Assembly (NCBI GenBank): GCA_963727485.1 | Contig: CAVSGM010000001.1 | Coordinates: forward strand, 672,001 to 736,000 | Reading direction: 5' to 3' | DNA: 64,000 bases | DNA from: an uncultured delta proteobacterium | Lineage (GTDB): Bacteria > Myxococcota > Myxococcia > SLRQ01 | Shown: in pieces, positions 1 to 64,000 of the stretch | How positions within the stretch are numbered: the stretch's first letter is position 1 | Layout of the letters: the number at the start of each line of letters is the position of its first letter | The notes under the pieces: model-generated | The model's input: only the letters and a program-made list of their open reading frames with translations | The model's database searches: none | What the model was told of the DNA's origin: nothing | Made by a program: the position numbers and the translations under genes

Positions 1-823
1 GTCGACACCAAGCTGGCCCAGGTCATCACCCAGAGCCTCACCGCGTCGATCCAGGCCCGGGGGCCGAGCGTGGTCTCCAGCCAGGACATCAAGTCGGCGC
101 TGGGCTTCGAGGCCCAGAAGCAGCTCCTCGGCTGCAAGGCCGACAGCGCCTGCCTGGCCCAGATCGGCGGCGCCCTGGGGGTGGACCACGTGGTCGCCGG
201 GAGCCTCGCCAGGATCGGCGAGTCGTACGTGATGAACCTCCAGCTCATCGACATCGTCCACGCGTCGGTGAGCCGGCGGTACTCGAGGCGGGTGCGCGGC
301 AGCAGCGCCGAGGCCTTCCTCGACATCGTCGACCCGGCGGCCAGGGCCCTCTTCCCCGAGGTGCGGGCGGCGCCCGGGGGGGTGGCGCGCGGCGCCCCGC
401 CCGTGGCCGAGCCGTCGGGCCCCGGCCGTCCCCTGGGCATCGTCGTGGGGCTCCGGGGACAGGTCTTCCCGGGAGCGCCGCTCGGGGGGGCCATCGCCCT
501 CTCGGTGGGCTGGCAACCCATCGACGCCCTCACCGTGTCCCTCGGCGGCCTCGCCGCCCGGCCCTTCGGCGCCTACCTCCGGGTCCAGTGGGTGCCCTTC
601 AACGTCGGGGGGCGGGTGAGACCGCTGCTGGCCGCCGAGGTGCCGCTCCTCTTCTCCCAGCCCCTGGCCGCGGGGGCTGTCGCTCTCCCCCGGGGTCGCC
701 GTGGGGATCACCCCCTGGCTCGACCTCACCTTCGAGGTGCCGGTCTCCTACGAGCTCGCCGCCCCCGCCGGCGCCCAGCGCTTCTGGATCTTCCTCGCCG
801 GCGGCGTCGCCCTGCGCTTCTAG
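1..823 (+). CDS. 5'-truncated envelope protein: CsgG/TolB-N-like domain plus C-terminal beta-barrel-like region; apparent +1 frameshift at about 672-676
   Basis: Frame is open from base 1 (...SQDIKSALGFEAQKQLLGC...CLAQIGGALGVDHVVAGSL). Removing one G from the G5 run at 672-676 gives LSLSPGVAVGITPWLDLTFEVPVSY...GGVALRF* (TAG 821-823), ending in Phe like outer-membrane barrels. Confidence 0.6.
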
Positions 824-829
824 GCGCCG

Positions 830-2014
830 CTACGGCTGGAGCCCCAGGGCGCCGACGATGGCGTCGGTGCCGGTGCCGGTCGGGATCGGGCCCAGGTCGA
901 CGACCCGGCCCCCGGCGACGAAGCGCAGCCGGCGCAGGGCGGTGTTCTCCCGGGCGATCACCAGGCCCGCCAGCGGCCCCCGGTCGACCTCGACCATGGC
1001 CCCGGGGAGCCGCGGCCGCGGGCCCCGGTAGGCGACCTCGCCGGCGAGGCGGAAGGGCGCGGCGGGATCGCCGGTGCGCCGGAGGATCACCAGCGCACCC
1101 GCCAGGCCGCTGCTCACCAGCACCGTGGATCCATCCGGGGACACCGCCAGGTCCACCGGGTCCCGGATCGGTGTCACCACCTCGGCCGGGGTGAGGACGT
1201 CGCCCTCGAGGCCCACCACCGCCACCCGGTTGGGCGCCCTGGCGAAGCCGTTGTCGTCCGCGACCAGGAGCCAGCGGCCGTCGGGGGTGAAGGCCGCGGC
1301 GGAGACGATGGCGTCGCCGTCGCCGAAGGCCTCGGCCCCGGTGACGCGCAGGGGCGGGTGAAGCCAGGAGAGAAGGGAGACGTCGTCGGCGGCCGGGGCG
1401 CCGGGGAGGCCCTGGGCCACCAGCACCGCCCGGTGGGGCCGCCCGGGGACGAGGACGAAGGCCCGGGTGTTCCGCGCCGCCAGGATCCGCGTCGCCGGCC
1501 CCGGCGTTCCGTCGCAGGCCAGCGGCACCTGGTAGAGACCGCCTCCCTGGGCGGGCCAGCTCCCGTCGAGGAGCAGGAGCCGGTTGCCCCCAGGCGCCAT
1601 GACCACCCGGCTCACGTGCACCCCCGGCGACCACACGGCCCGCAGCACCGTCACCCCGCCGTCGTCGTCCACCCGGAAGATCCCCAGGGTCCCGTCGTCG
1701 TGGCGCACCACTCCCAGCCGGCCGTCGGGGGTGAAGACCACCTTCCCGCGGGTCGCTCGGCCGCCGAGGTCGAAGCCCTCGCCGGTGGGCGCCAGGCCGC
1801 CGTCCGGGGCCAGCCGCCACACGTCGTAGCGCGCCCGCGGGTGGCCCAGGGCGTCGTAGGGATGGCCCACGACCAAGAGCCGCGGCGCGTTGGCGGGCCG
1901 GGGGTTGGCGTGACAGGGCTCCGCGCCCCGTGCCTCGCCGGCGCCGAGGACGCCGAGGGCCACGGCCGCCACCAGGGCGGCGGGGATGGCGAGGCGCCAG
2001 GGTCGGCGGACCAT
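830..2014 (-). CDS. Secreted beta-propeller protein (lactonase/YncE-like)
   Basis: N-terminal signal peptide; repeated blade motifs FTPDGR, APGGNR, FTPDGRW, VSPDGS. Confidence 0.65.
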   Translation of the reverse strand: MVRRPWRLAIPAALVAAVALGVLGAGEARGAEPCHANPRPANAPRLLVVGHPYDALGHPRARYDVWRLAPDGGLAPTGEGFDLGGRATRGKVVFTPDGRLGVVRHDDGTLGIFRVDDDGGVTVLRAVWSPGVHVSRVVMAPGGNRLLLLDGSWPAQGGGLYQVPLACDGTPGPATRILAARNTRAFVLVPGRPHRAVLVAQGLPGAPAADDVSLLSWLHPPLRVTGAEAFGDGDAIVSAAAFTPDGRWLLVADDNGFARAPNRVAVVGLEGDVLTPAEVVTPIRDPVDLAVSPDGSTVLVSSGLAGALVILRRTGDPAAPFRLAGEVAYRGPRPRLPGAMVEVDRGPLAGLVIARENTALRRLRFVAGGRVVDLGPIPTGTGTDAIVGALGLQP

Positions 2015-2020
2015 GCCGCC

Positions 2021-2608
2021 TCACCGCGCCGCGGGCCGCGCCTCGCCCCGGGCGACCCGCCGGGCCCGATCGCGGGCCACCAGCCCGTCGAGGAACCGGT
2101 CGGTGAAGGCCTCGACCGCCTGCCAGTCGGTGAGCTCCAGGTCCCGGTCGGTCTCGAGGCCGTGGGACCTGGCGATGCGCTTCATCACCAGGCGCACCAG
2201 GAACCCGTAGCGCGAGTAGGGCACGGCCCCGCCGAAGGTCGCCGTCGACGCCGGGCTCCACCCCGTGGCCGCGAGGAAGGCGTCCACGTAGTCCTGGGCG
2301 GTCTTGGCGTCCTCGGGCGTTTGGCCCGAGCCCGAGAGGCTCACCGAGTAGAAGGCGGAGGGCACCCGGGCGAGCAGGCCCCCGTAGCGCTGGACGAAGC
2401 GCGTGGCCGCGGGCTCGTGGCGGGCCACGTGGACCGAGGCGCCGAAGATCACCGCGTCATGGTCCTCGACGTAGAGGCCCGGGGTCTCGTGGGCGACGTC
2501 CATCACCGCCACCTGGTGGCCCCGGCGGCTGGCGACGCCGGCGATGTGCTCTGCGATCTTCGCGGCCTGCCCGTAGCGGCTGGAGTAGGCGACCAGGAGT
2601 CGTGCCAT
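2021..2608 (-). CDS. hemG: Flavodoxin-domain protein, HemG-like (menaquinone-dependent protoporphyrinogen oxidase)
   Basis: MARLLVAYSSRYGQAAKIAEHIA, DAVIFGASVH, FGGAVPYSRYGFLVR, TDWQAVEAF. Confidence 0.7.
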   Translation of the reverse strand: MARLLVAYSSRYGQAAKIAEHIAGVASRRGHQVAVMDVAHETPGLYVEDHDAVIFGASVHVARHEPAATRFVQRYGGLLARVPSAFYSVSLSGSGQTPEDAKTAQDYVDAFLAATGWSPASTATFGGAVPYSRYGFLVRLVMKRIARSHGLETDRDLELTDWQAVEAFTDRFLDGLVARDRARRVARGEARPAAR

Positions 2609-2718
2609 GACATCCCCCCTCGCCCCGAGCCTAGGACCCCGCGCCGAGGCGACCATGGCGGGGGATCCCGCGGGTGCGGGGATGCGCCCCCCGGGGACCG
2701 ACCCCAAGTTGCCCTGGG

Positions 2719-3810
2719 ATGTCCGACCCGAACCAGCCCGCGGCGGTGCCTGCCCCGCGACCCCGTGCCGCCACCGTGGCCCTGGTGATGGTGGCCACCG
2801 TCCTGGTGCTCGGGGCCCTGCGGATGGCGGCGTCGCTGATGCTGCCGCTCTCCCTCTCGCTCTTCCTGGTGGCGGTGTTCTGGCCCTTCCAGCGCCGGCT
2901 CCAGAAGCGGCTGCCCCGGTGGCTGGCGGTGGGCCTGGTCTTCGTCGGCTTCCTGGTGAGCGTGGCGATCCTGGTGGGCGCCGTGTGGCTCACCGTGGTC
3001 CTCATCGGCGACCGGGTCCCGCGCTACACCGACCTGTTCACCCGACGCATCGCCGAGGTCCGCCAGTGGGCCACGGGCCTGGGCCTGCTCCCGGCCGAGC
3101 TCCCGGTGAGCGCCCAGGGCATCCTCGGCTCCCTCCGGGACGCCGCGGTTCAGGTCACCGAGTGGGGCGTGAGCTTCGGGGGCGCCTTCGGCCTCACCGT
3201 CGGCTTCTTCTTCTTTGGCGTGCTGGAGCTCGGGAGCCTCCCCGAGCGCCTGCGCCGGGCCCTGCCGGGCCGGGACCCGGGGCAGCTCTTCCAGGTCATC
3301 GACGCCATCGGCACCGACCTGCTGCGCTACATGCTGGTGCGCACCGGCATCGGCCTGCTCACCGGGTCGCTGGTCGCCGTGGCCACCTTCGCCTTCGGCG
3401 TCGACCTGTGGATGATCTGGGGCCTGCTCGCCTTCCTCCTCAACTACATCCCCATCCTCGGCTCGGCCATCGCCGTGGTCCCACCGGTGCTCTTCGCCGC
3501 GGTCCAGACCGACGCCCTGGGCCCGGCGGCGCTCCTCCTGGGAGTGCTGGTGGGGATCCAGGTCGTGGTGGGCAACTACCTCGACCCCATGATCCAGGGC
3601 CGGTACCTGTCCCTCTCGCCCCTGGTGGTGCTCTTCTCGATCACCATCTGGGGCTTCGTCTGGGGGATCCTCGGCGCCTTCGTGGGGGTGCCCATCACCG
3701 TGGGCATCGCCGTCGCCTGCCACCAGTTCGAGCGCACCCGGTGGATCGCGGCCCTCCTAGGCGATCTGCCGGCCTCGCCCCATCGTGGATCGACGTCCTC
3801 CGGCGCCTAG
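2719..3810 (+). CDS. AI-2E family transporter
   Basis: Multi-TM protein with WGLLAFLLNYIPILGS and WGFVWGILGAFVGVPIT motifs. Confidence 0.85.
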   Translation: MSDPNQPAAVPAPRPRAATVALVMVATVLVLGALRMAASLMLPLSLSLFLVAVFWPFQRRLQKRLPRWLAVGLVFVGFLVSVAILVGAVWLTVVLIGDRVPRYTDLFTRRIAEVRQWATGLGLLPAELPVSAQGILGSLRDAAVQVTEWGVSFGGAFGLTVGFFFFGVLELGSLPERLRRALPGRDPGQLFQVIDAIGTDLLRYMLVRTGIGLLTGSLVAVATFAFGVDLWMIWGLLAFLLNYIPILGSAIAVVPPVLFAAVQTDALGPAALLLGVLVGIQVVVGNYLDPMIQGRYLSLSPLVVLFSITIWGFVWGILGAFVGVPITVGIAVACHQFERTRWIAALLGDLPASPHRGSTSSGA

Positions 3811-3857
3811 GCTTCGCACGGGGCGTGGTGACGCGCCCCCGGCCAAAGGAGTTGGCC

Positions 3858-4373
3858 ATGACCGCATCCCGCGTTCTCGTGCCCCTCGACGGCTCCACCC
3901 TCGCCCGGTCGATCCTCCCGGCCATGCGCCCCTTCGTGGACCCCGGACGCCACGAGATCATCCTGCTCCGGGTCGCCGAGCCCCTCGCCGGTCTCGCCGG
4001 CGCCCCCACCGAGGCCCTCGACGTGGGCCGGGGCCAGTCCCAGACCTTTGGTGCCGACGTCCTCGACCTCGCCGCGGGGGTCCAGGCCCACCGGGCGCCC
4101 CCGGCGTGGCCGCTGCTGCGCGAGCAGCTCCTCGCCGAGCTGGCGCCGGCGGTGGAGGCCCTGGAGGCCTGGGGCTACCCGGTCTCGGTGCGGGTGCGGT
4201 TCGGCACCCCGGCGCGGGAGATCATCGCCGCCGCCACCGAGCCGCCGGTCGATCTCATCGCCATGGCGACCCACGGCCGGACCGGATTGCTCGACGTGCT
4301 CATGGGCAGCGTCGCCCGCTCGGTGCTCCGCCACGCCGACGTGCCCATCCTGCTCCTGCGCCCCAAGGTCTAG
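3858..4373 (+). CDS. Universal stress protein
   Basis: RVLVPLDGS...DLIAMATHGRTG...MGSVARSVLRHADVPILL; AAGGAG RBS upstream. Confidence 0.9.
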   Translation: MTASRVLVPLDGSTLARSILPAMRPFVDPGRHEIILLRVAEPLAGLAGAPTEALDVGRGQSQTFGADVLDLAAGVQAHRAPPAWPLLREQLLAELAPAVEALEAWGYPVSVRVRFGTPAREIIAAATEPPVDLIAMATHGRTGLLDVLMGSVARSVLRHADVPILLLRPKV

Positions 4374-4390
4374 GCGCCGCCCCCCGCGCC

Positions 4391-5744
4391 TCAGGGGAAC
4401 GCCTGGGCGCAGCGGGCCGCCTCCGCCGCGTCGACCTTGGCCTCGGGGAGGATGGGGATCGACAGGTCGGGGTGGGCGAAGTCGAAGAGGTCGTAGAGGG
4501 GGTCGGCGTTGGCGTCGCGCCGGGTCATCGCCGGGAGCCCGAAGCGCGCCTCGACGAAGCGCAGGATGCTGGTGTGGCCGACCACCACGTGGCTCACGTA
4601 GTGGCGCTTCGCATAGGGCGAGACCACGATGAGAGGCACCCGGAAGCCGAAGCGGTCGAAGGCCCCCGGGGGGTCTTTGGCCTCGAGCTTGGGCGCCAGG
4701 TCGTCCGGGACGCAGGCCTTGGGCGGGGGCACGTGGTCGTAGTAGCCGCCGTGCTCGTCGTAGGTGATGAAGATCGCCGTGTGGGCCCACTGGGGCGAGT
4801 GCATCACCGCGTCGACCACCTTGGCCACGAACGCCTGGCCGAGCTGCATGTCCCCCGGCGGGTGCTCGTCGGTGCGGGTGCCGCGGCCGTTGTAGTCGGC
4901 CTCCACGAAGGCTCACCGGTGGCAGGGTCCCGGCGGCGGCGTCGGCGAGGAAGTCGGTGATGGTCTTCAGCTTGTCCGGGTCGTCGACGTAGATCTGGGG
5001 GAGCATGAGGACCGTGGCCGCGGAGTCGCTGTAGTCCTTCCAGTCGACCTTGGCGTGGTCCAGCTCGTTCCAGAGGTTGGGGTAGGGGTCGCCCAGGGGG
5101 TCGTTGCTCGGAGGCACGACGTTTCGTGTCAGCCCGTAGCTGGTGGCCGCCATGAAGTAGAGGCGGTTCGGCCAGGTGGGCCCGAGGAGCGAGGCGAAGC
5201 TCCGGTCGCTGATGGCGAAGGCCTGGGAGAGCGCGTAGTAGAAGGGCAGGTCGGAGCTGTCGTACCAACCCAGGGCCCGGACGCCGTCGGGGTTGGCCTC
5301 GCCGACGAAGCCGTCGTTCTTGCCGTCGTCGTACTGGTGGTGGCAGGCCCGCCAGGAGTGGGGGAGGTCGCCCACGCAGTAGGCGGTCTCGTGGTAGCGG
5401 GCGACGTCGGTGCCCGTGGCCGGGTCGGGGTTGGTGGCGGTCTCGGCGGCGCCGTCCACCCCCGGGAGGTGGCTGTAGTAGTGGTCGAAGCTCTCGTTCT
5501 CCTGCATCACCAGGACGACGTGGTCGATGGGGATCGCCTTGCCCGTGGGCCAGCTCGCCGCCAGGGTGTCGGCGGCCAGGGCGCCGCGGCCGAAGGTGCA
5601 CGCCGCTCGGGCCTTGGCCGCGGCGGCGACGGTGAGCCCCGCCGGCGGCGGCGGGGGGGCGGTCTTCGAGCCGCAGGCGGCGAGCCCAAGGGCGGCGAGG
5701 AGGAGGGCGGCGAGGCGAAGACGACGCAAGGGGATCCCCGGCAT
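4391..5744 (-). CDS. Phosphoesterase/phospholipase C family lipoprotein; apparent +1 frameshift at about 4910
   Basis: Lipobox LAAC; IDHVVLVMQENESFDHY, GPTWPNR, TYDEHGGYYDHVPPP, GFRVPLIVVSPYAK. The two halves join as PVSFVEA if one C is removed near 4910. Confidence 0.85.
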
Positions 5745-5781
5745 TTCCGCGGCCCCCGGGGGCGATGCTAGGCTCTCGGCG

Positions 5782-6945
5782 ATGAGCCCCGGGCGCGCGT
5801 GGGTGGAGGCACTCGATTCACGGCTGGAGACGGCCACGGTCGACGGTACCACGCCCGGTGCCGCCTGCGTGGTGCTCCGGGGCGGGGTGCCGCTTCACCA
5901 GAGCGCCCACGGCATCACCTGCATCCGACCCGCCGCCGCCGCCCGGCCGGTGACCCTCGACACCTTCTTCGACGTCGCCTCCCTCACCAAGGTGATGGCG
6001 ACCACCGCGGTGGCCATGCAGCTCGTGGCCGAGGGCCGCCTCGACCTCGAGGCAACCGTGGCCGCGGTGCTCCCCGCCTTCGCCCGCGCCGGCAAGGCCG
6101 AGGTGACCGTCGCCGACCTCCTCGCCCACCGCTCGGGGCTGCCGGCCTGGCGACCCTGGTGGGAGAAGGCCGCCGCCGATCCCCTGAGCCGGGGCCTCTT
6201 CGCCGCCCCCGCCGAGCGCCCCGCCGGCGACACCCGGGTCCGGGCGGTGCGACGTGCCCGGGCGCTGACCGCCGAGGCGGTCCTCGCCGAGCCCCTGGAG
6301 GCGGCCCCCGGCGACCGGGCGGTCTACAGCGACGCCGGGTTCATCGCCCTGGCCCTGGCCCTGGAGGCGGCGGCGGGCGAGCCCCTCCACCGGCGCTTCG
6401 CCCGCACCGTCGCTGCGCCGCTGGGCCTCGCCGCCCGCTTCGTCGACGAGGCCCGCCCCGATCGCCCGTCGCCCGTCGCCGCCACCCGCGAGGCCCCGAG
6501 CCGCGACGGCGCCACCCTCCTCGGCGAGGTCGACGACGACAACGCCTACGCCCTCGGCGGCGTCGCCGGCCACGCGGGGCTCTTCGCCCGGGCCGCCGAC
6601 GTCGCCGCCTTCGGCGAGGCCCTCCGCCGGACCCACGGGGGCGAGGCGGGGGTCTTCGATCCCGAGGTGGTCCGCCACTTCCTCCGCCGCGACGCCGCCA
6701 CCCCGGGGAGCACCCGGGCGCTGGGCTTCGACACCCCCTCGGCCGAGGGCTCCACCGCCGGCCAGCGCCTCTCGCGCACCGGGAGCTTCGGCCACCTGGG
6801 CTTCACCGGCACCAGCCTCTGGATCGACCTGGAGGCACAGCTGGTGGTGGCGCTCCTCACCAACCGGGTGCACGTCGGCGCCGACCCCGCTAGGATCCGC
6901 GCCCTGCGCGCCGAGGTCGCCGACCTCGCCGCCGACGCCCCCTGA
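5782..6945 (+). CDS. Serine hydrolase, beta-lactamase class C/PBP family
   Basis: FDVASLTK (SxxK), LLAHRSGL, YSD, GHLGFTGTSLWID, LLTNRVH; lies directly upstream of mpl. Confidence 0.9.
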   Translation: MSPGRAWVEALDSRLETATVDGTTPGAACVVLRGGVPLHQSAHGITCIRPAAAARPVTLDTFFDVASLTKVMATTAVAMQLVAEGRLDLEATVAAVLPAFARAGKAEVTVADLLAHRSGLPAWRPWWEKAAADPLSRGLFAAPAERPAGDTRVRAVRRARALTAEAVLAEPLEAAPGDRAVYSDAGFIALALALEAAAGEPLHRRFARTVAAPLGLAARFVDEARPDRPSPVAATREAPSRDGATLLGEVDDDNAYALGGVAGHAGLFARAADVAAFGEALRRTHGGEAGVFDPEVVRHFLRRDAATPGSTRALGFDTPSAEGSTAGQRLSRTGSFGHLGFTGTSLWIDLEAQLVVALLTNRVHVGADPARIRALRAEVADLAADAP

Positions 6946-6972
6946 CCCCCCGCGCGACCCCCGACGCCCCCC

Positions 6973-8433
6973 ATGCCGACCCTGACCCCGAGCTCTCCCG
7001 ACTCGCCGCCCATCGATCCCGAGGCGGTCAGGACCGTCCACCTCATGGCCATCGCCGGCACCGGGATGGGCGCCTTCGCCCGCCTCCTCCAGGAGGCCGG
7101 CTACCAGGTCCGCGGCTCCGACGAGAAGGTCTGGCCCCCGATGTCCGACCTCCTGCGCGCCGCGGGGATCCGGTGGATGGAGGGCTTCCGGCCGGAGAAC
7201 CTGGAGCCGCCCCCGGACCTGGTGATCGTGGGCAACGTCATTCGCCGGGTGAACCCCGAGGCCCAGGCGATGCGCGACCGGCACCTGCCCCACCTCTCGT
7301 TCCCCGAGGCCCTCGGGGCGCTCTTCCTCGAGGGGCGCCACAGCGTGGTCGTCGCCGGCACCCACGGCAAGACCACCACCAGCACCCTCGTCGCCTGGCT
7401 CCTCCACCACAACCGCCGCGACCCGTCGTTCCTGGTGGGCGGGGTGGGGCAGAACCTCGGCGACTCGGCGCGACTCGGCGGCGGGCCCCACTTCGTGGTC
7501 GAGGGCGACGAGTACGACACCGCCTACTTCGACAAGGGTCCCAAGCTCCTCCACTACCGGCCGCGGAGCGCCATCCTCACCTCCATCGAGCTCGACCACG
7601 CGGACATCTACCGGGACCTCGCCCACTACGTCTCCGCCTTCGAGCGCTTCGTGGCGCTGCTTCCCGAGGACGGATTTCTCGCCGCCTGGGCCGGGAGCGA
7701 CCGGGTCCTGGCGGTGGCGCGCCGGTGCCCGGGGACGGTGGAGACCTACGCGGCGCGGGACGGCGTCGACGCCGACTGGACCGCCGGCGACCTGGTCCTC
7801 GGCGCCGACGGCGCCCGGTTCCGGCTCGTCCACCGGGGCGAGGACCTGGGCGAGATGCACCTGCCCCTCGGCGGCCGGCACAACGTGGAGAACGCGCTGG
7901 GCGCCGCGGCGGTGGCCACGCGCCTGGGCCTGACCCCCGAGGAGATCGCCGCGGGGCTGGCCACCTTCGAGGGGGTCCGCCGGCGCCAGGAGATCCGCGG
8001 CGAGCCCGATGGCGTCACGGTGATCGACGACTTCGCCCACCACCCCACGGCGGTGGCCGAGACGGTCCAGGCGATCCGCAGCCGCTACCCGGGGCGGCGC
8101 CTGTGGGCGGTGTTCGAGCCGCGCAGCAACACCGCCCGGCGCAATCTCTACCAGGCGCGCTACGCCGAGGCCTTCGACGGCGCCGACCAGGTGGTGATCT
8201 CCGCGCCGCCGCCCCACCCGGACCCCATCCCCGAGGCCGAGCGCTTCGATCCGCCGGGGCTGGCGGAGGCCCTGCGCGCCCGGGGCCTCGAGGCCCGGCA
8301 CCTCGCGGGCCCCGAGGCCATCCTCGAGGCCCTGGTCGCCGAGACGAACCCGGGCGACGTGGTCCTGCTCATGTCCAACGGCGCCTTCGGGGGGCTCCCG
8401 GCGCGACTCGTCGAGGCCCTGGCGGCCCGATGA
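6973..8433 (+). CDS. mpl: UDP-N-acetylmuramate:tripeptide ligase (Mpl, MurC family)
   Basis: IAGTGMG, AGTHGKTTT, EGDEYDTAYFDK, DDFAHHPTA, FEPRSNT, MSNGAFGG. Confidence 0.9.
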   Translation: MPTLTPSSPDSPPIDPEAVRTVHLMAIAGTGMGAFARLLQEAGYQVRGSDEKVWPPMSDLLRAAGIRWMEGFRPENLEPPPDLVIVGNVIRRVNPEAQAMRDRHLPHLSFPEALGALFLEGRHSVVVAGTHGKTTTSTLVAWLLHHNRRDPSFLVGGVGQNLGDSARLGGGPHFVVEGDEYDTAYFDKGPKLLHYRPRSAILTSIELDHADIYRDLAHYVSAFERFVALLPEDGFLAAWAGSDRVLAVARRCPGTVETYAARDGVDADWTAGDLVLGADGARFRLVHRGEDLGEMHLPLGGRHNVENALGAAAVATRLGLTPEEIAAGLATFEGVRRRQEIRGEPDGVTVIDDFAHHPTAVAETVQAIRSRYPGRRLWAVFEPRSNTARRNLYQARYAEAFDGADQVVISAPPPHPDPIPEAERFDPPGLAEALRARGLEARHLAGPEAILEALVAETNPGDVVLLMSNGAFGGLPARLVEALAAR

Positions 8434-9059
8434 CCCGCCGGGGCCAGGTGGCCGGCGCGGTCCTGGCCGTCCTCCTCGTCGCCAGCTGCGCCCACCTCCG
8501 GCCCCCCGAGCGCCTGCCCCTGGGCGCGCCCTTCCACCTGGCGGTGCAGGACCTCCACGGCCACCGGGTGGTGCTCCGGGGGACGCCCGGGAAGGTCACG
8601 GTGGTGGTCTTCTGGGCGAGCTGGTGCGCCCGGTGCCAGGGCCGCCTCGCCGACGCCCGGCGCCTCACCGCGCCCGACACCGACGCCTCGGTGGTGGCGG
8701 TGAACCTCGACGCCGACCCGCGCTTCACCGCCTGGGACGCGCGGCGCCTGAAGCTCCCGGCGCCGGTCTACCGGGACCCGGGCGCCCGGGCGGCGACGGC
8801 CCTCGGGGTGCGCACCCTGCCCACGGTGCTCTTCATCGGCCGCCACGGCCGCCTGGTCCGCACCGTCGAGGGGGTCCACGCCGACGCCACCTGGCGCCTG
8901 CGCCGGGCCCTGGCCCGGGTGCTGGCTGGCGATGGGCGGGCACAGCCCCTATCCTCCAGCCCCCCATGGCCGATGATCCCCAGACCCTCCTCGACGTCGC
9001 CCTCGCCGCCGCCCGCCGCGGGGGCGAGATCCTCCTCGCCCGCTACCGCGGCCCCCTGA
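8430..9059 (+). CDS. TlpA-like thioredoxin lipoprotein (3' end uncertain)
   Basis: ATG overlaps the mpl stop; lipobox VASC; FWASWCARC; LGVRTLPT. Confidence 0.8.
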   Translation: MTRRGQVAGAVLAVLLVASCAHLRPPERLPLGAPFHLAVQDLHGHRVVLRGTPGKVTVVVFWASWCARCQGRLADARRLTAPDTDASVVAVNLDADPRFTAWDARRLKLPAPVYRDPGARAATALGVRTLPTVLFIGRHGRLVRTVEGVHADATWRLRRALARVLAGDGRAQPLSSSPPWPMIPRPSSTSPSPPPAAGARSSSPATAAP

Positions 9060-9757
9060 GGGTCGACACCAAGACCAGCCGCCGGGACCTGGTCACCGAC
9101 GCCGACCGCGCCAGCGAGGCCGCCATCGCCGAGCTGCTCCGGGCGCGGCGCCCGGGCGACGACCTCCTCGCCGAGGAGGGCACCCGGGAGGGGCACGAGG
9201 CGGCCCTGCGCTGGGTCTTCGATCCCCTCGACGGCACCGTGAACTTCGCCCAGGGCCTCCCCCACTGGTGCGTGTCGGTGGCGGTGGAGGACGCCGACGG
9301 GCCGGTGGCCGGGGTGGTCCACAATCCGCTCCGGGGCGAGACCTTCGCCGCCGCCCGGGGCCACGGCGCCACCCTCGACGGCGCGCCAATCCAGGTGACC
9401 GGCACCAAGGCCCTCGAGGACGCGATCCTCGCCACCGGCTTCTCCTACGACAGCGGGCTGCGCGCCGAGAACCTCCGGCGCCTCGACCGGGTGCTGGTGG
9501 AGATCCGGGGCATCCGGCGCCTGGGGTCGGCGGCCCTCGACCTCGCCTACGTGGCCTGCGGGCGCCTCGACGGCTTCTGGGAGCTGGGGCTGTCGCGGTG
9601 GGACGTCGCCGCCGGGGTGCTCCTGGTCCGCGAGGCCGGGGGCCGGGTCACGGGCCTCGACGACGACGCCAATCCCCTGGACACCGGGCGCCTCCTGGCC
9701 GCCGGCAAGGCGCTGCACCCGGTGCTCCGCCGGGCGGTCTCGGGGCCCGGGCGGTGA
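8966..9757 (+). CDS. suhB: Inositol monophosphatase family (SuhB-like)
   Basis: DLVTDAD, WVFDPLDGTVNF, GSAALDLAYVACG, WDVAAG. Confidence 0.9.
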   Translation: MADDPQTLLDVALAAARRGGEILLARYRGPLRVDTKTSRRDLVTDADRASEAAIAELLRARRPGDDLLAEEGTREGHEAALRWVFDPLDGTVNFAQGLPHWCVSVAVEDADGPVAGVVHNPLRGETFAAARGHGATLDGAPIQVTGTKALEDAILATGFSYDSGLRAENLRRLDRVLVEIRGIRRLGSAALDLAYVACGRLDGFWELGLSRWDVAAGVLLVREAGGRVTGLDDDANPLDTGRLLAAGKALHPVLRRAVSGPGR

Positions 9758-10656
9758 GGCCCCGCGCCGCCGCCGCCGCGCTCCTCGCGGGGCTCGTGTG
9801 CCTTGCGGCCTGCGGGTCGAGGGCGCCCACGGTGGTCACCGCCCCGGACGCCGCGCGCACCGGCGACGCCGGGGCCGACGGGCCCTTCGGCGCGGCCTTC
9901 GTCCGGGCCCGGACCCAGGCGCGCCTCTCGGAGCAGGTGGCCTACGAGGTCGACTACCCGGCCGCCGCCGACGGCACCCCGGACGCCGCCGGCGCCCCCG
10001 ACCCGGTGGTGGTCCTGGAGCAGGGGGGGCTGGTGGCGCCGCAGCGCTACCGGTGGCTCGCCGCCCACCTCGCCACCCGGGGCTACGTGGTGGTCCTCGC
10101 CGACCACACCGCCGACCTCGCCATCACCCAGGTCGACAACGGCCGCCTCGCCCTCGACGCGGTCGTCGGGGGCCGGGGCCCGGCGGCGGCCCTGGTGGCG
10201 CCAGCGGGGCCGGTGGCGGTGATCGGCCACTCCCTGGGCGGGGTGGTGGGCACCTGGGAGTGGCTCGCCGACGACCGGCTCACGGCGCTCGGCCTCCTGG
10301 CCAGCTACCCCCAGGACGGCGACCCGGTGGGCAATCGGGCGGGGAGCCCGGAGCTCTCGCTCGCGGGCACGGACGACGGACAGGCCTCGGTGGCCGACGT
10401 CCGCGCCGGCTTCGGGCGCTTCTCGGCCCCGAAGGTCCTGGGGGTGGTCTCGGGGATGACCCACTTCGCCTGGACCGACAATCCCAGCGCCTCGGAGCGG
10501 GCGAAGGACGGGCAGCTCGGCCGGCCCCTGGCCGAGGTGCGGCGCGACGCCCTCGGGCTCCTCGACACCTGGCTCGACGCGGTCCTCCGCCACGACCCCG
10601 CGGCCGAGCAGCGCCTGGCCACCGGGACCTTCCCCGGGGTGGCGGTGACCCGATGA
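9754..10656 (+). CDS. Alpha/beta hydrolase lipoprotein
   Basis: GTG overlaps the previous stop; lipobox LAAC; GHSLGG nucleophile elbow; LLASYP; GMTHFAW. Confidence 0.8.
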   Translation: MRPRAAAAALLAGLVCLAACGSRAPTVVTAPDAARTGDAGADGPFGAAFVRARTQARLSEQVAYEVDYPAAADGTPDAAGAPDPVVVLEQGGLVAPQRYRWLAAHLATRGYVVVLADHTADLAITQVDNGRLALDAVVGGRGPAAALVAPAGPVAVIGHSLGGVVGTWEWLADDRLTALGLLASYPQDGDPVGNRAGSPELSLAGTDDGQASVADVRAGFGRFSAPKVLGVVSGMTHFAWTDNPSASERAKDGQLGRPLAEVRRDALGLLDTWLDAVLRHDPAAEQRLATGTFPGVAVTR

Positions 10657-11237
10657 GGTGCCGCCGCGCCAACCTGGCCGCCTTCGCCTTGGCCCTCGTC
10701 CTCGCCGCGCCCGCCGTGGCCCACGCCAATCCGCTGACCCTGCGCCTCCCGGCGCCGCCGACCCGGGGCGTGACCCTGGCCCTCGGCGCGCCGACCCTCT
10801 CCGCCGGCGGCTGGCTCACGCCGCACCTGGGCCTCGCCGTCTCCTGGCGCCTCCCGGCGGTGAGCGTGGAGGTGGCGGGGGCGTTGCGGGGGGGGCTCCT
10901 CGGCGGCGACCGGGGCTTCGGCGTCGATGCCGTCGCCGACGCGGGCCTGGTGGTGCCCCAGCTCACCCTCGGCGCCGCCGTGGAGGTGGGGGGCAGCGTC
11001 CGGGGCCGGTGGCGGGGCGCGTGGCTCGACGTGGGCCTCGGGATCTCCGGGGCGGTGGCGGCGGGGTGGGCCGGGGGCTTCGGGGTCCGGGCGCCGCTGC
11101 GTCTCGAGCCCTCGGTGGCCCTGACCTTCGGGCGCCTCTCGGTGGGCCTCGCCGGCGGGGCCGGCCTCACCTTCGTCGCCGGCCTCCATCCGTCCTGGGC
11201 CCTCGAGGGCGCGGTCTTCGCCGCCTGGCGGCTCTGA
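10653..11237 (+). CDS. Hypothetical secreted/outer-membrane beta-strand protein
   Basis: Signal peptide (AHA); alternating amphipathic strands; ends AWRL. Confidence 0.55.
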   Translation: MRCRRANLAAFALALVLAAPAVAHANPLTLRLPAPPTRGVTLALGAPTLSAGGWLTPHLGLAVSWRLPAVSVEVAGALRGGLLGGDRGFGVDAVADAGLVVPQLTLGAAVEVGGSVRGRWRGAWLDVGLGISGAVAAGWAGGFGVRAPLRLEPSVALTFGRLSVGLAGGAGLTFVAGLHPSWALEGAVFAAWRL

Positions 11238-11341
11238 GCGCGCGAAGGCGGGCCGAATCCGGCTGCCGGTTCCTTGCTTCGGCCCCTGGCGCGCATCAAT
11301 ATGAAGGGAGCGCCAGGGGGCGCTACTTCCCGGGGGGGAGC

Positions 11342-11932
11342 ATGTCGGAGACGCTCGTACTCGATGCCGAGGGCCGCTTCAGCGGTGACGGCGACGCCGA
11401 GCGCCAGCTCCAGGGCCGCGCCGGCCCCTGGCGGCTGGTGCCCACCAGCCAGGACCTCCTGGTCCTCCACCGCGAGCGCCCCTCGGGCACCGGCGACGGG
11501 CCCCGGGTGGTGGTCTGCGGGGACGTCTCGGGCTTCGGCCTCGGGGACCTCCTCGCCGCCCTGGGCATGGGCCGGTGGACCGGGGTGGTGCGGGTCCGCG
11601 CCGGTGAGGTGGAGCGTGAGCTGGGCCTGCGCCAGGGGCGGGTGGTCCAGGCCTTCTCCAACAATCCCGAGGACGCCCTCGACGCGGTCCTCGCCCGGGC
11701 CCGCCTCGGCCGCGCCCGGCGCCCGCGCCCCGCGGAGCTCGCCCAGGCGGTGCGCCGGCAGGCCGAGGAGATCTTCTGCGCCCTGCTCCGGATGGCGCCG
11801 GGGGTCTTCTTCCTGGTCGACGCGCCGGTGTGCGCCGCCTCGGGCGTCGATCTGGAGCTCGACCACCTGCTCCTCGAGGCCCTGCGCCGGCAGGACGAAG
11901 CCGGGCGCGACCGGGCCGCCGCCGGACGCTAG
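11342..11932 (+). CDS. DUF4388-like protein (short paralog)
   Basis: GDVSGFGLGDLLAALGMGRWTGVVRV...LDHLLLEALRRQDE; colinear with the gene at 14504-15781. Confidence 0.75.
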   Translation: MSETLVLDAEGRFSGDGDAERQLQGRAGPWRLVPTSQDLLVLHRERPSGTGDGPRVVVCGDVSGFGLGDLLAALGMGRWTGVVRVRAGEVERELGLRQGRVVQAFSNNPEDALDAVLARARLGRARRPRPAELAQAVRRQAEEIFCALLRMAPGVFFLVDAPVCAASGVDLELDHLLLEALRRQDEAGRDRAAAGR

Positions 11933-11962
11933 GCCGAGGTTGCCACCGCGGCCGTCCGGGGC

Positions 11963-13489
11963 CTACCGCCGCTTCCCGCCCGCGCGCTGGCGCCGCACGC
12001 CGAGGCGCTTCCCGGCTCCGCGCGTCCCGGTGTCGCCGCGGCCCCCACCGCGCCGCCCCGACCCGCGCTTGCCGGTCTTCCGCCGCTCGGCCCGGGCCCG
12101 GGCCTGGGCGGCGAAGCCCTCGTTGAGCAGCTTGCCGCACCAGGGGCAGTGGCCGAAGAGGCCCTTCTCCACCGAGAAGCCGCAGTCGTCGCACTTCTGC
12201 TCCATGCCCCGGGTGTGCCAGGTGTAGCTCTCGCCGCACCAGGGGCAGAAGCTCATGTAGCGCATCATCGGGCCCTGGCAGCGGGTGCAGCTGTCCTCGT
12301 AGCGCGGGTCCCGGGTGGGCCTGGGGGCGTCGGCGTCGGCGGATTGGAGGTAGCGCTCGCCGCACCAGGGGCAGCGGTGCCACTCGTCGTGCATCCCGTG
12401 CTCGCAGCGCTCGCAGTACCGCGGAAACGTCGCGTCGCTGCGGAAGCGCAACAGGTCGCCGCACCAGGGGCAGAAGAGCATCCCCTCGCTCACCGGGCCC
12501 CGGCACTCGACGCAGACCCACTCCAGGCCAAAGGGCTTCATGGCCGCGGCGAAGCGCTGCTCGAACTCGGCCCACCGGCGCTCGAGGTCGACCCGCTGGC
12601 GCTTGAGGTTGGCGGCGTCGACCAGCTGCTTGAGGCGGCGCCGGGTCGAGGGCCCGGTCAGCGCCTTGAACCGGCGCTCGATGACGGTCATGTCGTCGAG
12701 GCGGGCGGCGGGGTTGGGGGCGAGGAGGCGCTCGGCGAGGTGGCTCGCCCTCGCGCCGCCCCGGGCGGCCAGGAGCCGGGACACCGGCGCGGTGCGCGCC
12801 CGGGCGGTGCGGGTCCGGGGGAGCTTGCCGGTGACCGCCATGTGGAAGAGCGCCCCGAGGGCGTAGGCGTCGGCGGCGTTGTCCACCCGGCCCTGGGCGG
12901 TCTCCGGCGCCGCGTAGCCCGGGGTGAAGATCACCGTCTGCCGGGCTTGGGCCTGGGCGGTGCGCGAGGCGCCGAAGTCCCCGAGCTTCACCCACGCCCC
13001 CTCGCAGAACACGTTGTCGGGCTTCACGTCCCGGTGGACCAGGCCCCGGCGGTGCATGTGGGCGAGGCCCCGGGCCACCTGCCGGCAAATCTCCGCGGCG
13101 ACGTCCACGGGGATCACGTCCTGGTCCTCGAGGATGGTGACCAGGTCCGGCCCGTCCACGTACTCCATGACCAGGTAGAGGCCGTGGGTCCGGCACACGC
13201 CGGAGCCGACGATGCTGACCAGGTTGGGCTGGCGCAGCCGCCGGGCGTTGACGAACTCGTGCATCAGCGAGCGCTGCTGCACCGGGGTGAAGGTCCGCAC
13301 GCCCTTGACCGCCACCAGCTCGCCGTGGCGCTTCTCGTCGGCGCAGAGGAGCACGGTGGCGAACGCGCCCTCGCCCAGCGGCCGCAGGATCCGGTAGCGG
13401 TCGTCGATGTAGGCGGTCTCGTCGGCGTCGAGGCCGGCGAGGTCGAAGAGGTCCTCCGCCGTCGCGGAAAGCTTGGCCCGGGGCGCCAT
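11963..13489 (-). CDS. Hanks-type Ser/Thr protein kinase with four C-terminal zinc ribbons
   Basis: LGEGAFATV, VAVK, HRDVKPDN, DFG, YAAPE; four CxxC...CPWCG units. Confidence 0.92.
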   Translation of the reverse strand: MAPRAKLSATAEDLFDLAGLDADETAYIDDRYRILRPLGEGAFATVLLCADEKRHGELVAVKGVRTFTPVQQRSLMHEFVNARRLRQPNLVSIVGSGVCRTHGLYLVMEYVDGPDLVTILEDQDVIPVDVAAEICRQVARGLAHMHRRGLVHRDVKPDNVFCEGAWVKLGDFGASRTAQAQARQTVIFTPGYAAPETAQGRVDNAADAYALGALFHMAVTGKLPRTRTARARTAPVSRLLAARGGARASHLAERLLAPNPAARLDDMTVIERRFKALTGPSTRRRLKQLVDAANLKRQRVDLERRWAEFEQRFAAAMKPFGLEWVCVECRGPVSEGMLFCPWCGDLLRFRSDATFPRYCERCEHGMHDEWHRCPWCGERYLQSADADAPRPTRDPRYEDSCTRCQGPMMRYMSFCPWCGESYTWHTRGMEQKCDDCGFSVEKGLFGHCPWCGKLLNEGFAAQARARAERRKTGKRGSGRRGGGRGDTGTRGAGKRLGVRRQRAGGKRR

Positions 13490-13501
13490 GGGGCCCGGAC
13501 G

Positions 13502-14500
13502 TTAGCCCGTTCCCGACAGCTCTGCCAGCACCACCGTGGCGTAGGCCCCGGGGGGCAGGGAGAAGGCGAGGACCAGGTCGTCGCCCTCGGGCTCGGCCGT
13601 AGGGTCCGTGACGGGGATCCGGGCGGGCCGGCGGGCGCCCTTCGCGTCCCGGCCGCCGGCCCGGAAGGCCTCCTGGGTCAGGCCCGCGTGGACCAGGACG
13701 GCCTCCTCCCGCTCGCCCGCGGGGCCCTCGGCGCGCCGGCCCTTGTGGCCGAAGAGGGGTCCGGTGGGGTCGAGCTCGCCGGCGCCGACCCGGGGGGTGT
13801 CGGTGGCCGGGTCGTCGCAGCGGAAGATGCCCCCCGAGGCCCGGACCTGGAGGAGGTCGCCCTCGACCGCGGCGTGGAGCAGGCCGTCGTCGAAGCGCCG
13901 GTCGAGCCAGTCGTTGAAGAGCTGGGACTGGAGGGCCGAGAGGTAGAGGCGCCGGTGGTAGCGGCTGCGCACCTGGAGGCTGCCCTCGAGGATCGCCCGG
14001 CCCTGGTCGGCGTTGTCGCCCCGGCGGCCGAAGCGCTGGGGGCCGAAGTAGTTGGGGAGGCCCTCGGCGTCGAGGCGCGCGAGGATCGCCCGCGCCGCCT
14101 CGAGGTCGGCGGCGGCGCCCCGGAGGCGGAGGGTGAACCGGTTCCCCGAGAGGTGGCCGGTCTTCAGCTTGTTGCCGTGGCGCCCGGTCTCGACCACCCG
14201 CCAGCCCTCACCTTCGGGCAGCGCGTCGAGGTCGCCCCAGGGCACGCTCATCCACTGGCGGGTCACCGCCTGGCGGTCCTTCTGCCCGGCGACCCCCACC
14301 TCGCCGGGGCGGATCCCCAGGGCCCGGGCCAGCTCCACCACCACGTCCTGGGTGTTCAGGCCCCGCTTCTCCACCTTGAGGAAGCGGTGCTCGCCCTCGC
14401 CCGAGAGGGGGTAGCGGGGGAGCTCGTCGACCACGAAGTCCTCGGGGACGACCTTGGTGAGGCCCCGCACCACCGGGAGCCCTTCGCAGAGGCGGCGCAT
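13502..14500 (-). CDS. truD: tRNA pseudouridine(13) synthase
   Basis: PEDFVVDE, AGQKDRQAVTRQ, GNRF, PNYFGPQRFG, LPPGAYAT. Confidence 0.95.
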   Translation of the reverse strand: MRRLCEGLPVVRGLTKVVPEDFVVDELPRYPLSGEGEHRFLKVEKRGLNTQDVVVELARALGIRPGEVGVAGQKDRQAVTRQWMSVPWGDLDALPEGEGWRVVETGRHGNKLKTGHLSGNRFTLRLRGAAADLEAARAILARLDAEGLPNYFGPQRFGRRGDNADQGRAILEGSLQVRSRYHRRLYLSALQSQLFNDWLDRRFDDGLLHAAVEGDLLQVRASGGIFRCDDPATDTPRVGAGELDPTGPLFGHKGRRAEGPAGEREEAVLVHAGLTQEAFRAGGRDAKGARRPARIPVTDPTAEPEGDDLVLAFSLPPGAYATVVLAELSGTG

Positions 14501-14503
14501 GGG

Positions 14504-15781
14504 CTACTGCTCCAGGAGCTCGTAGATGACCTTCACCCGGCGCGAGAGGTCCTCGTCGCGTTCCGGGGGAAGGAGCTCGCCGGCCTGGAAGAGCTCGAAG
14601 AACATCAGCTCGTTGAGCGCCTCGTAGAGGAACCGGGTGGGCGAGGGGGCGCGGCCCGGATCGAGGCCGCCGAGGTGGGTGAGGACCTGGTCCTCGGGGA
14701 GCATCCCCTCGTCGTCGAGCTTCAGGCCGTGGAAGAGATTGGGGTAGCCGTGATGGTCGGCGCCGAGGAAGGCGTCGGTGCCCAGGCGGAAGCCCACGGT
14801 GGGGGCGACGCGGCCGACCTCCTCGAAGATCTCCCGGAACACGGTGTTGAACACCCGGACGATCTCCTTCACCTCGGGGTTGAGCTGGGGGGCGGCGCCG
14901 CCGAGGCCGGGCTGGGGCTTCTCGGCGACCACCGCCACGTAGCCCGACTCGGCGAGGCCGAAGAGGGCCTTGGTGGCGTCGAACTCGGGCAGGTGGCTCG
15001 CCTGGGCGATCTCCCGGACGGTGTGCTTGCCGTCGACCTGCTCGAAGACCGCGGTCTCCTGGGCGTTGAGCTTCTCGGGTCGCCGGCCCCGCCGGACCAC
15101 GTAGGCCTCCTGGTCGGGGATGCGCTTCCTGAAGTGGCCCATCTCGTCGATGCGCCGCAGCCCGTCCATGAGCAGGGCGTTGAGGTCGAGGTTGAGCTGG
15201 GCGGCGAAGCGTGCGTCCACCGGGTCGTTGAAGAGGGAGAACACCCCGTGGTCCATCACCAGCACCGAGAAGAAGATCTCCTGGATCTGGTGGGTGATGG
15301 CCTTGTAGAGGCCGGCCGCGTCGAGGAGCCCGGAGCCCAGGAGGAGCTGGCCGATGCGCGCGCCCGGCGGCGGGGTCTTCTCCAGGGCCCGCTCGATGGC
15401 GTCGCCGGCGACGAGGCCGAGGCGCTGCACCACCTCGCCGAGGCGGTCGGAGGGGAGGTTGCTGGTGGCCCAGCGCACGGAGCCCTGGCGGATGAACACC
15501 GACTTCTCCACGCCGCCGCTGGCCACGTTGAGGACGCCGGTCCACCGGGACTGGGCGAGGAAGGCCACCAGCTCGCCGAGGCCGATGCCCCCGAGGTCAC
15601 CGGTGAGCACGGCGCGGACGCCCTCGGCGGGGTGGTCGACGCGCTGTCGCCGGAGGAGGACGAGGTCCGGCGACGCCGGGAGGATGCGCCACCGCCCCTC
15701 CTTGTCGGAGAGGTAGCGCCTCCCGGGCTCGCCGTCTGCCGAGAGGCGGCCCTTCTTGTCCAGCGATAGGTACTCGGGCAT
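14504..15781 (-). CDS. DUF4388 domain protein with tandem MshEN-like motifs and a winged-helix-like region
   Basis: GDLGGIGLGELVAFLAQSRWTGVL; RLGEVVQRLGLV; RIGQLLLGSGLL...HQ; LLMDGLRRIDE; VDGKHTVREI. Confidence 0.8.
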   Translation of the reverse strand: MPEYLSLDKKGRLSADGEPGRRYLSDKEGRWRILPASPDLVLLRRQRVDHPAEGVRAVLTGDLGGIGLGELVAFLAQSRWTGVLNVASGGVEKSVFIRQGSVRWATSNLPSDRLGEVVQRLGLVAGDAIERALEKTPPPGARIGQLLLGSGLLDAAGLYKAITHQIQEIFFSVLVMDHGVFSLFNDPVDARFAAQLNLDLNALLMDGLRRIDEMGHFRKRIPDQEAYVVRRGRRPEKLNAQETAVFEQVDGKHTVREIAQASHLPEFDATKALFGLAESGYVAVVAEKPQPGLGGAAPQLNPEVKEIVRVFNTVFREIFEEVGRVAPTVGFRLGTDAFLGADHHGYPNLFHGLKLDDEGMLPEDQVLTHLGGLDPGRAPSPTRFLYEALNELMFFELFQAGELLPPERDEDLSRRVKVIYELLEQ

Positions 15782-15941
15782 GCCGTCTTCGGGGTGGGGT
15801 GTGGGGCCCCCGCCCGGGTCCAGGTGTAGCACGGGGCAGGGCGGCCGGCCACTTGGCGAGAGGCCGTCCATGGCCCCCCGGCCCCATGGATAGTGCCTCC
15901 GGAGGCACACCGGTGTAGTTTGGACCGCCGAGGAGGCCCCC

Positions 15942-17786
15942 ATGGAAGCGCCCACCGCCGACACCCTCTTCGCGCGCCCCGACGTGGAGATGGAGACCCG
16001 GGACGACGGGACCCGGATCCTCCGCAGCCGCACGCGGCTGGCCACGCCGGAGCGGAGCCTGGGGGCGATGCTCCGTCAGGGCGCCGAGGACGTCCCCGAC
16101 CGGGTGATGCTCGCCGAGCGCGACGCCGCCGGGGGGTGGCGGAAGGTCACCTGGGCCGAGGCGGCCCAGGCGGCGGCGTCCATCGGCCAGGCGCTCCTCG
16201 ATCGGAAGCTCGGCCCCGAGCGGCCCCTGATGATCCTCTCGGGGAACTCGGTGGACCACGCCCTGATGACCCTGGGGGCGCTGTGGGCCGGGGTCCCGGT
16301 GGCCCCGGTGTCGGCGGCCTACTCGCTGATGAGCCGGGACTTCGCCAAGCTGGGGCACGTCTACGGGCAGGTGAAGCCGGGGCTCGTCTTCGCCGATCGG
16401 GGCACGGTCTTCGCCCCGGCGCTCGAGGCCCTCGGCGACAGGCGGGTGGAGCTGGTGGTCAGCGACGCGGCGCCGGCCGGGCGCCGGGCGACGCTGCTGG
16501 CGAAGCTTGTGGGTACGCCGCCGCGCAAGCAGGTCGCCGAGGCCGCCGCCGAGGTGGGCCCGGAGACCATCGCCAAGATCCTGTTCACCTCCGGGTCCAC
16601 CGACACGCCCAAGGGCGTCATCAACACCCACGGGATGCTCACGGCCAACCAGCAGGCCATCGCCCAGTGCTGGCCGTTCCTGGAGGAGACCCCGCCGGTG
16701 CTGGTGGACTGGCTGCCCTGGAGCCACACCTTCGGGGGCAACCACAACTTCAACATGGTGCTGCGCCACGGCGGCACCCTCTACGTCGACGAGGGCAAGC
16801 CGGCGCCGGGCCGGGTCGAGGAGACGGTGGCCAACCTCCGGGAGGTGTCGCCGACGGTCTACTTCAACGTGCCCGCGGGCTACGGCGCGCTGCTCCCGTT
16901 CCTCGAGCGCGACGCCGAGCTGCGCGGGCGCTTCTTCGCGCGGCTGCAGGTGCTCTTCTACGCCGCGGCGGCGCTCCCCGACGACCTGTGGCAGCGCCTC
17001 GACCGCCTGGCCCGCGAGACCCTGGGCCACCCGGTGGTCCTCACCTCGGCCTGGGGCTCCACCGAGACCTCGCCGCTGGCCACCAGCGCCCACTTCGCGC
17101 TCTCGCACGCAGGCAACATCGGGGTGCCGCCCCCGGGGACGTCGATCAAGCTGGTCCCCAACGGCGCCAAGCAGGAGCTGCGGGTGAAGGGCCCCTCGGT
17201 GATGCCCGGGTACTGGCGCCGCCCGGAGCTCACGGCGAAGGCCTTCGACGCCGACGGCTTCTACCGCATCGGCGACGCCGGCAAGCTCGCCGACCCCTCG
17301 GATCCCAACGCGGGGATCCTCTTCGACGGCCGGGTGGCCGAGGACTTCAAGCTCACCACCGGCACCTGGGTGAGCGTGGGCACCCTGCGGGTGTCGGTGC
17401 TGGAGGCCATGTCGCCTCTGGTCCAGGACGCGGTGGTCGCCGGCCACGACCGCGACTACCTCTCGCTGCTGCTCTGGCCCAACGTGGCGGCGTGCAAGGC
17501 GGCCTTCCGCCTCGACGACGAGGCGACGGCCGACGACGTGGTGAACTTCCCCGAGCTCCAGCACCAAATCGTCGAGCGGCTGCGCCTCCACAACGCCGAG
17601 CACACCGGCCGCAGCGAGCGCATCGGCCGGGTGATGCTGATGACCGAGCCGCCGTCCATCGACGCCGGCGAGATCACCGACAAGGGCTACGTGAACCAGC
17701 GGGCGACCCTGGAGCGGCGGGCCGAGCTGGTCCAGGCGCTCTACCGGGAGCCGCCGGGCGACGGGGTGATGCTGGTGGAGGTGTGA
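15942..17786 (+). CDS. fcs: Feruloyl-CoA synthase-like acyl-CoA ligase
   Basis: LFTSGSTDTPKGV, WLPWSHTFGGNHN, WGSTET, GRVAEDFKLTTGTWV, EITDKGYVNQR; GAGGAGG RBS. Confidence 0.9.
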   Translation: MEAPTADTLFARPDVEMETRDDGTRILRSRTRLATPERSLGAMLRQGAEDVPDRVMLAERDAAGGWRKVTWAEAAQAAASIGQALLDRKLGPERPLMILSGNSVDHALMTLGALWAGVPVAPVSAAYSLMSRDFAKLGHVYGQVKPGLVFADRGTVFAPALEALGDRRVELVVSDAAPAGRRATLLAKLVGTPPRKQVAEAAAEVGPETIAKILFTSGSTDTPKGVINTHGMLTANQQAIAQCWPFLEETPPVLVDWLPWSHTFGGNHNFNMVLRHGGTLYVDEGKPAPGRVEETVANLREVSPTVYFNVPAGYGALLPFLERDAELRGRFFARLQVLFYAAAALPDDLWQRLDRLARETLGHPVVLTSAWGSTETSPLATSAHFALSHAGNIGVPPPGTSIKLVPNGAKQELRVKGPSVMPGYWRRPELTAKAFDADGFYRIGDAGKLADPSDPNAGILFDGRVAEDFKLTTGTWVSVGTLRVSVLEAMSPLVQDAVVAGHDRDYLSLLLWPNVAACKAAFRLDDEATADDVVNFPELQHQIVERLRLHNAEHTGRSERIGRVMLMTEPPSIDAGEITDKGYVNQRATLERRAELVQALYREPPGDGVMLVEV

Positions 17787-19075
17787 GCGCGGCGCGGGCG
17801 GGGCGTGCGCCGGGGCCGGTGACCGTGTCCGGCGGCGCTGCGGCGCGGTTCCTGCTGTGGCACCAGGGGCTCCTCGATGCCGATGGGCTCGCCGAGGCGC
17901 TCGGTGGCTCGGGGAGCGGTGGACCGGTGGCGAGCGGTCCCTGGCGCGGTGAGCTCCGGGGCGTCGAGGGGGCGCTCACGGCCCTGCGCCGCCTGGAGGC
18001 GGTGCAGATCGACCCGGTGGCGGTGGTGGCGCCGAACCACCACCTGGTGCTCCGGGCCCGGGTCGGCGGCTACCGGCCCAGCTACCTGGAGGCGCTCTTC
18101 GCGCGCCAGGCGGTCTGCGAGTACTACCTCCACGCCCGCTGCTTCCTGCCCCTCGAGGACTTCCCCCTCGGTGCCCCGCGCATGGCGCGGGTGACGGCGC
18201 GGCACCGGGCGCGCTTCCCCGAGCTCGAGCCGGTGAAGCGCGCGGTCCTCGCCCGGATGCGCGCCGAGGGCCCGCTCCCGGCCCGGGCCTTCGAGTCGGA
18301 GAAGGTCACGGGCTTCTGGGGCACGCCGATGAAGGCCACGAGCCTGGCCATCGACCTCCTCTGGGACGAGGGGCGGCTGATGGTCGCAAGTCGCGATGGG
18401 GGCGAGCGCCGCTTCGACGTCGTCGAGCGTCTCCTGCCCCCCGAGGTCGCCGAGGATCTGCGGCAGCTTCGCCGCCGCCCGGCCGAGGCCCACGCCCGCG
18501 GCGCCCTCAAGCAGCTGCGCACCGAGGGCCTGGTGGCGCGCCCCGGTGGCTGGCTCCGGCGCCCGGCCGCCGAGCGGAAGGCCTGGACCGACGCCCAGCT
18601 CGCCGCCGGCGTCATCCGCGAGGTGGCCATCGAAGGCGTCCGCCGGCGCTACCACGTCCTCGCCGAGCAGGTGCCGGCGCTGCTGGCCATGGAGCAGGTC
18701 CGCGCCCGCCCCCGGGTGCACCTGCTGGCGCCCCTCGACAACCTCATGTGGAGCCGCCCGCGCCTCGCCGACGTCTTCGGCTTCGACTACCGCTGGGAGA
18801 TCTACACGCCGGCAAAGCAGCGGAGGTACGGCGCCTACACCATGCCCGTCCTCGAGGGCGACCGCTTCGTGGGCCGGGTCGACGCCAAGGCCAACCGCGG
18901 CGCCGGCCGCCTGGAGGTGGCGGCGGTGCACTGGGAGGACGGCGTCCCCGTGGGGCCGCGCCGCCAGGCCCGGGTGGCGCGGGCCCTGGGCGACCTGGCG
19001 CGGTGGCTGGGGCTGGGGCTGGGGCTGGGGCTGGGCGACGGCGTGGCGCTCGGTCCGGGGACGCTCGGCGCCTAA
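17783..19075 (+). CDS. YcaQ/AlkZ-like crosslink-repair DNA glycosylase (HTH_42)
   Basis: VQIDPVAVV (QxD), LLAPLDNL, FGFDYRWEIYTPAKQRRYGAY, VGRVDAK. Confidence 0.85.
   Translation: MSAARAGRAPGPVTVSGGAAARFLLWHQGLLDADGLAEALGGSGSGGPVASGPWRGELRGVEGALTALRRLEAVQIDPVAVVAPNHHLVLRARVGGYRPSYLEALFARQAVCEYYLHARCFLPLEDFPLGAPRMARVTARHRARFPELEPVKRAVLARMRAEGPLPARAFESEKVTGFWGTPMKATSLAIDLLWDEGRLMVASRDGGERRFDVVERLLPPEVAEDLRQLRRRPAEAHARGALKQLRTEGLVARPGGWLRRPAAERKAWTDAQLAAGVIREVAIEGVRRRYHVLAEQVPALLAMEQVRARPRVHLLAPLDNLMWSRPRLADVFGFDYRWEIYTPAKQRRYGAYTMPVLEGDRFVGRVDAKANRGAGRLEVAAVHWEDGVPVGPRRQARVARALGDLARWLGLGLGLGLGDGVALGPGTLGA
19007..19035 (+). repeat. (CTGGGG)4+ hexamer microsatellite in the 3' end of the ycaQ-like gene
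   Basis: ctggggctggggctggggctggggctggg, encoding (LG)5. Confidence 0.85.
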
Positions 19076-19168
19076 TTCAGCAGTGCTGTATTGGGACCCG
19101 GGACCAGGTCCCGCGCCCCCGGCGTGCGGTATACGTTGTTGGGCCCCTCCGCCAGGAGCGCCTGCCCG

Positions 19169-19516
19169 ATGCCCCGACCCAAGGACCCGGCCAAGACCCG
19201 CGCCGCCGCCGCGCACCCAGACCGCCCCGGCGCCGAGTGCAGAGCCGAGCCGGGCGCCTCGGTGCCGGTGGTCGACCGCACCCGGTGCGAGGGCAAGAAC
19301 GACTGCGTCCTGGTGTGCCCCTACCAGGTCTTCGAGGTGCGCCGCATGGACGACGCGGACTTCGCGGCCCTGGACTTCTTCGCCCGCCTCAGGAGCCGCG
19401 CCCACCGCCGGCGCACCGCCTACACCCCGGGCGCGGCCAACTGTCACGCCTGCGGCCTCTGCGTGGTCGCCTGCCCCGAGCGGGCGATCACCCTGGTCGA
19501 GCGATCGCCCGCCTAG
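19169..19516 (+). CDS. 4Fe-4S ferredoxin family protein
   Basis: CEGKNDCVLVCP and CHACGLCVVACP; AGGAG RBS. Confidence 0.85.
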   Translation: MPRPKDPAKTRAAAAHPDRPGAECRAEPGASVPVVDRTRCEGKNDCVLVCPYQVFEVRRMDDADFAALDFFARLRSRAHRRRTAYTPGAANCHACGLCVVACPERAITLVERSPA

Positions 19517-19535
19517 GGCGCGCCGGGGCGTCGCG

Positions 19536-19844
19536 CTACTTCTGGCAGTGGCCCGAGCTGCAGTGGCCGCCGCCCGGGCACTCCGAGTCGAAGTTGCAGG
19601 AGCCGTCGGGGGCGTTGGAGCACTTGCCGCTGTGGCACTTGGCGCCGTGCCCGCCGCAGTCCGAGTCGAAGTTGCACGAGCCGCCGGCCGCGTCGGCGCA
19701 GTGCCCGGAGCTGCACTTCACGCCCTTGTGGCAGTCGCTGTTGAAGTTGCACTTCCCGTAGTCGCCGGCGTGGGCGGCGGTGGGCACGGCGGCGAGGGCG
19801 AAGAGCAGGGCGGCGGGGATGAGCAGCGCCTTGAGTCGATGCAT
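19536..19844 (-). CDS. Small secreted Cys-rich protein with three CNFxS(D/E)C repeats
   Basis: Signal peptide ending AHA; three four-Cys modules; GGGAGG RBS. Confidence 0.8.
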   Translation of the reverse strand: MHRLKALLIPAALLFALAAVPTAAHAGDYGKCNFNSDCHKGVKCSSGHCADAAGGSCNFDSDCGGHGAKCHSGKCSNAPDGSCNFDSECPGGGHCSSGHCQK

Positions 19845-19899
19845 GTGGGTCCTCCCAGACCAGGTGAGGGGGCACGAGCGGGGTGCCCCAGTCGGCAGC

Positions 19900-20654
19900 C
19901 TACCCGGCCCCCGGGGCATCCGGCCATCCCTCCGGCCGCGGCCGCCACTCCATCAGTGCGTAGAGGGCGAAGGTGAACGCGTAGGCCCCGGCGATGTCGA
20001 TGGCGTAGTGCAGGTGCGCGAAGACGACGCTCGCCACGGCGACCACGTGGGCGAGCACCGCCACCCAGCGCAGTCGCGGCCTCCGCCACAAGTAGAGCAC
20101 CAGGAGGAACGTCGTCGCCGTGTGCCCGGAGAAGAACAGGTCCTTGGTCAGGTACACGTTCGCCGCGCCGTGGACGAAGACGCCGAGCGGCGAGAGGAGC
20201 TGGGGGAACGCCTGGGCGAAGCTGGCGTGGCCGAGGCCCGGCCCGGCGTGGACCGGGTCCGGCGCCCCGAGGCCGGTCATGGCGATGGTCACCCCGCGCG
20301 TGAGCGACAGGAGGCCCCCGGTGATCATGTAGCGCGCCCAGCGCCTCGGCTCGGTCCAGAGGAACGCCACGCCCAGCGGCAGGTAGAAGGCGACCCAGGC
20401 GAGGTAGTTCAGGTGGTCGACCCAGGGCACGTAGGGGACGTGGGCCACCAGGGCGTCGGGCACCGTGGGCGCCGGGCGCCGCTCGGCCCACAGCGCCAGC
20501 GCGGTCATCGCCGCGTAGCAGGCGTAGCGGAACGCCGTGACCCCGGCGAGGCGCCAGGCCAGGGTGCGCAGCTCGGCCAGGCGGCCGGGGGGGGCGGAGC
20601 GGGCGCGGCGCTGGACGGGGGCAGGGAGGGCGGTGCGTCGGGGGCGGGGTTCAC
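19900..20654 (-). CDS. Sphingomyelin synthase/IPC synthase-like PAP2 membrane protein (start uncertain; possible indel in G8 at 20587-20594)
   Basis: Several TM helices; DLFFSGHT and HLHYAIDI motifs; PTVPD near the N-terminus. Confidence 0.75.
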
Positions 20655-20765
20655 GACCCGGCAGGCGTACCCCGAGCTGGCCCCGCGCGCCAGCCCCAGC
20701 CGTGACCGGGCCGGCCGGGTGCCGGGGGCATCGTCGCGCCCCGGTCACCAAAGGTAACCGGCCGC

Positions 20766-23700
20766 CTACGCCCCCTTGTCCTTCCCCGCCGGCGGCGTCG
20801 CCAGCAGCTGATACAGCCGGTACCTGGCCTCCACCTCGGCCTGGGCCTCCTGCTCCAGGCGCTCGGCGATCTCGGGGCGGCTCTGCGTGAGCGACCGGAA
20901 CCGGGTCTCGCCCTTCTCGAACTCCGTGAGCGGCACGCTGGGCGACTTGCTGTCGAGGACCATCGGCGCCTTGCCCGCCTCCACCCGGCGCGGGTCGTAG
21001 TGGAGCAGCGGCCAGTAGCCGGTTTGCACCGCCAGCTTCTGCTGCGACAGCCCGTGGCCGAGGTCCAGGCCGTGGGCGATGCAGTGGGCGTAGGCGAGCA
21101 CCAGCGAGGGCCCGGGGTAGGCCTCGGCCTCGGCGAGGATCTTCACCGTCTGGGCGTCGCTGGCGCCCATGGCGATGCGGCCCACGTAGACGTTGCCGTA
21201 GGCCATGGCCATCAGGGCCAGGTCCTTCTTGCCGGCGCGCTTGCCGCCACTGGCGAACTTGGCCACCGCGCCCTTGGGCGTCGACTTGGAGGCCTGGCCG
21301 CCGGTGTTGGAGTAGACCTCGCTGTCCAGGACGATGACGTTGACGTTCTCGCCGCTGGCCAGCACGTGGTCCAGGCCGCCGTAGCCGATGTCGTAGGCCC
21401 AGCCGTCGCCGCCGACAATCCACACGCTCCGGGGGAGCAGGGTCTCGCAGACCTCGGCCAGGAGCCGGGCGTCGGGGTCAGAGATCTTGCCCAGCCGCAG
21501 GCGCAAGGCCTCAATCTGACCCCGGCGCTCGGCGTATCCGGTGGCGTCGGTGGGGTCCTCGGCGAGGAGGGCGTCGGCCATGCCCTCGGGGAGCTGGCCG
21601 GCGAGCTTCCTCACCAGGTTCACGGCCTGCTGCCGGCGCGCGTCGACGGCCAGGCGCATCCCCAGGCCGAACTCGGCGTTGTCCTCGAACAGGGAGTTGG
21701 CCCAGGCCGGGCCGTGGCCCACCGGGTCCGGCGCCCAGGGCGTGGTGGGCAGGTTGCCGCCGTAGATCGACGAGCAGCCCGTGGCGTTGGCCACCAGCAT
21801 CCGGTCGCCGAAGAGCTGGGTGAGGAGCTTGAGGTAGGGCGTCTCGCCGCAGCCGGAGCAGGCCCCGGAGAACTCGAAGAGCGGGGTGATGAGCTGGCTG
21901 CCCTTCACCGTCTGCACGTTCACCTGGGTGCGCTCGACGTCCGGGAGGTCGACGAAGACCTCCCAGCGCTTCTTCTCCTGCTCGAGCACCCCGCCCTTGG
22001 CGACCATGTTGACCGCCTTGGTCTCGCCGTCGACCCGGTCCACCGCCGGGCAGGCCTCCACGCAGAGCCCGCAGCCGGTGCAGTCCTCCGGCGAGGTCTG
22101 GATGGTGTAGACCCAGCCGTCCGGGAGCTCGCGGCCCCGGAACTTGAGCGACGGGAGCACGCCGGCGTTGCCGTTGAGCTTCGCCGGGTCGTAGGCCTTG
22201 GCGCGGATGGCCGCGTGGGGGCAGACCACCGCACACTTGTTGCACTGGATGCAGATGTCCTCGTTCCAGATCGGGATCTCCTCGGCGATGTTCCGCTTCT
22301 CGAAGCGCGCCGTCCCGGTGGGGAAGGTGCCGTCGGGAGGGAACGCGCTCACCGGGAGCAGGTCGCCCTCGCCGGCGAGGATGCGCGCGGTCACCCGCTG
22401 CACGAACGCCGGCGCCTGCAGGGGCACCATCGCCAGCAGGTCGTGGTCGGCGTCGACCGCCGAGGGTACCGGCACCTCGCGGGTGGCGCCGAGCGCGGCG
22501 TCGATGGCCTTGAAGTTCATCTCCGCGAGCTTGTGGTCCTTCTTGCCGTAGGTCTTCTCCGCGGAGCGCTTCATCGCCGCCACCGCGTCCCGAGAGCGGC
22601 AGCACCCCGCTCACCTCGAAGAACGCCGTCTGCATCACCGTGTTGATGCGCCGGCCGAGGCCCGCCTCCCGGGCGACCTTCCCGGCGTCGATGGCGTAGA
22701 CCTTGAGCTCCTTGTCGAGGATCTCCTGCTGGTAGCTCTTCGGCAGCGAGTGGAACACGTCCTCCGGCGCCACGTCGGTGGCCAGGAGGAAGGTGCCCCC
22801 GCGCCGCGCCCGGGCGAGGATGTCGGTGCGCTCGAGGAACACCGGGTGGTGGCAGGCCACCAGGTCCGCCTCCTCGATGAGGTAGGGCGCGTGGATCGGC
22901 TCGGGCCCGAAGCGCAGGTGCGACACCGTGGTCGCCCCCGACTTCTTGGAGTCGTAGACGAAGTAGCCCTGGGCGGCGTTGGGCGTCTCCTCGCCGATGA
23001 TCTTGATGGTGTTCTTGTTGGCGCCGACCGTGCCGTCGGAGCCGAGGCCGAAGAAGAGCGCCCGGTACACGCCCTCGGGCTCCACCTCGAAGCCCGGCGC
23101 CGGCGGGATCGAGAGGCCGGTGACGTCGTCGACGATGCCCAGGGTGAAGTGCCGGGGCGCCGAGCCCCGGGCCATGGCGTCGAGGAGGCCCCGGAGCATC
23201 GCCGGGGTCAGCTCCTTGGACGAGAGGCCGTAGCGGCCCCCGAGGATCTCGGGCATCCGCCGGGTCTCCCTGGCCTCGGCGAGCGCCGAGACCACGTCCA
23301 GGTAGAGGGGCTCGCCGGTGGCGCCCGGCTCCTTGGTGCGGTCGAGGACCGCCACCTGCCGCACCGACTGCGGGAGCACCCCCAGGAAGTGGGCCAGGGA
23401 GAACGGCCGGTAGAGGCGCACGATCACCGCGCCCACCCGCTCGCCGGCGGCGGCCAGGTGCTTGACCGTCTCGGCGGCGGTCTCGGCCCCCGAGCCCATG
23501 ATCACCAGCACCCGCTCTGCCTGCGGGTGCCCCACGTAGTCGAAGGGGCGGTAGCGGCGGCCGGTGAGCTCGGCGAACTTCGCCATCGCCTTGTCCACGA
23601 TGCCCGGGGTGGCGTCGTAGAAGGGGTTCACCGACTCCCGGGCCTGGAAGAAGACGTCGGGGTTCTGGGCCGAGCCCCGGAGCACCGGGCGGTCCGGGTC

Positions 23701-24324
23701 GAGGGCGCGCTGCCGGTGGCCGTGGACCCAGGTGTCGTCGATCATCGCCCGGAGGACGTCGTCGCCGACCGCCTCGATCTTGGCGATCTCGTGGGAGGTG
23801 CGGAAGCCGTCGAAGAAGTGGAGGAACGGGATCCGCGACTCCAGGGTCGCCGCGTGGGCGATGACCGCCAGGTCCTGGGCCTCCTGGACGCTCGAGGAGG
23901 CCAGGAGCGCGAAGCCCGTGCCCCTCGCTGCCATCACGTCGCTGTGGTCGCCGAAGATCGACAGGGCGTGGGTGGCGACCGTGCGCGCCGCCACGTGGAT
24001 GACCGCCGGGGTCAGCTCGCCGGCGATCTTGAACATGTTGGGGAGCATCAGCAGCAGGCCCTGGGACGCGGTGAAGGTCGTCGACAGGGCGCCGGCCTGC
24101 AGCGCCCCGTGGACCGCGCCGGCGGCGCCGCCCTCGCTCTGCATCTCCACCACCCGGGGCACCTCGCCCCAGAGGTTCGGGCGCTCGCTGGCGGACCAGG
24201 CGTCGGCGTGCTCGCCCATGGGCGACGCCGGGGTGATGGGGTAGATCGCGATGACCTCGGCGAGACGATAGGCGACCGAGGCCGCGGCCTCGTTGCCATC
24301 CAGGGTGCGGAAGATCCGGTTCAT
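20766..24324 (-). CDS. nifJ: Pyruvate:ferredoxin (flavodoxin) oxidoreductase; apparent +1 frameshift at about 22590
   Basis: DGNEAAA, YPITPAS, GLGSDGTVGANK, CIQCNKC, CTGCGLC, GACSGCGE, GGDGWAYDIG. The halves join as VLPLSDAVAAMK after removing one G. Confidence 0.95.
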
Positions 24325-24338
24325 GGCGTCCACGGTCT

Positions 24339-24353
24339 GCATCCGATGCGCCA
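24339..24353 (-). promoter_or_regulatory. Putative sigma54 promoter for nifJ
   Basis: TGGCGCA-TCGG-ATGC, with GG and GC 10 nt apart; predicted +1 at about 24327. Confidence 0.55.
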
Positions 24354-24405
24354 AGGTCGCAGCGGACCCAGGGGTGCGGAAATGCAGCCATCGCCCCCAC
24401 GCGAC

Positions 24406-24495
24406 GCGCACCGAATGCGCTCGCGCACCCACCGCTCGCAGGGAATGCGCGGCCCCCACCGGAGGGCCCGTCGTGACGCACCGCGAAATATGCGG
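24406..24495. promoter_or_regulatory. Three CGCA-N5-TGCG palindromes, putative enhancer-binding-protein sites
   Basis: GCGCAccgaaTGCGC (24406-24420), CGCAgggaaTGCG (24437-24449), CCGCGaaataTGCGG (24481-24495, one mismatch). Confidence 0.5.
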
Positions 24496-24537
24496 GAACC
24501 GGGGTGCCCCATGCCTGTGGCCACCCACCGCCACCTC

Positions 24538-24552
24538 TGGCACCATTCCTGC
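24538..24552 (+). promoter_or_regulatory. Putative sigma54 promoter for the ferredoxin-NADP reductase gene
   Basis: TGGCACC-ATTC-CTGC, followed by GGAGGT RBS and GTG at 24595. Confidence 0.6.
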
Positions 24553-24594
24553 GGGGGCAGCCCCGACTGCCGATTCCCCCCCGGAGGTGCGCGC

Positions 24595-25995
24595 GTGGCA
24601 AATCCCCTTGGAACCAACGAGAACCCCCTTCGCGTCGCCGTCTTCGGCTCGGGCCCCGCGGGCTTCTACGCCTGCGAGCACCTGCTCAAGCAGGCGGACC
24701 CGGTCGTCTCCGTCGACCTCTACGACAAGCTGCCCACGCCCTACGGCCTGGTCCGCGGCGGCGTGGCCCCCGACCACCAGAAGATCAAGAACGTCACCCG
24801 GCAGTTCGAGAAGACCGCCGGCCGCGACCGCTTCCGCTTCTTCGGCAACGTCGCCTACGGCCGCGACGTGACCCTCGATGAGCTCCTCGGCCGGTACCAC
24901 CAGGTGCTCTTCTGCACCGGCACCGAGGCCGACCGCCGCCTCAAGATCCCCGGCGAGGACCTCCCCGGCAGCCACCCGGCCACCGCGTTCGTGGGCTGGT
25001 ACAACGGCCACCCCGAGTACCGGGACCTCGAGTTCGACCTCTCCGCCGAGTCGGTGGCGGTGGTGGGCAACGGCAACGTGGCCATGGACGTGGTCCGGAT
25101 CCTCGCCCGGCCCATCGCCGAGCTCGAGAAGACCGACATCGCCGACCACGCCCTCGAGGCCCTGAAGCACTCGAAGGTGAAGACCATCTGGCTTCTGGGC
25201 CGCCGCGGGCCCGCCCAGGCGAAGTTCACCAACCCCGAGATCCGCGAGCTCACCGAGATCCCCGGCTGCGATCTCGTCATCCGCCCCGCCGACCTCGACC
25301 TCGACCCCGAGAGCCAGGCCGAGCTCGAGGCCCAGACCACCAAGACCGCCCAGCGCAACCTCGACATCATGGCCGAGGCCGCCGCCAAGGGTGAGGGCGC
25401 CAGCGAGCGGAAGGTCCGCGCCCGGTTCTTCGTGAGCCCGGTGGAGGTGCTGGGCACCGATCGCGTCGAGGGCCTCAAGCTCGAGCACAACGCCCTGGTC
25501 CGCGACGACAAGGGGACCCTCCGGTCCAAGGGCCAGGGCACCTACGAGAGCATCGACGTCCAGCTGGTGTTCCGCTCGGTCGGCTACATGGGCACCGCCC
25601 TGCCGGACCTGCCCTTCGACGACTGGGCCGGCACCGTCCCCAACGACGCCGGCCGGGTCCTCGACCCGAAGGCCGAGGCGCGCCTCCCCCGGCGCTACGT
25701 CGCCGGGTGGATCAAGCGGGGCCCCAGCGGGGTCATCGGCACCAACAAGCCCGACGCCGTGGAGAGCGTGGAGTCCATGCTCGCCGACTTCCGCGACGGG
25801 CTGCCCGCCGAGGCCGGGGCCGTCGACGCCGACCCCGCGGCGGTCCCCCAGTGGCTCACCGACAAGGGCGTGCGCTTCGTGACCTTCGAGGACTGGAAGC
25901 GCCTCGACGCCCTGGAGCTCGAGCGGGGCCAGGCCGCCGGTCGGCCCCGGGTGAAGTACTGCTCCATCGAGGAGATGCTCGCGGCCCTCGCCTAG
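24595..25995 (+). CDS. Ferredoxin-NADP+ reductase (FprA/adrenodoxin reductase type)
   Basis: GSGPAGFY, PYGLVRGGVAPDH, GNGNVAMD, GRRGPAQ, GWIKRGPSGVIGTNK. Confidence 0.92.
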   Translation: MANPLGTNENPLRVAVFGSGPAGFYACEHLLKQADPVVSVDLYDKLPTPYGLVRGGVAPDHQKIKNVTRQFEKTAGRDRFRFFGNVAYGRDVTLDELLGRYHQVLFCTGTEADRRLKIPGEDLPGSHPATAFVGWYNGHPEYRDLEFDLSAESVAVVGNGNVAMDVVRILARPIAELEKTDIADHALEALKHSKVKTIWLLGRRGPAQAKFTNPEIRELTEIPGCDLVIRPADLDLDPESQAELEAQTTKTAQRNLDIMAEAAAKGEGASERKVRARFFVSPVEVLGTDRVEGLKLEHNALVRDDKGTLRSKGQGTYESIDVQLVFRSVGYMGTALPDLPFDDWAGTVPNDAGRVLDPKAEARLPRRYVAGWIKRGPSGVIGTNKPDAVESVESMLADFRDGLPAEAGAVDADPAAVPQWLTDKGVRFVTFEDWKRLDALELERGQAAGRPRVKYCSIEEMLAALA

Positions 25996-26009
25996 GCCTT
26001 CGAGCCGGC

Positions 26010-26044
26010 TGCCACCTGGCAAGAGCGCAACCTGCCATCTGGCA
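26010..26044. repeat. Twin TGCCA-N2-TGGCA palindromes between convergent genes
   Basis: TGCCAccTGGCA (26010-26021) and TGCCAtcTGGCA (26033-26044). Confidence 0.6.
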
Positions 26045-26058
26045 GGCGCTCGGGACCG

Positions 26059-27036
26059 CTACTTGTGGTGGTGCTTGTTGTGCACCTTGAGGGTCCCGCC
26101 CTCGATGCTCGACTCGGGCCCCTTGGGCCCGCCGAAGTCCGAGTCGGCCCAGTGGCGCTCGCGCTCGGCCTTGTCGTACATCACCACCGCCTCCATGGCG
26201 CGGTCGTAGACCTCGGTGAACGCCCGGCGCAGGCGCGCGGAGGCGTGGCCCCGGAGGACGTGCTTCTGGTCCTTGCGTCCGTGGCCCTCGAAGGTGGCGA
26301 GCATCCGGTCCACCCGGTGGGCGAGGCGCCCGTCGGTGCTGTTCACCAGGACCTTCTCGATCTTGCCGTGGTCGTCCATGGCGATGCCCAGGAGCACCTG
26401 GCCCCGGACGCCGGGGAGCCGGGCGTCCACGAAGGCCACGTAGCCGACCTTGTCCTCGGGCTTGAGCTTGGCCACCGCCAGGGGGTTGTCGGGCACCAGC
26501 CGCGCGCCCTCGGGCCCCTGGGTGCCCTTGTAGATGCCCAGCACCGTCCAGGTCTTCTGGTCGTCGGCGAGCGGCTTGTGGTTGAGCTGCTGGTAGCGCT
26601 GCGCCCCCCACTTGTCGATGGTGTAGGCCTTGCCGTAGTACACCGCGGCGTCGGGGAAGAAGTCGGTGACCTCGAGGTGCCGGGAGCCGAGGTAGGCCAC
26701 GATGTCCCAGGCGTCGAGGTCCGAGAGCCCGCTCCCGAAGGCGGGCATGGTGGGCTTGAGGCCCAGGGCCGGCCCGCCCTTCTGGATCAGCGAGAAGAGC
26801 TGCCGGTCGGACACCAGGCTCATCCGCGCCGGGTCGGTGAGGGCCGGGGCCGGGGGCACGGTCTGGATGCGGCCGTGGCCGGCGCCGCCCATGCCGTGGC
26901 AGGAGGCGCAGTGGATGGCGAAGAGCCGGCGACCCTGGACCTGGTCGCCGACCAGGGCCTTGGCGTCACCGTCGGCGTGGGCGGCGGCGGGGACGAGGCC
27001 GAGGACGAGGGCAAACACGAGGACGGTGCGCCGCAT
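26059..27036 (-). CDS. Periplasmic monoheme cytochrome c fused to an FMN-bind-like domain
   Basis: Signal peptide; CASCH; distal MPAFG; C-terminal VLLGIAMDDHGKIEKVLV. Confidence 0.75.
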   Translation of the reverse strand: MRRTVLVFALVLGLVPAAAHADGDAKALVGDQVQGRRLFAIHCASCHGMGGAGHGRIQTVPPAPALTDPARMSLVSDRQLFSLIQKGGPALGLKPTMPAFGSGLSDLDAWDIVAYLGSRHLEVTDFFPDAAVYYGKAYTIDKWGAQRYQQLNHKPLADDQKTWTVLGIYKGTQGPEGARLVPDNPLAVAKLKPEDKVGYVAFVDARLPGVRGQVLLGIAMDDHGKIEKVLVNSTDGRLAHRVDRMLATFEGHGRKDQKHVLRGHASARLRRAFTEVYDRAMEAVVMYDKAERERHWADSDFGGPKGPESSIEGGTLKVHNKHHHK

Positions 27037-27038
27037 GG

Positions 27039-27947
27039 CTATCGCCTCCAGGGGTGGGACGCGACCTGGGGCCACGTGGAGAGGTCACCGGTGATCGCCC
27101 ACCAGAACTTCACGTGGCACTTGGTGCAGCTGTTCGCCAGGGTGTCGTGCCACTGGGTGCGCACCTGCTTCATCTGGCCGGCCGACGCCGACATCGACAT
27201 CTGGGCCAGGCGCTTCTGGAGGTCCTTGGCCATGGCGTCGTAGCCCGTGGCCGCCACGTGGTAGTTGTCCGGGCAGGTCCCGGGGAGCTTCTTCGCCTGG
27301 GCCGCCAGCGCCGCGATGGCGGAGGTGACGTCGTCCTTGGACGGCCGGCGCTTCGCCAGGGCGTCGCCGAGGAAGCCCGCCGGGTCGGTCATGGGCTTCA
27401 TCGCCTCGGCGGCGGTGGGCCCGGCGCTCGAGGGCATCAGGGGTCCGGTCACCGCCCCGCCCGCCGGCGCCTTCCCGTGGCCCGAGGCGGCGGCGTCGCC
27501 CTGCTTGGGGGTGGCCACGCCCACGCCGATCTTGAACGAGGCCTCGGGGATCTTCCCGTCCCGGCGCTCGAAGGCCAGGGCGTAGACGCCGCGGACGGGC
27601 GGGGTCCAGTGGAAGCCGTAGCTCCCCTGGCCGCCGGCGGGGTGCATGGTGTAGCGCACCGCCGAGCCCGCCTCGCCGTCCTGGGTGACCACCGCCACCA
27701 GGGAGGCGTGCTGCACCGGCACCTGGTCGCCGTAGGTCGGGTCGGCGACCTTGGGGATCCGGTTGAGGTCGAGGGTGATGTCCACCCCGTGCTCCGCCGC
27801 CGGGTGCCCGGGGGCGAGGGTGACCTGGAAGGCGTGGTCGCCCCGGGTGAGCCGGAGCACCGTGGTGTCTCCCTGGGCCGCCCAGGCCAGGCCACCCAGG
27901 CCCAGGCAGGCGGCGGCCACCAGGGCCGTCGTGGTCGCGCGTCGCAT
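27039..27947 (-). CDS. Periplasmic protein: Ig-like (FixH/YtkA-like) N-domain plus cytochrome c'-like helical domain
   Basis: Signal peptide; beta-rich N-half; helical C-half ending CTKCH near the C-terminus. Confidence 0.65.
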   Translation of the reverse strand: MRRATTTALVAAACLGLGGLAWAAQGDTTVLRLTRGDHAFQVTLAPGHPAAEHGVDITLDLNRIPKVADPTYGDQVPVQHASLVAVVTQDGEAGSAVRYTMHPAGGQGSYGFHWTPPVRGVYALAFERRDGKIPEASFKIGVGVATPKQGDAAASGHGKAPAGGAVTGPLMPSSAGPTAAEAMKPMTDPAGFLGDALAKRRPSKDDVTSAIAALAAQAKKLPGTCPDNYHVAATGYDAMAKDLQKRLAQMSMSASAGQMKQVRTQWHDTLANSCTKCHVKFWWAITGDLSTWPQVASHPWRR

Positions 27948-27958
27948 GGTTCCTCCCG

Positions 27959-28972
27959 CTACCCGTTCCAGCTGTTCCCGTGGGACTGGAAGAGCAGCTC
28001 GTCGTCGATGGCCCAGGGTAGCAGCTGGATCGGCAGCGTCAGCTTACGCCCGTTGACGAAGACCGTCGGGGTGCTGTCGAGGCGCAGGCGCCGGGCCTCC
28101 TCGAACTGCTGCTTGACGATGGGCTCGTAGGTGCGGGCGTCGAGGGCCGCGGTCACCGCCGCGCCCTTCAGGCCCACCTGCTCGCCGAGCTTCACCAGCT
28201 CCGCGCGCGAGAGCGCGTCCTGGTGCTCGAAGAGCAGCCCCGCCATCTGAAAGAACTTCCCCCGGGTCTTGGCCATCTCCGCCAGCTCCGCGGCCTCCCG
28301 GGCCTCGGGGTGCATCGGCAGGGGGAAGTTGAGGTAGCACCAGCGCACCTTGCCCTGGTAGTGGGCCACCACCTTGTGGATCAGGGGGAAGGCGTGCTTG
28401 CAGTGGGGGCACTGGAAGTCGGCGAACTCCACCAGGGTCACCTTGGCGTCGGTGGGCCCCTCGCAGCTCTTGGGGTCGACCATGATCATGGCCCGCGCCT
28501 GGGGGTCGAAGCCGCCGTAGTACTGCTCCAGGGCGTTGGACGCCTCGAGGACCGAGAGGCCGCCGCGGACCATGGTCCCGCCGAGCTCCACCATCCGCTG
28601 GGCCAGGAGGCAGGGGTCCTTGGCCGCGAGGCTCCCGGCGAGGGTGGTGGGCTTGCCGCCGCAGGTGCACAGGACGTCCTGGGCCAGCCGGGCGAGCTCG
28701 GCGCGCTGGTGGCCGTCGAGACCCGAGGGGTCGACGTGGGGGAGGGCGGCCTCGAACCCGGCCACCGAGAGGTCGGCGAGCCTGGGCGTCGCGTCGTTCC
28801 CGGCGGTCGCGGCGCCGGTGGCCTTCGCGGGCGCCTCCGTGGGCGACTCCGCGGGTGCCTTCGCCTTCGCCGCCGTGGCAGGAGCCGAGGAGCGGTGGCA
28901 CCCGACCGCCGCCAGGGGCAGGACCACCAGCGCCAGGGCGAGCCCCACGCGCCGCGTCGCCGCGGCCCTCAC
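27959..28972 (-). CDS. DsbA/thioredoxin-fold lipoprotein (CPHC)
   Basis: GTG overlaps the upstream stop; lipobox AVGC; EFADFQCPHC, NFPL, STPT. Confidence 0.85.
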   Translation of the reverse strand: MRAAATRRVGLALALVVLPLAAVGCHRSSAPATAAKAKAPAESPTEAPAKATGAATAGNDATPRLADLSVAGFEAALPHVDPSGLDGHQRAELARLAQDVLCTCGGKPTTLAGSLAAKDPCLLAQRMVELGGTMVRGGLSVLEASNALEQYYGGFDPQARAMIMVDPKSCEGPTDAKVTLVEFADFQCPHCKHAFPLIHKVVAHYQGKVRWCYLNFPLPMHPEAREAAELAEMAKTRGKFFQMAGLLFEHQDALSRAELVKLGEQVGLKGAAVTAALDARTYEPIVKQQFEEARRLRLDSTPTVFVNGRKLTLPIQLLPWAIDDELLFQSHGNSWNG

Positions 28973-29994
28973 TTGGTGGCCCAGCTGTTGCCCTGCTGCT
29001 TGAACAGGATCTCGTCCTGGATGGACCAGACCAGCATCTCGGCGTTGAGGGGCAGGACGTACTTGCGGCCGTTGAGGTAGAGGGTCGGCGTCCCGTTGAT
29101 CCCCAGGGCGTCGCCCTCGGCCCGCTGGGCCTTCACCGGCGGCAGGTAGGTCCCGGCCTTGAGGGCCTGGGGGACCAGCGCCGGGTCGATGCCCACCTGC
29201 TTGGCGTAGTCCGCCAGCTTGTCGCGGGAGAGGTCGGTCTGGTTGGTGAACAGGGTGTTGGCCATCTCGAAGAACTTCCCCTTGGCCCGGGCGAGCTCGG
29301 CGACCTGGGCCGCGTCGAGGGCGTGCTCGTGCATGTGCAGGGGGAAGTTCACGAAGCACCAGCGGACCTTGCCCTTCTCCGCGTCGACCACGTCGTGGAT
29401 CAGCGGCCAGGCGAGCCCGCAGTAGGGGCACTGGAAGTCCGCGAACTCGACCAGGGTCACCGGCGCGTCCTTGGGGCCCTGGCACTGGTCCGGCCAGGTC
29501 TTGACCGGGTGCCGATCGTCGGGGGCGAAGCCGTCGTAGTGCTTCTCCACCAGGTCGCTGACCTCGAGGGCGCTGCCCCCGGCCTCGACCAGGCGCTTGG
29601 TGAGCAGGGCCATCCGCCGGGCCAGCACGCACTTGGGCGACTGCTGCAGGGCGCCCTGGAGGGTGGTGGGGCGGCCACAGTTGCAGATGACGTCCCGGGC
29701 CACCTGGAGCACCGAGGCGCGCTGGTCGCCGTCGAGGCCCCCGGGGTCGATCCCCGGCAGCTTGGCCCGGAAGTCGGCCTCGGAGACCCCGGTGCTCGCC
29801 CCGGCGCCGGCCCCGCTGGCGTCGGCGGCCGCCGGGGCGGCGGGCTTCGCCGGGGCCTTGGCGGGCGGCCCGGAGCCGTCTGCGGCGGCGGCGGGCCGGG
29901 TCTCGGGGGTGGTACAGGAGAACCCGAGGGAGGCGAAGAGACAGGCCCCTACCGTGAGGGTCGCGGCGAAGGCGGTGACGCGACGGCGCTCCAT
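28969..29994 (-). CDS. DsbA/thioredoxin-fold protein (CPYC), paralog of the downstream gene
   Basis: EFADFQCPYC, NFPL, GTPT; alternative start at 30015. Confidence 0.85.
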   Translation of the reverse strand: MERRRVTAFAATLTVGACLFASLGFSCTTPETRPAAAADGSGPPAKAPAKPAAPAAADASGAGAGASTGVSEADFRAKLPGIDPGGLDGDQRASVLQVARDVICNCGRPTTLQGALQQSPKCVLARRMALLTKRLVEAGGSALEVSDLVEKHYDGFAPDDRHPVKTWPDQCQGPKDAPVTLVEFADFQCPYCGLAWPLIHDVVDAEKGKVRWCFVNFPLHMHEHALDAAQVAELARAKGKFFEMANTLFTNQTDLSRDKLADYAKQVGIDPALVPQALKAGTYLPPVKAQRAEGDALGINGTPTLYLNGRKYVLPLNAEMLVWSIQDEILFKQQGNSWATK

Positions 29995-30116
29995 TCCAAA
30001 AACTCCAGTATGCACGGGTGCTTGCGGACCAATTGGCCGACGGGGGGCGCATCGTACTATACCCGTCCCGGCAAGGCCAGCCGCCCGCTCCCGGGCCGCC
30101 GTCGCCGCCCGCCGCC

Positions 30117-30884
30117 ATGGACTGGACCCACGCCTACTTCGGCGCCGACTACCCGCGCCTCTACCCCGCCCACCTCGACGCGGCGCGCAGCGCCCGGGAG
30201 GCCCTCGCCGCGGCGCAGATCCTCGGGGTCCGCCCCCCGGCCCGCCTCCTCGACGCCGGCTGCGGCTTCGGCCGCCACGCGGTGCCGCTGGCCGAGGCGG
30301 GCTTCGAGGTGGTCGGGGTCGATTGGGCCGATCCCCTGCTCACCCGGGCCCGCCACGCGGCCAGCGCCGCCGGGGTCGGGGCCCGCTGCCGCCTCCTCAA
30401 CCTCGACTTCACCGCCCTGCGTCCGGCGGACCTCGGGGGCCCGGTGGACGGGGCCCTGTCCCTCTTCGCCAGCCTCGGCTACGGCGACGAGGCCGCCGAC
30501 GACCGCCTCCTGGCGGGCCTCTTCGCCTGCCTGGTCCCCGGGGGACGGATGGTCCTCGACCTCAACAACCACGCCCGGGTCGCCTCCCTCGACGGGGTGC
30601 GGACCTGGGCCGAGCACCAGGCCGGCGACGACCGCTGGTTCGTCCTCGAGGCCTACCGCTTCGACCGGGTGACGCGGCGCCTCGAGGGGGAGCGGGTGCT
30701 GGTCGACCCCGGCGGCGGCGAGGTGAAGCGCTTCCCCTTCTCCTTCCGCAGCTACACCCCGGGCGAGGTGCGGGCGAAGGTCCACGACGCGGGCCTGCGG
30801 GTCCTCTCGCTCTTCGGGGGCTTCGACCGGTCGCCCTTCGACGCCTCGAGCGCCCGGCTGGTGGTCCTCGCCGAGCGGCCGTGA
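30117..30884 (+). CDS. Class I SAM-dependent methyltransferase
   Basis: LLDAGCGFGRH, SLGY, LVPGG. Confidence 0.9.
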   Translation: MDWTHAYFGADYPRLYPAHLDAARSAREALAAAQILGVRPPARLLDAGCGFGRHAVPLAEAGFEVVGVDWADPLLTRARHAASAAGVGARCRLLNLDFTALRPADLGGPVDGALSLFASLGYGDEAADDRLLAGLFACLVPGGRMVLDLNNHARVASLDGVRTWAEHQAGDDRWFVLEAYRFDRVTRRLEGERVLVDPGGGEVKRFPFSFRSYTPGEVRAKVHDAGLRVLSLFGGFDRSPFDASSARLVVLAERP

Positions 30885-30926
30885 TCCCGCCCGGGCGGCC
30901 GGCGCGCCCGGGTCCCGCGCCGCCGC

Positions 30927-33431
30927 CTACCCCCGCGCCCGCGCCGGCACCGGCCGGTCCAGGGTCTCGCGCACCCGGCGCAGGAGCTCCGCCTCCCGGA
31001 AGGGCTTGGCCAGCACCGGCACGTCGGGATCGAGGCCGCCGCGCGCCGAGAGGAGGTTCTCGGCGTAGCCGGACATGTAGAGCACCCCCAGGTCGGGCTG
31101 GCGATCCACCAGGCGCCGGGCCAGCTCGGGCCCGGACATCAGGGGCATGATCACGTCGGTGACCAGGAGGTCCACGTGCCCGGGCTCGCGCTCGTGGAGG
31201 AGCAGGGCCTCGCCGGGGCCCGGGGCCTCGAGGACCCGGTAGCCGTTCTCGGCGAGCATCCGGGCCATGAGGCTGCGCAGGGCCGGCTCGTCCTCGACCA
31301 GGAGGAGGAGCTCGCCGGCGCCCCGGGGCCCGGTGTCGAGGTTCGCCGGGGGCCTGGGGGAGGCCCGGTCCTCGGTGGCGGGGAGCAGGACCTCCACCGC
31401 GGTGCCCCGCCCCGGCCGGGAGTCGAGGCGCACCTGGCCCCCGGCCCGGCGCACCACCCCGTAGGCCATGGCCAGGCCCATCCCGCTCCCGGCGCCGACC
31501 TCCTTGGTGGTGAAGAAGGGCTCGAAGGCCCTTGCCGCGACCTCCGGGGCCATCCCCGTCCCCGAGTCGGCGACCCGGAGGCAGGCGTAGGACCCGGGGG
31601 GCAGCCCCCCGGCGGGCCCCCGCCCGGCCTTCACCTCGACCATCGAGGTCCCCACCGTGAGGGTGCCGCCCTCGGGCATGGCGTCCCGGGCGTTGACCGC
31701 CAGGTTGAGGACCACCTGCTCCAGGTGGGTGTAGTCGATGCGCACCCGCTCGAGCGCCGGATCGAGCTGCATCTCCAGCTTCACGTCCTCGCCCAGGGTC
31801 CGGGCGAGGAGCTTTCTCATCTCCTCGATGAGGGCGTTGACGTCGACGGTGTCCGGGTGCTCGGTGTCCCGGCGGGAGAAGAGGAGCAGCTGGCGGGTCA
31901 GCGCCACCCCGCGCTCGGCGGCGCCCTGGATCTCCCGGACCTCGTCGCGGAGGGGGTCGCCCTCGGGGAGGCGCCGACGCATCACCTCGCCGTAGTTGAG
32001 GATGACCGAGAGCAGGTTGTTGAAGTCGTGGGCGATGCCCCCGGCGAGGCGGCCCACGCTCTCCATCCGCCGGGAGAGCTGGAGCTCGCTCTCGAGGTGG
32101 CGGCGCTCGGTGTCGGCCTCGCGGCGGTCGGTGACGTCCTCGCTCACCCCGGCGACCCGGAGGATCTCGCCGTTCTGGCTGCGCACCGGGAACACCCGGT
32201 TGCGCACCCAGCGCCAGGCGCCGTCGGCCCGGCGCATCCGGTACTCGACCTCGGTGTCCCCGGGCATCTTCAGGAGGAGGTCGCGGAGGAGCGGGACGTC
32301 GTCGGGGTGGACGTGGGTGAGGAAGCTCTCCGGGTCCCGGTAGATGGCCTCCCGGGAGAGGCCGAAGAGCTGCTCGAAGGCCGGGCTGATGTAGAGCACC
32401 TCGCCGCCGTCCACGGACACCATCCAGAAGACCTCCCGGATGTTGTCCATGATTTGGCGGAAGCGCAGCCCACTCTCCCGGAGCGCCTCCATGGCGGCGG
32501 CCCGGTCATCGCGGGTGCGCAGGGTCTCGAGGCCGTGGACCATGCCGTCGGCGAGGTCGCAGAGCAGCGCCTCCTCCTCGGGGTCGAAGGCGTCGGGCTC
32601 GGGGGCGTAGATGGCCAGCGCGCCCAGGACCGCGTCGTCGGAGGTGAGGAGGGGCACCGCCAGGGTGGAGCCGAAGCCCCGGCGCCGGGCCTCCTCGCGC
32701 CAGGGGGCGAAGCGCGGGTCGGAGGCGAGGTCCTTGACCGCCACCGGCTCGCGGCTGCGGATGGCGCGGCCCACCGGGCCCTGGCCCCGCTCGCTCTCGT
32801 CCCAGGTGGCCTGCACCGAGTCGACGTAGCCGTGGTCCTCGCCGGCTCGGGCGGCCGGGCGCACCGGGCTGCCCGGGGACGGCTCCGCCAGGCCCACCCA
32901 GGCCAGGCGGTAGCCGCCGAGGTCGACCAGGAGGCGGCAGACCTCGGTGAGGAAGCTCGCCTCGTCGGTGGCCCCGACCAGGGCGCGGTTGGCGGCGCGG
33001 AGCACCCGGAGGGCACGGCCCAGGCGGGCCTGGCGCGCGCGGCTCCGGCGCTCGGCGTCCACGTCCCGGGCCACCAGGAGCCAGGTGGCGGCGGCGCCCA
33101 GGGGCTCGAGGGTCGCCGAGAGCTCCCGGCGACCGCCGCGTCCGTCCCGGAGGGTGAGGATCCCCTGCCACGGGGCGTTGCCCTCGTCGGGGCGGGGGAG
33201 GGCCTCGCCGGCCTCGCCGAGGAGGCTGGCGAGGGGCTGGCCGGTGGTGACCCGGCCCAGGAGGGCGTCGAAGGCGGCGTTGGCCCAGCGGACGTCGCCG
33301 GCGGCGTCCACCAGGGCCACCAGCTCCGACAGGTCCGGCATCGACGCCCGCCAGCGTGGGTCCGGCGAGGCCTCGTCCCCCTCGCCTGGGGCTGCGTGCG
33401 CGATCCCGTCGGGATCGGTCGACTGGCTCAT
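30927..33431 (-). CDS. Hybrid PAS-GAF-PAS histidine kinase with receiver domain
   Basis: AGGIAHDFNNLL, NLAVNARDAM, FEPFFTTK, GSGMGL, LLVTDVIMP, KPF. Confidence 0.93.
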   Translation of the reverse strand: MSQSTDPDGIAHAAPGEGDEASPDPRWRASMPDLSELVALVDAAGDVRWANAAFDALLGRVTTGQPLASLLGEAGEALPRPDEGNAPWQGILTLRDGRGGRRELSATLEPLGAAATWLLVARDVDAERRSRARQARLGRALRVLRAANRALVGATDEASFLTEVCRLLVDLGGYRLAWVGLAEPSPGSPVRPAARAGEDHGYVDSVQATWDESERGQGPVGRAIRSREPVAVKDLASDPRFAPWREEARRRGFGSTLAVPLLTSDDAVLGALAIYAPEPDAFDPEEEALLCDLADGMVHGLETLRTRDDRAAAMEALRESGLRFRQIMDNIREVFWMVSVDGGEVLYISPAFEQLFGLSREAIYRDPESFLTHVHPDDVPLLRDLLLKMPGDTEVEYRMRRADGAWRWVRNRVFPVRSQNGEILRVAGVSEDVTDRREADTERRHLESELQLSRRMESVGRLAGGIAHDFNNLLSVILNYGEVMRRRLPEGDPLRDEVREIQGAAERGVALTRQLLLFSRRDTEHPDTVDVNALIEEMRKLLARTLGEDVKLEMQLDPALERVRIDYTHLEQVVLNLAVNARDAMPEGGTLTVGTSMVEVKAGRGPAGGLPPGSYACLRVADSGTGMAPEVAARAFEPFFTTKEVGAGSGMGLAMAYGVVRRAGGQVRLDSRPGRGTAVEVLLPATEDRASPRPPANLDTGPRGAGELLLLVEDEPALRSLMARMLAENGYRVLEAPGPGEALLLHEREPGHVDLLVTDVIMPLMSGPELARRLVDRQPDLGVLYMSGYAENLLSARGGLDPDVPVLAKPFREAELLRRVRETLDRPVPARARG

Positions 33432-33479
33432 CACCACCCCCGGTCTTCCTCGAGTGTAGGTCACCGCCGGCCGCCGGCG

Positions 33480-34362
33480 CTATCGGCGCCGCCCGGACCC
33501 GGGGCCGGCGAGGCGGCGGAAGGCGGGATTTCCCCGCAGGGGATCCAGGTCCGGATCCTCGGCGGCGAGGCGCCGGAGGCGGTGGGGTGCCAGGGCGAAG
33601 GCCCGGCGGAGCCAGGGGAGGGCCTCGGCGGGGCGGCCCAGGCGCGCCAGGGCGCAGGCGAGGTCGTAGGCGGCGTTGGCGTAGGTGGGGTCGAGGTCGC
33701 GCGGCCGCGGCGAACCGGTCCCGGGCGGTGGCGAAGTCCCGGCGCCGGTGGGCGTCGAGGCCCGCCTCCACCTCGAGGCGGGCGCGGCCCCGGCGCAGGT
33801 CGAGGACGGCGAGGCCCTCGACCTCGATGGCCCCCTGCCGGGCGCGCCAGGGGAGCACCGCCAGCGTCGCCGGGTCGCCAGGTCCGAGGACCACGTCGCC
33901 GAGGGTGACGGCGTCGGCGTCCGGGAGCCGGGCGAGGACCGCGTGGTGCCCGCCCCGGGAGAGGGTCACCCGCCAGCTCCCCCCGCGCCGGGTGGCGCCG
34001 AGGGTGCGCGGCCCGTCGGGCACGGGCAGGGGCCGACCCGCCGGGGCCCGGGGCAGGGGGGTCGTCGCCGGGAGGGCGGTGCGGGAGAGGACGGTGCCGC
34101 GCCGGTCCAGGGTCACCCGCCACACCGACGGCGGGCGCCCGTCGGCCGCGACCCGCTCCACGAGCACCACCCGATCCGCGCCCAGGGAGACCAGCCGCTG
34201 GCGGTGCACCGGCCCCGCGTCCCCCTGGGGGGCGACCACCGGGAGGCCCGGGAGCCGGGGATTGGCCCGCTCGCGCAGCGGCGTGGCGCAGCCGGGGGCG
34301 CCGAGGAGCACCCCGGCGAGGGCCGCGGCGACCGCGGGTCTCACTAGGAATGGCCTGCGCAT
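33480..34362 (-). CDS. Lipoprotein with C-terminal TPR; apparent +1 frameshift at about 33697
   Basis: Lipobox-like APGC; removing one C gives LDPTYANAAYDLACALARLG...EDPDLDPLR, with stop at 33480-33482. Confidence 0.7.
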
Positions 34363-34371
34363 GCCGCTAGA

Positions 34372-35322
34372 ATGCCTCACGAGAAGGGAACTGCGTTGCC
34401 GGACGAAGACGACGACGACAAGACCAGCATCCGGCCCCTGTCGGACCTGCTCAACACCCCCGAGGTCCCGGGCCGGCCGAACCCGTACCTCATCGTGCTC
34501 TCGGGCAAGTCGGTGGGGCGGATGTTCAAGCTGAACCCCGGCGAGGTCCTCATCGGTCGGTCTCCGGACTGCGACCTCATGCTGGACGACGACGGGGTCA
34601 GCCGCAAGCACGCGCGGCTCATCTGCCGCCCGGACGGCACCGTCTCCATCCTCGACCTCGGCTCCACCAACGGGACCTGGGTCGAGGCCGAGCGGATGGA
34701 CCTCCACCGGCTCCAGGACGGCAACCGCATCCAGATTGGGTCGGCGACCATCCTCAAGTACGGCTACCAGGACAGCGTCGAGGAGAAGTTCGTCTCCCAG
34801 CTCTACGAGTCCGCCACCCAGGACGGGCTCACGGGCATCTACAACAAGCGGTTCTTCCTCGACCACCTCAAGCAGGAGCTCGCCTGGCACCAGCGCCACG
34901 GCCACCCCCTCACCCTCATCCTCTTCGACATCGACTTCTTCAAGCGCATCAACGACACCTACGGGCACCAGGCCGGGGACTTCGTCCTCAAGCGCCTGGC
35001 CAAGGTCTGCGGGGGCCAGGTGCGCACCGAGGACATCCTCGCCCGCTACGGCGGCGAGGAGTTCGCGGTCATCCTGCGGCAGACCGAGAGCAAGCAGGCC
35101 ACCGTCCTCGCCGAGCGGATCCGCCGGGCGGTGGAGGGCGCGCGCTTCGACTACAGCGCAGAGAACCGGGTGGTGAGCATCCCGGTGGCCATCTCCGTGG
35201 GCGTCGCCGAGCTCGACCCCACCATGATCGAGCCCGCCGCCCTCATCGAGGCCGCCGACCGGTACCTCTACAAGGCGAAAGAGGGCGGCCGGAACCGGGT
35301 CGAGTCCTCGGCCTTCGACTAG
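34372..35322 (+). CDS. FHA-GGDEF diguanylate cyclase (start may be TTG at 34396)
   Basis: FHA motifs IGR, SRKHA, DLGSTNG; DIDFFKRIND; RTED I-site and GGEEF. Confidence 0.93.
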   Translation: MPHEKGTALPDEDDDDKTSIRPLSDLLNTPEVPGRPNPYLIVLSGKSVGRMFKLNPGEVLIGRSPDCDLMLDDDGVSRKHARLICRPDGTVSILDLGSTNGTWVEAERMDLHRLQDGNRIQIGSATILKYGYQDSVEEKFVSQLYESATQDGLTGIYNKRFFLDHLKQELAWHQRHGHPLTLILFDIDFFKRINDTYGHQAGDFVLKRLAKVCGGQVRTEDILARYGGEEFAVILRQTESKQATVLAERIRRAVEGARFDYSAENRVVSIPVAISVGVAELDPTMIEPAALIEAADRYLYKAKEGGRNRVESSAFD

Positions 35323-37278
35323 CTCCGCCGCCGGCGCCGCCCGAGGGCCACGAGGCCCCCGAGGAGGAGGAAGGCGCCGGTCCCGGCGGAGCCGCCGCGG
35401 GTGCTGCAGCCGCAGCCCGGCGCGCCCCGGCCGCCGCCGGTGCCGCCGTCGCCGAGGGGGCCGCCGTCGCCGAGGGAGCCGCCGTCGCCGCCCGTCTGGC
35501 CGCCATCGCCGGCGCCGCCCTTGCCGCCGTCGGCCACGCCGCCGTCGGCCTGGGGCGGCTGGCAGACGCCCTGCTGGCAGGTGTTCGGCGCGGTGCAGGT
35601 GACGCCCACGCAGCTCGGGTCCACGCAGGTCCCGGTGCCCGGATCGCAGGTGAGGCCTCCGGAGCAGCTCACCCCCTGGCAGTTGGGCACGCAGGCGCCG
35701 GCCTGGGGATCGCACCTCTGGCCCTGGGGGCAGCTCACCCCCGCGCAGACGCCCACGCACTGGCCCTGGGCGTTGCAGGTCTGGCCCGCCGGGCAGGTCA
35801 CCCCGGTGCACGCCGGGGCCACGCAGACCTTGGTGCCGCTCCGGTCGCAGACCTGGCCGGTGGGGCAGCCCACGTCCCCGGCGAAGCAGTCGCAGGGCGG
35901 CTGGCACTGGCCGGCGACGCAGTCCTGGCCGCTGGGGCAGACCACCTGGCCGCAGGGGTCCACGCACTGGCCGCCCTCGCACTTCTGGCCCTGGGGGCAG
36001 GTGACGCCGTCACAGGCGGGCTTGCAGGTGCCGCTGGCGGCGTCGCAGCTCGACCCCGGGGGGCAGGCGGCGCCGGCGGAGCAGTCGGTGGGCACGCACA
36101 GGGGACCCTGGCTGGTGGACTGGCAGCTGGTGCCCTGGGGACAGGAGATGATTCTCGCCGCCCTGGCAGGGGTCCACGCAGCTCTTCTGGTAGCAGAACT
36201 TCCCGGTGGGGCAGCCACCGGCGACGCCGTCGCAGTTCAGGTCCGGGTCGGCGCAGGTCTCCGGGGCGCCGGGGTGGACGTTCGGGTCCTGGTCGTTGCA
36301 GTCGCACACCTTGGGGGCGGCGCTGCAGTTGCAGTCCACGTAGCCGTCGTGGTCGGCGTCGGGGCAGACCGCGGTGCCGCTCTCGGTGAGGCCGGCGACC
36401 GCGTCGAGCTCGGCGTCGAAGGAGTCGTAGTTGCAGGCCGGCAGGTCCTTGCCGTCGTTGCCGGCGATGACCCCCACGTAGCGGAAGCTGATGCCGCAGG
36501 GCAGCGACCAGACGCTGGTGAAGGAGTCGGCCTCGATGGTGTAGTTCAGCCCCGGGTCGGTGCCGCTCCTCACCTTCTTCCACCCCTCGAGGAAGAGCTT
36601 GGAGAGCTTGGCCCGGTTCCACTTGTTGGGGTCGGCGCCGGTGGTGGTGGGGTTGTCGATGATGTCCCGGGAGGCCGGGTTGTTGGTCAGGTAGACCGTG
36701 TACTCCGTCGACTCGCAGGGCTGGGGCCCGTGGTCGTTCACCGGGAAGAGCACCACCTTGTTGGACGGTCCCCCGAGATTGAAGACCAGGCCCTCCCAGG
36801 GCTTGTAGCCCTCCTTGTTGCCGTCGACGACCTGGTCGGACCAAACCGGGCAGGCGCCGTTCATCCCGTGGGCGTCGTGGAGGCGGATCGAGTTGGCGTA
36901 CTTCCAGTCGAGGGCGTCGACGAAGGAGGCGATGGTGGAGAAGGTCCGGTCCTTGTTGACGCAGTTGACCTTGGGGTTGGCCTGGTAGTTGGTCAGGTCG
37001 CCGTTGCAGATGGTGTTGCCCGTGGTGCACCCGGGGAAGGGGTTGATCAGCTTCCCGTAGACCGGGAGCTGGTCGCCGGTGCGGCCCTGGGCGTCCTTGA
37101 ACACCCCGTCGACCACCGTCCCCGGTCCCAGGGCCTGGATCGCCGCCACGCACGCCTGCTCGGTGGCCCCGGTGTCACCGCTGGACTGGTCGCAGACGCC
37201 GGTGGAGGCGTGGGCGGAAAGCGGCAGGCACAGCCCCAGGAGGGCAACGACGACGGCGACGCGGGGCGGGTGACGCAT
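35319..37278 (-). CDS. Cys-rich surface protein with MopE-like metal-binding motif and MYXO-CTERM anchor; apparent +1 frameshift at about 36151
   Basis: Signal peptide; DADHDGY...DCNDQDPNVHPGAPETC...NCDG; many C-x-G-V-x-C-P-x-G-Q-x-C repeats; C-terminal GCGC, TM segment, RRRRR. Confidence 0.85.
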
Positions 37279-37355
37279 GGGAGGACTCCGAGTGGGGGCA
37301 GACCCGTACGATACGCCGATTCTGCGTGTCTTGCCTGCGACGGTCTCGTGTCGCG

Positions 37356-37384
37356 TTGACCCTCCAGTCAATCTTCGCTAACAC
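37356..37384 (+). promoter_or_regulatory. Putative sigma70 promoter of the biotin carboxylase gene
   Basis: TTGACC-N17-TAACAC, 8 nt before ATG 37393. Confidence 0.5.
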
Positions 37385-37392
37385 CCGGGGCC

Positions 37393-38730
37393 ATGTTCGA
37401 CACCGTCCTCATCGCCAACCGCGGCGAGATCGCCTGCCGCCTCGCCGACGTCCTCCGGGAGATGGGCATCCGCACCGTGGGCGTCTACTCGGACGCCGAC
37501 GCCGAGGCGCCCCACGTGAAGAAGGTCGACGAGGCGGTCCACATCGGGCCGTCCCGGGCCGCCGACAGCTACCTCGACGCCGAGAAGATCCTCGCGGCGG
37601 CCCGGCAGACCGGGGCCCAGGCCATCCACCCGGGCTACGGCTTCCTCTCCGAGCGGGCGAGCTTCGCCCGGGCCTGCGCCGAGGCGGGGATCGTGTTCAT
37701 CGGCCCCACCCCCGAGGCCATCGAGGCCATGGGCGACAAGGCCGTGGCCCGGGCCACCGCCAAGGCCGCGGGCTGCCCGGTGGTCCCGGGCACCGAGGGC
37801 ACCGTCGAGGGCGAGGCCGCCCACGCCGCCGCCCGCAAGATCGGCTTCCCCATCCTGGTGAAGGCGTCGGCCGGCGGGGGCGGCATCGGCATGACCGTCG
37901 CCGAGGACGAGGCGGGCCTCGACAAGGCGCTGAAGACCGCGTCGAACCGCGCCCAGGCCTCCTTCGGCGACGGCTCGGTCTACCTCGAGCGCTACTTCGC
38001 CCGGCCCCGGCACATCGAGGTCCAGGTCCTCGGCGATGGGAAGGACACCTACCTCCACCTCTTCGAGCGCGAGTGCTCCATCCAGCGCCGGCACCAGAAG
38101 GTCATCGAGGAGGCCCCCAGCCCCCTCTTCGACGGGGACACCACCATGGCCGAGGCCATGTACCGGGACGCGCTGGCCGTGGCCCGGGCGGTGGGCTACG
38201 TGGGCGCCGGGACCGTGGAGATGCTGGTCGCCGATGGCGCCTACCACTTCATCGAGATGAACACCCGGCTCCAGGTGGAGCACCCGGTCACCGAGCTGAC
38301 CTGCGGGGTGAACCTCATCGCCTGGCAGCTGCGCATCGCCGCCGGCGAGGCCCTCGACCTGAAGCAGGAGGGCATCCGGCGCGAAGGCCACGCCCTGGAG
38401 CTGCGGATCTACGCCGAGGATCCGGACAAGAAGTTCTTCCCCTCGCCGGGGACGCTCACCCGCTTCGAGGTCCCCACCGGCGAGGGCGTCCGGGTCGACG
38501 CCGGGGTCGAGACCGGCTATACGGTGACCCCGTTCTACGACCCGATGATCGCCAAGCTCATCGTCCAGGGGAAGGATCGCGCCGAGGCCATCTCGCGTGC
38601 CCGGGCGGCCCTCGACGCCTTCCACGTCGAGGGGATCAAGTGCAACATCCCCGCCCTCGCCCGCATCCTCGACACCGACGCCTTCCACCGCGGCGAGCTC
38701 TCCACGCGCTTCATCGAAGAGCACCTCTAG
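37393..38730 (+). CDS. accC: Acetyl/acyl-CoA carboxylase, biotin carboxylase subunit
   Basis: LIANRGEIA, HPGYGFLSE, GGGGIGM, RECSIQRRHQK, EMNTRLQVEHP. Confidence 0.92.
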   Translation: MFDTVLIANRGEIACRLADVLREMGIRTVGVYSDADAEAPHVKKVDEAVHIGPSRAADSYLDAEKILAAARQTGAQAIHPGYGFLSERASFARACAEAGIVFIGPTPEAIEAMGDKAVARATAKAAGCPVVPGTEGTVEGEAAHAAARKIGFPILVKASAGGGGIGMTVAEDEAGLDKALKTASNRAQASFGDGSVYLERYFARPRHIEVQVLGDGKDTYLHLFERECSIQRRHQKVIEEAPSPLFDGDTTMAEAMYRDALAVARAVGYVGAGTVEMLVADGAYHFIEMNTRLQVEHPVTELTCGVNLIAWQLRIAAGEALDLKQEGIRREGHALELRIYAEDPDKKFFPSPGTLTRFEVPTGEGVRVDAGVETGYTVTPFYDPMIAKLIVQGKDRAEAISRARAALDAFHVEGIKCNIPALARILDTDAFHRGELSTRFIEEHL

Positions 38731-38747
38731 CCCCCGGAGACCCCCAC

Positions 38748-38963
38748 ATGGCGACCGACGTCGAGGCCCACATCACCGGCACCGTCTGGAAGATCGAGAA
38801 GCAGGTTGGCGACGAGGTCGCCGAGGGCGACATCATCGTCATCCTCGAGTCCATGAAGATGGAGATGCCCGTCGAGGCCCCCGAGGACGGCAAGATCGCC
38901 GCCATCAAGGTCGAGGAGGGGCAGGCGGTGAACGAGGGCGACGTGGTCGCCGTCCTCGAGTAG
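38748..38963 (+). CDS. accB: Stand-alone biotin carboxyl carrier protein
   Basis: 71 aa with LESMKMEMPV biotinylation motif; GGAG RBS. Confidence 0.9.
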   Translation: MATDVEAHITGTVWKIEKQVGDEVAEGDIIVILESMKMEMPVEAPEDGKIAAIKVEEGQAVNEGDVVAVLE

Positions 38964-39012
38964 CGCCGCCGGTGATGCGCGCCGCCGCCGGAACCGCGCC
39001 GGGGGGGCTCGC

Positions 39013-39663
39013 CTAGAACCCCTCGAAGAGCTCGGTGAGGGGCACGCCGAGGGCGGTGGCGATCTTGTGGAGCGAGCTCACCGAGGCGGAGCTCTCGGCC
39101 CGCTCGATCTGCGAGATGAGGCTCACCGAGAGCCCGCAGCGTCGCGCCACCTGCCGCAGGGTGAGGTTGTGGCCGTTGCGCAGGGCCCGGACCTTCTTGC
39201 CCACGGCCTGGAGCAGGGCGGCCTCGGCGTCGACCACCAGGCCCTTCTGGGCCAGCACCCGGCGCACCGCGGTCTTGAGGGCGTCGACCCGCACCGGCTT
39301 GGTCAGGTAGTCCGAGGCCTGGTGCTGGAGGCTGGTGACGGCAGTGTCCACCGAGGGGTAGCCGGTGAAGACGATGACCGCCACGTCGTCGTCCTGGCGG
39401 CGGATCTCCTGGAGCACCGCGGTGCCGTCCATCCCCGGCATCATGATGTCGAGGATCACCAGGTGGAAGTCGCTCCCCTTGAAGGTCTCGAGGGCGGTCA
39501 GCGGCTCGACGGCGGTGACCACCTCGTAGCCCTCCTTCTCCAGGAGCATGGAGAGGTACTCGCAGACGTCCGGCTCGTCGTCGACGACGAGGATGCGGAT
39601 GGCGGACCCGCGACGGGGCCGGGGGACGGGAGGGGTTCGGGTCACGTCGGGCGAGGTCTGCAC
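39013..39663 (-). CDS. Response regulator with XRE-type HTH (DigR-like architecture)
   Basis: ILVVDDE, LDIMMPG, KP; C-terminal LTLRQVARRCGLSVSLISQIER. Confidence 0.88.
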   Translation of the reverse strand: MQTSPDVTRTPPVPRPRRGSAIRILVVDDEPDVCEYLSMLLEKEGYEVVTAVEPLTALETFKGSDFHLVILDIMMPGMDGTAVLQEIRRQDDDVAVIVFTGYPSVDTAVTSLQHQASDYLTKPVRVDALKTAVRRVLAQKGLVVDAEAALLQAVGKKVRALRNGHNLTLRQVARRCGLSVSLISQIERAESSASVSSLHKIATALGVPLTELFEGF

Positions 39664-39676
39664 GCGGCCTCCGGGG

Positions 39677-41623
39677 TCACTTCCCCGTGGACTGATCGTA
39701 CTGCTGGAGGATCTGCTCGACCTTGGCGCGATCGGGCGCGTGGGGGTTCTTCTTGATGTACTCGCGGTAGTGGTAGGCGGCCTGGTCCATCTGGCCGACG
39801 CTGGCGTAGGCGACGCCGAGGAGGCGGTGCGCCGGCGCCATGCCCACCGGGTCGAGGGCCAGGGCCTTCTTCAGGTAGCTGATGGCCTGGCGGTACTTGT
39901 ACTTGAGGATGAGGGCGTAGCCCTGCTTGTAGTCCTGCTGGGCCTCGGCCTTCTTCCCCGGGGTCGGCTTGGCCTTGGCCGCGTGGGCGGCGTGGTTGGT
40001 GTGGCCGCGGTGGGCCCGGGCCTGGCGGGCGGCGGCGCGGCGCCGGGTCCGGGCGTCGGCCAAGGCCTTTCGCCGGGCGGCCTCCTGGCGGGCCTTGATC
40101 CGGGCGCGCTCGGTGGCGGCCGGGTGGGCGTAGACCGAGCTGTCGGGGATCTGGGCCAGGTCCTTGAGGGCGGCGTCGTAGTTCTCTTTTCCGGCGGCGG
40201 CGACGGCGTCGTCGAGGGTGGCCTTGGCCCGGGCCTCGGCGGCGGCGCGCTGGGCGCCGGAGAGGGCGGCGGCGTCGCCGGCGTGGGCGGCGAGGACCTC
40301 GCGGTAGGCGCGGCGGGCGCCGTCCCAGTCCCGCTGGTGCTCGGCCTTCTTCGCCTCGGCGAGGAGGGCCCGGGTGTTCACCGCCGGGGCGGTCCTGGTC
40401 GGGGGGGCCGCGGCGGCCTTGGCCGGGGTCCCCGCGGCGGGGGTGCCGGCCGCGCCGGCGGTCGACCCGGTGGCGGCGTGGGCCGGGTGGGCCGGGTGGG
40501 CGATGGCGAGGGGCTGGGGCCCGGTGGTGTCGGCGCCGGCGGGCTTGCCCGTGTTGCGGCCGAAGACCCACCACCCGCCGGTGCCCACGAGGGCGAGGAC
40601 CACGATGACCCCAATCCACAGAGGCGCCGAGGAGCGCTTCACCGCCGCCAGGTCGTCGTCGACGTCGGCGTAGGCGGCGGCCATCTCGTCGGTGAGCTCG
40701 AAGGGATCGCCGGGGTCGCAGAAGCGCAGCTTCACGTGCCCGAGCTGGAGCACGTCGCCGCCACGCAGGTCGCTGGCCCCGTAGGGCTCACCGTTGACCT
40801 TCACCCCGTTGGCCGAGCCCAGGTCGGCCACCTTCCAGGCGCCGGTCTTCTCCCGGTAGATCCGGCAGTGGGTCCGGGACATGGAGCGGTGGTCGATGGG
40901 GACCTCGTTGTCGCCGTCGCGACCCAGGGTCACGGCCGTGCGCTCGAGGGGGAAGCTCTGGCCGGCGTACTCGGTGGAGAGGACCACCAGCCGCGGCTGC
41001 GCCTCCGGGGGCACCGGCTGGGCCGGGGCCTCGCGGTTGAGGGCGTCGAGATCGACCCGGATGACCGCGGTGGCCTCGCGCCGGGGCGGCGGGGCTGCCG
41101 GCGGCGGGGGCTGGGCCGGAGCGGGGCTGGGGCGGGCCGCCGCCGCCGCGACGCCACCGGGGACCGCCGCGGCGCCGTTGGGCGGGGACGCCGCCGGGGG
41201 GGCATGGGTGGGCATCGGCGGGGGGCTCGCCGCGGCCTGGCCGGGCGGAGGCAACACGTCGTGCTCCTGGGTGGTCTCCGCGCGGGCGGGCGCGGCGTCG
41301 GCCGCCGGCTCGGTGGGCGGGTTGGCCAGCTCCCCGGCCTCCGCCTGCACCGCGAGGTTGTAGTCGCCGATCTCGATGAGATCGCCCTCGCGGATCTCGG
41401 AGCGCCCCTGGACCCGCCCACCGTTGACCTTCACCCCGTTGTAGGAGCCGAGGTCCTCGATGAACACGTGGCTGCCCCCGCGGACGAGCCGGGCGTGGCG
41501 GCGAGAGACGTTCCGCTCGGTCAGGCGGATGGTGTTGCCTTCCTTCCGACCGATGGAGATCTCGTCGCGAACGAAGGGGACTACGGTCTTGCGTCCCTCG
41601 TCGTCCTCGATGATGAGCTTCAT
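39677..41623 (-). CDS. Double-FHA, single-TM, periplasmic TPR protein
   Basis: Two FHA domains (IGR..SRRHA..SYNG; LGR..SRTHC..SANG), Pro/Ala linker, TM segment, TPR helices. Confidence 0.88.
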   Translation of the reverse strand: MKLIIEDDEGRKTVVPFVRDEISIGRKEGNTIRLTERNVSRRHARLVRGGSHVFIEDLGSYNGVKVNGGRVQGRSEIREGDLIEIGDYNLAVQAEAGELANPPTEPAADAAPARAETTQEHDVLPPPGQAAASPPPMPTHAPPAASPPNGAAAVPGGVAAAAARPSPAPAQPPPPAAPPPRREATAVIRVDLDALNREAPAQPVPPEAQPRLVVLSTEYAGQSFPLERTAVTLGRDGDNEVPIDHRSMSRTHCRIYREKTGAWKVADLGSANGVKVNGEPYGASDLRGGDVLQLGHVKLRFCDPGDPFELTDEMAAAYADVDDDLAAVKRSSAPLWIGVIVVLALVGTGGWWVFGRNTGKPAGADTTGPQPLAIAHPAHPAHAATGSTAGAAGTPAAGTPAKAAAAPPTRTAPAVNTRALLAEAKKAEHQRDWDGARRAYREVLAAHAGDAAALSGAQRAAAEARAKATLDDAVAAAGKENYDAALKDLAQIPDSSVYAHPAATERARIKARQEAARRKALADARTRRRAAARQARAHRGHTNHAAHAAKAKPTPGKKAEAQQDYKQGYALILKYKYRQAISYLKKALALDPVGMAPAHRLLGVAYASVGQMDQAAYHYREYIKKNPHAPDRAKVEQILQQYDQSTGK

Positions 41624-41794
41624 CCGTGCTCCTGGATCGCCCGCGGGCAGGACACCGTGGAGGGGCGTAAGTCCTGGAATCGACCAAACATTTCTAGCAT
41701 GGGCCTCCGTGGCGGTTCAACCGCGGTGCCGGACCGTCCCGTCGGCCCGTCCCCGACACCTCCCGCCAGGACCCCGCATTATACTTGAAGGCCG

Positions 41795-43591
41795 ATGCTG
41801 AGGATCCGCACCACCGCCGGCGAGGAGACCCTGGACCTGGCCGAGTTCGAGCGTCGGGTGCTCGCGGGGGAGATCCCCCCGGAGACCCCGGTGCGCTTCC
41901 CGGTGATCACCGGCGACCGCTTCGTGCCCGCCCGGGAGCTCGAGATGTTCCGGGGCCTCTACCGCCCCGACCGCATCTACTTCACCCGCTACTTCAACCT
42001 CTCACGCTTCCCCTGGATCACCACCGCGGTGGTGGCGGCCAACGTGGCGGTCTACCTGGCCATGGTGGTCACCATGCACGCCGAGGTGGGGCAGGGCGAC
42101 ATCACCGGGTGGATGGTCCGCTTCGGGGCCAAGGCCACGCCCCTGATCCGCGACCTGGGCCAGAGCTGGCGCTTCCTCACCGCCAACTTCGTCCACAAGG
42201 ACCTCCTGCACATCGGCTTCAACCTCTTCGTCCTGTTCAACATCGGCGGGGCCCTGGAGAACGCCTTCCGGCCGCTGGACTACCTGGCGATCCTCCTCGC
42301 CTCGGCGCTGGGGACCACCCTGGTGTCGTTCCTGGGCACCGACGCCATCAGCGCCGGGTCGAGCGGCATCGTGTTCGGGTGCCTCGGGGGCGCGGTGGCC
42401 TTTGGCTTCAAGTACCGGGACATCATCCCCCCGCGGTACCGGCGCTTCTTCGGCGGCTCGGTGATGCCCTACGTCCTGGTCTTCCTCTGGATTGGGTGGA
42501 TGTCCACGGGGATCGACAACTGGGGCCACCTCGGGGGGCTCCTCGGGGGCACCGCCATGACCCTGCTCCTGCGCCCGCGGCTCCTCGACCACCGGGGGGA
42601 CCGGCCCCGGTACCGGGCGTGGGAGGCCCTGGCCCTCGCCGGGGTGGTGGCGGGGGTGGTCGGCGCCGGGCCGGTGTGGTCGCACACGGTGACGGCGCTG
42701 GGCCACGAGACCGACGACGCCATGGGCCTCGAGCTCGCCTACCCCACCGACTGGCACCGGGCGATCACCGACCTGGGGCAGCTCGGCTTCTCCAACGGGC
42801 TCCCCGAGCCCACCAGCCTCCAGGTCTTCTCCGAGCGGCGGAAGGCGCCGGTGGACCTGGCCCGCCTCGCCGACGCCTGGTTCGACACCCAGCTCGACAG
42901 CCTGGAGCACGTGGGGCGGGTGCGGCGGGTGCGCCGGGAGCCCGGGGCGGTGCTGGAGATCGCCGGGCGGCGCGGACGATCGTTCCACGCCGCCTTCGAG
43001 ACCACCGGGACCGGCGGCCGGGGGGTGGGCTACGTCCTCCACTTGGTGGTGTTCAGTCGCGGGGAGGAGGCCTACACGGTGGTGCTCCTCTCGCCGCGCC
43101 GGCGCTACGCTGCCTACCGGCCGCTCTTCCGGCGCATCCTCCGGGGGATCAGGCTGCGGGAGCCGCGCTTCCTCCGGCAGGCCCGGGCGGCGACGCTCCT
43201 CTGGCCCCAGGATCCCTCGACCCGCCTCGCCCTCGGCGACGCCCTGCTGCGCCTCGGGGACCCGGCCGGGGCCGAGGCCGCCTGGCGCGAGGCGGCGAAG
43301 CTGGCGCCCGCCGACCCGGCGCCGCTCCTGCGCCTGGGCCACCTCCTCCTCGGGGAGCCCAGGCGCCGGGGCGAGGGGCGGGCCCTGGTGGAGCACCTGG
43401 TGACCCGGCGCCCGGAGGCCGCGGCGCCCCGGGAGCTCCTCGCCGACTACCGGCTGGAGGTCGGGGACGTGGCCGGGGCCCTCACCGCCCTGAAGGCCGC
43501 CGCCGAGCGGGACCCCGGGGACGGGCGCCTGGCCGAGCGGATCCGCGACCTCGAGGACGGGGACCCGGCGGCGAAGGCCGACGACCCCTGA
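41795..43591 (+). CDS. Rhomboid intramembrane serine protease with C-terminal TPR
   Basis: WRFLTANFVH, HIGFN, AGSSG, GHLGG. Confidence 0.9.
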   Translation: MLRIRTTAGEETLDLAEFERRVLAGEIPPETPVRFPVITGDRFVPARELEMFRGLYRPDRIYFTRYFNLSRFPWITTAVVAANVAVYLAMVVTMHAEVGQGDITGWMVRFGAKATPLIRDLGQSWRFLTANFVHKDLLHIGFNLFVLFNIGGALENAFRPLDYLAILLASALGTTLVSFLGTDAISAGSSGIVFGCLGGAVAFGFKYRDIIPPRYRRFFGGSVMPYVLVFLWIGWMSTGIDNWGHLGGLLGGTAMTLLLRPRLLDHRGDRPRYRAWEALALAGVVAGVVGAGPVWSHTVTALGHETDDAMGLELAYPTDWHRAITDLGQLGFSNGLPEPTSLQVFSERRKAPVDLARLADAWFDTQLDSLEHVGRVRRVRREPGAVLEIAGRRGRSFHAAFETTGTGGRGVGYVLHLVVFSRGEEAYTVVLLSPRRRYAAYRPLFRRILRGIRLREPRFLRQARAATLLWPQDPSTRLALGDALLRLGDPAGAEAAWREAAKLAPADPAPLLRLGHLLLGEPRRRGEGRALVEHLVTRRPEAAAPRELLADYRLEVGDVAGALTALKAAAERDPGDGRLAERIRDLEDGDPAAKADDP

Positions 43592-43639
43592 CCGGCGGCT
43601 GGCCGGCGTCCCCGGCGCGTCCCTGGTATCGTCCGCGCC

Positions 43640-44434
43640 ATGTCCGCCACCGACCCCGTGACCCTCCAGGTCCTCGACCCCGGCGTGGGCCTGGTCACCC
43701 TCAACCGCCCCGACGCCAGAAACGCCCTGGACCCCGAGGGGTGGGCCTGCCTCGCCGACCGCCTCGAGGCCGCGGCGGCGGATCCGGCGGTGCGGGTGGT
43801 GGTGCTCACCGGCGCCGGGAAGGCCTTCAGCGCCGGGGGCGACGTCCGCTCGATGCCCGAGCGCCTGGCGATGTCGCCCGCGGCGCGGCGAGCGGCGCTG
43901 CTCCGGGACGCGAAGGCCATCCGCCTCCTGGTGGAGATGGACACGCCCACGGTGGCCGCGGTGAACGGGGCGGCGGTGGGGGCCGGGCTCTCGCTCGCCT
44001 GCGCCTGCGACCTGCGGCTGGCCTCCGACCTCGCCCGCTTCGGCGCCGGCTTCGTGAAGGTGGGCCTCGCCTCGGACTTCGGCGCCGCCTGGCTCCTGCC
44101 CCGGATTGTGGGCCGGGCCCGGGCCCTCGAGCTCTGCCTCACCGGGGAGCTGGTGGACGCCGCCGCGGCGCTGGCCATGGGCCTGGTGAACCGGGTGCTC
44201 CCCCAGGACCGCTTCGCCCGAGAGGCCCTGGGGCTCGCCGCCGGGATCGCCTCCGGGGCGCCGCTCGCCCTGGCGCTGACCAAGCGCACCATCCTCCGGG
44301 CCGCCGAGATCGACCTGGAGACCGCCCTCGAGTACGAGGCGATGGGGCAGGCCCTGGCGTCGAAGACCGCCGACGCCGCCGAGGGGGTCGCGGCCTTCGC
44401 CGGGAAGCGGCCCCCGGCGTTCAAGGGCGAGTAG
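43640..44434 (+). CDS. Enoyl-CoA hydratase/isomerase
   Basis: LNRPDARNA, FSAGGD, VNGAAVGAG, GLASDFG. Confidence 0.92.
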   Translation: MSATDPVTLQVLDPGVGLVTLNRPDARNALDPEGWACLADRLEAAAADPAVRVVVLTGAGKAFSAGGDVRSMPERLAMSPAARRAALLRDAKAIRLLVEMDTPTVAAVNGAAVGAGLSLACACDLRLASDLARFGAGFVKVGLASDFGAAWLLPRIVGRARALELCLTGELVDAAAALAMGLVNRVLPQDRFAREALGLAAGIASGAPLALALTKRTILRAAEIDLETALEYEAMGQALASKTADAAEGVAAFAGKRPPAFKGE

Positions 44435-44465
44435 CCCGAGGGCCGGGGCGGCGCGCGCCCGGGCG

Positions 44466-45458
44466 CTAGTGGCAGAGGCCGGTGTTGGGGTCGCAGGTCT
44501 GGCCCTGCCCGCAGACCTGGGCCTGGTCGCACCGGGGGACGCAGGCGCCGCCCTGGTTGGGGCCGAGGGGCTGGCAGACGTAGTCCGGGCGGCCGCAGTC
44601 GCCGCTGGCGTTGCAGTCCTGGAAGCACACGTGCTGACCGTTGACCGGGATGCAGCTCGACCCGCTGGCGCAGGGGTGCTGGTCGCAGTTGTAGGTGGCG
44701 CAGTAGCCCCCGGGCCACTGGGTGAGGCAGAGGGCGGGGGTCCCGGCGCACTGGTCGGGGGCGGTGCAGGGGCCGCCCACGGCGGTGCTCCCGCCACCCT
44801 GGGCCGGGAGGCACACCGGGGTCCCGGCGAAGCCCGAGCAGGTGTAGCCGGGGCGGCAGTCGGCGTCGACCTGGCAGGCCTGGAGGCAGAACCGGTTGCC
44901 CTGGCCGCTGACGCAGGCGCTCCCCTGGGGGCAGGTGCCGTTGCCGCAGCCGGGGACGAGGCAGTAGCCCCCGGGGAACTGGGTGAGGCACGCGGCGCCG
45001 GGATCGGTGCAGTCGGAGGTGGCCTGGCACGACGCGCCCACGGCCCCTGGGGCCGGGCCGCCGCTGCCGCCGTCGGCGCTCCCGCCGCCGTCCGGGGAGC
45101 CGCCGTCCGGGGAGCCGCCGTCGAAGGGCGGCGGGCCGGCGTCGCCGGGGCCGCCGTCGGTCAGGTTGGGCCCGCCGTCGGTCAGGTTGGGCCCGCCGTC
45201 GTTCACGTTGGGCCCGCCGTCCGTGACGTTGGGCCCGCCGTCGCTCTGGTTCGGACCGCCGTCGTTCACGTTGGGCCCGCCGTCGACCTGGTCGGGCCAC
45301 GCGCAGGTGCCGTTCACGCAGATCCGGTCGCCCTTGCACTGGGTGTCGCTGGTGCAGCCGCCCGGCGGCTGGAGCTCGAGGGGGCTCAAGGGGCCGCAGG
45401 CCTGGAGGGCCAGGGCGGTAGCGGCGGTGGCGACGAGGGTGAGGGCGAGGCGGCGCAT
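44466..45458 (-). CDS. Cys-rich lipoprotein with DGGPNxx heptad repeats
   Basis: Lipobox LQAC; CTSDTQCKGDRIC; duplicated CLTQ(F/W)PGGYC modules. Confidence 0.8.
   Translation of the reverse strand: MRRLALTLVATAATALALQACGPLSPLELQPPGGCTSDTQCKGDRICVNGTCAWPDQVDGGPNVNDGGPNQSDGGPNVTDGGPNVNDGGPNLTDGGPNLTDGGPGDAGPPPFDGGSPDGGSPDGGGSADGGSGGPAPGAVGASCQATSDCTDPGAACLTQFPGGYCLVPGCGNGTCPQGSACVSGQGNRFCLQACQVDADCRPGYTCSGFAGTPVCLPAQGGGSTAVGGPCTAPDQCAGTPALCLTQWPGGYCATYNCDQHPCASGSSCIPVNGQHVCFQDCNASGDCGRPDYVCQPLGPNQGGACVPRCDQAQVCGQGQTCDPNTGLCH
45147..45284 (-). repeat. 21-bp coding tandem repeat, about 6.5 copies
   Basis: DGGPNVN DGGPNQS DGGPNVT DGGPNVN DGGPNLT DGGPNLT DGGP. Confidence 0.9.
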
Positions 45459-45611
45459 GGCCGATCGATGGTAGCACGCGGCCGGGCGCGCGTCGGGTTC
45501 CCGGGCGTGGCCGCCCGTGTCGGGTCGACGGCGAGATGCGCCTCCGGAAACGTCTGCCGATCCATGGACGTGGCGCGCACGGGGGTGGCCCGCGCCGCCG
45601 GCCGCCGCCAC

Positions 45612-46412
45612 CTACCCCAGCGCCCGCAGGTACTCGCGCACCTCGCCGACCTCCCGGAACCCCAGCCCACGGTAGAGGTGTCGCGGCGTGTCGTCCCGGT
45701 CGGTCAACAGGCTCACCCACGGCGCCCCGCGCGCGAGCCCCCGGCGCACCACCTCGCGCACCAGGCTCGAGGCCACCCCCCGGTGGCGCAGCCGCGGCAC
45801 GGTGGCCAGGGACTGGAGCGAGGCCCCGCCCTCGGCCAGCAGGAGCCCCACGGCCCCGGCGGGCTCCCCGTCGAGGAAGGCGCAGAGCCAGGTGAGGTCG
45901 AGGGTCGCCGCCTGGAGGTCCTCCCAGGCGTCGAGGGCCCGGCTCACCTCCGGGGCGTACCAGCTCGACTCCCGGCGCACGGCGTCCCGGACCCGGGCCA
46001 TGGCGCCGCGATCCCGGCGGGTGCGCACGGCGCGGACCACCACCTCGCCCCGGGTGGGGGCCGGCGGGGGCACCCGGCGGGTGGCGAGGGTGACGTAGAC
46101 GCGCTCGCCGAGGCCGAGGCGCCGCAGGGCCGCCCCGGTGGTGGCGAACTGCCCGGCGTCGTCGACCAGGAGCTTCACGTGGCCGCAGCCGGCGGTCCGG
46201 AGCACCCGGGTGCTGGCGTCGACCAGGGCCCGGACGTCCGGGGGATCGTGGATGTGGGCCACGAACGACGCGTCCCAGACCTCGGGGAGCTGGGGGTGGA
46301 TGACCGCCTTCCCCCCGGGGACGGGAATCCACCGGGCGCCGGCCACGAAGGACTGGACCTCGGTGGTCCAGACGTCTCGGGCGAGACGGGAGGTTCGCAG
46401 GGAGAGCGCCAC
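45612..46412 (-). CDS. GNAT family acetyltransferase
   Basis: LATVPRLRHRGVAS, LYRGLGF; GTG 46412 lies 6 nt after a TAACCT -10 box. Confidence 0.85.
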   Translation of the reverse strand: MALSLRTSRLARDVWTTEVQSFVAGARWIPVPGGKAVIHPQLPEVWDASFVAHIHDPPDVRALVDASTRVLRTAGCGHVKLLVDDAGQFATTGAALRRLGLGERVYVTLATRRVPPPAPTRGEVVVRAVRTRRDRGAMARVRDAVRRESSWYAPEVSRALDAWEDLQAATLDLTWLCAFLDGEPAGAVGLLLAEGGASLQSLATVPRLRHRGVASSLVREVVRRGLARGAPWVSLLTDRDDTPRHLYRGLGFREVGEVREYLRALG

Positions 46413-46505
46413 CCCCACAGGTTAGCCTCCGGCCCCCGCCGGGGACAGGGGGCCCCGGAAGGTTTGACCCGCCCCGGTACCCGGGGGCAGAATCGCGGCC
46501 CTTCC

Positions 46506-48383
46506 ATGGCCAAGAAGCGCGGCAAGGCTCGCCCGGAGCCCACTCCCGAGACCGAGCGCCCCGACCCCGACCCGGTGGACCCCACCGGCGACGAGCCCGC
46601 GGCGCCGTCCATGTCCGAGGTCTTCCTCCCCAAGGCCCTCCGCGAGAGCCGGGCCATGAAGTGGTGGAAGTCACTCCCGGTGGAGCGCCGGCAGCTCCTG
46701 CTGGTCATCGGGATCGCCGCCGCCATCTTCGTGCCGTTCCTCGGCTCCGTCGGCCTCTGGGATCCCTGGGAGACCCACTACGCCGAGGTCGCCCGGTCCA
46801 TGGTCGTCCGCGGCGACTACATCCACCCCTACTGGGAGTGGGCGTACTTCTTCTCCAAGCCGGTGCTCTCGATGTGGCTGATGGCCATCGGGATGCGCCT
46901 CGTCCACTCGATGCACACGCCCGGCGGGCCCCTGTCCATCTACACCGAGTGGGCGGTGCGGATGCCGTTTGCCCTGCTGGCCATCTGGGGCGCGGTGGCG
47001 GTGTACCTGGCGGCGGCACGGATCTGGACCCGGCGGGTGGGGCTCATCGCCGCGTTCGCCCTGTCGACCATGCCCTTCTACTTCCTCATCGCCCGGCAGG
47101 CGATGACGGACATGCCGCTGGTCTCGCTGATGAGCGGCGCCCTGGCGTGCTTCATGATCGCGGTGTTCACCCGCGAGGATCACGACGCGGCGCCGAGGGT
47201 CCCCTGGCTCTACGCCTTCTACATCCTCATGGGCTTCGCCACCCTGGCCAAGGGGCTGCTCGGCTTCATGCTCCCCGGGGCGATCATCCTCGCCTTCCTG
47301 GTGGTCAGCGGCGAGTGGCACCTCCTCAAGAAGCTGCGCATCCCCACCGGGATCCTGGTCTTCCTCGGCGTCGCCGCCCCCTGGTACACGGCGATGACCC
47401 TCTTCGACGGGAAGGACTGGGAGTTCAAGACCTGGTTCCAGCGCTTCATCATCCACGACCACTTCGACCGCATCGCCGAGGGGGTCCACACCACCACCCC
47501 CAACACCAGCTTCGTCTACTTCGTGCGGGAGCTGGGCTTCGGGATGTTCCCCTGGGTGGCGGCGGTGCCCGGGGCCCTGGGGCTGATCTCGAGGCCCAAG
47601 ACCGCCCGGTCCAAGGCCCTGCCCGACCAGGCGAAGATCTTCGTCCTGCTGTGGCTGCTGGTGGCCTTCATCCTCTTCACCCTCGGCGCCACCAAGTTCC
47701 ACCACTACGCCTTCCCCATGGTGCCGCCGCTGGCGATCCTCTGCGCCCTCTACCTGGACACGCTCTGGGAGGAGGGACCGGACAGGAACCTGGTGCTGCT
47801 GCTGCTCGGCCTGGTGCTCTACATCGTGGTGGCCCAGAACCTGGTCCTCGAGCCCAAGCACCTGGTCAACCTCTACGTCTACAAGTACGACCGCCTCTAC
47901 CCCAGTCGCGAGGTCGACCCGAGGGCGCTGTTCGCCACGGCGTTCTCGGTGGCGGGGCTGATGCTCTTCGCCGGGTTCCTCTGGCGCAGCCGCCGGATCC
48001 TCTTCGGGACCTTCTTCGGGCTGGCGGCGGCGTTCGCGATCTACACCAGCTGGGTCCACTGGGTGGCGCTCTCGCCCCACTGGAGCCAGCGCGACATCTT
48101 CTGGACCTACTACCACGACCGCAAGGACCACGAGCCCATCGCCGCCTACTACATGAACTGGCGCGGCGAGACCTTCTACAGCCAGAACACGGTCCACCAG
48201 ATCAAGGACCCGGCGACCCTGCGCAAGTTCGTGGAGCGGCCCGGATCCGAGTACGTCGTGGTCGAGCGCCACCGCTACGAGGGGATGCGCTCGGTCCTCG
48301 GCTTCCACTACCGGTGCCACATCCTCGACCGGTCGAACAACAAGTTCTACCTGGTCCGGGTCGATCCGGCGCCACCGCGCTGA
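46506..48383 (+). CDS. ArnT/PMT-like GT-C glycosyltransferase
   Basis: LWDPWETHYAEVARSM, FSKP, ARQAMTD, LAKG, TKFHHY; many TM helices. Confidence 0.88.
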   Translation: MAKKRGKARPEPTPETERPDPDPVDPTGDEPAAPSMSEVFLPKALRESRAMKWWKSLPVERRQLLLVIGIAAAIFVPFLGSVGLWDPWETHYAEVARSMVVRGDYIHPYWEWAYFFSKPVLSMWLMAIGMRLVHSMHTPGGPLSIYTEWAVRMPFALLAIWGAVAVYLAAARIWTRRVGLIAAFALSTMPFYFLIARQAMTDMPLVSLMSGALACFMIAVFTREDHDAAPRVPWLYAFYILMGFATLAKGLLGFMLPGAIILAFLVVSGEWHLLKKLRIPTGILVFLGVAAPWYTAMTLFDGKDWEFKTWFQRFIIHDHFDRIAEGVHTTTPNTSFVYFVRELGFGMFPWVAAVPGALGLISRPKTARSKALPDQAKIFVLLWLLVAFILFTLGATKFHHYAFPMVPPLAILCALYLDTLWEEGPDRNLVLLLLGLVLYIVVAQNLVLEPKHLVNLYVYKYDRLYPSREVDPRALFATAFSVAGLMLFAGFLWRSRRILFGTFFGLAAAFAIYTSWVHWVALSPHWSQRDIFWTYYHDRKDHEPIAAYYMNWRGETFYSQNTVHQIKDPATLRKFVERPGSEYVVVERHRYEGMRSVLGFHYRCHILDRSNNKFYLVRVDPAPPR

Positions 48384-48476
48384 CGGGTCCGGGGACCGCG
48401 CGCGAACTTGCCGGCCCCCGGGCCTCATGCCATCCTCGCCCCATCGCGCCTACGACGTCACTCCCTGGAGCATCCC

Positions 48477-48917
48477 TTGAGCGCGCAGTCTGAGGCGGCC
48501 GGTGTGTTTCGCGTCCTCGTGGTCGAGGACAATCCGCACGTCTCCGAGATCTTCCGCTACGCCTTCAAGCGGATCGTCTTCGAGCGCCTCGGCCGAGCTG
48601 TCGAGGTCCGGGTCGAGGAGGCCGGCGACGGCCACGTGGCCTGGCAGCGCCTCCAGGACGCGGCGGCCCACGGGGTCGGCTTCGATCTGGTGGTCCTCGA
48701 CCTGATGCTCCCGGTGCTCGACGGCGCCGAGGTGCTCAGCCGGATGCGCCAGGACGAGGCGTGCTGCAAGGTGCCGGTGCTGGTCATCACCGCGGGCGAT
48801 GGTGAGACCGTGGCCCGGGCGAAGGCCGCCGGGGCCGACGCGGTGCTGCGCAAGCCGGTGCAGTTCAAGGAGATCCGGGAGGTCGTGGCCCGGGTGGTGC
48901 CGGCGGAGCGGGGGTAG
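48477..48917 (+). CDS. Single-domain response regulator
   Basis: VLVVEDN, LDLMLP, KP; TTG start after GGAG. Confidence 0.85.
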   Translation: MSAQSEAAGVFRVLVVEDNPHVSEIFRYAFKRIVFERLGRAVEVRVEEAGDGHVAWQRLQDAAAHGVGFDLVVLDLMLPVLDGAEVLSRMRQDEACCKVPVLVITAGDGETVARAKAAGADAVLRKPVQFKEIREVVARVVPAERG

Positions 48918-49500
48918 CCGGCGCCGGCTGCCGGCGGGCGTGAGCGCGGCATGATACCGGCGCCGAGTGGCGCAGGGCCGGCAGCCGGAGAACGGATCCG
49001 CGTCGCTGGGCGCCGGCATCATGCAGCCGGCCCGCCCGTGCCGGGTCGCCGGCGAGGTCCGCCGGATCGGGATCCGCCGGCGGAACGCGACGCGCGGAGC
49101 GTGTCCCGACACCGTATGGGCCGGCGCCGGCTGCCGGCGGGCGTGAACCCGGCGTGATGCCGGCGCCGAGTGGCGCAGGGCCGGCAGCCGGAGAACGGAT
49201 CCGCGTCGCTGGGCGCCGGCATCATGCAGCCGGCCCGCCCGTGCCGGGTCGCCGGCGAGGTCCGCCGGATCGAGGTCCGCCGGCGGAACGCGACGCGCGG
49301 AGCGTGTCCCGACACCGTATGGGCCGGCGCCGGCTGCCGGCGGGCGTGAACGCGGCATGATACCGGCGCCGAGTGGCGCAGGGCCGGCAGCCGGAGAACG
49401 GATCCGCGTCGCTGGGCGCCGGCATCATGCAGCCGGCCCGCCCGTGCCGGGTCGCCGGCGAGGTCCGCCGGATCGAGGTCCGCCGGATCGAGATCCGCCG
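48918..49500. repeat. Intergenic tandem array of about 2.9 x 203-bp structured units
   Basis: Units start at 48918, 49121 and 49324; units 1 and 2 differ at 6 positions; each holds a 25-bp imperfect inverted repeat. Confidence 0.95.
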
Positions 49501-49516
49501 CGCCGCCCAACCAAGA

Positions 49517-49556
49517 GAAGCGGCAGCGACCCTCACGGGCGCCGCTGCCGTCTTTC
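49517..49556. terminator. Hairpin, candidate terminator between convergent genes
   Basis: cggcagcg...cgctgccg stem followed by tcttt. Confidence 0.45.
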
Positions 49557-49583
49557 GGAGCCTGCTGGGCGCCTCGCGACCGG

Positions 49584-50699
49584 CTACCCGGCGGCCGTCC
49601 CGCACTCGGCGCAGAACTTGGCGCCGGGCGCCAGGGGCTTGCCGCAGTTCGAGCAGAACCCGCCGGCGGCCTGCGCCTCCGGCGCCGGGGCCTCGAGGGG
49701 CTTGCCGCAGGCGGCGCAGAACTTCCCGGGCGCCACCTGGGCGCCGCAGGCGGCGCAGGTGACCAGGTTCGCCGCGGGCGCGGTACCCCCGCCGGCGGCC
49801 TGCTGCTGCGCCTGCTGCTGGTTGCCCATGAACATCTGGGCCATGCCGAAGCCGACGCCGAGGCCGGCGCCGCCGAGCATCCCGCCGCCGCCGCTGCCGC
49901 CGCCCTTGGCCATGCCCTGGCCGGCGCCGAGCATCGCCTGCCCGGCGGCGTAGTTCTGGAAGCCGCCGGCCATCCGCGAGTAGGCGACGTCCTTGCTGAA
50001 GGTCTTCAGCGTCGCCTCGTCCTCGGGCTTGATGACGATGGTGAAGTTGCCGAGGCGCTGGATGGTCAGGCCATAGCCGTCGACGTGCTTCTTGGCCTTC
50101 TCCAGCACCGCGGTCTCGATCTCCTCGGTGTAGGCGCCGCTGGTGACGTCGAGCAGCGGCCACTTCTTCTTGACCATCAGCTCGGCGACGTCGTCGCGCA
50201 TGGTCTTGAGCAGGAGGTTCTTGAACCACCCGAGGAACGCGTCGTTGGTGGTCCGCTGGAGGCCGACCAGGCCGATGACCAGCTGCTGGGGGTCGGTGAC
50301 CTTGATCGAGAAGTCACCGTGGACCATGGTGCCGATGGCGAGCCCGGTCTCCGGGTCGCGCACGTCGCCGATGGGCCCACCGAACTTGATCTGGCTCACC
50401 TCGCGGGTGGTGACGAAGTAGATCTCGGTGATGAAGAGGTTGCCCCCCGTCACCGCGTCGATGAGCATCGAGAGGAACGGGAAGTTGTTGGCCTCGAGGG
50501 TGTGGCGCCCCGGGCCGATGACCCCCACCGGCTGCCCGTCCTTGAGGAAGAGGGCGACCTCGTCGGCCTCGACCGTCAGCTGGGTGCCGAACCGGACGTT
50601 GGTGTCCGGGTGCTTGTAGATGATGTCGCTCTTGAACTGGTCGGGGCGAGCGACGAACTCACGCCGGGCCTCGGTCTTCAGCGCATCGAAAAGTCCCAT
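49584..50699 (-). CDS. SPFH (YdjI/Band7-like) protein with C-terminal double zinc ribbon
   Basis: QLTVEADEVALF, GPGRHTL, EIYFV, VRDPETG; CAACG...FCAACG, CSNCG...FCAECG; AAGGAGG RBS. Confidence 0.88.
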   Translation of the reverse strand: MGLFDALKTEARREFVARPDQFKSDIIYKHPDTNVRFGTQLTVEADEVALFLKDGQPVGVIGPGRHTLEANNFPFLSMLIDAVTGGNLFITEIYFVTTREVSQIKFGGPIGDVRDPETGLAIGTMVHGDFSIKVTDPQQLVIGLVGLQRTTNDAFLGWFKNLLLKTMRDDVAELMVKKKWPLLDVTSGAYTEEIETAVLEKAKKHVDGYGLTIQRLGNFTIVIKPEDEATLKTFSKDVAYSRMAGGFQNYAAGQAMLGAGQGMAKGGGSGGGGMLGGAGLGVGFGMAQMFMGNQQQAQQQAAGGGTAPAANLVTCAACGAQVAPGKFCAACGKPLEAPAPEAQAAGGFCSNCGKPLAPGAKFCAECGTAAG

Positions 50700-50744
50700 G
50701 GATCCCGTGCCTCCTTGCGGGCGGATGCCTTGCGGTCTGGTCGG

Positions 50745-50774
50745 ACTATGTCGCCCGAGTGGTGAGGGTGTCAA
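50745..50774 (-). promoter_or_regulatory. Putative sigma70 promoter of the SPFH gene
   Basis: TTGACA-N18-CATAGT. Confidence 0.55.
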
Positions 50775-50837
50775 ACGCGCCGACGGGTCCCGGCGCGACG
50801 GTCTGACGCCTCTGCGGGACGGCCTCCGAGGGGTCGT

Positions 50838-52526
50838 TCACCCGTTGGGGAGGGTGCCGGCGGCGGGGGTGGGCGCGCCGGCGTCGGGCGAGAGCCGGGC
50901 CTCGAGGGCGCGGATCAGCGCGTCGGGCGAGAGCCGGCCGGCGCCCACCCGCTCGGAGAGGTCGTCGGGCGAGAGCCGGGTCCCCTCGGCCCAGAGGGCC
51001 GTGAGCAGGGGCCCGGTCCGGCTGTCGGCGAACCAGGTGGGGCCCACCTTCCGCCCCAGCCAGTCCTCGACCTCGGCGGCGAGGAACCAGGCCCGCAGCG
51101 TGTCGGTGCCGGCGAGGAGCGGGTCCCGGTCCAGGGCCCAGCGTGCCCGGTCCGGGGCCCCCAGGGCGAACTGGTAGGCGTCGCCCATCACCTCGCCGTA
51201 GAGCCGCGCCGGGGTCTGGCCCGGGGCGAGCTTCCCCTGGGCGAGGTCGAGCTCGAAGAGGAGCCGGCCGGCGAAGCGACGCACCAGGAAGAGCCGCTGG
51301 AGGGTCTCCACCTCCGAGAGGTGCGCCACCTCGGCGGCGGTGAGCCCCCCGAGGCTCCGGAGCCACGCCGGGTTCGCCATCAGCCCCGAGAAGAGCATCC
51401 CCCAGGCCTCGCTGGTCGCGCCTCCACCGAGCTGCTGGAAGGCGAAGGCGTCGCTGTGGACGTGGGCGTAGGCCTGGGCCCGGCCCATCTCGTGGAGCAG
51501 CGCCCCCTGGTCGGCGGCGCCGCCGACCGCCTTCACCGACACCCGCACGTCCCCGGGCACCGCCACCGGGAAGCACACCGGGCGCGCGGTCTTCCGGGGC
51601 CGGGCCTTGGTGTCCACCGTGATGTGCCCCCCGCCGTCCTCCGAGAGCCCCATCGCCTTGAAGGTGGCCACCATCCGCGGCACCACCTTCGCCGCCGGGA
51701 ACGCCGTGTCGAGGCTGGCGGTGCGGAAGAGCCGGGGCACGTCGGCGCGGGTGAGCTTGTCGAGGCCATAGCCCAGGCGCCGGGTCGCCACCCGCTCCAG
51801 GGCCGCCCGGTAGACGTCCCGGGTCCGGGCCAGCAGGTCCTTCGCCTGCTTCGCGAGCCGGTAGGGGTCGGCCTGGCGGAGCTCGGCGGCGAAGGGCAGG
51901 GTGCCCTCGTAGCCCAGGTCCTTGACCACCCGCGCGGTGATCTTCGCCTTCTCGGCGAAGAGCGGGGCCAGCTTGGCCACCACCGGCCCGGCGGCGTCGT
52001 AGAGCTGGCGCCGCTCCGCGGGATCCGTCTCCGAGGCCAGGAGCCGCCCGAGGTCACGGTAGGGGATGTCCTGGCCGCCCACGTGGAGCAGGGCGCTCGC
52101 CTCCACCTGGGCAATCTGGCGGTGGATCGGCGCCAGGGCCCGGGCCAGGTTCTCCCCCATCAGGTAGTCGCGGAGGTCCCGGAGGGCGAGGCGGCGCGCC
52201 GGGTCCTTGGCCTGGGATCGCGCCCGGGCCACCACCTCGATGCTCGCCTTGGAGAAGAGCGCCCGGTGGCCGTGGTAGGTGGCCGAGAGGCGCGCCGGAT
52301 CCCCGAAGGCCCAGGCCCGCCAGTAGAGCTTCGCCTGGGTGGCGATGAGGCCCTGGGCCTCGGTCTCCAGGGCCCGGGCCACGACCGGCGCCGGGGGCTT
52401 CGGCACCGGGGGGGGCGGCTTCGGACCGCCGGCCTGGGGCGTCCTCGGGCAGCCGGTCAGGAGGAGGGCCGCGAGGGCCAGGAGCGGCGCGAGGGGCGGG
52501 ACGGATTGCAGGGGGGCGCGTGGCAT
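50838..52526 (-). CDS. M3/M2-like gluzincin-fold lipoprotein with a degenerate zinc motif
   Basis: Lipobox LTGC; RPRKTARPVC; LLHEMGRA; TSEAWG. Confidence 0.7.
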   Translation of the reverse strand: MPRAPLQSVPPLAPLLALAALLLTGCPRTPQAGGPKPPPPVPKPPAPVVARALETEAQGLIATQAKLYWRAWAFGDPARLSATYHGHRALFSKASIEVVARARSQAKDPARRLALRDLRDYLMGENLARALAPIHRQIAQVEASALLHVGGQDIPYRDLGRLLASETDPAERRQLYDAAGPVVAKLAPLFAEKAKITARVVKDLGYEGTLPFAAELRQADPYRLAKQAKDLLARTRDVYRAALERVATRRLGYGLDKLTRADVPRLFRTASLDTAFPAAKVVPRMVATFKAMGLSEDGGGHITVDTKARPRKTARPVCFPVAVPGDVRVSVKAVGGAADQGALLHEMGRAQAYAHVHSDAFAFQQLGGGATSEAWGMLFSGLMANPAWLRSLGGLTAAEVAHLSEVETLQRLFLVRRFAGRLLFELDLAQGKLAPGQTPARLYGEVMGDAYQFALGAPDRARWALDRDPLLAGTDTLRAWFLAAEVEDWLGRKVGPTWFADSRTGPLLTALWAEGTRLSPDDLSERVGAGRLSPDALIRALEARLSPDAGAPTPAAGTLPNG

Positions 52527-52590
52527 CGCCGGGATGCTACCAGACGACCGGGAGGGGACCGAACGTCCTGCCGTGGTATGTGCACGGGCC

Positions 52591-53733
52591 ATGAACCTCC
52601 GCGACGCCGCCCGGGCCCGCGCCCGGATGAACCAGGCCCTCCGCGCCGGCCTCGACACCCTGGGCTACCTCGAGGTGGAGACCCCGGCGCTGGTCCCCGC
52701 CCCGGGGATGGAGCCCCACATCCGCGCCTTCGAGACCCGCCTCGACCTCGAGGAGGTGGGCCGGCCCCCGCTCGCCCTCTACCTCCACACCAGCCCCGAG
52801 TACGCGATGAAGCGCCTCCTGGCGGCGGGGCTCGAGCGCATCTACCACCTGGGCCACGTGTTCCGCGCCGAGCCCCCCTCGGCGACCCACAACCCCGAGT
52901 TCACCCTCCTCGAGCTCTACCGGAGCCCGGGCGACGACCGCACCGTGATGGCCGACCTCGAGGTCCTCCTCCGGGACCTCTGCCGCGCCTTCACCGGGGG
53001 CGACCTCCTCCCCGGGGGGACCTCCCTCGCCGTGCCCTTCGAGCGGGTCACCGTCCGGGAGGCCTTCCGTGCGGCGACCGGCGTGGATCTCGCCGAGTGC
53101 CCGCCCCCCGACCCGGCGCCCCTGGCCGCGGCGCTGGCCGACCGCGCCGGGATCCACGCCGCCCCCGGGGACGACTGGGACACCGTCTTCTTCCGCGCCT
53201 TCCTCGACCGGGTGGAGCCGGCCCTCGGCCGGGAACGCGCCACCTACCTCACCGACTACCCCGCCCACATGGCCGCCCTCTCGCGCCTGCGCACGGACGA
53301 CCCGCGGTGGGCCGCCCGCTTCGAGCTCTACGCCGGGGGCACCGAGCTCGCCAACGGCTTCTACGAGCTCGCCGACGCCGCCGAGCAGCGCCGGCGCCTC
53401 GTCGCCGAGCAGGACGAACGGCGCCGGGCCGGGGCCGAGGTCTACCCTCTCGACGAGGCCTTCCTCGACGCCGTGGGCCGCCTCCCCGAGGCCGGAGGCG
53501 TCGCCGTGGGCATGGACCGGGTCCTGATGCTGCTCACCGGCGCCGCCGCCATCGACGAGGTGGTGCTCTTCCCGGTGCACCGTTACCCCGGGGCGTCGTC
53601 GAGGCGCGGGCGGGCGCCTGCTGGCGTCACGCCTTCTGGCACCGGGGGCAGTAGAACGTGGTGCGGCCGCCCTGGGGGAGCGTGCCGGATCCGCCCCCGG
53701 CACCGCGGGCACCGCGCCCCGGCCCGGTCGTAG
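52591..53733 (+). CDS. epmA: EF-P lysine aminoacylase (3' end uncertain; overlaps mutM)
   Basis: EVETP, LHTSPEYAMKRLLAAG, HNPEFTLLELY, RFELY, ELANGF, GMDR. Confidence 0.92.
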   Translation: MNLRDAARARARMNQALRAGLDTLGYLEVETPALVPAPGMEPHIRAFETRLDLEEVGRPPLALYLHTSPEYAMKRLLAAGLERIYHLGHVFRAEPPSATHNPEFTLLELYRSPGDDRTVMADLEVLLRDLCRAFTGGDLLPGGTSLAVPFERVTVREAFRAATGVDLAECPPPDPAPLAAALADRAGIHAAPGDDWDTVFFRAFLDRVEPALGRERATYLTDYPAHMAALSRLRTDDPRWAARFELYAGGTELANGFYELADAAEQRRRLVAEQDERRRAGAEVYPLDEAFLDAVGRLPEAGGVAVGMDRVLMLLTGAAAIDEVVLFPVHRYPGASSRRGRAPAGVTPSGTGGSRTWCGRPGGACRIRPRHRGHRAPARS

Positions 53734-54446
53734 ACCCGGAAGAGGTTCTGCACCCCGTCGCCGTCGGTGAGGTAGGAGACCTCGTCGCCATCGATCTCGG
53801 CGATGGTGTCCCGCAGGGTGCGCAGGATCCCCCGGCGCAGGCGCCGGAGGGCCTCGTCGTCGAGGTGCCCCGCCGGGGTCCGCGGATCGATGCGCGCGAG
53901 CCACAGGGCCTCGGCGGCCTGGATGTTCCCGAGCCCGGCGAGGCGCCCCTGATCCATGAGCGCCGGCTTCACCGGCCGCGACGAGCCGCGCAGGGCCTCG
54001 CGGAGGGTGCGCACGGTGAACCGGTCGGCGAGGGGATCGGGGCCCAGCGACGCCCAGTCGTCCCGGGCCTCGAGGGCGTCCACCGGCGCCGCGACCAGCC
54101 GACCCAGGAGCCGCGTGCTCACGTAGTGGACGTGCTGCCCGTCGTCGAGGTGGAGGGTCGCCCGGGTTCGCGGCGGGGTGTCGGTGCCCGCCCGGCGGCG
54201 CAGGAGGCGCCCGGTCATCCCCAGGTGCACCAGGATCCCCTCGCCCCCGTCGAGGACCACCAGGAGGTACTTTCCCCGCCGGGTCACCGCCTCGATCCGG
54301 TGGCCCTTCACCCGCCGGCTGAACCCCGCCGCCGAGGTGTCCCGGAACACCCGGCAGGCGGCGGCGTGGGCCTCGACGATCAGGTGACCCCGGGCCCAGC
54401 GCTCCAGGTTCCGCCGGGCGATCTCGACCTCGGGAAGCTCGGGCAA
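53627..54446 (-). CDS. mutM: Formamidopyrimidine-DNA glycosylase; apparent +1 frameshift at about 53674-53678
   Basis: PELPEVE, RRGKY, HLGMTG, GLGNI. Removing one base completes the zinc finger CPRC...GGRTTFYCPRCQKA*. Confidence 0.9.
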
Positions 54447-54449
54447 GCG

Positions 54450-55625
54450 CTAGTCCACCCGCCGGAGCACGATGCACTTGAGGTAGCCGGTCTCGGGCAC
54501 GCCGAGGAGGACCGGGTGGTCCCGGCCCGCGCCCCGGCGCTCCAGGACCTGCACCCGGCGGCCGGCGTCGCCGGAGGCGGAGAGGACCGTGTCCAGGAGG
54601 CGCTCCTCGTCCATGTGGTAGCTGCAGGAGCAGGTGATCGGCCGCCCGCCGGGGGCGAGCATCTGCAGGGCCCGGAGGTTGACCTCCTTGTAGCCCCGGG
54701 TCGCCGCGTCCAGGGAGCGCTTGTTCCGGGCGAAGGCCGGCGGGTCGAGGACGATGAGGTCGAAGCGCTCACCCTCCACCGAACGCGCCTTGAGCCAGTC
54801 GAAGGCGTTGGCGGCGACCACCTCGAGCTTCAGGTCGTTGCGCTCGGCGGCCTGCCGGGCCTCGGCCACCGCCTGATCGCTGATGTCCACCGCCGTCACC
54901 CGCCCCCCGGCCCGGGCGAGGTTGAGGGCGAAGCCGCCGCCGTAGGTGAACACGTCGAGGCAGCGGTCGCCCTCGCGCACGTAGCCCGCCGCCGCCGCCC
55001 GGTTCTCCCGCTGGTCGAGGAAGCCGCCGGTCTTCTGCCCCTCCACCGGGTCGACCACCAGCGTCACCCCGTTCTCCTCGAAGACGATCTCGCCGGGCGC
55101 CTCGCCCCGGACCACGCCCTTGGTCAGGGCCAGGCCCTCATGGGTGCGGACCTTGGCGTCGTTGCGCTCGATGAGGCACCGGGGTGAGAGCCGCGCCTCC
55201 AGGAGCCGGACCCAGAGGTCCTTGTGCGCCTCCATCCCCTGGTTGAGGGTCTGGAACACCACCACGTCCCGGTAGCGGTCGACCACCAGGCCCGGGAGCA
55301 GGTCCCCCTCGCTGTGGACCAGGCGCAGGGCCTCCACCGAGTCGCCGTAGAGGCGCGCCCGGAGGTCGATGGCCGCGTCGAGGCGCGCGGCGAAGAACGC
55401 CTCGTCGACGGGGACGTCCTCGAGGGTGAGCATCCGCAGGGTGATCTGCGAGGTCTGGGAGTAGAGGGCGCGGCCCACGTGCCACCCCCGGCCGTCGACC
55501 ACCCGGACCACGTCGCCGGGGGAGACGTCGTCGGTGCGGCGGACGTCGGAGCGGTAGATCCACAAGTGGCCACGGCGGATGCGGTCCAGACCGCGCCGGG
55601 TGACCTCGGCGGTGGGCTCGGGCAT
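54450..55625 (-). CDS. rlmI: RlmI-like rRNA methyltransferase
   Basis: GHLWIY PUA domain, HSEGDLLPGLVVD, GQKTGGFLDQRENR, LDPPAF, CSCS. Confidence 0.85.
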   Translation of the reverse strand: MPEPTAEVTRRGLDRIRRGHLWIYRSDVRRTDDVSPGDVVRVVDGRGWHVGRALYSQTSQITLRMLTLEDVPVDEAFFAARLDAAIDLRARLYGDSVEALRLVHSEGDLLPGLVVDRYRDVVVFQTLNQGMEAHKDLWVRLLEARLSPRCLIERNDAKVRTHEGLALTKGVVRGEAPGEIVFEENGVTLVVDPVEGQKTGGFLDQRENRAAAAGYVREGDRCLDVFTYGGGFALNLARAGGRVTAVDISDQAVAEARQAAERNDLKLEVVAANAFDWLKARSVEGERFDLIVLDPPAFARNKRSLDAATRGYKEVNLRALQMLAPGGRPITCSCSYHMDEERLLDTVLSASGDAGRRVQVLERRGAGRDHPVLLGVPETGYLKCIVLRRVD

Positions 55626-55640
55626 GAGCGGAGGGCTCCC

Positions 55641-56489
55641 TCAGAAGTCGATCTGCCGGTCCACGCGCACCCGTCCCGCCTCCTCGCGGACGGTGCAGCC
55701 GGCGAGCCGGGCGTCGTGGCCGAAGAAGAGGATCCACCCCTCCTCGAGGGCCTGGGCGAGGATTTGCTTCTTCTCCTCGATGACCGTGAGGGGGTAGAGG
55801 TCGTAGCCCATCCCCCAGGCGGGGCCGAGGTGGGCGGCGGTGGGGATGACGTCGGCCGGGTGGAGGAGGGTGCCGGCGCCGTCGGAGATGCGGACCAGCT
55901 GCTGGCCCACCGTGTGGCCCTCGCTGGTGAGGAGGGTGAGGCCCTCGAGCATCTCGGTCTCGCCCTCGATGAAGTGGACCCGGCCGCTCTCCTCGAGGGC
56001 CTCGAGGTCGTCGGGGCGGTAGCTGCGGGCGTCCCGCTCGCTGGGGGTGTGGGCCCACTTCCAGTTCCGGCGCTGCACGTGGTGGTTGGCCCGGGGGAAG
56101 GTGAGGCGCAGGCGGCCGTCGTCGCCCACGCGGGTCAGCCCCCCGGCGTGGTCCCAGTGGAAGTGGGTGACGATGACGTCGGTGATGGAGTCGGGGTCGA
56201 CGCCTGCGGTCCGAAGCGACGCGGTGAGGTCGAGCTCGGGGTCGATGCGGTAGATGGCCCGGGCCGCGTCGCCCCACCGGTCGCCGGGACCGGCGTCGAC
56301 CAGGATGCGGCGGTCGTCGACGTCGACCAGGAGGCTCCGGGCCACCAGGCGCACCCGGTTGGCATCGTCCGGCGCCATCTCCTGGGACCACAGGGGCCGG
56401 GGCACCAGGCCGAAGAGGGCACCCCCGTCGAGGGCGAAGGACCCGGCGATCACCTCGCGAAGCTGGAATCGGCCGAGAGTCAGCGCCAT
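55641..56489 (-). CDS. MBL-fold metallo-hydrolase (YtnP-like)
   Basis: LDGGALFG, THFHWDHAGG, GHT, MGYD, FGHD. Confidence 0.9.
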   Translation of the reverse strand: MALTLGRFQLREVIAGSFALDGGALFGLVPRPLWSQEMAPDDANRVRLVARSLLVDVDDRRILVDAGPGDRWGDAARAIYRIDPELDLTASLRTAGVDPDSITDVIVTHFHWDHAGGLTRVGDDGRLRLTFPRANHHVQRRNWKWAHTPSERDARSYRPDDLEALEESGRVHFIEGETEMLEGLTLLTSEGHTVGQQLVRISDGAGTLLHPADVIPTAAHLGPAWGMGYDLYPLTVIEEKKQILAQALEEGWILFFGHDARLAGCTVREEAGRVRVDRQIDF

Positions 56490-56519
56490 GACGACCTCAC
56501 CCTAACCTATAATGTCGCC

Positions 56520-57182
56520 GTGGCCTACGTGCTCGACATCCGGATCGGTGAGGACGGCAAAGACGGCGAGGCGGTGGCGACGGCGCTCGCCGACGGCCTC
56601 GCCGAGCACGGCACCGTGGCGCCGGACGACACCGGCTTCTCCTTCGTCACCGGGGGCACCCGCCTCCGGGTGGTGCGCACCCGGGACGAGGCCGGAGAGG
56701 TCGACGGCGTCGACGTGGAGATCCCCTACGGCGCGGTGGAGGTCGAGGTGGCCGAGGCCCTCGACTGGATCCTCGACGTCACCGCCGACCGGGGCGACCG
56801 GGTCTTCGACCCCCAGCTCGGGCGTGGGGTCCACGCCGGGGAGACCGGGGCGGTCCTCGCCTCCTTCGTCGCCGCCTCGAGCTACGCGGTGAACTACGCC
56901 GGGCAGGTGGAGGACGCCCGGGCCGGGGTGGCGAGCGTCGCCGAGCCCGGGCGCTCCCGGACCCAGGTCAAGGTCCTGGGCGGGGTGGCGGTCCTCATCG
57001 TGGCCCTCTGGCTCCTCTTCCAGTCCTGCGTGGTCGGGCCCATGACCCGGGCGCTCTCACCCTCGGCGGCCGACGGCACCCTGGATGGCGGGCCGCCTCC
57101 GGGGTGGATGGCGGCGCACCCCACCGTCCTCTCCCCCGGCTCGGTCAAGGTCCGCGCGGCCGACCCGGACGGCGGCCGGTAA
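56520..57182 (+). CDS. Hypothetical membrane-anchored protein
   Basis: GC3-biased frame; VFDPQLG motif; one TM segment; TATAAT 6 nt upstream of the GTG. Confidence 0.65.
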   Translation: MAYVLDIRIGEDGKDGEAVATALADGLAEHGTVAPDDTGFSFVTGGTRLRVVRTRDEAGEVDGVDVEIPYGAVEVEVAEALDWILDVTADRGDRVFDPQLGRGVHAGETGAVLASFVAASSYAVNYAGQVEDARAGVASVAEPGRSRTQVKVLGGVAVLIVALWLLFQSCVVGPMTRALSPSAADGTLDGGPPPGWMAAHPTVLSPGSVKVRAADPDGGR

Positions 57183-57345
57183 TCGGGTGCCGGGGCGGGC
57201 GGGGCCCGGCGGCGTCGCGCCCGAAGAGGGCGGACCGGAGGAGGGCCTCGGCGAGGACCCGGGGGGACACGAGGTAGCGTCCCTCCCGCACCGCCCTGGC
57301 CAGGGCGGGGTGGACTCGGACGCGGGACGCGGCTGGGTTGGCCAT
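57145..57345 (-). CDS. flgM: Minimal FlgM-like anti-sigma28 factor (66 aa)
   Basis: GGAGGAGG before the ATG; LARAVREGRYLVSPRVLAEALL matches the FlgM C-terminal pattern; directly downstream of fliA. Confidence 0.65.
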   Translation of the reverse strand: MANPAASRVRVHPALARAVREGRYLVSPRVLAEALLRSALFGRDAAGPRPPRHPITGRRPGRPRGP

Positions 57346-57352
57346 GCCTCCT

Positions 57353-57379
57353 CCATCGGAAGGCCGGGCCGGGCCTTTA
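57353..57379 (-). promoter_or_regulatory. Sigma28-type promoter for the flgM-like gene
   Basis: TAAA-N15-TCCGATGG versus consensus TAAA-N15-GCCGATAA. Confidence 0.7.
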
Positions 57380-57391
57380 GCCGCGGGGGGC

Positions 57392-58111
57392 TCAGGCGGC
57401 GGTCCGCCCGGCCTCCTCGGCCGCGTCGCCGGCGAGGCGGTCCCGGAGCGCCCGGAGGGCGGCGGTGTGGATCTGGCAGACCCGGGACTCGGTGACCCCG
57501 AGGAGCTCCCCAATCTCCCGGAGGCGCAGCTCTTCCAGGTAGTAGAGCGAGAGCACCAGCCGGGGCCGCTCGGCGAGGCCCTCGAGGGCGGCGGCGACCT
57601 GGCCCCGCACCTCCTCGGCGAGGAGGCGGTCGTCGGCGCCGGCGTCGGGGCTGGCGAGGGCCCGGGCGACCCGGCTGCCGGTCCCCTCGTCCATCCCCAG
57701 GTCGTCGAGGGAGACGGTGCGCAGGGACTGGGCGGCGGCGACCCGCCCGTGGAGGGTGCCCAGGTCGATGCCCAGGGCGCCGGCGACCTCCTCGGCCTCG
57801 GGGGTCCGGCCCAGGCGGTGGCCGAGGCTCCGGGCGGTCTCGTCGACCTCCCGGCGGAGGCGGCGGGCGCCCCGGCTCGAGGGGGCCAGGGCCCGCAGCG
57901 TGTCGAGCATGGCCCCGCGCACCCGGGGGCGGGCGAAGTCGGCGAAGCTCACCCCCCGGTGGGGGTCGTAGCGGCCGGCGGCCTCGACCAGGCCGAGCCG
58001 GCCGGCGCTGACCAGCTCGTCGAGGTCCGCCGGCGGGGGGAGACGGGCGGCGAGGCTGCGGGCCATCGCCTCGACCATGGGGAGCTGGGCCACGAGATCC
58101 GGTGCGTGCAT
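57392..58111 (-). CDS. fliA: FliA/WhiG family sigma28 factor
   Basis: DELVSAGRLGLVEAAGRYDP, RVRGAMLDTLR, VSLD, LYYLEELRLREIGELLGVTESRVCQIH; ATG 58111 preceded by GGAGGT. Confidence 0.92.
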   Translation of the reverse strand: MHAPDLVAQLPMVEAMARSLAARLPPPADLDELVSAGRLGLVEAAGRYDPHRGVSFADFARPRVRGAMLDTLRALAPSSRGARRLRREVDETARSLGHRLGRTPEAEEVAGALGIDLGTLHGRVAAAQSLRTVSLDDLGMDEGTGSRVARALASPDAGADDRLLAEEVRGQVAAALEGLAERPRLVLSLYYLEELRLREIGELLGVTESRVCQIHTAALRALRDRLAGDAAEEAGRTAA

Positions 58112-58138
58112 GACGACCTCCATGGGTCGTCTGGGATC

Positions 58139-58153
58139 TCAAGAGGCGTGCCA
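58139..58153 (-). promoter_or_regulatory. Putative sigma54 promoter of fliA
   Basis: TGGCACG-CCTC-TTGA, one mismatch to TGGCACG-N4-TTGC. Confidence 0.55.
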
Positions 58154-58289
58154 GGGCCGCGGCGCTGACAGACTGCCCGGATTCCGGGGGGTTGGGGACG
58201 AGGCCGGGGCGCCGGGGGGTCACGCCGGCGAGGTCATCGGTGACTCGGGGGGTCGGTGGCGACCCGGCCCGGCGGCACCCGGTCGCCCC

Positions 58290-59432
58290 CTACGCCGCGT
58301 CGAGGGCCTGGGCCAGGTCGGCCTGCAGATCCTCGAGGGCCTCGATGCCCACCGAGAGGCGCACCAGCCCGTCGCTGATCCCGAGCCGCGCCCGCTGCTC
58401 CGCGGGCACCGAGGCGTGGGTCATGATCGCCGGGTGCTCGATGAGGCTCTCGACCCCGCCGAGGCTCTCGGCCAGGGCGAAGACCTTGCAGGCCGAGAGG
58501 AAGCGCCGGCTCGACTCGAGGCCACCGGCGAGCCGGGCGGTGATCATGCCGCCGAAGCCGCGCATCTGCCGCTTCGCCACCTCGTGCTGGGGGTGGCTCT
58601 CGAGCCCCGGGTAGATGACCGCCTCGACCTTGGGGTGCGCGGCGAGCCAGCCGGCGAGGTGCCCGGCGTTCTCCAGGTGGCGCTGCATCCGCACGTGGAG
58701 GGTCTTGAGGCCGCGGAGCACCAGGAAGCTGTCCATGGGGCTGGGGACCGCGCCCACCGAGTTCTGGATGAAGGCCAGCCGGTCGCGCAGCTCGGCGCTG
58801 CTCGTGACCAGCGCCCCGCCGACCACGTCCGAGTGGCCGTTGAGGTACTTGGTGGTGGAGTGGACCACGATGTCCGCCCCGTGCTCCAGGGGCCGCTGGA
58901 TGTAGGGGGTCATGAAGGTGTTGTCCACGACCATCAGGGCCCCGTGGGCCTTCGCCGCCTTCGCCACCGCCTCGAGGTCGACGATCTTGAGCAGGGGGTT
59001 GGTCGGCGTCTCCACCCACACCAGCTTCGTCTTGTCGGTGAACGCCGCCTCCAGGGCCGCGGGGTCGGTGAGGTCGGCGAAGGTGAAGTCGATGCCGTGG
59101 CGGCGCCAGACCTTGTCGAAGAGGCGGAAGGTGCCCCCGTAGACGTCGTCCATGCACACCACGTGGTCGCCGGCGTCGAGCAGGTGCATCACCGCGTCGG
59201 TGGTGGCGCAGCCGCTGGAGAACGCCAGCCCGTGGGCCCCGCCCTCCAGCGCCGCGATGCACCCCTCGAGGGCGAAGCGGGTGGGGTTCTGGGTCCGCGA
59301 GTACTCGAAGCCCTGGTGCTCCCCGGGGGACGCCTGCACGTAGGTGCTGGTGAGGTAGACCGGGGTCATGATGGCGCCGGTGGTCGGGTCGGGGGACTGG
59401 CCGGCGTGGATGGCCTTGGTGTCGAACTTCAT
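58290..59432 (-). CDS. Cystathionine gamma-lyase/synthase
   Basis: YSRTQNPTR, ETPTNP, DNTF, HSTTKYLNGHSD, AESLGGVESL. Confidence 0.93.
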   Translation of the reverse strand: MKFDTKAIHAGQSPDPTTGAIMTPVYLTSTYVQASPGEHQGFEYSRTQNPTRFALEGCIAALEGGAHGLAFSSGCATTDAVMHLLDAGDHVVCMDDVYGGTFRLFDKVWRRHGIDFTFADLTDPAALEAAFTDKTKLVWVETPTNPLLKIVDLEAVAKAAKAHGALMVVDNTFMTPYIQRPLEHGADIVVHSTTKYLNGHSDVVGGALVTSSAELRDRLAFIQNSVGAVPSPMDSFLVLRGLKTLHVRMQRHLENAGHLAGWLAAHPKVEAVIYPGLESHPQHEVAKRQMRGFGGMITARLAGGLESSRRFLSACKVFALAESLGGVESLIEHPAIMTHASVPAEQRARLGISDGLVRLSVGIEALEDLQADLAQALDAA

Positions 59433-59475
59433 GGGGGCTCCGTGGCGGCGCGGGGCGCGCCGGCGAGAGGCGACG

Positions 59476-60846
59476 CTAGGCGAGGCGGGTGCCGAGGAAC
59501 TCGATGAGGTCGATCTTGGTGATGATCCCGGTGACCTTCTCACCGTCCTTGACCACCGCCACGTTGTCCTCGGCGAAGAGCTTCTTGAGCTCGAGGACCG
59601 GGGTGCCGGGGGAGACCACGCCCTGGAGGGGCGCGATGACCGGGTCGATGGTCTCGGAGAGGTGGTGCTTGCCGTCGATGAGGAAGTTGAGGAGGTCGAG
59701 CTCGTCGATCATGCCCACCGCCCCGCCCCCGGCGTCGACCACCGGCATCTGGGAGATGCCCTGGGCGCGCATCCGGGCCACCACCGCCTCGGCGGTCTCC
59801 CCGCGGCGAGCGAGGACGACCTCCCCCTGCTTGGCGGCGAGGAGCTCGGCGACGGTGCCCATGCCGCCGGTCTCGGGCTCCAGGAAGCCCATGTCCCGCA
59901 TCCACTCGTCGGAGTAGAACTTGGAGATGTAGGCGCGGCCGCCGTCGGGGAGGACGGCGACGACCACCTTGCCCTTGCCCGCCTCCTTGGCCACCTGCAG
60001 GGCGACCCAGGCAGACGAGCCCGAGGAGCCGCCGGCGAACAGGCCCTCCTCGCGGCACAGCCGCCGGGCGGTGAGGAAGCTGTTCTTGTCGTCGACCTGC
60101 CGGACGTCGTCGAGGACCTTCAGGTCCATGGCGCCGCAGATCATGTCCTCACCGATGCCCTCGACCTTGTAGACGTGGGGCGTCGGCGCCTTCCCGGTCT
60201 TGAACAGGCCGTGGTAGACGCTGCCGATGGGGTCGACGCCGACGTTCTTGATGGCCGGATTCTGCTCCTTGAGGTACTTGCCGGCGCCGCTCATGGTGCC
60301 GCCGGTCCCGAGCCCCGCCACGAAGTAGTCGATGCGCCCCCCGGTCTGCTCCCAAATCTCCGGCCCGGTGCTGCGGTAGTGGGCCTCGATGTTGTCGGGG
60401 TTGTGGTACTGGTTCGGGTAGAACGCCCCCATCTCCGAGGCCAGGCGCTTGGCCGTCTCGTAGTAGCTCTCGGGGCTCGCCGCCGGCACGTTGGTGGGGC
60501 AGACGTAGACCTCGGCGCCGAAGGCCTTGAGGGTGTTGATCTTCTCGGTGCTCATCTTGTCGGGGATGGTGAAGATGCACCGGTAGCCCTTGAGGGCGGC
60601 GGCCATGGCCAGCCCCACGCCGGTGTTCCCCGAGGTGTTCTCGACGATGGTGCCCCCGGGCTTGAGGCGCCCGTCCTTCTCGGCCTTCTCGATCATGTAG
60701 AAGGCCATGCGGTCCTTGATGGAGCCGCCGGGGTTCATGTACTCGGGCTTGACCAGCACCGTGGCGTCGTTGGGGCCCGTCAGCTTGGTCAGCTTGATGA
60801 GCGGGGTGTGGCCGATCGCCTGGAGGACGTTGTCGTAGGTCTCCAC
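59476..60846 (-). CDS. cbs: Cystathionine beta-synthase with CBS domains
   Basis: NPGGSIKDR, TSGNTG, GTGGT, YKVEGIGED; C-terminal CBS pair. Confidence 0.92.
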   Translation of the reverse strand: METYDNVLQAIGHTPLIKLTKLTGPNDATVLVKPEYMNPGGSIKDRMAFYMIEKAEKDGRLKPGGTIVENTSGNTGVGLAMAAALKGYRCIFTIPDKMSTEKINTLKAFGAEVYVCPTNVPAASPESYYETAKRLASEMGAFYPNQYHNPDNIEAHYRSTGPEIWEQTGGRIDYFVAGLGTGGTMSGAGKYLKEQNPAIKNVGVDPIGSVYHGLFKTGKAPTPHVYKVEGIGEDMICGAMDLKVLDDVRQVDDKNSFLTARRLCREEGLFAGGSSGSSAWVALQVAKEAGKGKVVVAVLPDGGRAYISKFYSDEWMRDMGFLEPETGGMGTVAELLAAKQGEVVLARRGETAEAVVARMRAQGISQMPVVDAGGGAVGMIDELDLLNFLIDGKHHLSETIDPVIAPLQGVVSPGTPVLELKKLFAEDNVAVVKDGEKVTGIITKIDLIEFLGTRLA

Positions 60847-60963
60847 GTCGCTACCTCGGGGGCTTTGGGGAGGGCAGGGCGGTCGCCCCGGACGGGTGCC
60901 ACCCGGCGCGGGTTCTAGCCCGCGCCAACCGGGGGGGTCAAGGCGACGCCACGACGCGCGGCG

Positions 60964-61620
60964 TCAGGCCTCGTCGGGGACGAGCCCCTGGCGGATCGCC
61001 ACCGCCACCGCCTCGGCCTTCGAGGCGACCTCCAGCTTCCGGTACACGTTCTTCACGTGGGTGTGGACCGTGCCCGGGCGGATCCCCAGGGCGGTGGCGA
61101 TGGAGGCATACGAGTGCCCCCCCACCAGGTAGGAGAGCACCTCGCTCTCGCGCTGGGTGAGGTTGACGTCCGGGGCGCCGGGGACGGCCCGGGTGGCGGC
61201 GCGGGCCCGGACCCGGTCGAGGAGGTGGCGGGCCACCGCCGGCGAGATGGGCGCCAGGCCGTCCTGGACCTGGCGGATCCCCTCGAGGACCTCGGGGAGC
61301 GGGGTGCCCTTGAGGAGGTAGCCCGCGGCCCCGGCCTCGATGGCCTCGACGATGACGTCGGGGCTCTCGAAGACCGTGAAGACCAGGATCGGCAGGTCCG
61401 GGAGCCGCCGGCGCAGGCTCCGGATGGTCTCCACCCCGGAGATCCCCGGGAGGCCCAGGTCGACGAGGGCCACCTCCGGCGCCAGCTCGCCGGCGCGCTC
61501 CGCGGCCTCCTCGCCCCGTCCGAAGGCGCCGACGATCTCGAAGCCCGAGGCGGTCAGCGCCGCGGTGAGGGCCTCTCGGATGCCCGGCTCGTCTTCCACG
61601 AGGAGAACCCGGTGGCTCAT
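60964..61620 (-). CDS. NarL/LuxR family response regulator
   Basis: LVDLGLPG, GYLLK, LTQRESEVL, TVHTHVKNVYRKL. Confidence 0.93.
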   Translation of the reverse strand: MSHRVLLVEDEPGIREALTAALTASGFEIVGAFGRGEEAAERAGELAPEVALVDLGLPGISGVETIRSLRRRLPDLPILVFTVFESPDVIVEAIEAGAAGYLLKGTPLPEVLEGIRQVQDGLAPISPAVARHLLDRVRARAATRAVPGAPDVNLTQRESEVLSYLVGGHSYASIATALGIRPGTVHTHVKNVYRKLEVASKAEAVAVAIRQGLVPDEA

Positions 61621-62807
61621 GCGCCTGCTCCCTGCGCCATCGCCGGCGCCTTGAGGTGGACCCGCGTCCCGTGCCCGGGGGTGGACTCCAGGGTGAGCCA
61701 GCCGGCCAGGGACCGGGCCCGCTCCCGCATGGAGGCGAGGCCCCGGCCCGGCGCGGCGGCGTCGGGGTCGAAGCCCAGGCCGTCGTCGCTGACCGTCACC
61801 GACACCGTGGCCCCGAGGTCGAGGCGGACCTCGAGGTGCCGGGGCTGGCCGTGGCGGATGGCGTTGGCGGTGGCCTCTTCGATGATCTTCACGATCTGGT
61901 AGGCCCGGCGCATGGGCATCGGGGCCTGGTCGCCCTGGAAGCCCAGGTCGAGGTGCACCCCGGCCGCGTCACACAGGCCTTGGACCCGGGCGCGGACCAG
62001 CCCCTGGATCTCCTCGGGGGCGAGGTCGGCGCCGTCGAGGGTGTCGACCACGCCCCGCAGCTCCTGGATCGCCTCCCGGAGGCGCGACTGGGCCTTGGCC
62101 AGGGCGGCCTTGCCCTCGTCGCCGGTGGCCGACTGGGAGAGGTCCTGCCAGATGGAGACCTCGGTGAGGGCGGCGCCCACGGTGTCGTGGAGGTTCCGGG
62201 CGACCCGCTGGCGCTCGGTGGCCTCGGCGGCGGCCTGGGACAGGGCCTGGGCCTGGGCGCGCACCCGCCGGTACCCCTCGAGGTTGGTGGCGAGGTTGAC
62301 GTAGACGACGGCGGCCAGGAGCCCCAGGGCGAGGACCGCGCCGACGCTCTGGTCGAAGGGGACGGTCCCGGTGAGGGCCCACCCGAGCCCGACGCACGCC
62401 GGAGCGACGCCCACGAGGATCGCGTGGAGCCACGAGGGGGTCGCCTCCTGGGCGGTGAGGAGCACCTGGAGGACGAAGACCGCCCAGAGGGGCGAGTCCA
62501 CGTGGCCGGTGCAGGCCGGGAGGCCCACCGAGACCGTGAGGTTCACCAGGAACAGCCCGGTGGTCGTCGCTGCCGGCCACCGGTCGTAGAGGGGGGTGTG
62601 GACATAGGTCGCGTAGGCGACGAGGTGGGCCCCGATGAGGAGGCCGGCAGCGAGGGGATCGAGGCCCAGCCACTGGCGGATCGGGGGGATGACCGCCATG
62701 AGGTAGGCGGCCGCGACGATCGGGACGGAGAAGCCCCAGAACCGCGCCGGGGTGCGGTCCACGCGCGCCCAGTCCGGGTGGATGATGGGAAACCAGCGCC
62801 AGTCCAT
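61617..62807 (-). CDS. Membrane sensor histidine kinase (HisKA_3)
   Basis: TM N-terminus; ERQRVARNLHDTVG; EATANAIRHG; DDGLGF; GRGLASM. Confidence 0.9.
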   Translation of the reverse strand: MDWRWFPIIHPDWARVDRTPARFWGFSVPIVAAAYLMAVIPPIRQWLGLDPLAAGLLIGAHLVAYATYVHTPLYDRWPAATTTGLFLVNLTVSVGLPACTGHVDSPLWAVFVLQVLLTAQEATPSWLHAILVGVAPACVGLGWALTGTVPFDQSVGAVLALGLLAAVVYVNLATNLEGYRRVRAQAQALSQAAAEATERQRVARNLHDTVGAALTEVSIWQDLSQSATGDEGKAALAKAQSRLREAIQELRGVVDTLDGADLAPEEIQGLVRARVQGLCDAAGVHLDLGFQGDQAPMPMRRAYQIVKIIEEATANAIRHGQPRHLEVRLDLGATVSVTVSDDGLGFDPDAAAPGRGLASMRERARSLAGWLTLESTPGHGTRVHLKAPAMAQGAGA

Positions 62808-62879
62808 CGCGGCGAAGCCTACCATGTGCCGGTGCAACCCGTGCGACCCGGGCCTGCCCATGTGGTATTCACCGCCTCC

Positions 62880-63938
62880 ATGACGATCGAGCCCATGGAG
62901 GACCGCGCCCGCCAGGCGGCGGCGCCGGTCCTGGGAGCCCCCGCCGGGGACCTGGGGGTGGAGCTGCTCGCCGGCCACGCCTCGGCCCGCCGCTACCTCC
63001 GGGTCCACGCGCGCAGCCGCTCGGTGGTGGTGATGGTCCTCCCGGATGACGCCCTCGCCAGCGAGGAGGCCACCGCCGGCGAGGCCCCCGAGGAGCTGCC
63101 CTTCCTCTCGGTGCAGCGCTACCTCGCCGGGCTCGGGGTCCGGGTCCCGGAGATCTACGCGGTGGACCTCGCGGCGGGGACTGTGACCCTCGAGGACCTC
63201 GGCGACCGCACCCTGGAGGCGGCCCTCGTCGCCGCCCCCGACGCCGCCGCCGCGAGGGCCGAGCTCTACGGCCGGGCGGTGGACGACCTGGCCTTCCTCC
63301 GCCAGGAGGCCTCGCGCCACCCGGACCCGGCGGCCCTGCCCTTCACCCGGCGCTTCGACTACGAGCTGCTGCGCTGGGAGCTCGACCATTTCCGGGAGTG
63401 GGGCCTGGAGGCGTGGAAGGGCGCGAAGCTCGAGGCCGCCGAGCGCGAGGTGGTCGAGGGCGCCTTCGACGAGATCGCCCGCCGCCTCGCCGAGCTCCCC
63501 GCGGGCCTGACCCACCGGGACTACCAGAGCCGCAACCTCATGGTGGTGGGCCCCGAGCTGGTGGTCATCGACTTCCAGGACGCCCTCCTGGGGCCCATGG
63601 TCTACGACCTGGTGGCGCTGCTGCGCGACTCCTACGTGACCCTCGCCTGGGACGAGGTCGAGACCCTCAAGGGTCGCTACCTCGACGCCTGGCGGAGCCT
63701 CGGGGGGACGCCCCCGGAGCGCGAGGACCTCGACCCCGCCTTCGACCTCCAGACGGTGCAGCGCAAGCTCAAGGACGCCGGGCGCTTCGTGTTCATCGAC
63801 CGGGTGAAGGGGAATGCCGACTTCCTGCCCCACATCCCGGCGTCGCTGGCCTACGTCCGCGAGGCGCTGGGCCGCCTGCCCGAGTACGGCCGCCTCCAGG
63901 AGGTCCTGGCGGCCTACGTCCCCGAGCTCGCCCCGTGA
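62880..63938 (+). CDS. amgK: AmgK-like aminoglycoside phosphotransferase family sugar kinase
   Basis: GHASARRYLR, LEDLG, HRDYQSRNLM, IDFQDA, YDLVALLRD; followed by a MurU-like gene. Confidence 0.85.
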   Translation: MTIEPMEDRARQAAAPVLGAPAGDLGVELLAGHASARRYLRVHARSRSVVVMVLPDDALASEEATAGEAPEELPFLSVQRYLAGLGVRVPEIYAVDLAAGTVTLEDLGDRTLEAALVAAPDAAAARAELYGRAVDDLAFLRQEASRHPDPAALPFTRRFDYELLRWELDHFREWGLEAWKGAKLEAAEREVVEGAFDEIARRLAELPAGLTHRDYQSRNLMVVGPELVVIDFQDALLGPMVYDLVALLRDSYVTLAWDEVETLKGRYLDAWRSLGGTPPEREDLDPAFDLQTVQRKLKDAGRFVFIDRVKGNADFLPHIPASLAYVREALGRLPEYGRLQEVLAAYVPELAP

Positions 63939-63940
63939 CC

Positions 63941-64000
63941 ATGCCCCGAAAGGCCATGGTCCTCGCCGCGGGCCTCGGGACCCGCCTGCGCCCCCTCACC
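63941..64000 (+). CDS. murU: Nucleotidyltransferase (MurU-like), truncated by the window end
   Basis: MPRKAMVLAAGLGTRLRPLT. Confidence 0.7.
   Translation, partial: MPRKAMVLAAGLGTRLRPLT

What the first reader, a model, noticed from the sequence alone, without database searches (positions are those of the whole stretch)
57145..58153. Stand-alone sigma54 -> sigma28 (FliA) -> mini-FlgM circuit with no flagellar genes nearby
Seen, in about 1 kb on the minus strand: a sigma54-like promoter (TGGCACG-N4-TTGA), an intact FliA/WhiG sigma, a correctly spaced sigma28 promoter (TAAA-N15-TCCGATGG), and a 66-aa ORF with a strong RBS. The ORF track reports that small gene only inside a longer frame. It carries the FlgM sigma-binding pattern (LARAVREGRYLVSPRVLAEALL) almost at its N-terminus. 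The neighbours are CGL and a hypothetical gene. Known: FlgM binds sigma28 through its C-terminal half and is inactivated by export through the flagellar T3SS using its N-terminal region; model myxobacteria are non-flagellated. Inference: this is a negative-feedback sigma/anti-sigma switch whose anti-sigma lacks the export region, so it may be repurposed for a non-flagellar regulon released by another mechanism such as proteolysis.
Basis: partly seen in the sequence, partly recalled or inferred. Interest (0 to 1): 0.8.

Follow-up and report, generated by a model that had tools for sequence, protein, structure and literature searches.

The report
Flagellum-free, self-braking sigma-28 cassette
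A likely myxobacterial relative, with no flagellum-building genes found in its 93%-complete genome, carries a 1-kb cassette of a flagellar-type sigma factor followed by a shortened FlgM-like gene; the same layout recurs in at least 20 other genomes of the phylum and likely works as a self-limiting gene switch that does not need a flagellum.

Summary
In detail: sigma54-type box, intact FliA/WhiG sigma (TIGR02479 above cut-off), sigma28 box, 66-aa ORF. The ORF is a divergent FlgM C-terminal domain. It is below the Pfam cut-off (12.6 vs 25 bits) but is the best FlgM-like segment of 74,536 in the genome, and 6 of 7 hydrophobic contacts of the Pseudomonas complex are kept. No flagellar structural genes were found.

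The same sigma-then-short-FlgM layout occurs in at least 21 of 401 phylum genomes (9 families): 8 without flagellin or true FliG, 13 with FliG. 17 of 21 have a sigma54 box. In 14 of 21 the start codon sits 6-9 nt after the -10 box (predicted leaderless mRNA), against 0 of 26 full-length flgM. These sigmas are not one clade (AU p=3.6e-7).

Binding, start sites, reset mechanism and regulon are untested; the regulon signal is weak. Flagellum-free FliA-FlgM is known in Legionella oakridgensis, and this scan noted similar pairs on other DNA (an actinobacterium, Ignavibacteria). Verdict: new variant of a known kind.

The parts
58139..58153 (-). Predicted sigma54 -24/-12 promoter (TGGCACG-N4-TTGA); start site would be near 58127
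   Evidence: Sequence; 7 such sites genome-wide; motif upstream of 17 of 21 cassette sigmas, 0.6 expected; rpoN and 30 GAFTGA-motif activators in the genome
58117..58121 (-). Shine-Dalgarno GGAGG for the sigma gene, 5 nt before ATG 58111
   Evidence: Sequence; database copy and close relative are both called at 239 aa
57392..58111 (-). FliA/WhiG-family sigma factor, 239 aa, regions 2, 3 and 4
   Evidence: TIGR02479 207.7 bits vs cut-off 189.6; Pfam r2, r3, r4; best PDB hit 9wsf_A E 9e-38
57353..57379 (-). Predicted sigma28 promoter (-35 TAAAG 57379-57375; -10 TCCGATGG 57360-57353); +1 would fall on the A of the ATG at 57345
   Evidence: numbering of the -10 element taken from PMC12784957
57347..57354 (-). 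Shine-Dalgarno GGAGGAGG overlapping the -10 box; usable only on a read-through transcript from the sigma gene
   Evidence: Sequence; no terminator-like site found between the genes
57145..57345 (-). 66-aa FlgM-like ORF: 14 residues before the core, two predicted helices (13-21, 28-41), low-confidence Pro/Arg tail
   Evidence: Pfam FlgM E 0.17, 12.6 bits, only family hit; leave-out profile ranks it first of 74,536 segments; homolog P0003 73% identical; model
57238..57303 (-). FlgM sigma-binding core, residues 15-36
   Evidence: Matches PF04316 positions 33-54 of 55; residue mapping to 9wsf_B

Best explanation
This is a stand-alone cassette of an intact FliA-type sigma gene and a shortened FlgM-like gene that likely acts as a flagellum-independent negative-feedback switch: a sigma54 activator would turn on the sigma, the sigma would transcribe a few targets plus the short gene, and the short protein is predicted to bind sigma region 4 and shut it off again. 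Two routes would make the inhibitor. One is read-through from the sigma54 promoter using the Shine-Dalgarno, which sets a threshold. The other is a predicted leaderless mRNA from the sigma28 promoter, which is the feedback arm. With no export region and no flagellar apparatus found, the inhibitor is most likely removed by dilution or proteolysis, giving a pulse of sigma28 activity. The best target candidates are signalling genes. Shown: gene content, motifs, conservation, absence of flagellar hits. Inferred: promoter use, binding, leaderless translation, reset, targets.
For: Sigma passes TIGR02479. It keeps the Pseudomonas promoter contacts R80, R82, D87, R97, R101, S72, S224, Q228 as R63, R65, D70, R80, R84, S55, S209, Q213, and the FlgM-facing L187, I191, L200, L204, L210 as V172, L176, L185, L189, L195 (my mapping). 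The small protein keeps I80, I84, V96, A97, L100, L101 as L15, V19, L31, A32, L35, L36; the Pseudomonas crystal was of FlgM 61-107 only. The core is conserved over the tail in a relative: 33/35 vs 8/20. Codon-position GC is 0.82/0.58/0.93 in the first 45 codons. No flagellin, FliG, rod/hook C-terminal domain or FlgH, and no tblastn hit for the structural genes of four flagellar clusters. The layout recurs in 21 genomes of 9 families, 8 of them without flagellin or true FliG. None of 66 flhG-linked fliA has FlgM within 300 nt downstream. Sigma54 motif in 17 of 21; an NtrC-like activator lies divergently beside it in the 3 genus-g55 genomes checked. Start codon 6-9 nt after the -10 box in 14 of 21 vs 0 of 26 full-length flgM. 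7 of 8 distant short proteins pass the Pfam FlgM cut-off.
Against: This copy is the weakest of the set: 12.6 bits against a cut-off of 25, no TIGR03824 hit, and P0003 has no Pfam hit. The leave-out profile gives only E 0.18 genome-wide. Pseudomonas V77 maps to H12 followed by P13, shortening the first helix, and E104 and R107 map to A39 and G42. Regulon enrichment is weak: 8 sense vs 2 antisense vs 3.4 +/- 1.8 shuffled at >=14 bits, and none at >=12 bits (13 vs 17 vs 12.5). The genome is 93% complete. 13 of 21 carriers have FliG, so a flagellum-linked role there is open. Carriers are related to each other (6 in f6, 4 in f27, 4 in f25). Start codons are inferred and motif patterns were written after seeing some sites.
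Confidence: 0.6

Rival explanations
1. The cassette is an export-proof damper of the flagellar sigma28 system. In flagellated carriers the second sigma and short FlgM cross-talk with flagellar FliA and its promoters; in this genome it persists with little left to regulate.
For: 13 of 21 carriers have FliG. In three families the cassette sigma is sister to, or nested among, that family's flagellar FliA. The promoter consensus also scores >=10 bits upstream of 19 of 26 full-length flgM.
Against: It is retained in 8 genomes of 5 families without flagellin or true FliG, two of them 100% complete. This genome's sigma lies outside the flagellar clade that holds its family's FliA.
Confidence: 0.15
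2. The sigma is functional but this genome's short ORF is a decaying FlgM remnant that no longer binds.
For: Below family cut-offs; H12-P13 replace the conserved hydrophobic position, and the charged C-terminal contacts are missing; only one close homolog cluster was found.
Against: 33 of 35 core residues are identical in a relative whose sigma is 87% identical, while the tail is 8 of 20. The residues encoded by the -35 and -10 boxes keep their spacing in record P0273 while the spacer residues differ.
Confidence: 0.14
3. The short FlgM is released by contact with, or export through, the genome's non-flagellar type III export gate, as proposed for H. pylori FlgM and FlhA.
For: A cluster with FlhA/SctV, FlhB, FliP/Q/R, FliO, FliN and YscJ-like genes lies on contig C5. 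H. pylori FlgM is thought to be relieved through the FlhA cytoplasmic domain (PMC3930126 passages).
Against: Only 14 residues precede the core. The FlhA/SctV-like gene is split over two frames in this assembly. The cluster is on another contig, and its presence in other carriers was not tested.
Confidence: 0.07
4. A conventional flagellar system exists but is missing from the assembly.
For: Completeness 93%, 14 contigs; a genome of the same family has a flagellar cluster.
Against: No trace of any structural gene by four Pfam searches or by tblastn. 3 of 4 other family genomes also lack flagellin. A flagellar cluster would bring its own fliA and full-length flgM, leaving this cassette still to explain.
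Confidence: 0.04

Closest known systems
FliA-FlgM of non-flagellated Legionella oakridgensis (review PMC5655016: passages and section 15 read; primary paper not held)
   Same: FliA and FlgM kept without a flagellar regulon; flgM expression is sigma28-dependent; FlgM represses FliA targets and seems to be degraded rather than exported.
   Different: There the pair is what remains of the flagellar regulon. Here it is an adjacent two-gene cassette under a sigma54-type box with a truncated FlgM and a predicted leaderless feedback mRNA, often present beside an intact flagellar system, and its sigmas are not one clade. I did not see the length or gene order of the Legionella FlgM.
Canonical sigma28-FlgM checkpoint (Pseudomonas aeruginosa 9wsf, PMC12784957: passages and sections 20-21 read; Aquifex 1rp3)
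   Same: Sigma domains and DNA-contact residues; two-helix C-terminal FlgM unit with 6 of 7 hydrophobic contacts; sigma28 box upstream of flgM.
   Different: No flhF/flhG or flagellar neighbours; 21 residues before the conserved Gly vs a median of 72 in full-length FlgM of the same phylum; no flagellar export apparatus found.
Helicobacter pylori FlgM (review PMC3930126, passages read; primary paper not held)
   Same: FlgM thought to be inactivated without secretion. That it is also short at the N-terminus is recalled, from no call.
   Different: H. pylori is flagellated and relief runs through flagellar FlhA.
WhiG2-RsiG switch of Actinomycetota (PMC12871210, abstract and outline only)
   Same: A sigma28 paralog detached from the flagellar cluster and predicted to control other processes.
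   Different: Uses the c-di-GMP-armed anti-sigma RsiG, not a FlgM derivative.

Membership tests
FliA/WhiG (sigma28) family | TIGR02479 score above cut-off; regions 2, 3, 4 | tested here: met
   207.7 vs 189.6 bits; Pfam r2, r3, r4. NF005413 FliA 198.7 is just under its cut-off of 201.
FliA/WhiG (sigma28) family | Residues contacting -35, extended -10 and -10 DNA | tested here: met
   R63, R65, D70, R80, R84, S55, S209, Q213 kept; the H36 and R32 equivalents are not (S19, A15).
Canonical flagellar FliA | Linked to flhF-flhG and a flagellar regulon | tested here: not met
   Neighbours are a Cys/Met PLP enzyme and an unknown gene; no flagellar structural genes found.
FlgM (PF04316 / TIGR03824) | Score above family cut-off | tested here: not met
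   12.6 vs 25 bits, no TIGR03824 hit; 7 of 8 distant cassette copies pass Pfam and none passes TIGR03824.
FlgM (PF04316 / TIGR03824) | C-terminal two-helix sigma-binding unit with conserved hydrophobic face | tested here: met
   Predicted helices 13-21 and 28-41, pLDDT 81-90 over residues 11-40, from an alignment of FlgM-like rows; 6 of 7 hydrophobic contacts kept.
FlgM (PF04316 / TIGR03824) | Structural match to solved FlgM | tested here: inconclusive
   9wsf_B is first of 48,161 chains but at Z 2.8, rmsd 3.5, 42 aligned.
FlgM (PF04316 / TIGR03824) | Long N-terminal region used for flagellar export | tested here: not met
   21 residues before the conserved Gly vs 48-101 in 19 full-length copies. 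That FlgM's export signal lies there is recalled; the general N-terminal signal statement was read in PMC3372961 passages.
FlgM (PF04316 / TIGR03824) | Binds and inhibits sigma28 | not testable with these tools
   Needs an interaction or transcription assay.
Legionella oakridgensis-type flagellum-free FliA-FlgM | fliA and flgM-like gene present, flagellar regulon absent | tested here: met
   within a 93%-complete genome.
Legionella oakridgensis-type flagellum-free FliA-FlgM | Sigma28-dependent flgM expression and regulated FlgM degradation | not testable with these tools
   Only a predicted promoter.
WhiG2-RsiG | RsiG anti-sigma with c-di-GMP motifs | not tested
   No RsiG search was run.

The most novel reading that the evidence does not exclude
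Across this phylum, the flagellar sigma28-FlgM checkpoint has repeatedly been copied out and rebuilt into the same minimal circuit: sigma54 input, duplicate sigma, and an export-less FlgM made from a leaderless feedback mRNA. The result is a portable pulse generator that outlives the flagellum and, in this genome, feeds kinases, a cyclase and a second sigma factor.
Probability: 0.3. Interest if true: 0.72.

Novelty: new variant of a known kind. Interest (0 to 1): 0.5.

Why it matters
It shows a route by which a morphogenetic checkpoint (export-gated FlgM) could become an ordinary feedback switch: drop the export region, place the gene behind a duplicate sigma, and drive it from a promoter that starts at the start codon. 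Recurrence in nine families, with sigmas that do not form one clade, points to repeated assembly of one circuit design. The 1-kb cassette can be rebuilt in a laboratory host, which makes the open question from Legionella oakridgensis, how FlgM is removed without a flagellum, directly testable. Annotation also misses these genes: this copy is under the family cut-off and hidden in a longer frame.

Tried and rejected

A single-chain fold of database record P0273, which holds most of the sigma and the short protein in one frame, gave helices at 224-231 and 239-252 with pLDDT 78-87. Its sigma arrangement was unlike the compact complexes (rmsd 15-16 A to 1rp3 and 9wsf); there is no interface score or control, so it is not used either way. 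A first alignment for it misplaced the FlgM rows and was not used. Foldseek found nothing for the 66-aa model.

Collection scans returned only distant FliAs: 41 metagenome and 11 genome loci, none with a downstream FlgM. The phage collection gave only weak sigma hits, <=33%. No RNA holder was listed, and laid contigs did not span the locus. No sigma70 promoter or intrinsic terminator was found in 56900-58500.

Rejected: the 122-aa TTG frame as the real gene (it overlaps the sigma in another frame and has no Pfam hit); ATG 58123 as the sigma start (no room for a Shine-Dalgarno after the predicted start site); a single origin of the cassette sigmas; the genome's FHIPEP cluster as a flagellar system (no FliG, rod, hook or filament genes).

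Literature: ten full-text searches listed nothing whose title or abstract start describes this cassette; 'leaderless + flgM + sigma28' gave 0 papers. The library lacks most subscription papers. A paper on the Myxococcus xanthus FliA-like SigF is recalled but was not held. No supplements were opened.

Full report
1. The observation. Neither motif is likely chance at its place. The sigma54 pattern occurs 7 times in the genome. The sigma28 site is one of 44 that reach 15.1 bits on a matrix trained on 20 other genomes, seeded with a recalled consensus. One point was missed: the Shine-Dalgarno of the small gene overlaps the -10 box. With the numbering in the Pseudomonas structure paper (PMC12784957, sections 20-21), +1 falls on the A of the ATG.

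2. The sigma. It passes TIGR02479 (207.7 vs 189.6), and its best solved relatives are FliA chains. By my mapping from the printed alignment, the main DNA-contact residues and the region-4 surface that FlgM binds are kept. It is the only FliA-type sigma in the genome. RpoN and 30 proteins with the activator motif are present.

3. The small protein. FlgM is its only Pfam hit, far below cut-off (E 0.17, 12.6 bits). A profile built from 8 distant copies, leaving out this protein and its close homolog, ranks it first among 74,536 six-frame segments of the genome (E 0.18 genome-wide, 16.4 bits on the protein alone). So the genome's best FlgM-like segment lies directly behind its only FliA. A 66-aa homolog (73%) exists, with the same longest-contig length as an 87% sigma homolog. 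Record P0273 shows the two in adjacent order in a relative. Residues 12-46 are 33/35 identical and the tail 8/20. Six of seven hydrophobic contacts of Pseudomonas FlgM are kept; V77 maps to H12-P13, and E104 and R107 are lost. The model has two helices and a low-confidence tail. It works like a FlgM C-terminal domain on this evidence but fails the family cut-off.

4. The genome. It is 5.55 Mb in 14 contigs, 93% complete. There is no flagellin, FliG, rod/hook C-terminal domain or FlgH. ORFs from four flagellar clusters find only paralogs: the export gate, YscJ, ATPase and OmpA-like pieces. The one export-gate cluster (C5, 57.6-66.3 kb) lacks motor, rod and filament genes, and its FlhA/SctV-like gene is split over two frames.

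5. Relatives. Of 401 phylum genomes, 110 had 127 FliA-like places at E<=1e-35. I examined 98 of these plus one. 66 follow flhG and 33 stand alone (three of those near contig ends). A sigma54 motif precedes 25 of 33 against 3 of 66. A short FlgM-like ORF follows within 300 nt in 11 of 33 and 0 of 66. A profile search over the same 401 genomes (148 with a hit; I inspected the top 30 loci and 20 further regions) added 10 more. That gives at least 21 cassette genomes in 9 families, counting this one. Flagellin was sought in 18 and is missing in 8. The same 8 lack true FliG, two having only weak partial hits, while 13 of 21 have it. One of the 8 (G089, 89% complete) has flagellated congeners and may be incomplete. 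A sigma54 motif precedes 17 of 21, 0.6 expected from shuffles; two more have a one-letter variant. In three genomes of one genus an NtrC-like activator lies divergently next to it.

6. The predicted leaderless feedback arm. The first in-frame start codon lies 6-9 nt after the -10 box in 14 of 21 cassettes (6 families) and in 0 of 26 full-length flgM, 19 of which have a site of 10 bits or more. Three f27 copies have only pyrimidine-rich bases there, with no Shine-Dalgarno. Residues before the conserved Gly: median 35 (20-72; 21 here) against 72 (48-101). Caveats: starts are inferred; the matrix was trained on cassette loci; one copy (G114) has no credible site; the full-length group was assigned by lack of an adjacent sigma, and only 4 were confirmed beside a flgK-like gene.

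7. Origin. In a quick tree of 124 sigmas the cassette label needs 9 changes, at least 6 forced by well-supported branches. On 33 of these rows, holding 13 cassette sigmas and 2 close database relatives together is rejected (p-AU 3.6e-7). In families f12, f14 and f15 the cassette sigma groups with that family's flagellar FliA. This genome's sigma groups with six database proteins of mostly unknown context, outside the 25-row flagellar clade that contains its own family's FliA. Repeated duplication fits; gene conversion of an old cassette is not excluded; no bootstrap tree finished.

8. Regulon. In 3,073 upstream regions from my own gene model (80% coverage), sites of 14 bits or more number 8 sense, 2 antisense and 3.4 +/- 1.8 in 20 shuffles (maximum 7); there is no excess at 12 bits. 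Candidates precede a PAS-kinase-receiver hybrid, a histidine kinase, a cyclase, a single receiver, a sigma70-family gene (242 nt away), a DnaJ-TPR protein, a DsrE-like protein and two unknown genes, one of them ahead of a pilin-like gene. This is a lead only.

9. Mechanism. Most likely (0.6) a sigma54-triggered, self-limiting sigma28 switch. Read-through co-produces inhibitor and sets a threshold; free sigma then makes more inhibitor from the leaderless mRNA; turnover rather than export resets it. Promoter use, binding, leaderless translation, proteolysis and targets are all inferred. Rivals: cross-talk with flagellar FliA (0.15), a dead remnant in this genome (0.14), release through the non-flagellar export gate (0.07), missing flagellar genes (0.04).

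10. Novelty. A flagellum-free FliA-FlgM pair with sigma28-dependent flgM and probable degradation is described for Legionella oakridgensis (PMC5655016), and non-exported FlgM for H. pylori (PMC3930126). Two unchecked earlier notes of this scan report related pairs in other phyla; one sent me to the Legionella section. What I did not find in ten searches is the compact sigma54-driven cassette with a truncated FlgM, its predicted leaderless feedback mRNA, its coexistence with intact flagellar systems, and its apparently repeated origin. New variant of a known kind; interest 0.5.

Noticed in passing
G000 C5:57587-66263 (L235): Non-flagellar type III export-gate cluster (FlhA/SctV, FlhB, FliP/Q/R, FliO-like, FliN-like, YscJ-like). 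The FlhA/SctV-like gene is split over two frames in a GC-rich linker (assembly error or real), and FliI queries found no ATPase in the cluster.
   Followed up: partly
Database record P0273: A 277-aa record from a relative reads most of the sigma, the spacer and the short protein in one frame. It is also cut at the N-terminus, so probably a sequencing error, but a real fusion is not excluded.
   Followed up: partly
L204, L206, L214, L196: Cassette sigmas of G299, G064, G112 and G100 are about 190 aa and lack much of region 3.
   Followed up: no
L088 (G150): A short FlgM-like ORF lies upstream, not downstream, of a stand-alone sigma54-preceded fliA.
   Followed up: no
L086, L090, L091, L095, L098, L099, L104, L109, L110, L114, L115, L164, L165, L169, L170: Many stand-alone fliA paralogs have a sigma54 motif but no adjacent FlgM-like gene.
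   Followed up: partly
window 58230-58246 (minus strand): Imperfect inverted repeat about 105-120 nt upstream of the predicted sigma54 start site; a possible activator site, seen by eye only.
   Followed up: no
window 48951-49510: Near-identical ORF translations about 203 nt apart point to a tandem direct repeat between two convergent genes.
   Followed up: no
Representative protein library: 65 of 149 newly listed best hits to the short-FlgM profile are 80 aa or shorter, so short FlgM-domain proteins may be common; some may be fragments and no gene context was available.
   Followed up: no
G000 C3:190583 (L223): A high-scoring sigma28-like site 8 nt before an ATG whose frame stops after 34 codons, beside a glycosyltransferase fragment.
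   Followed up: no
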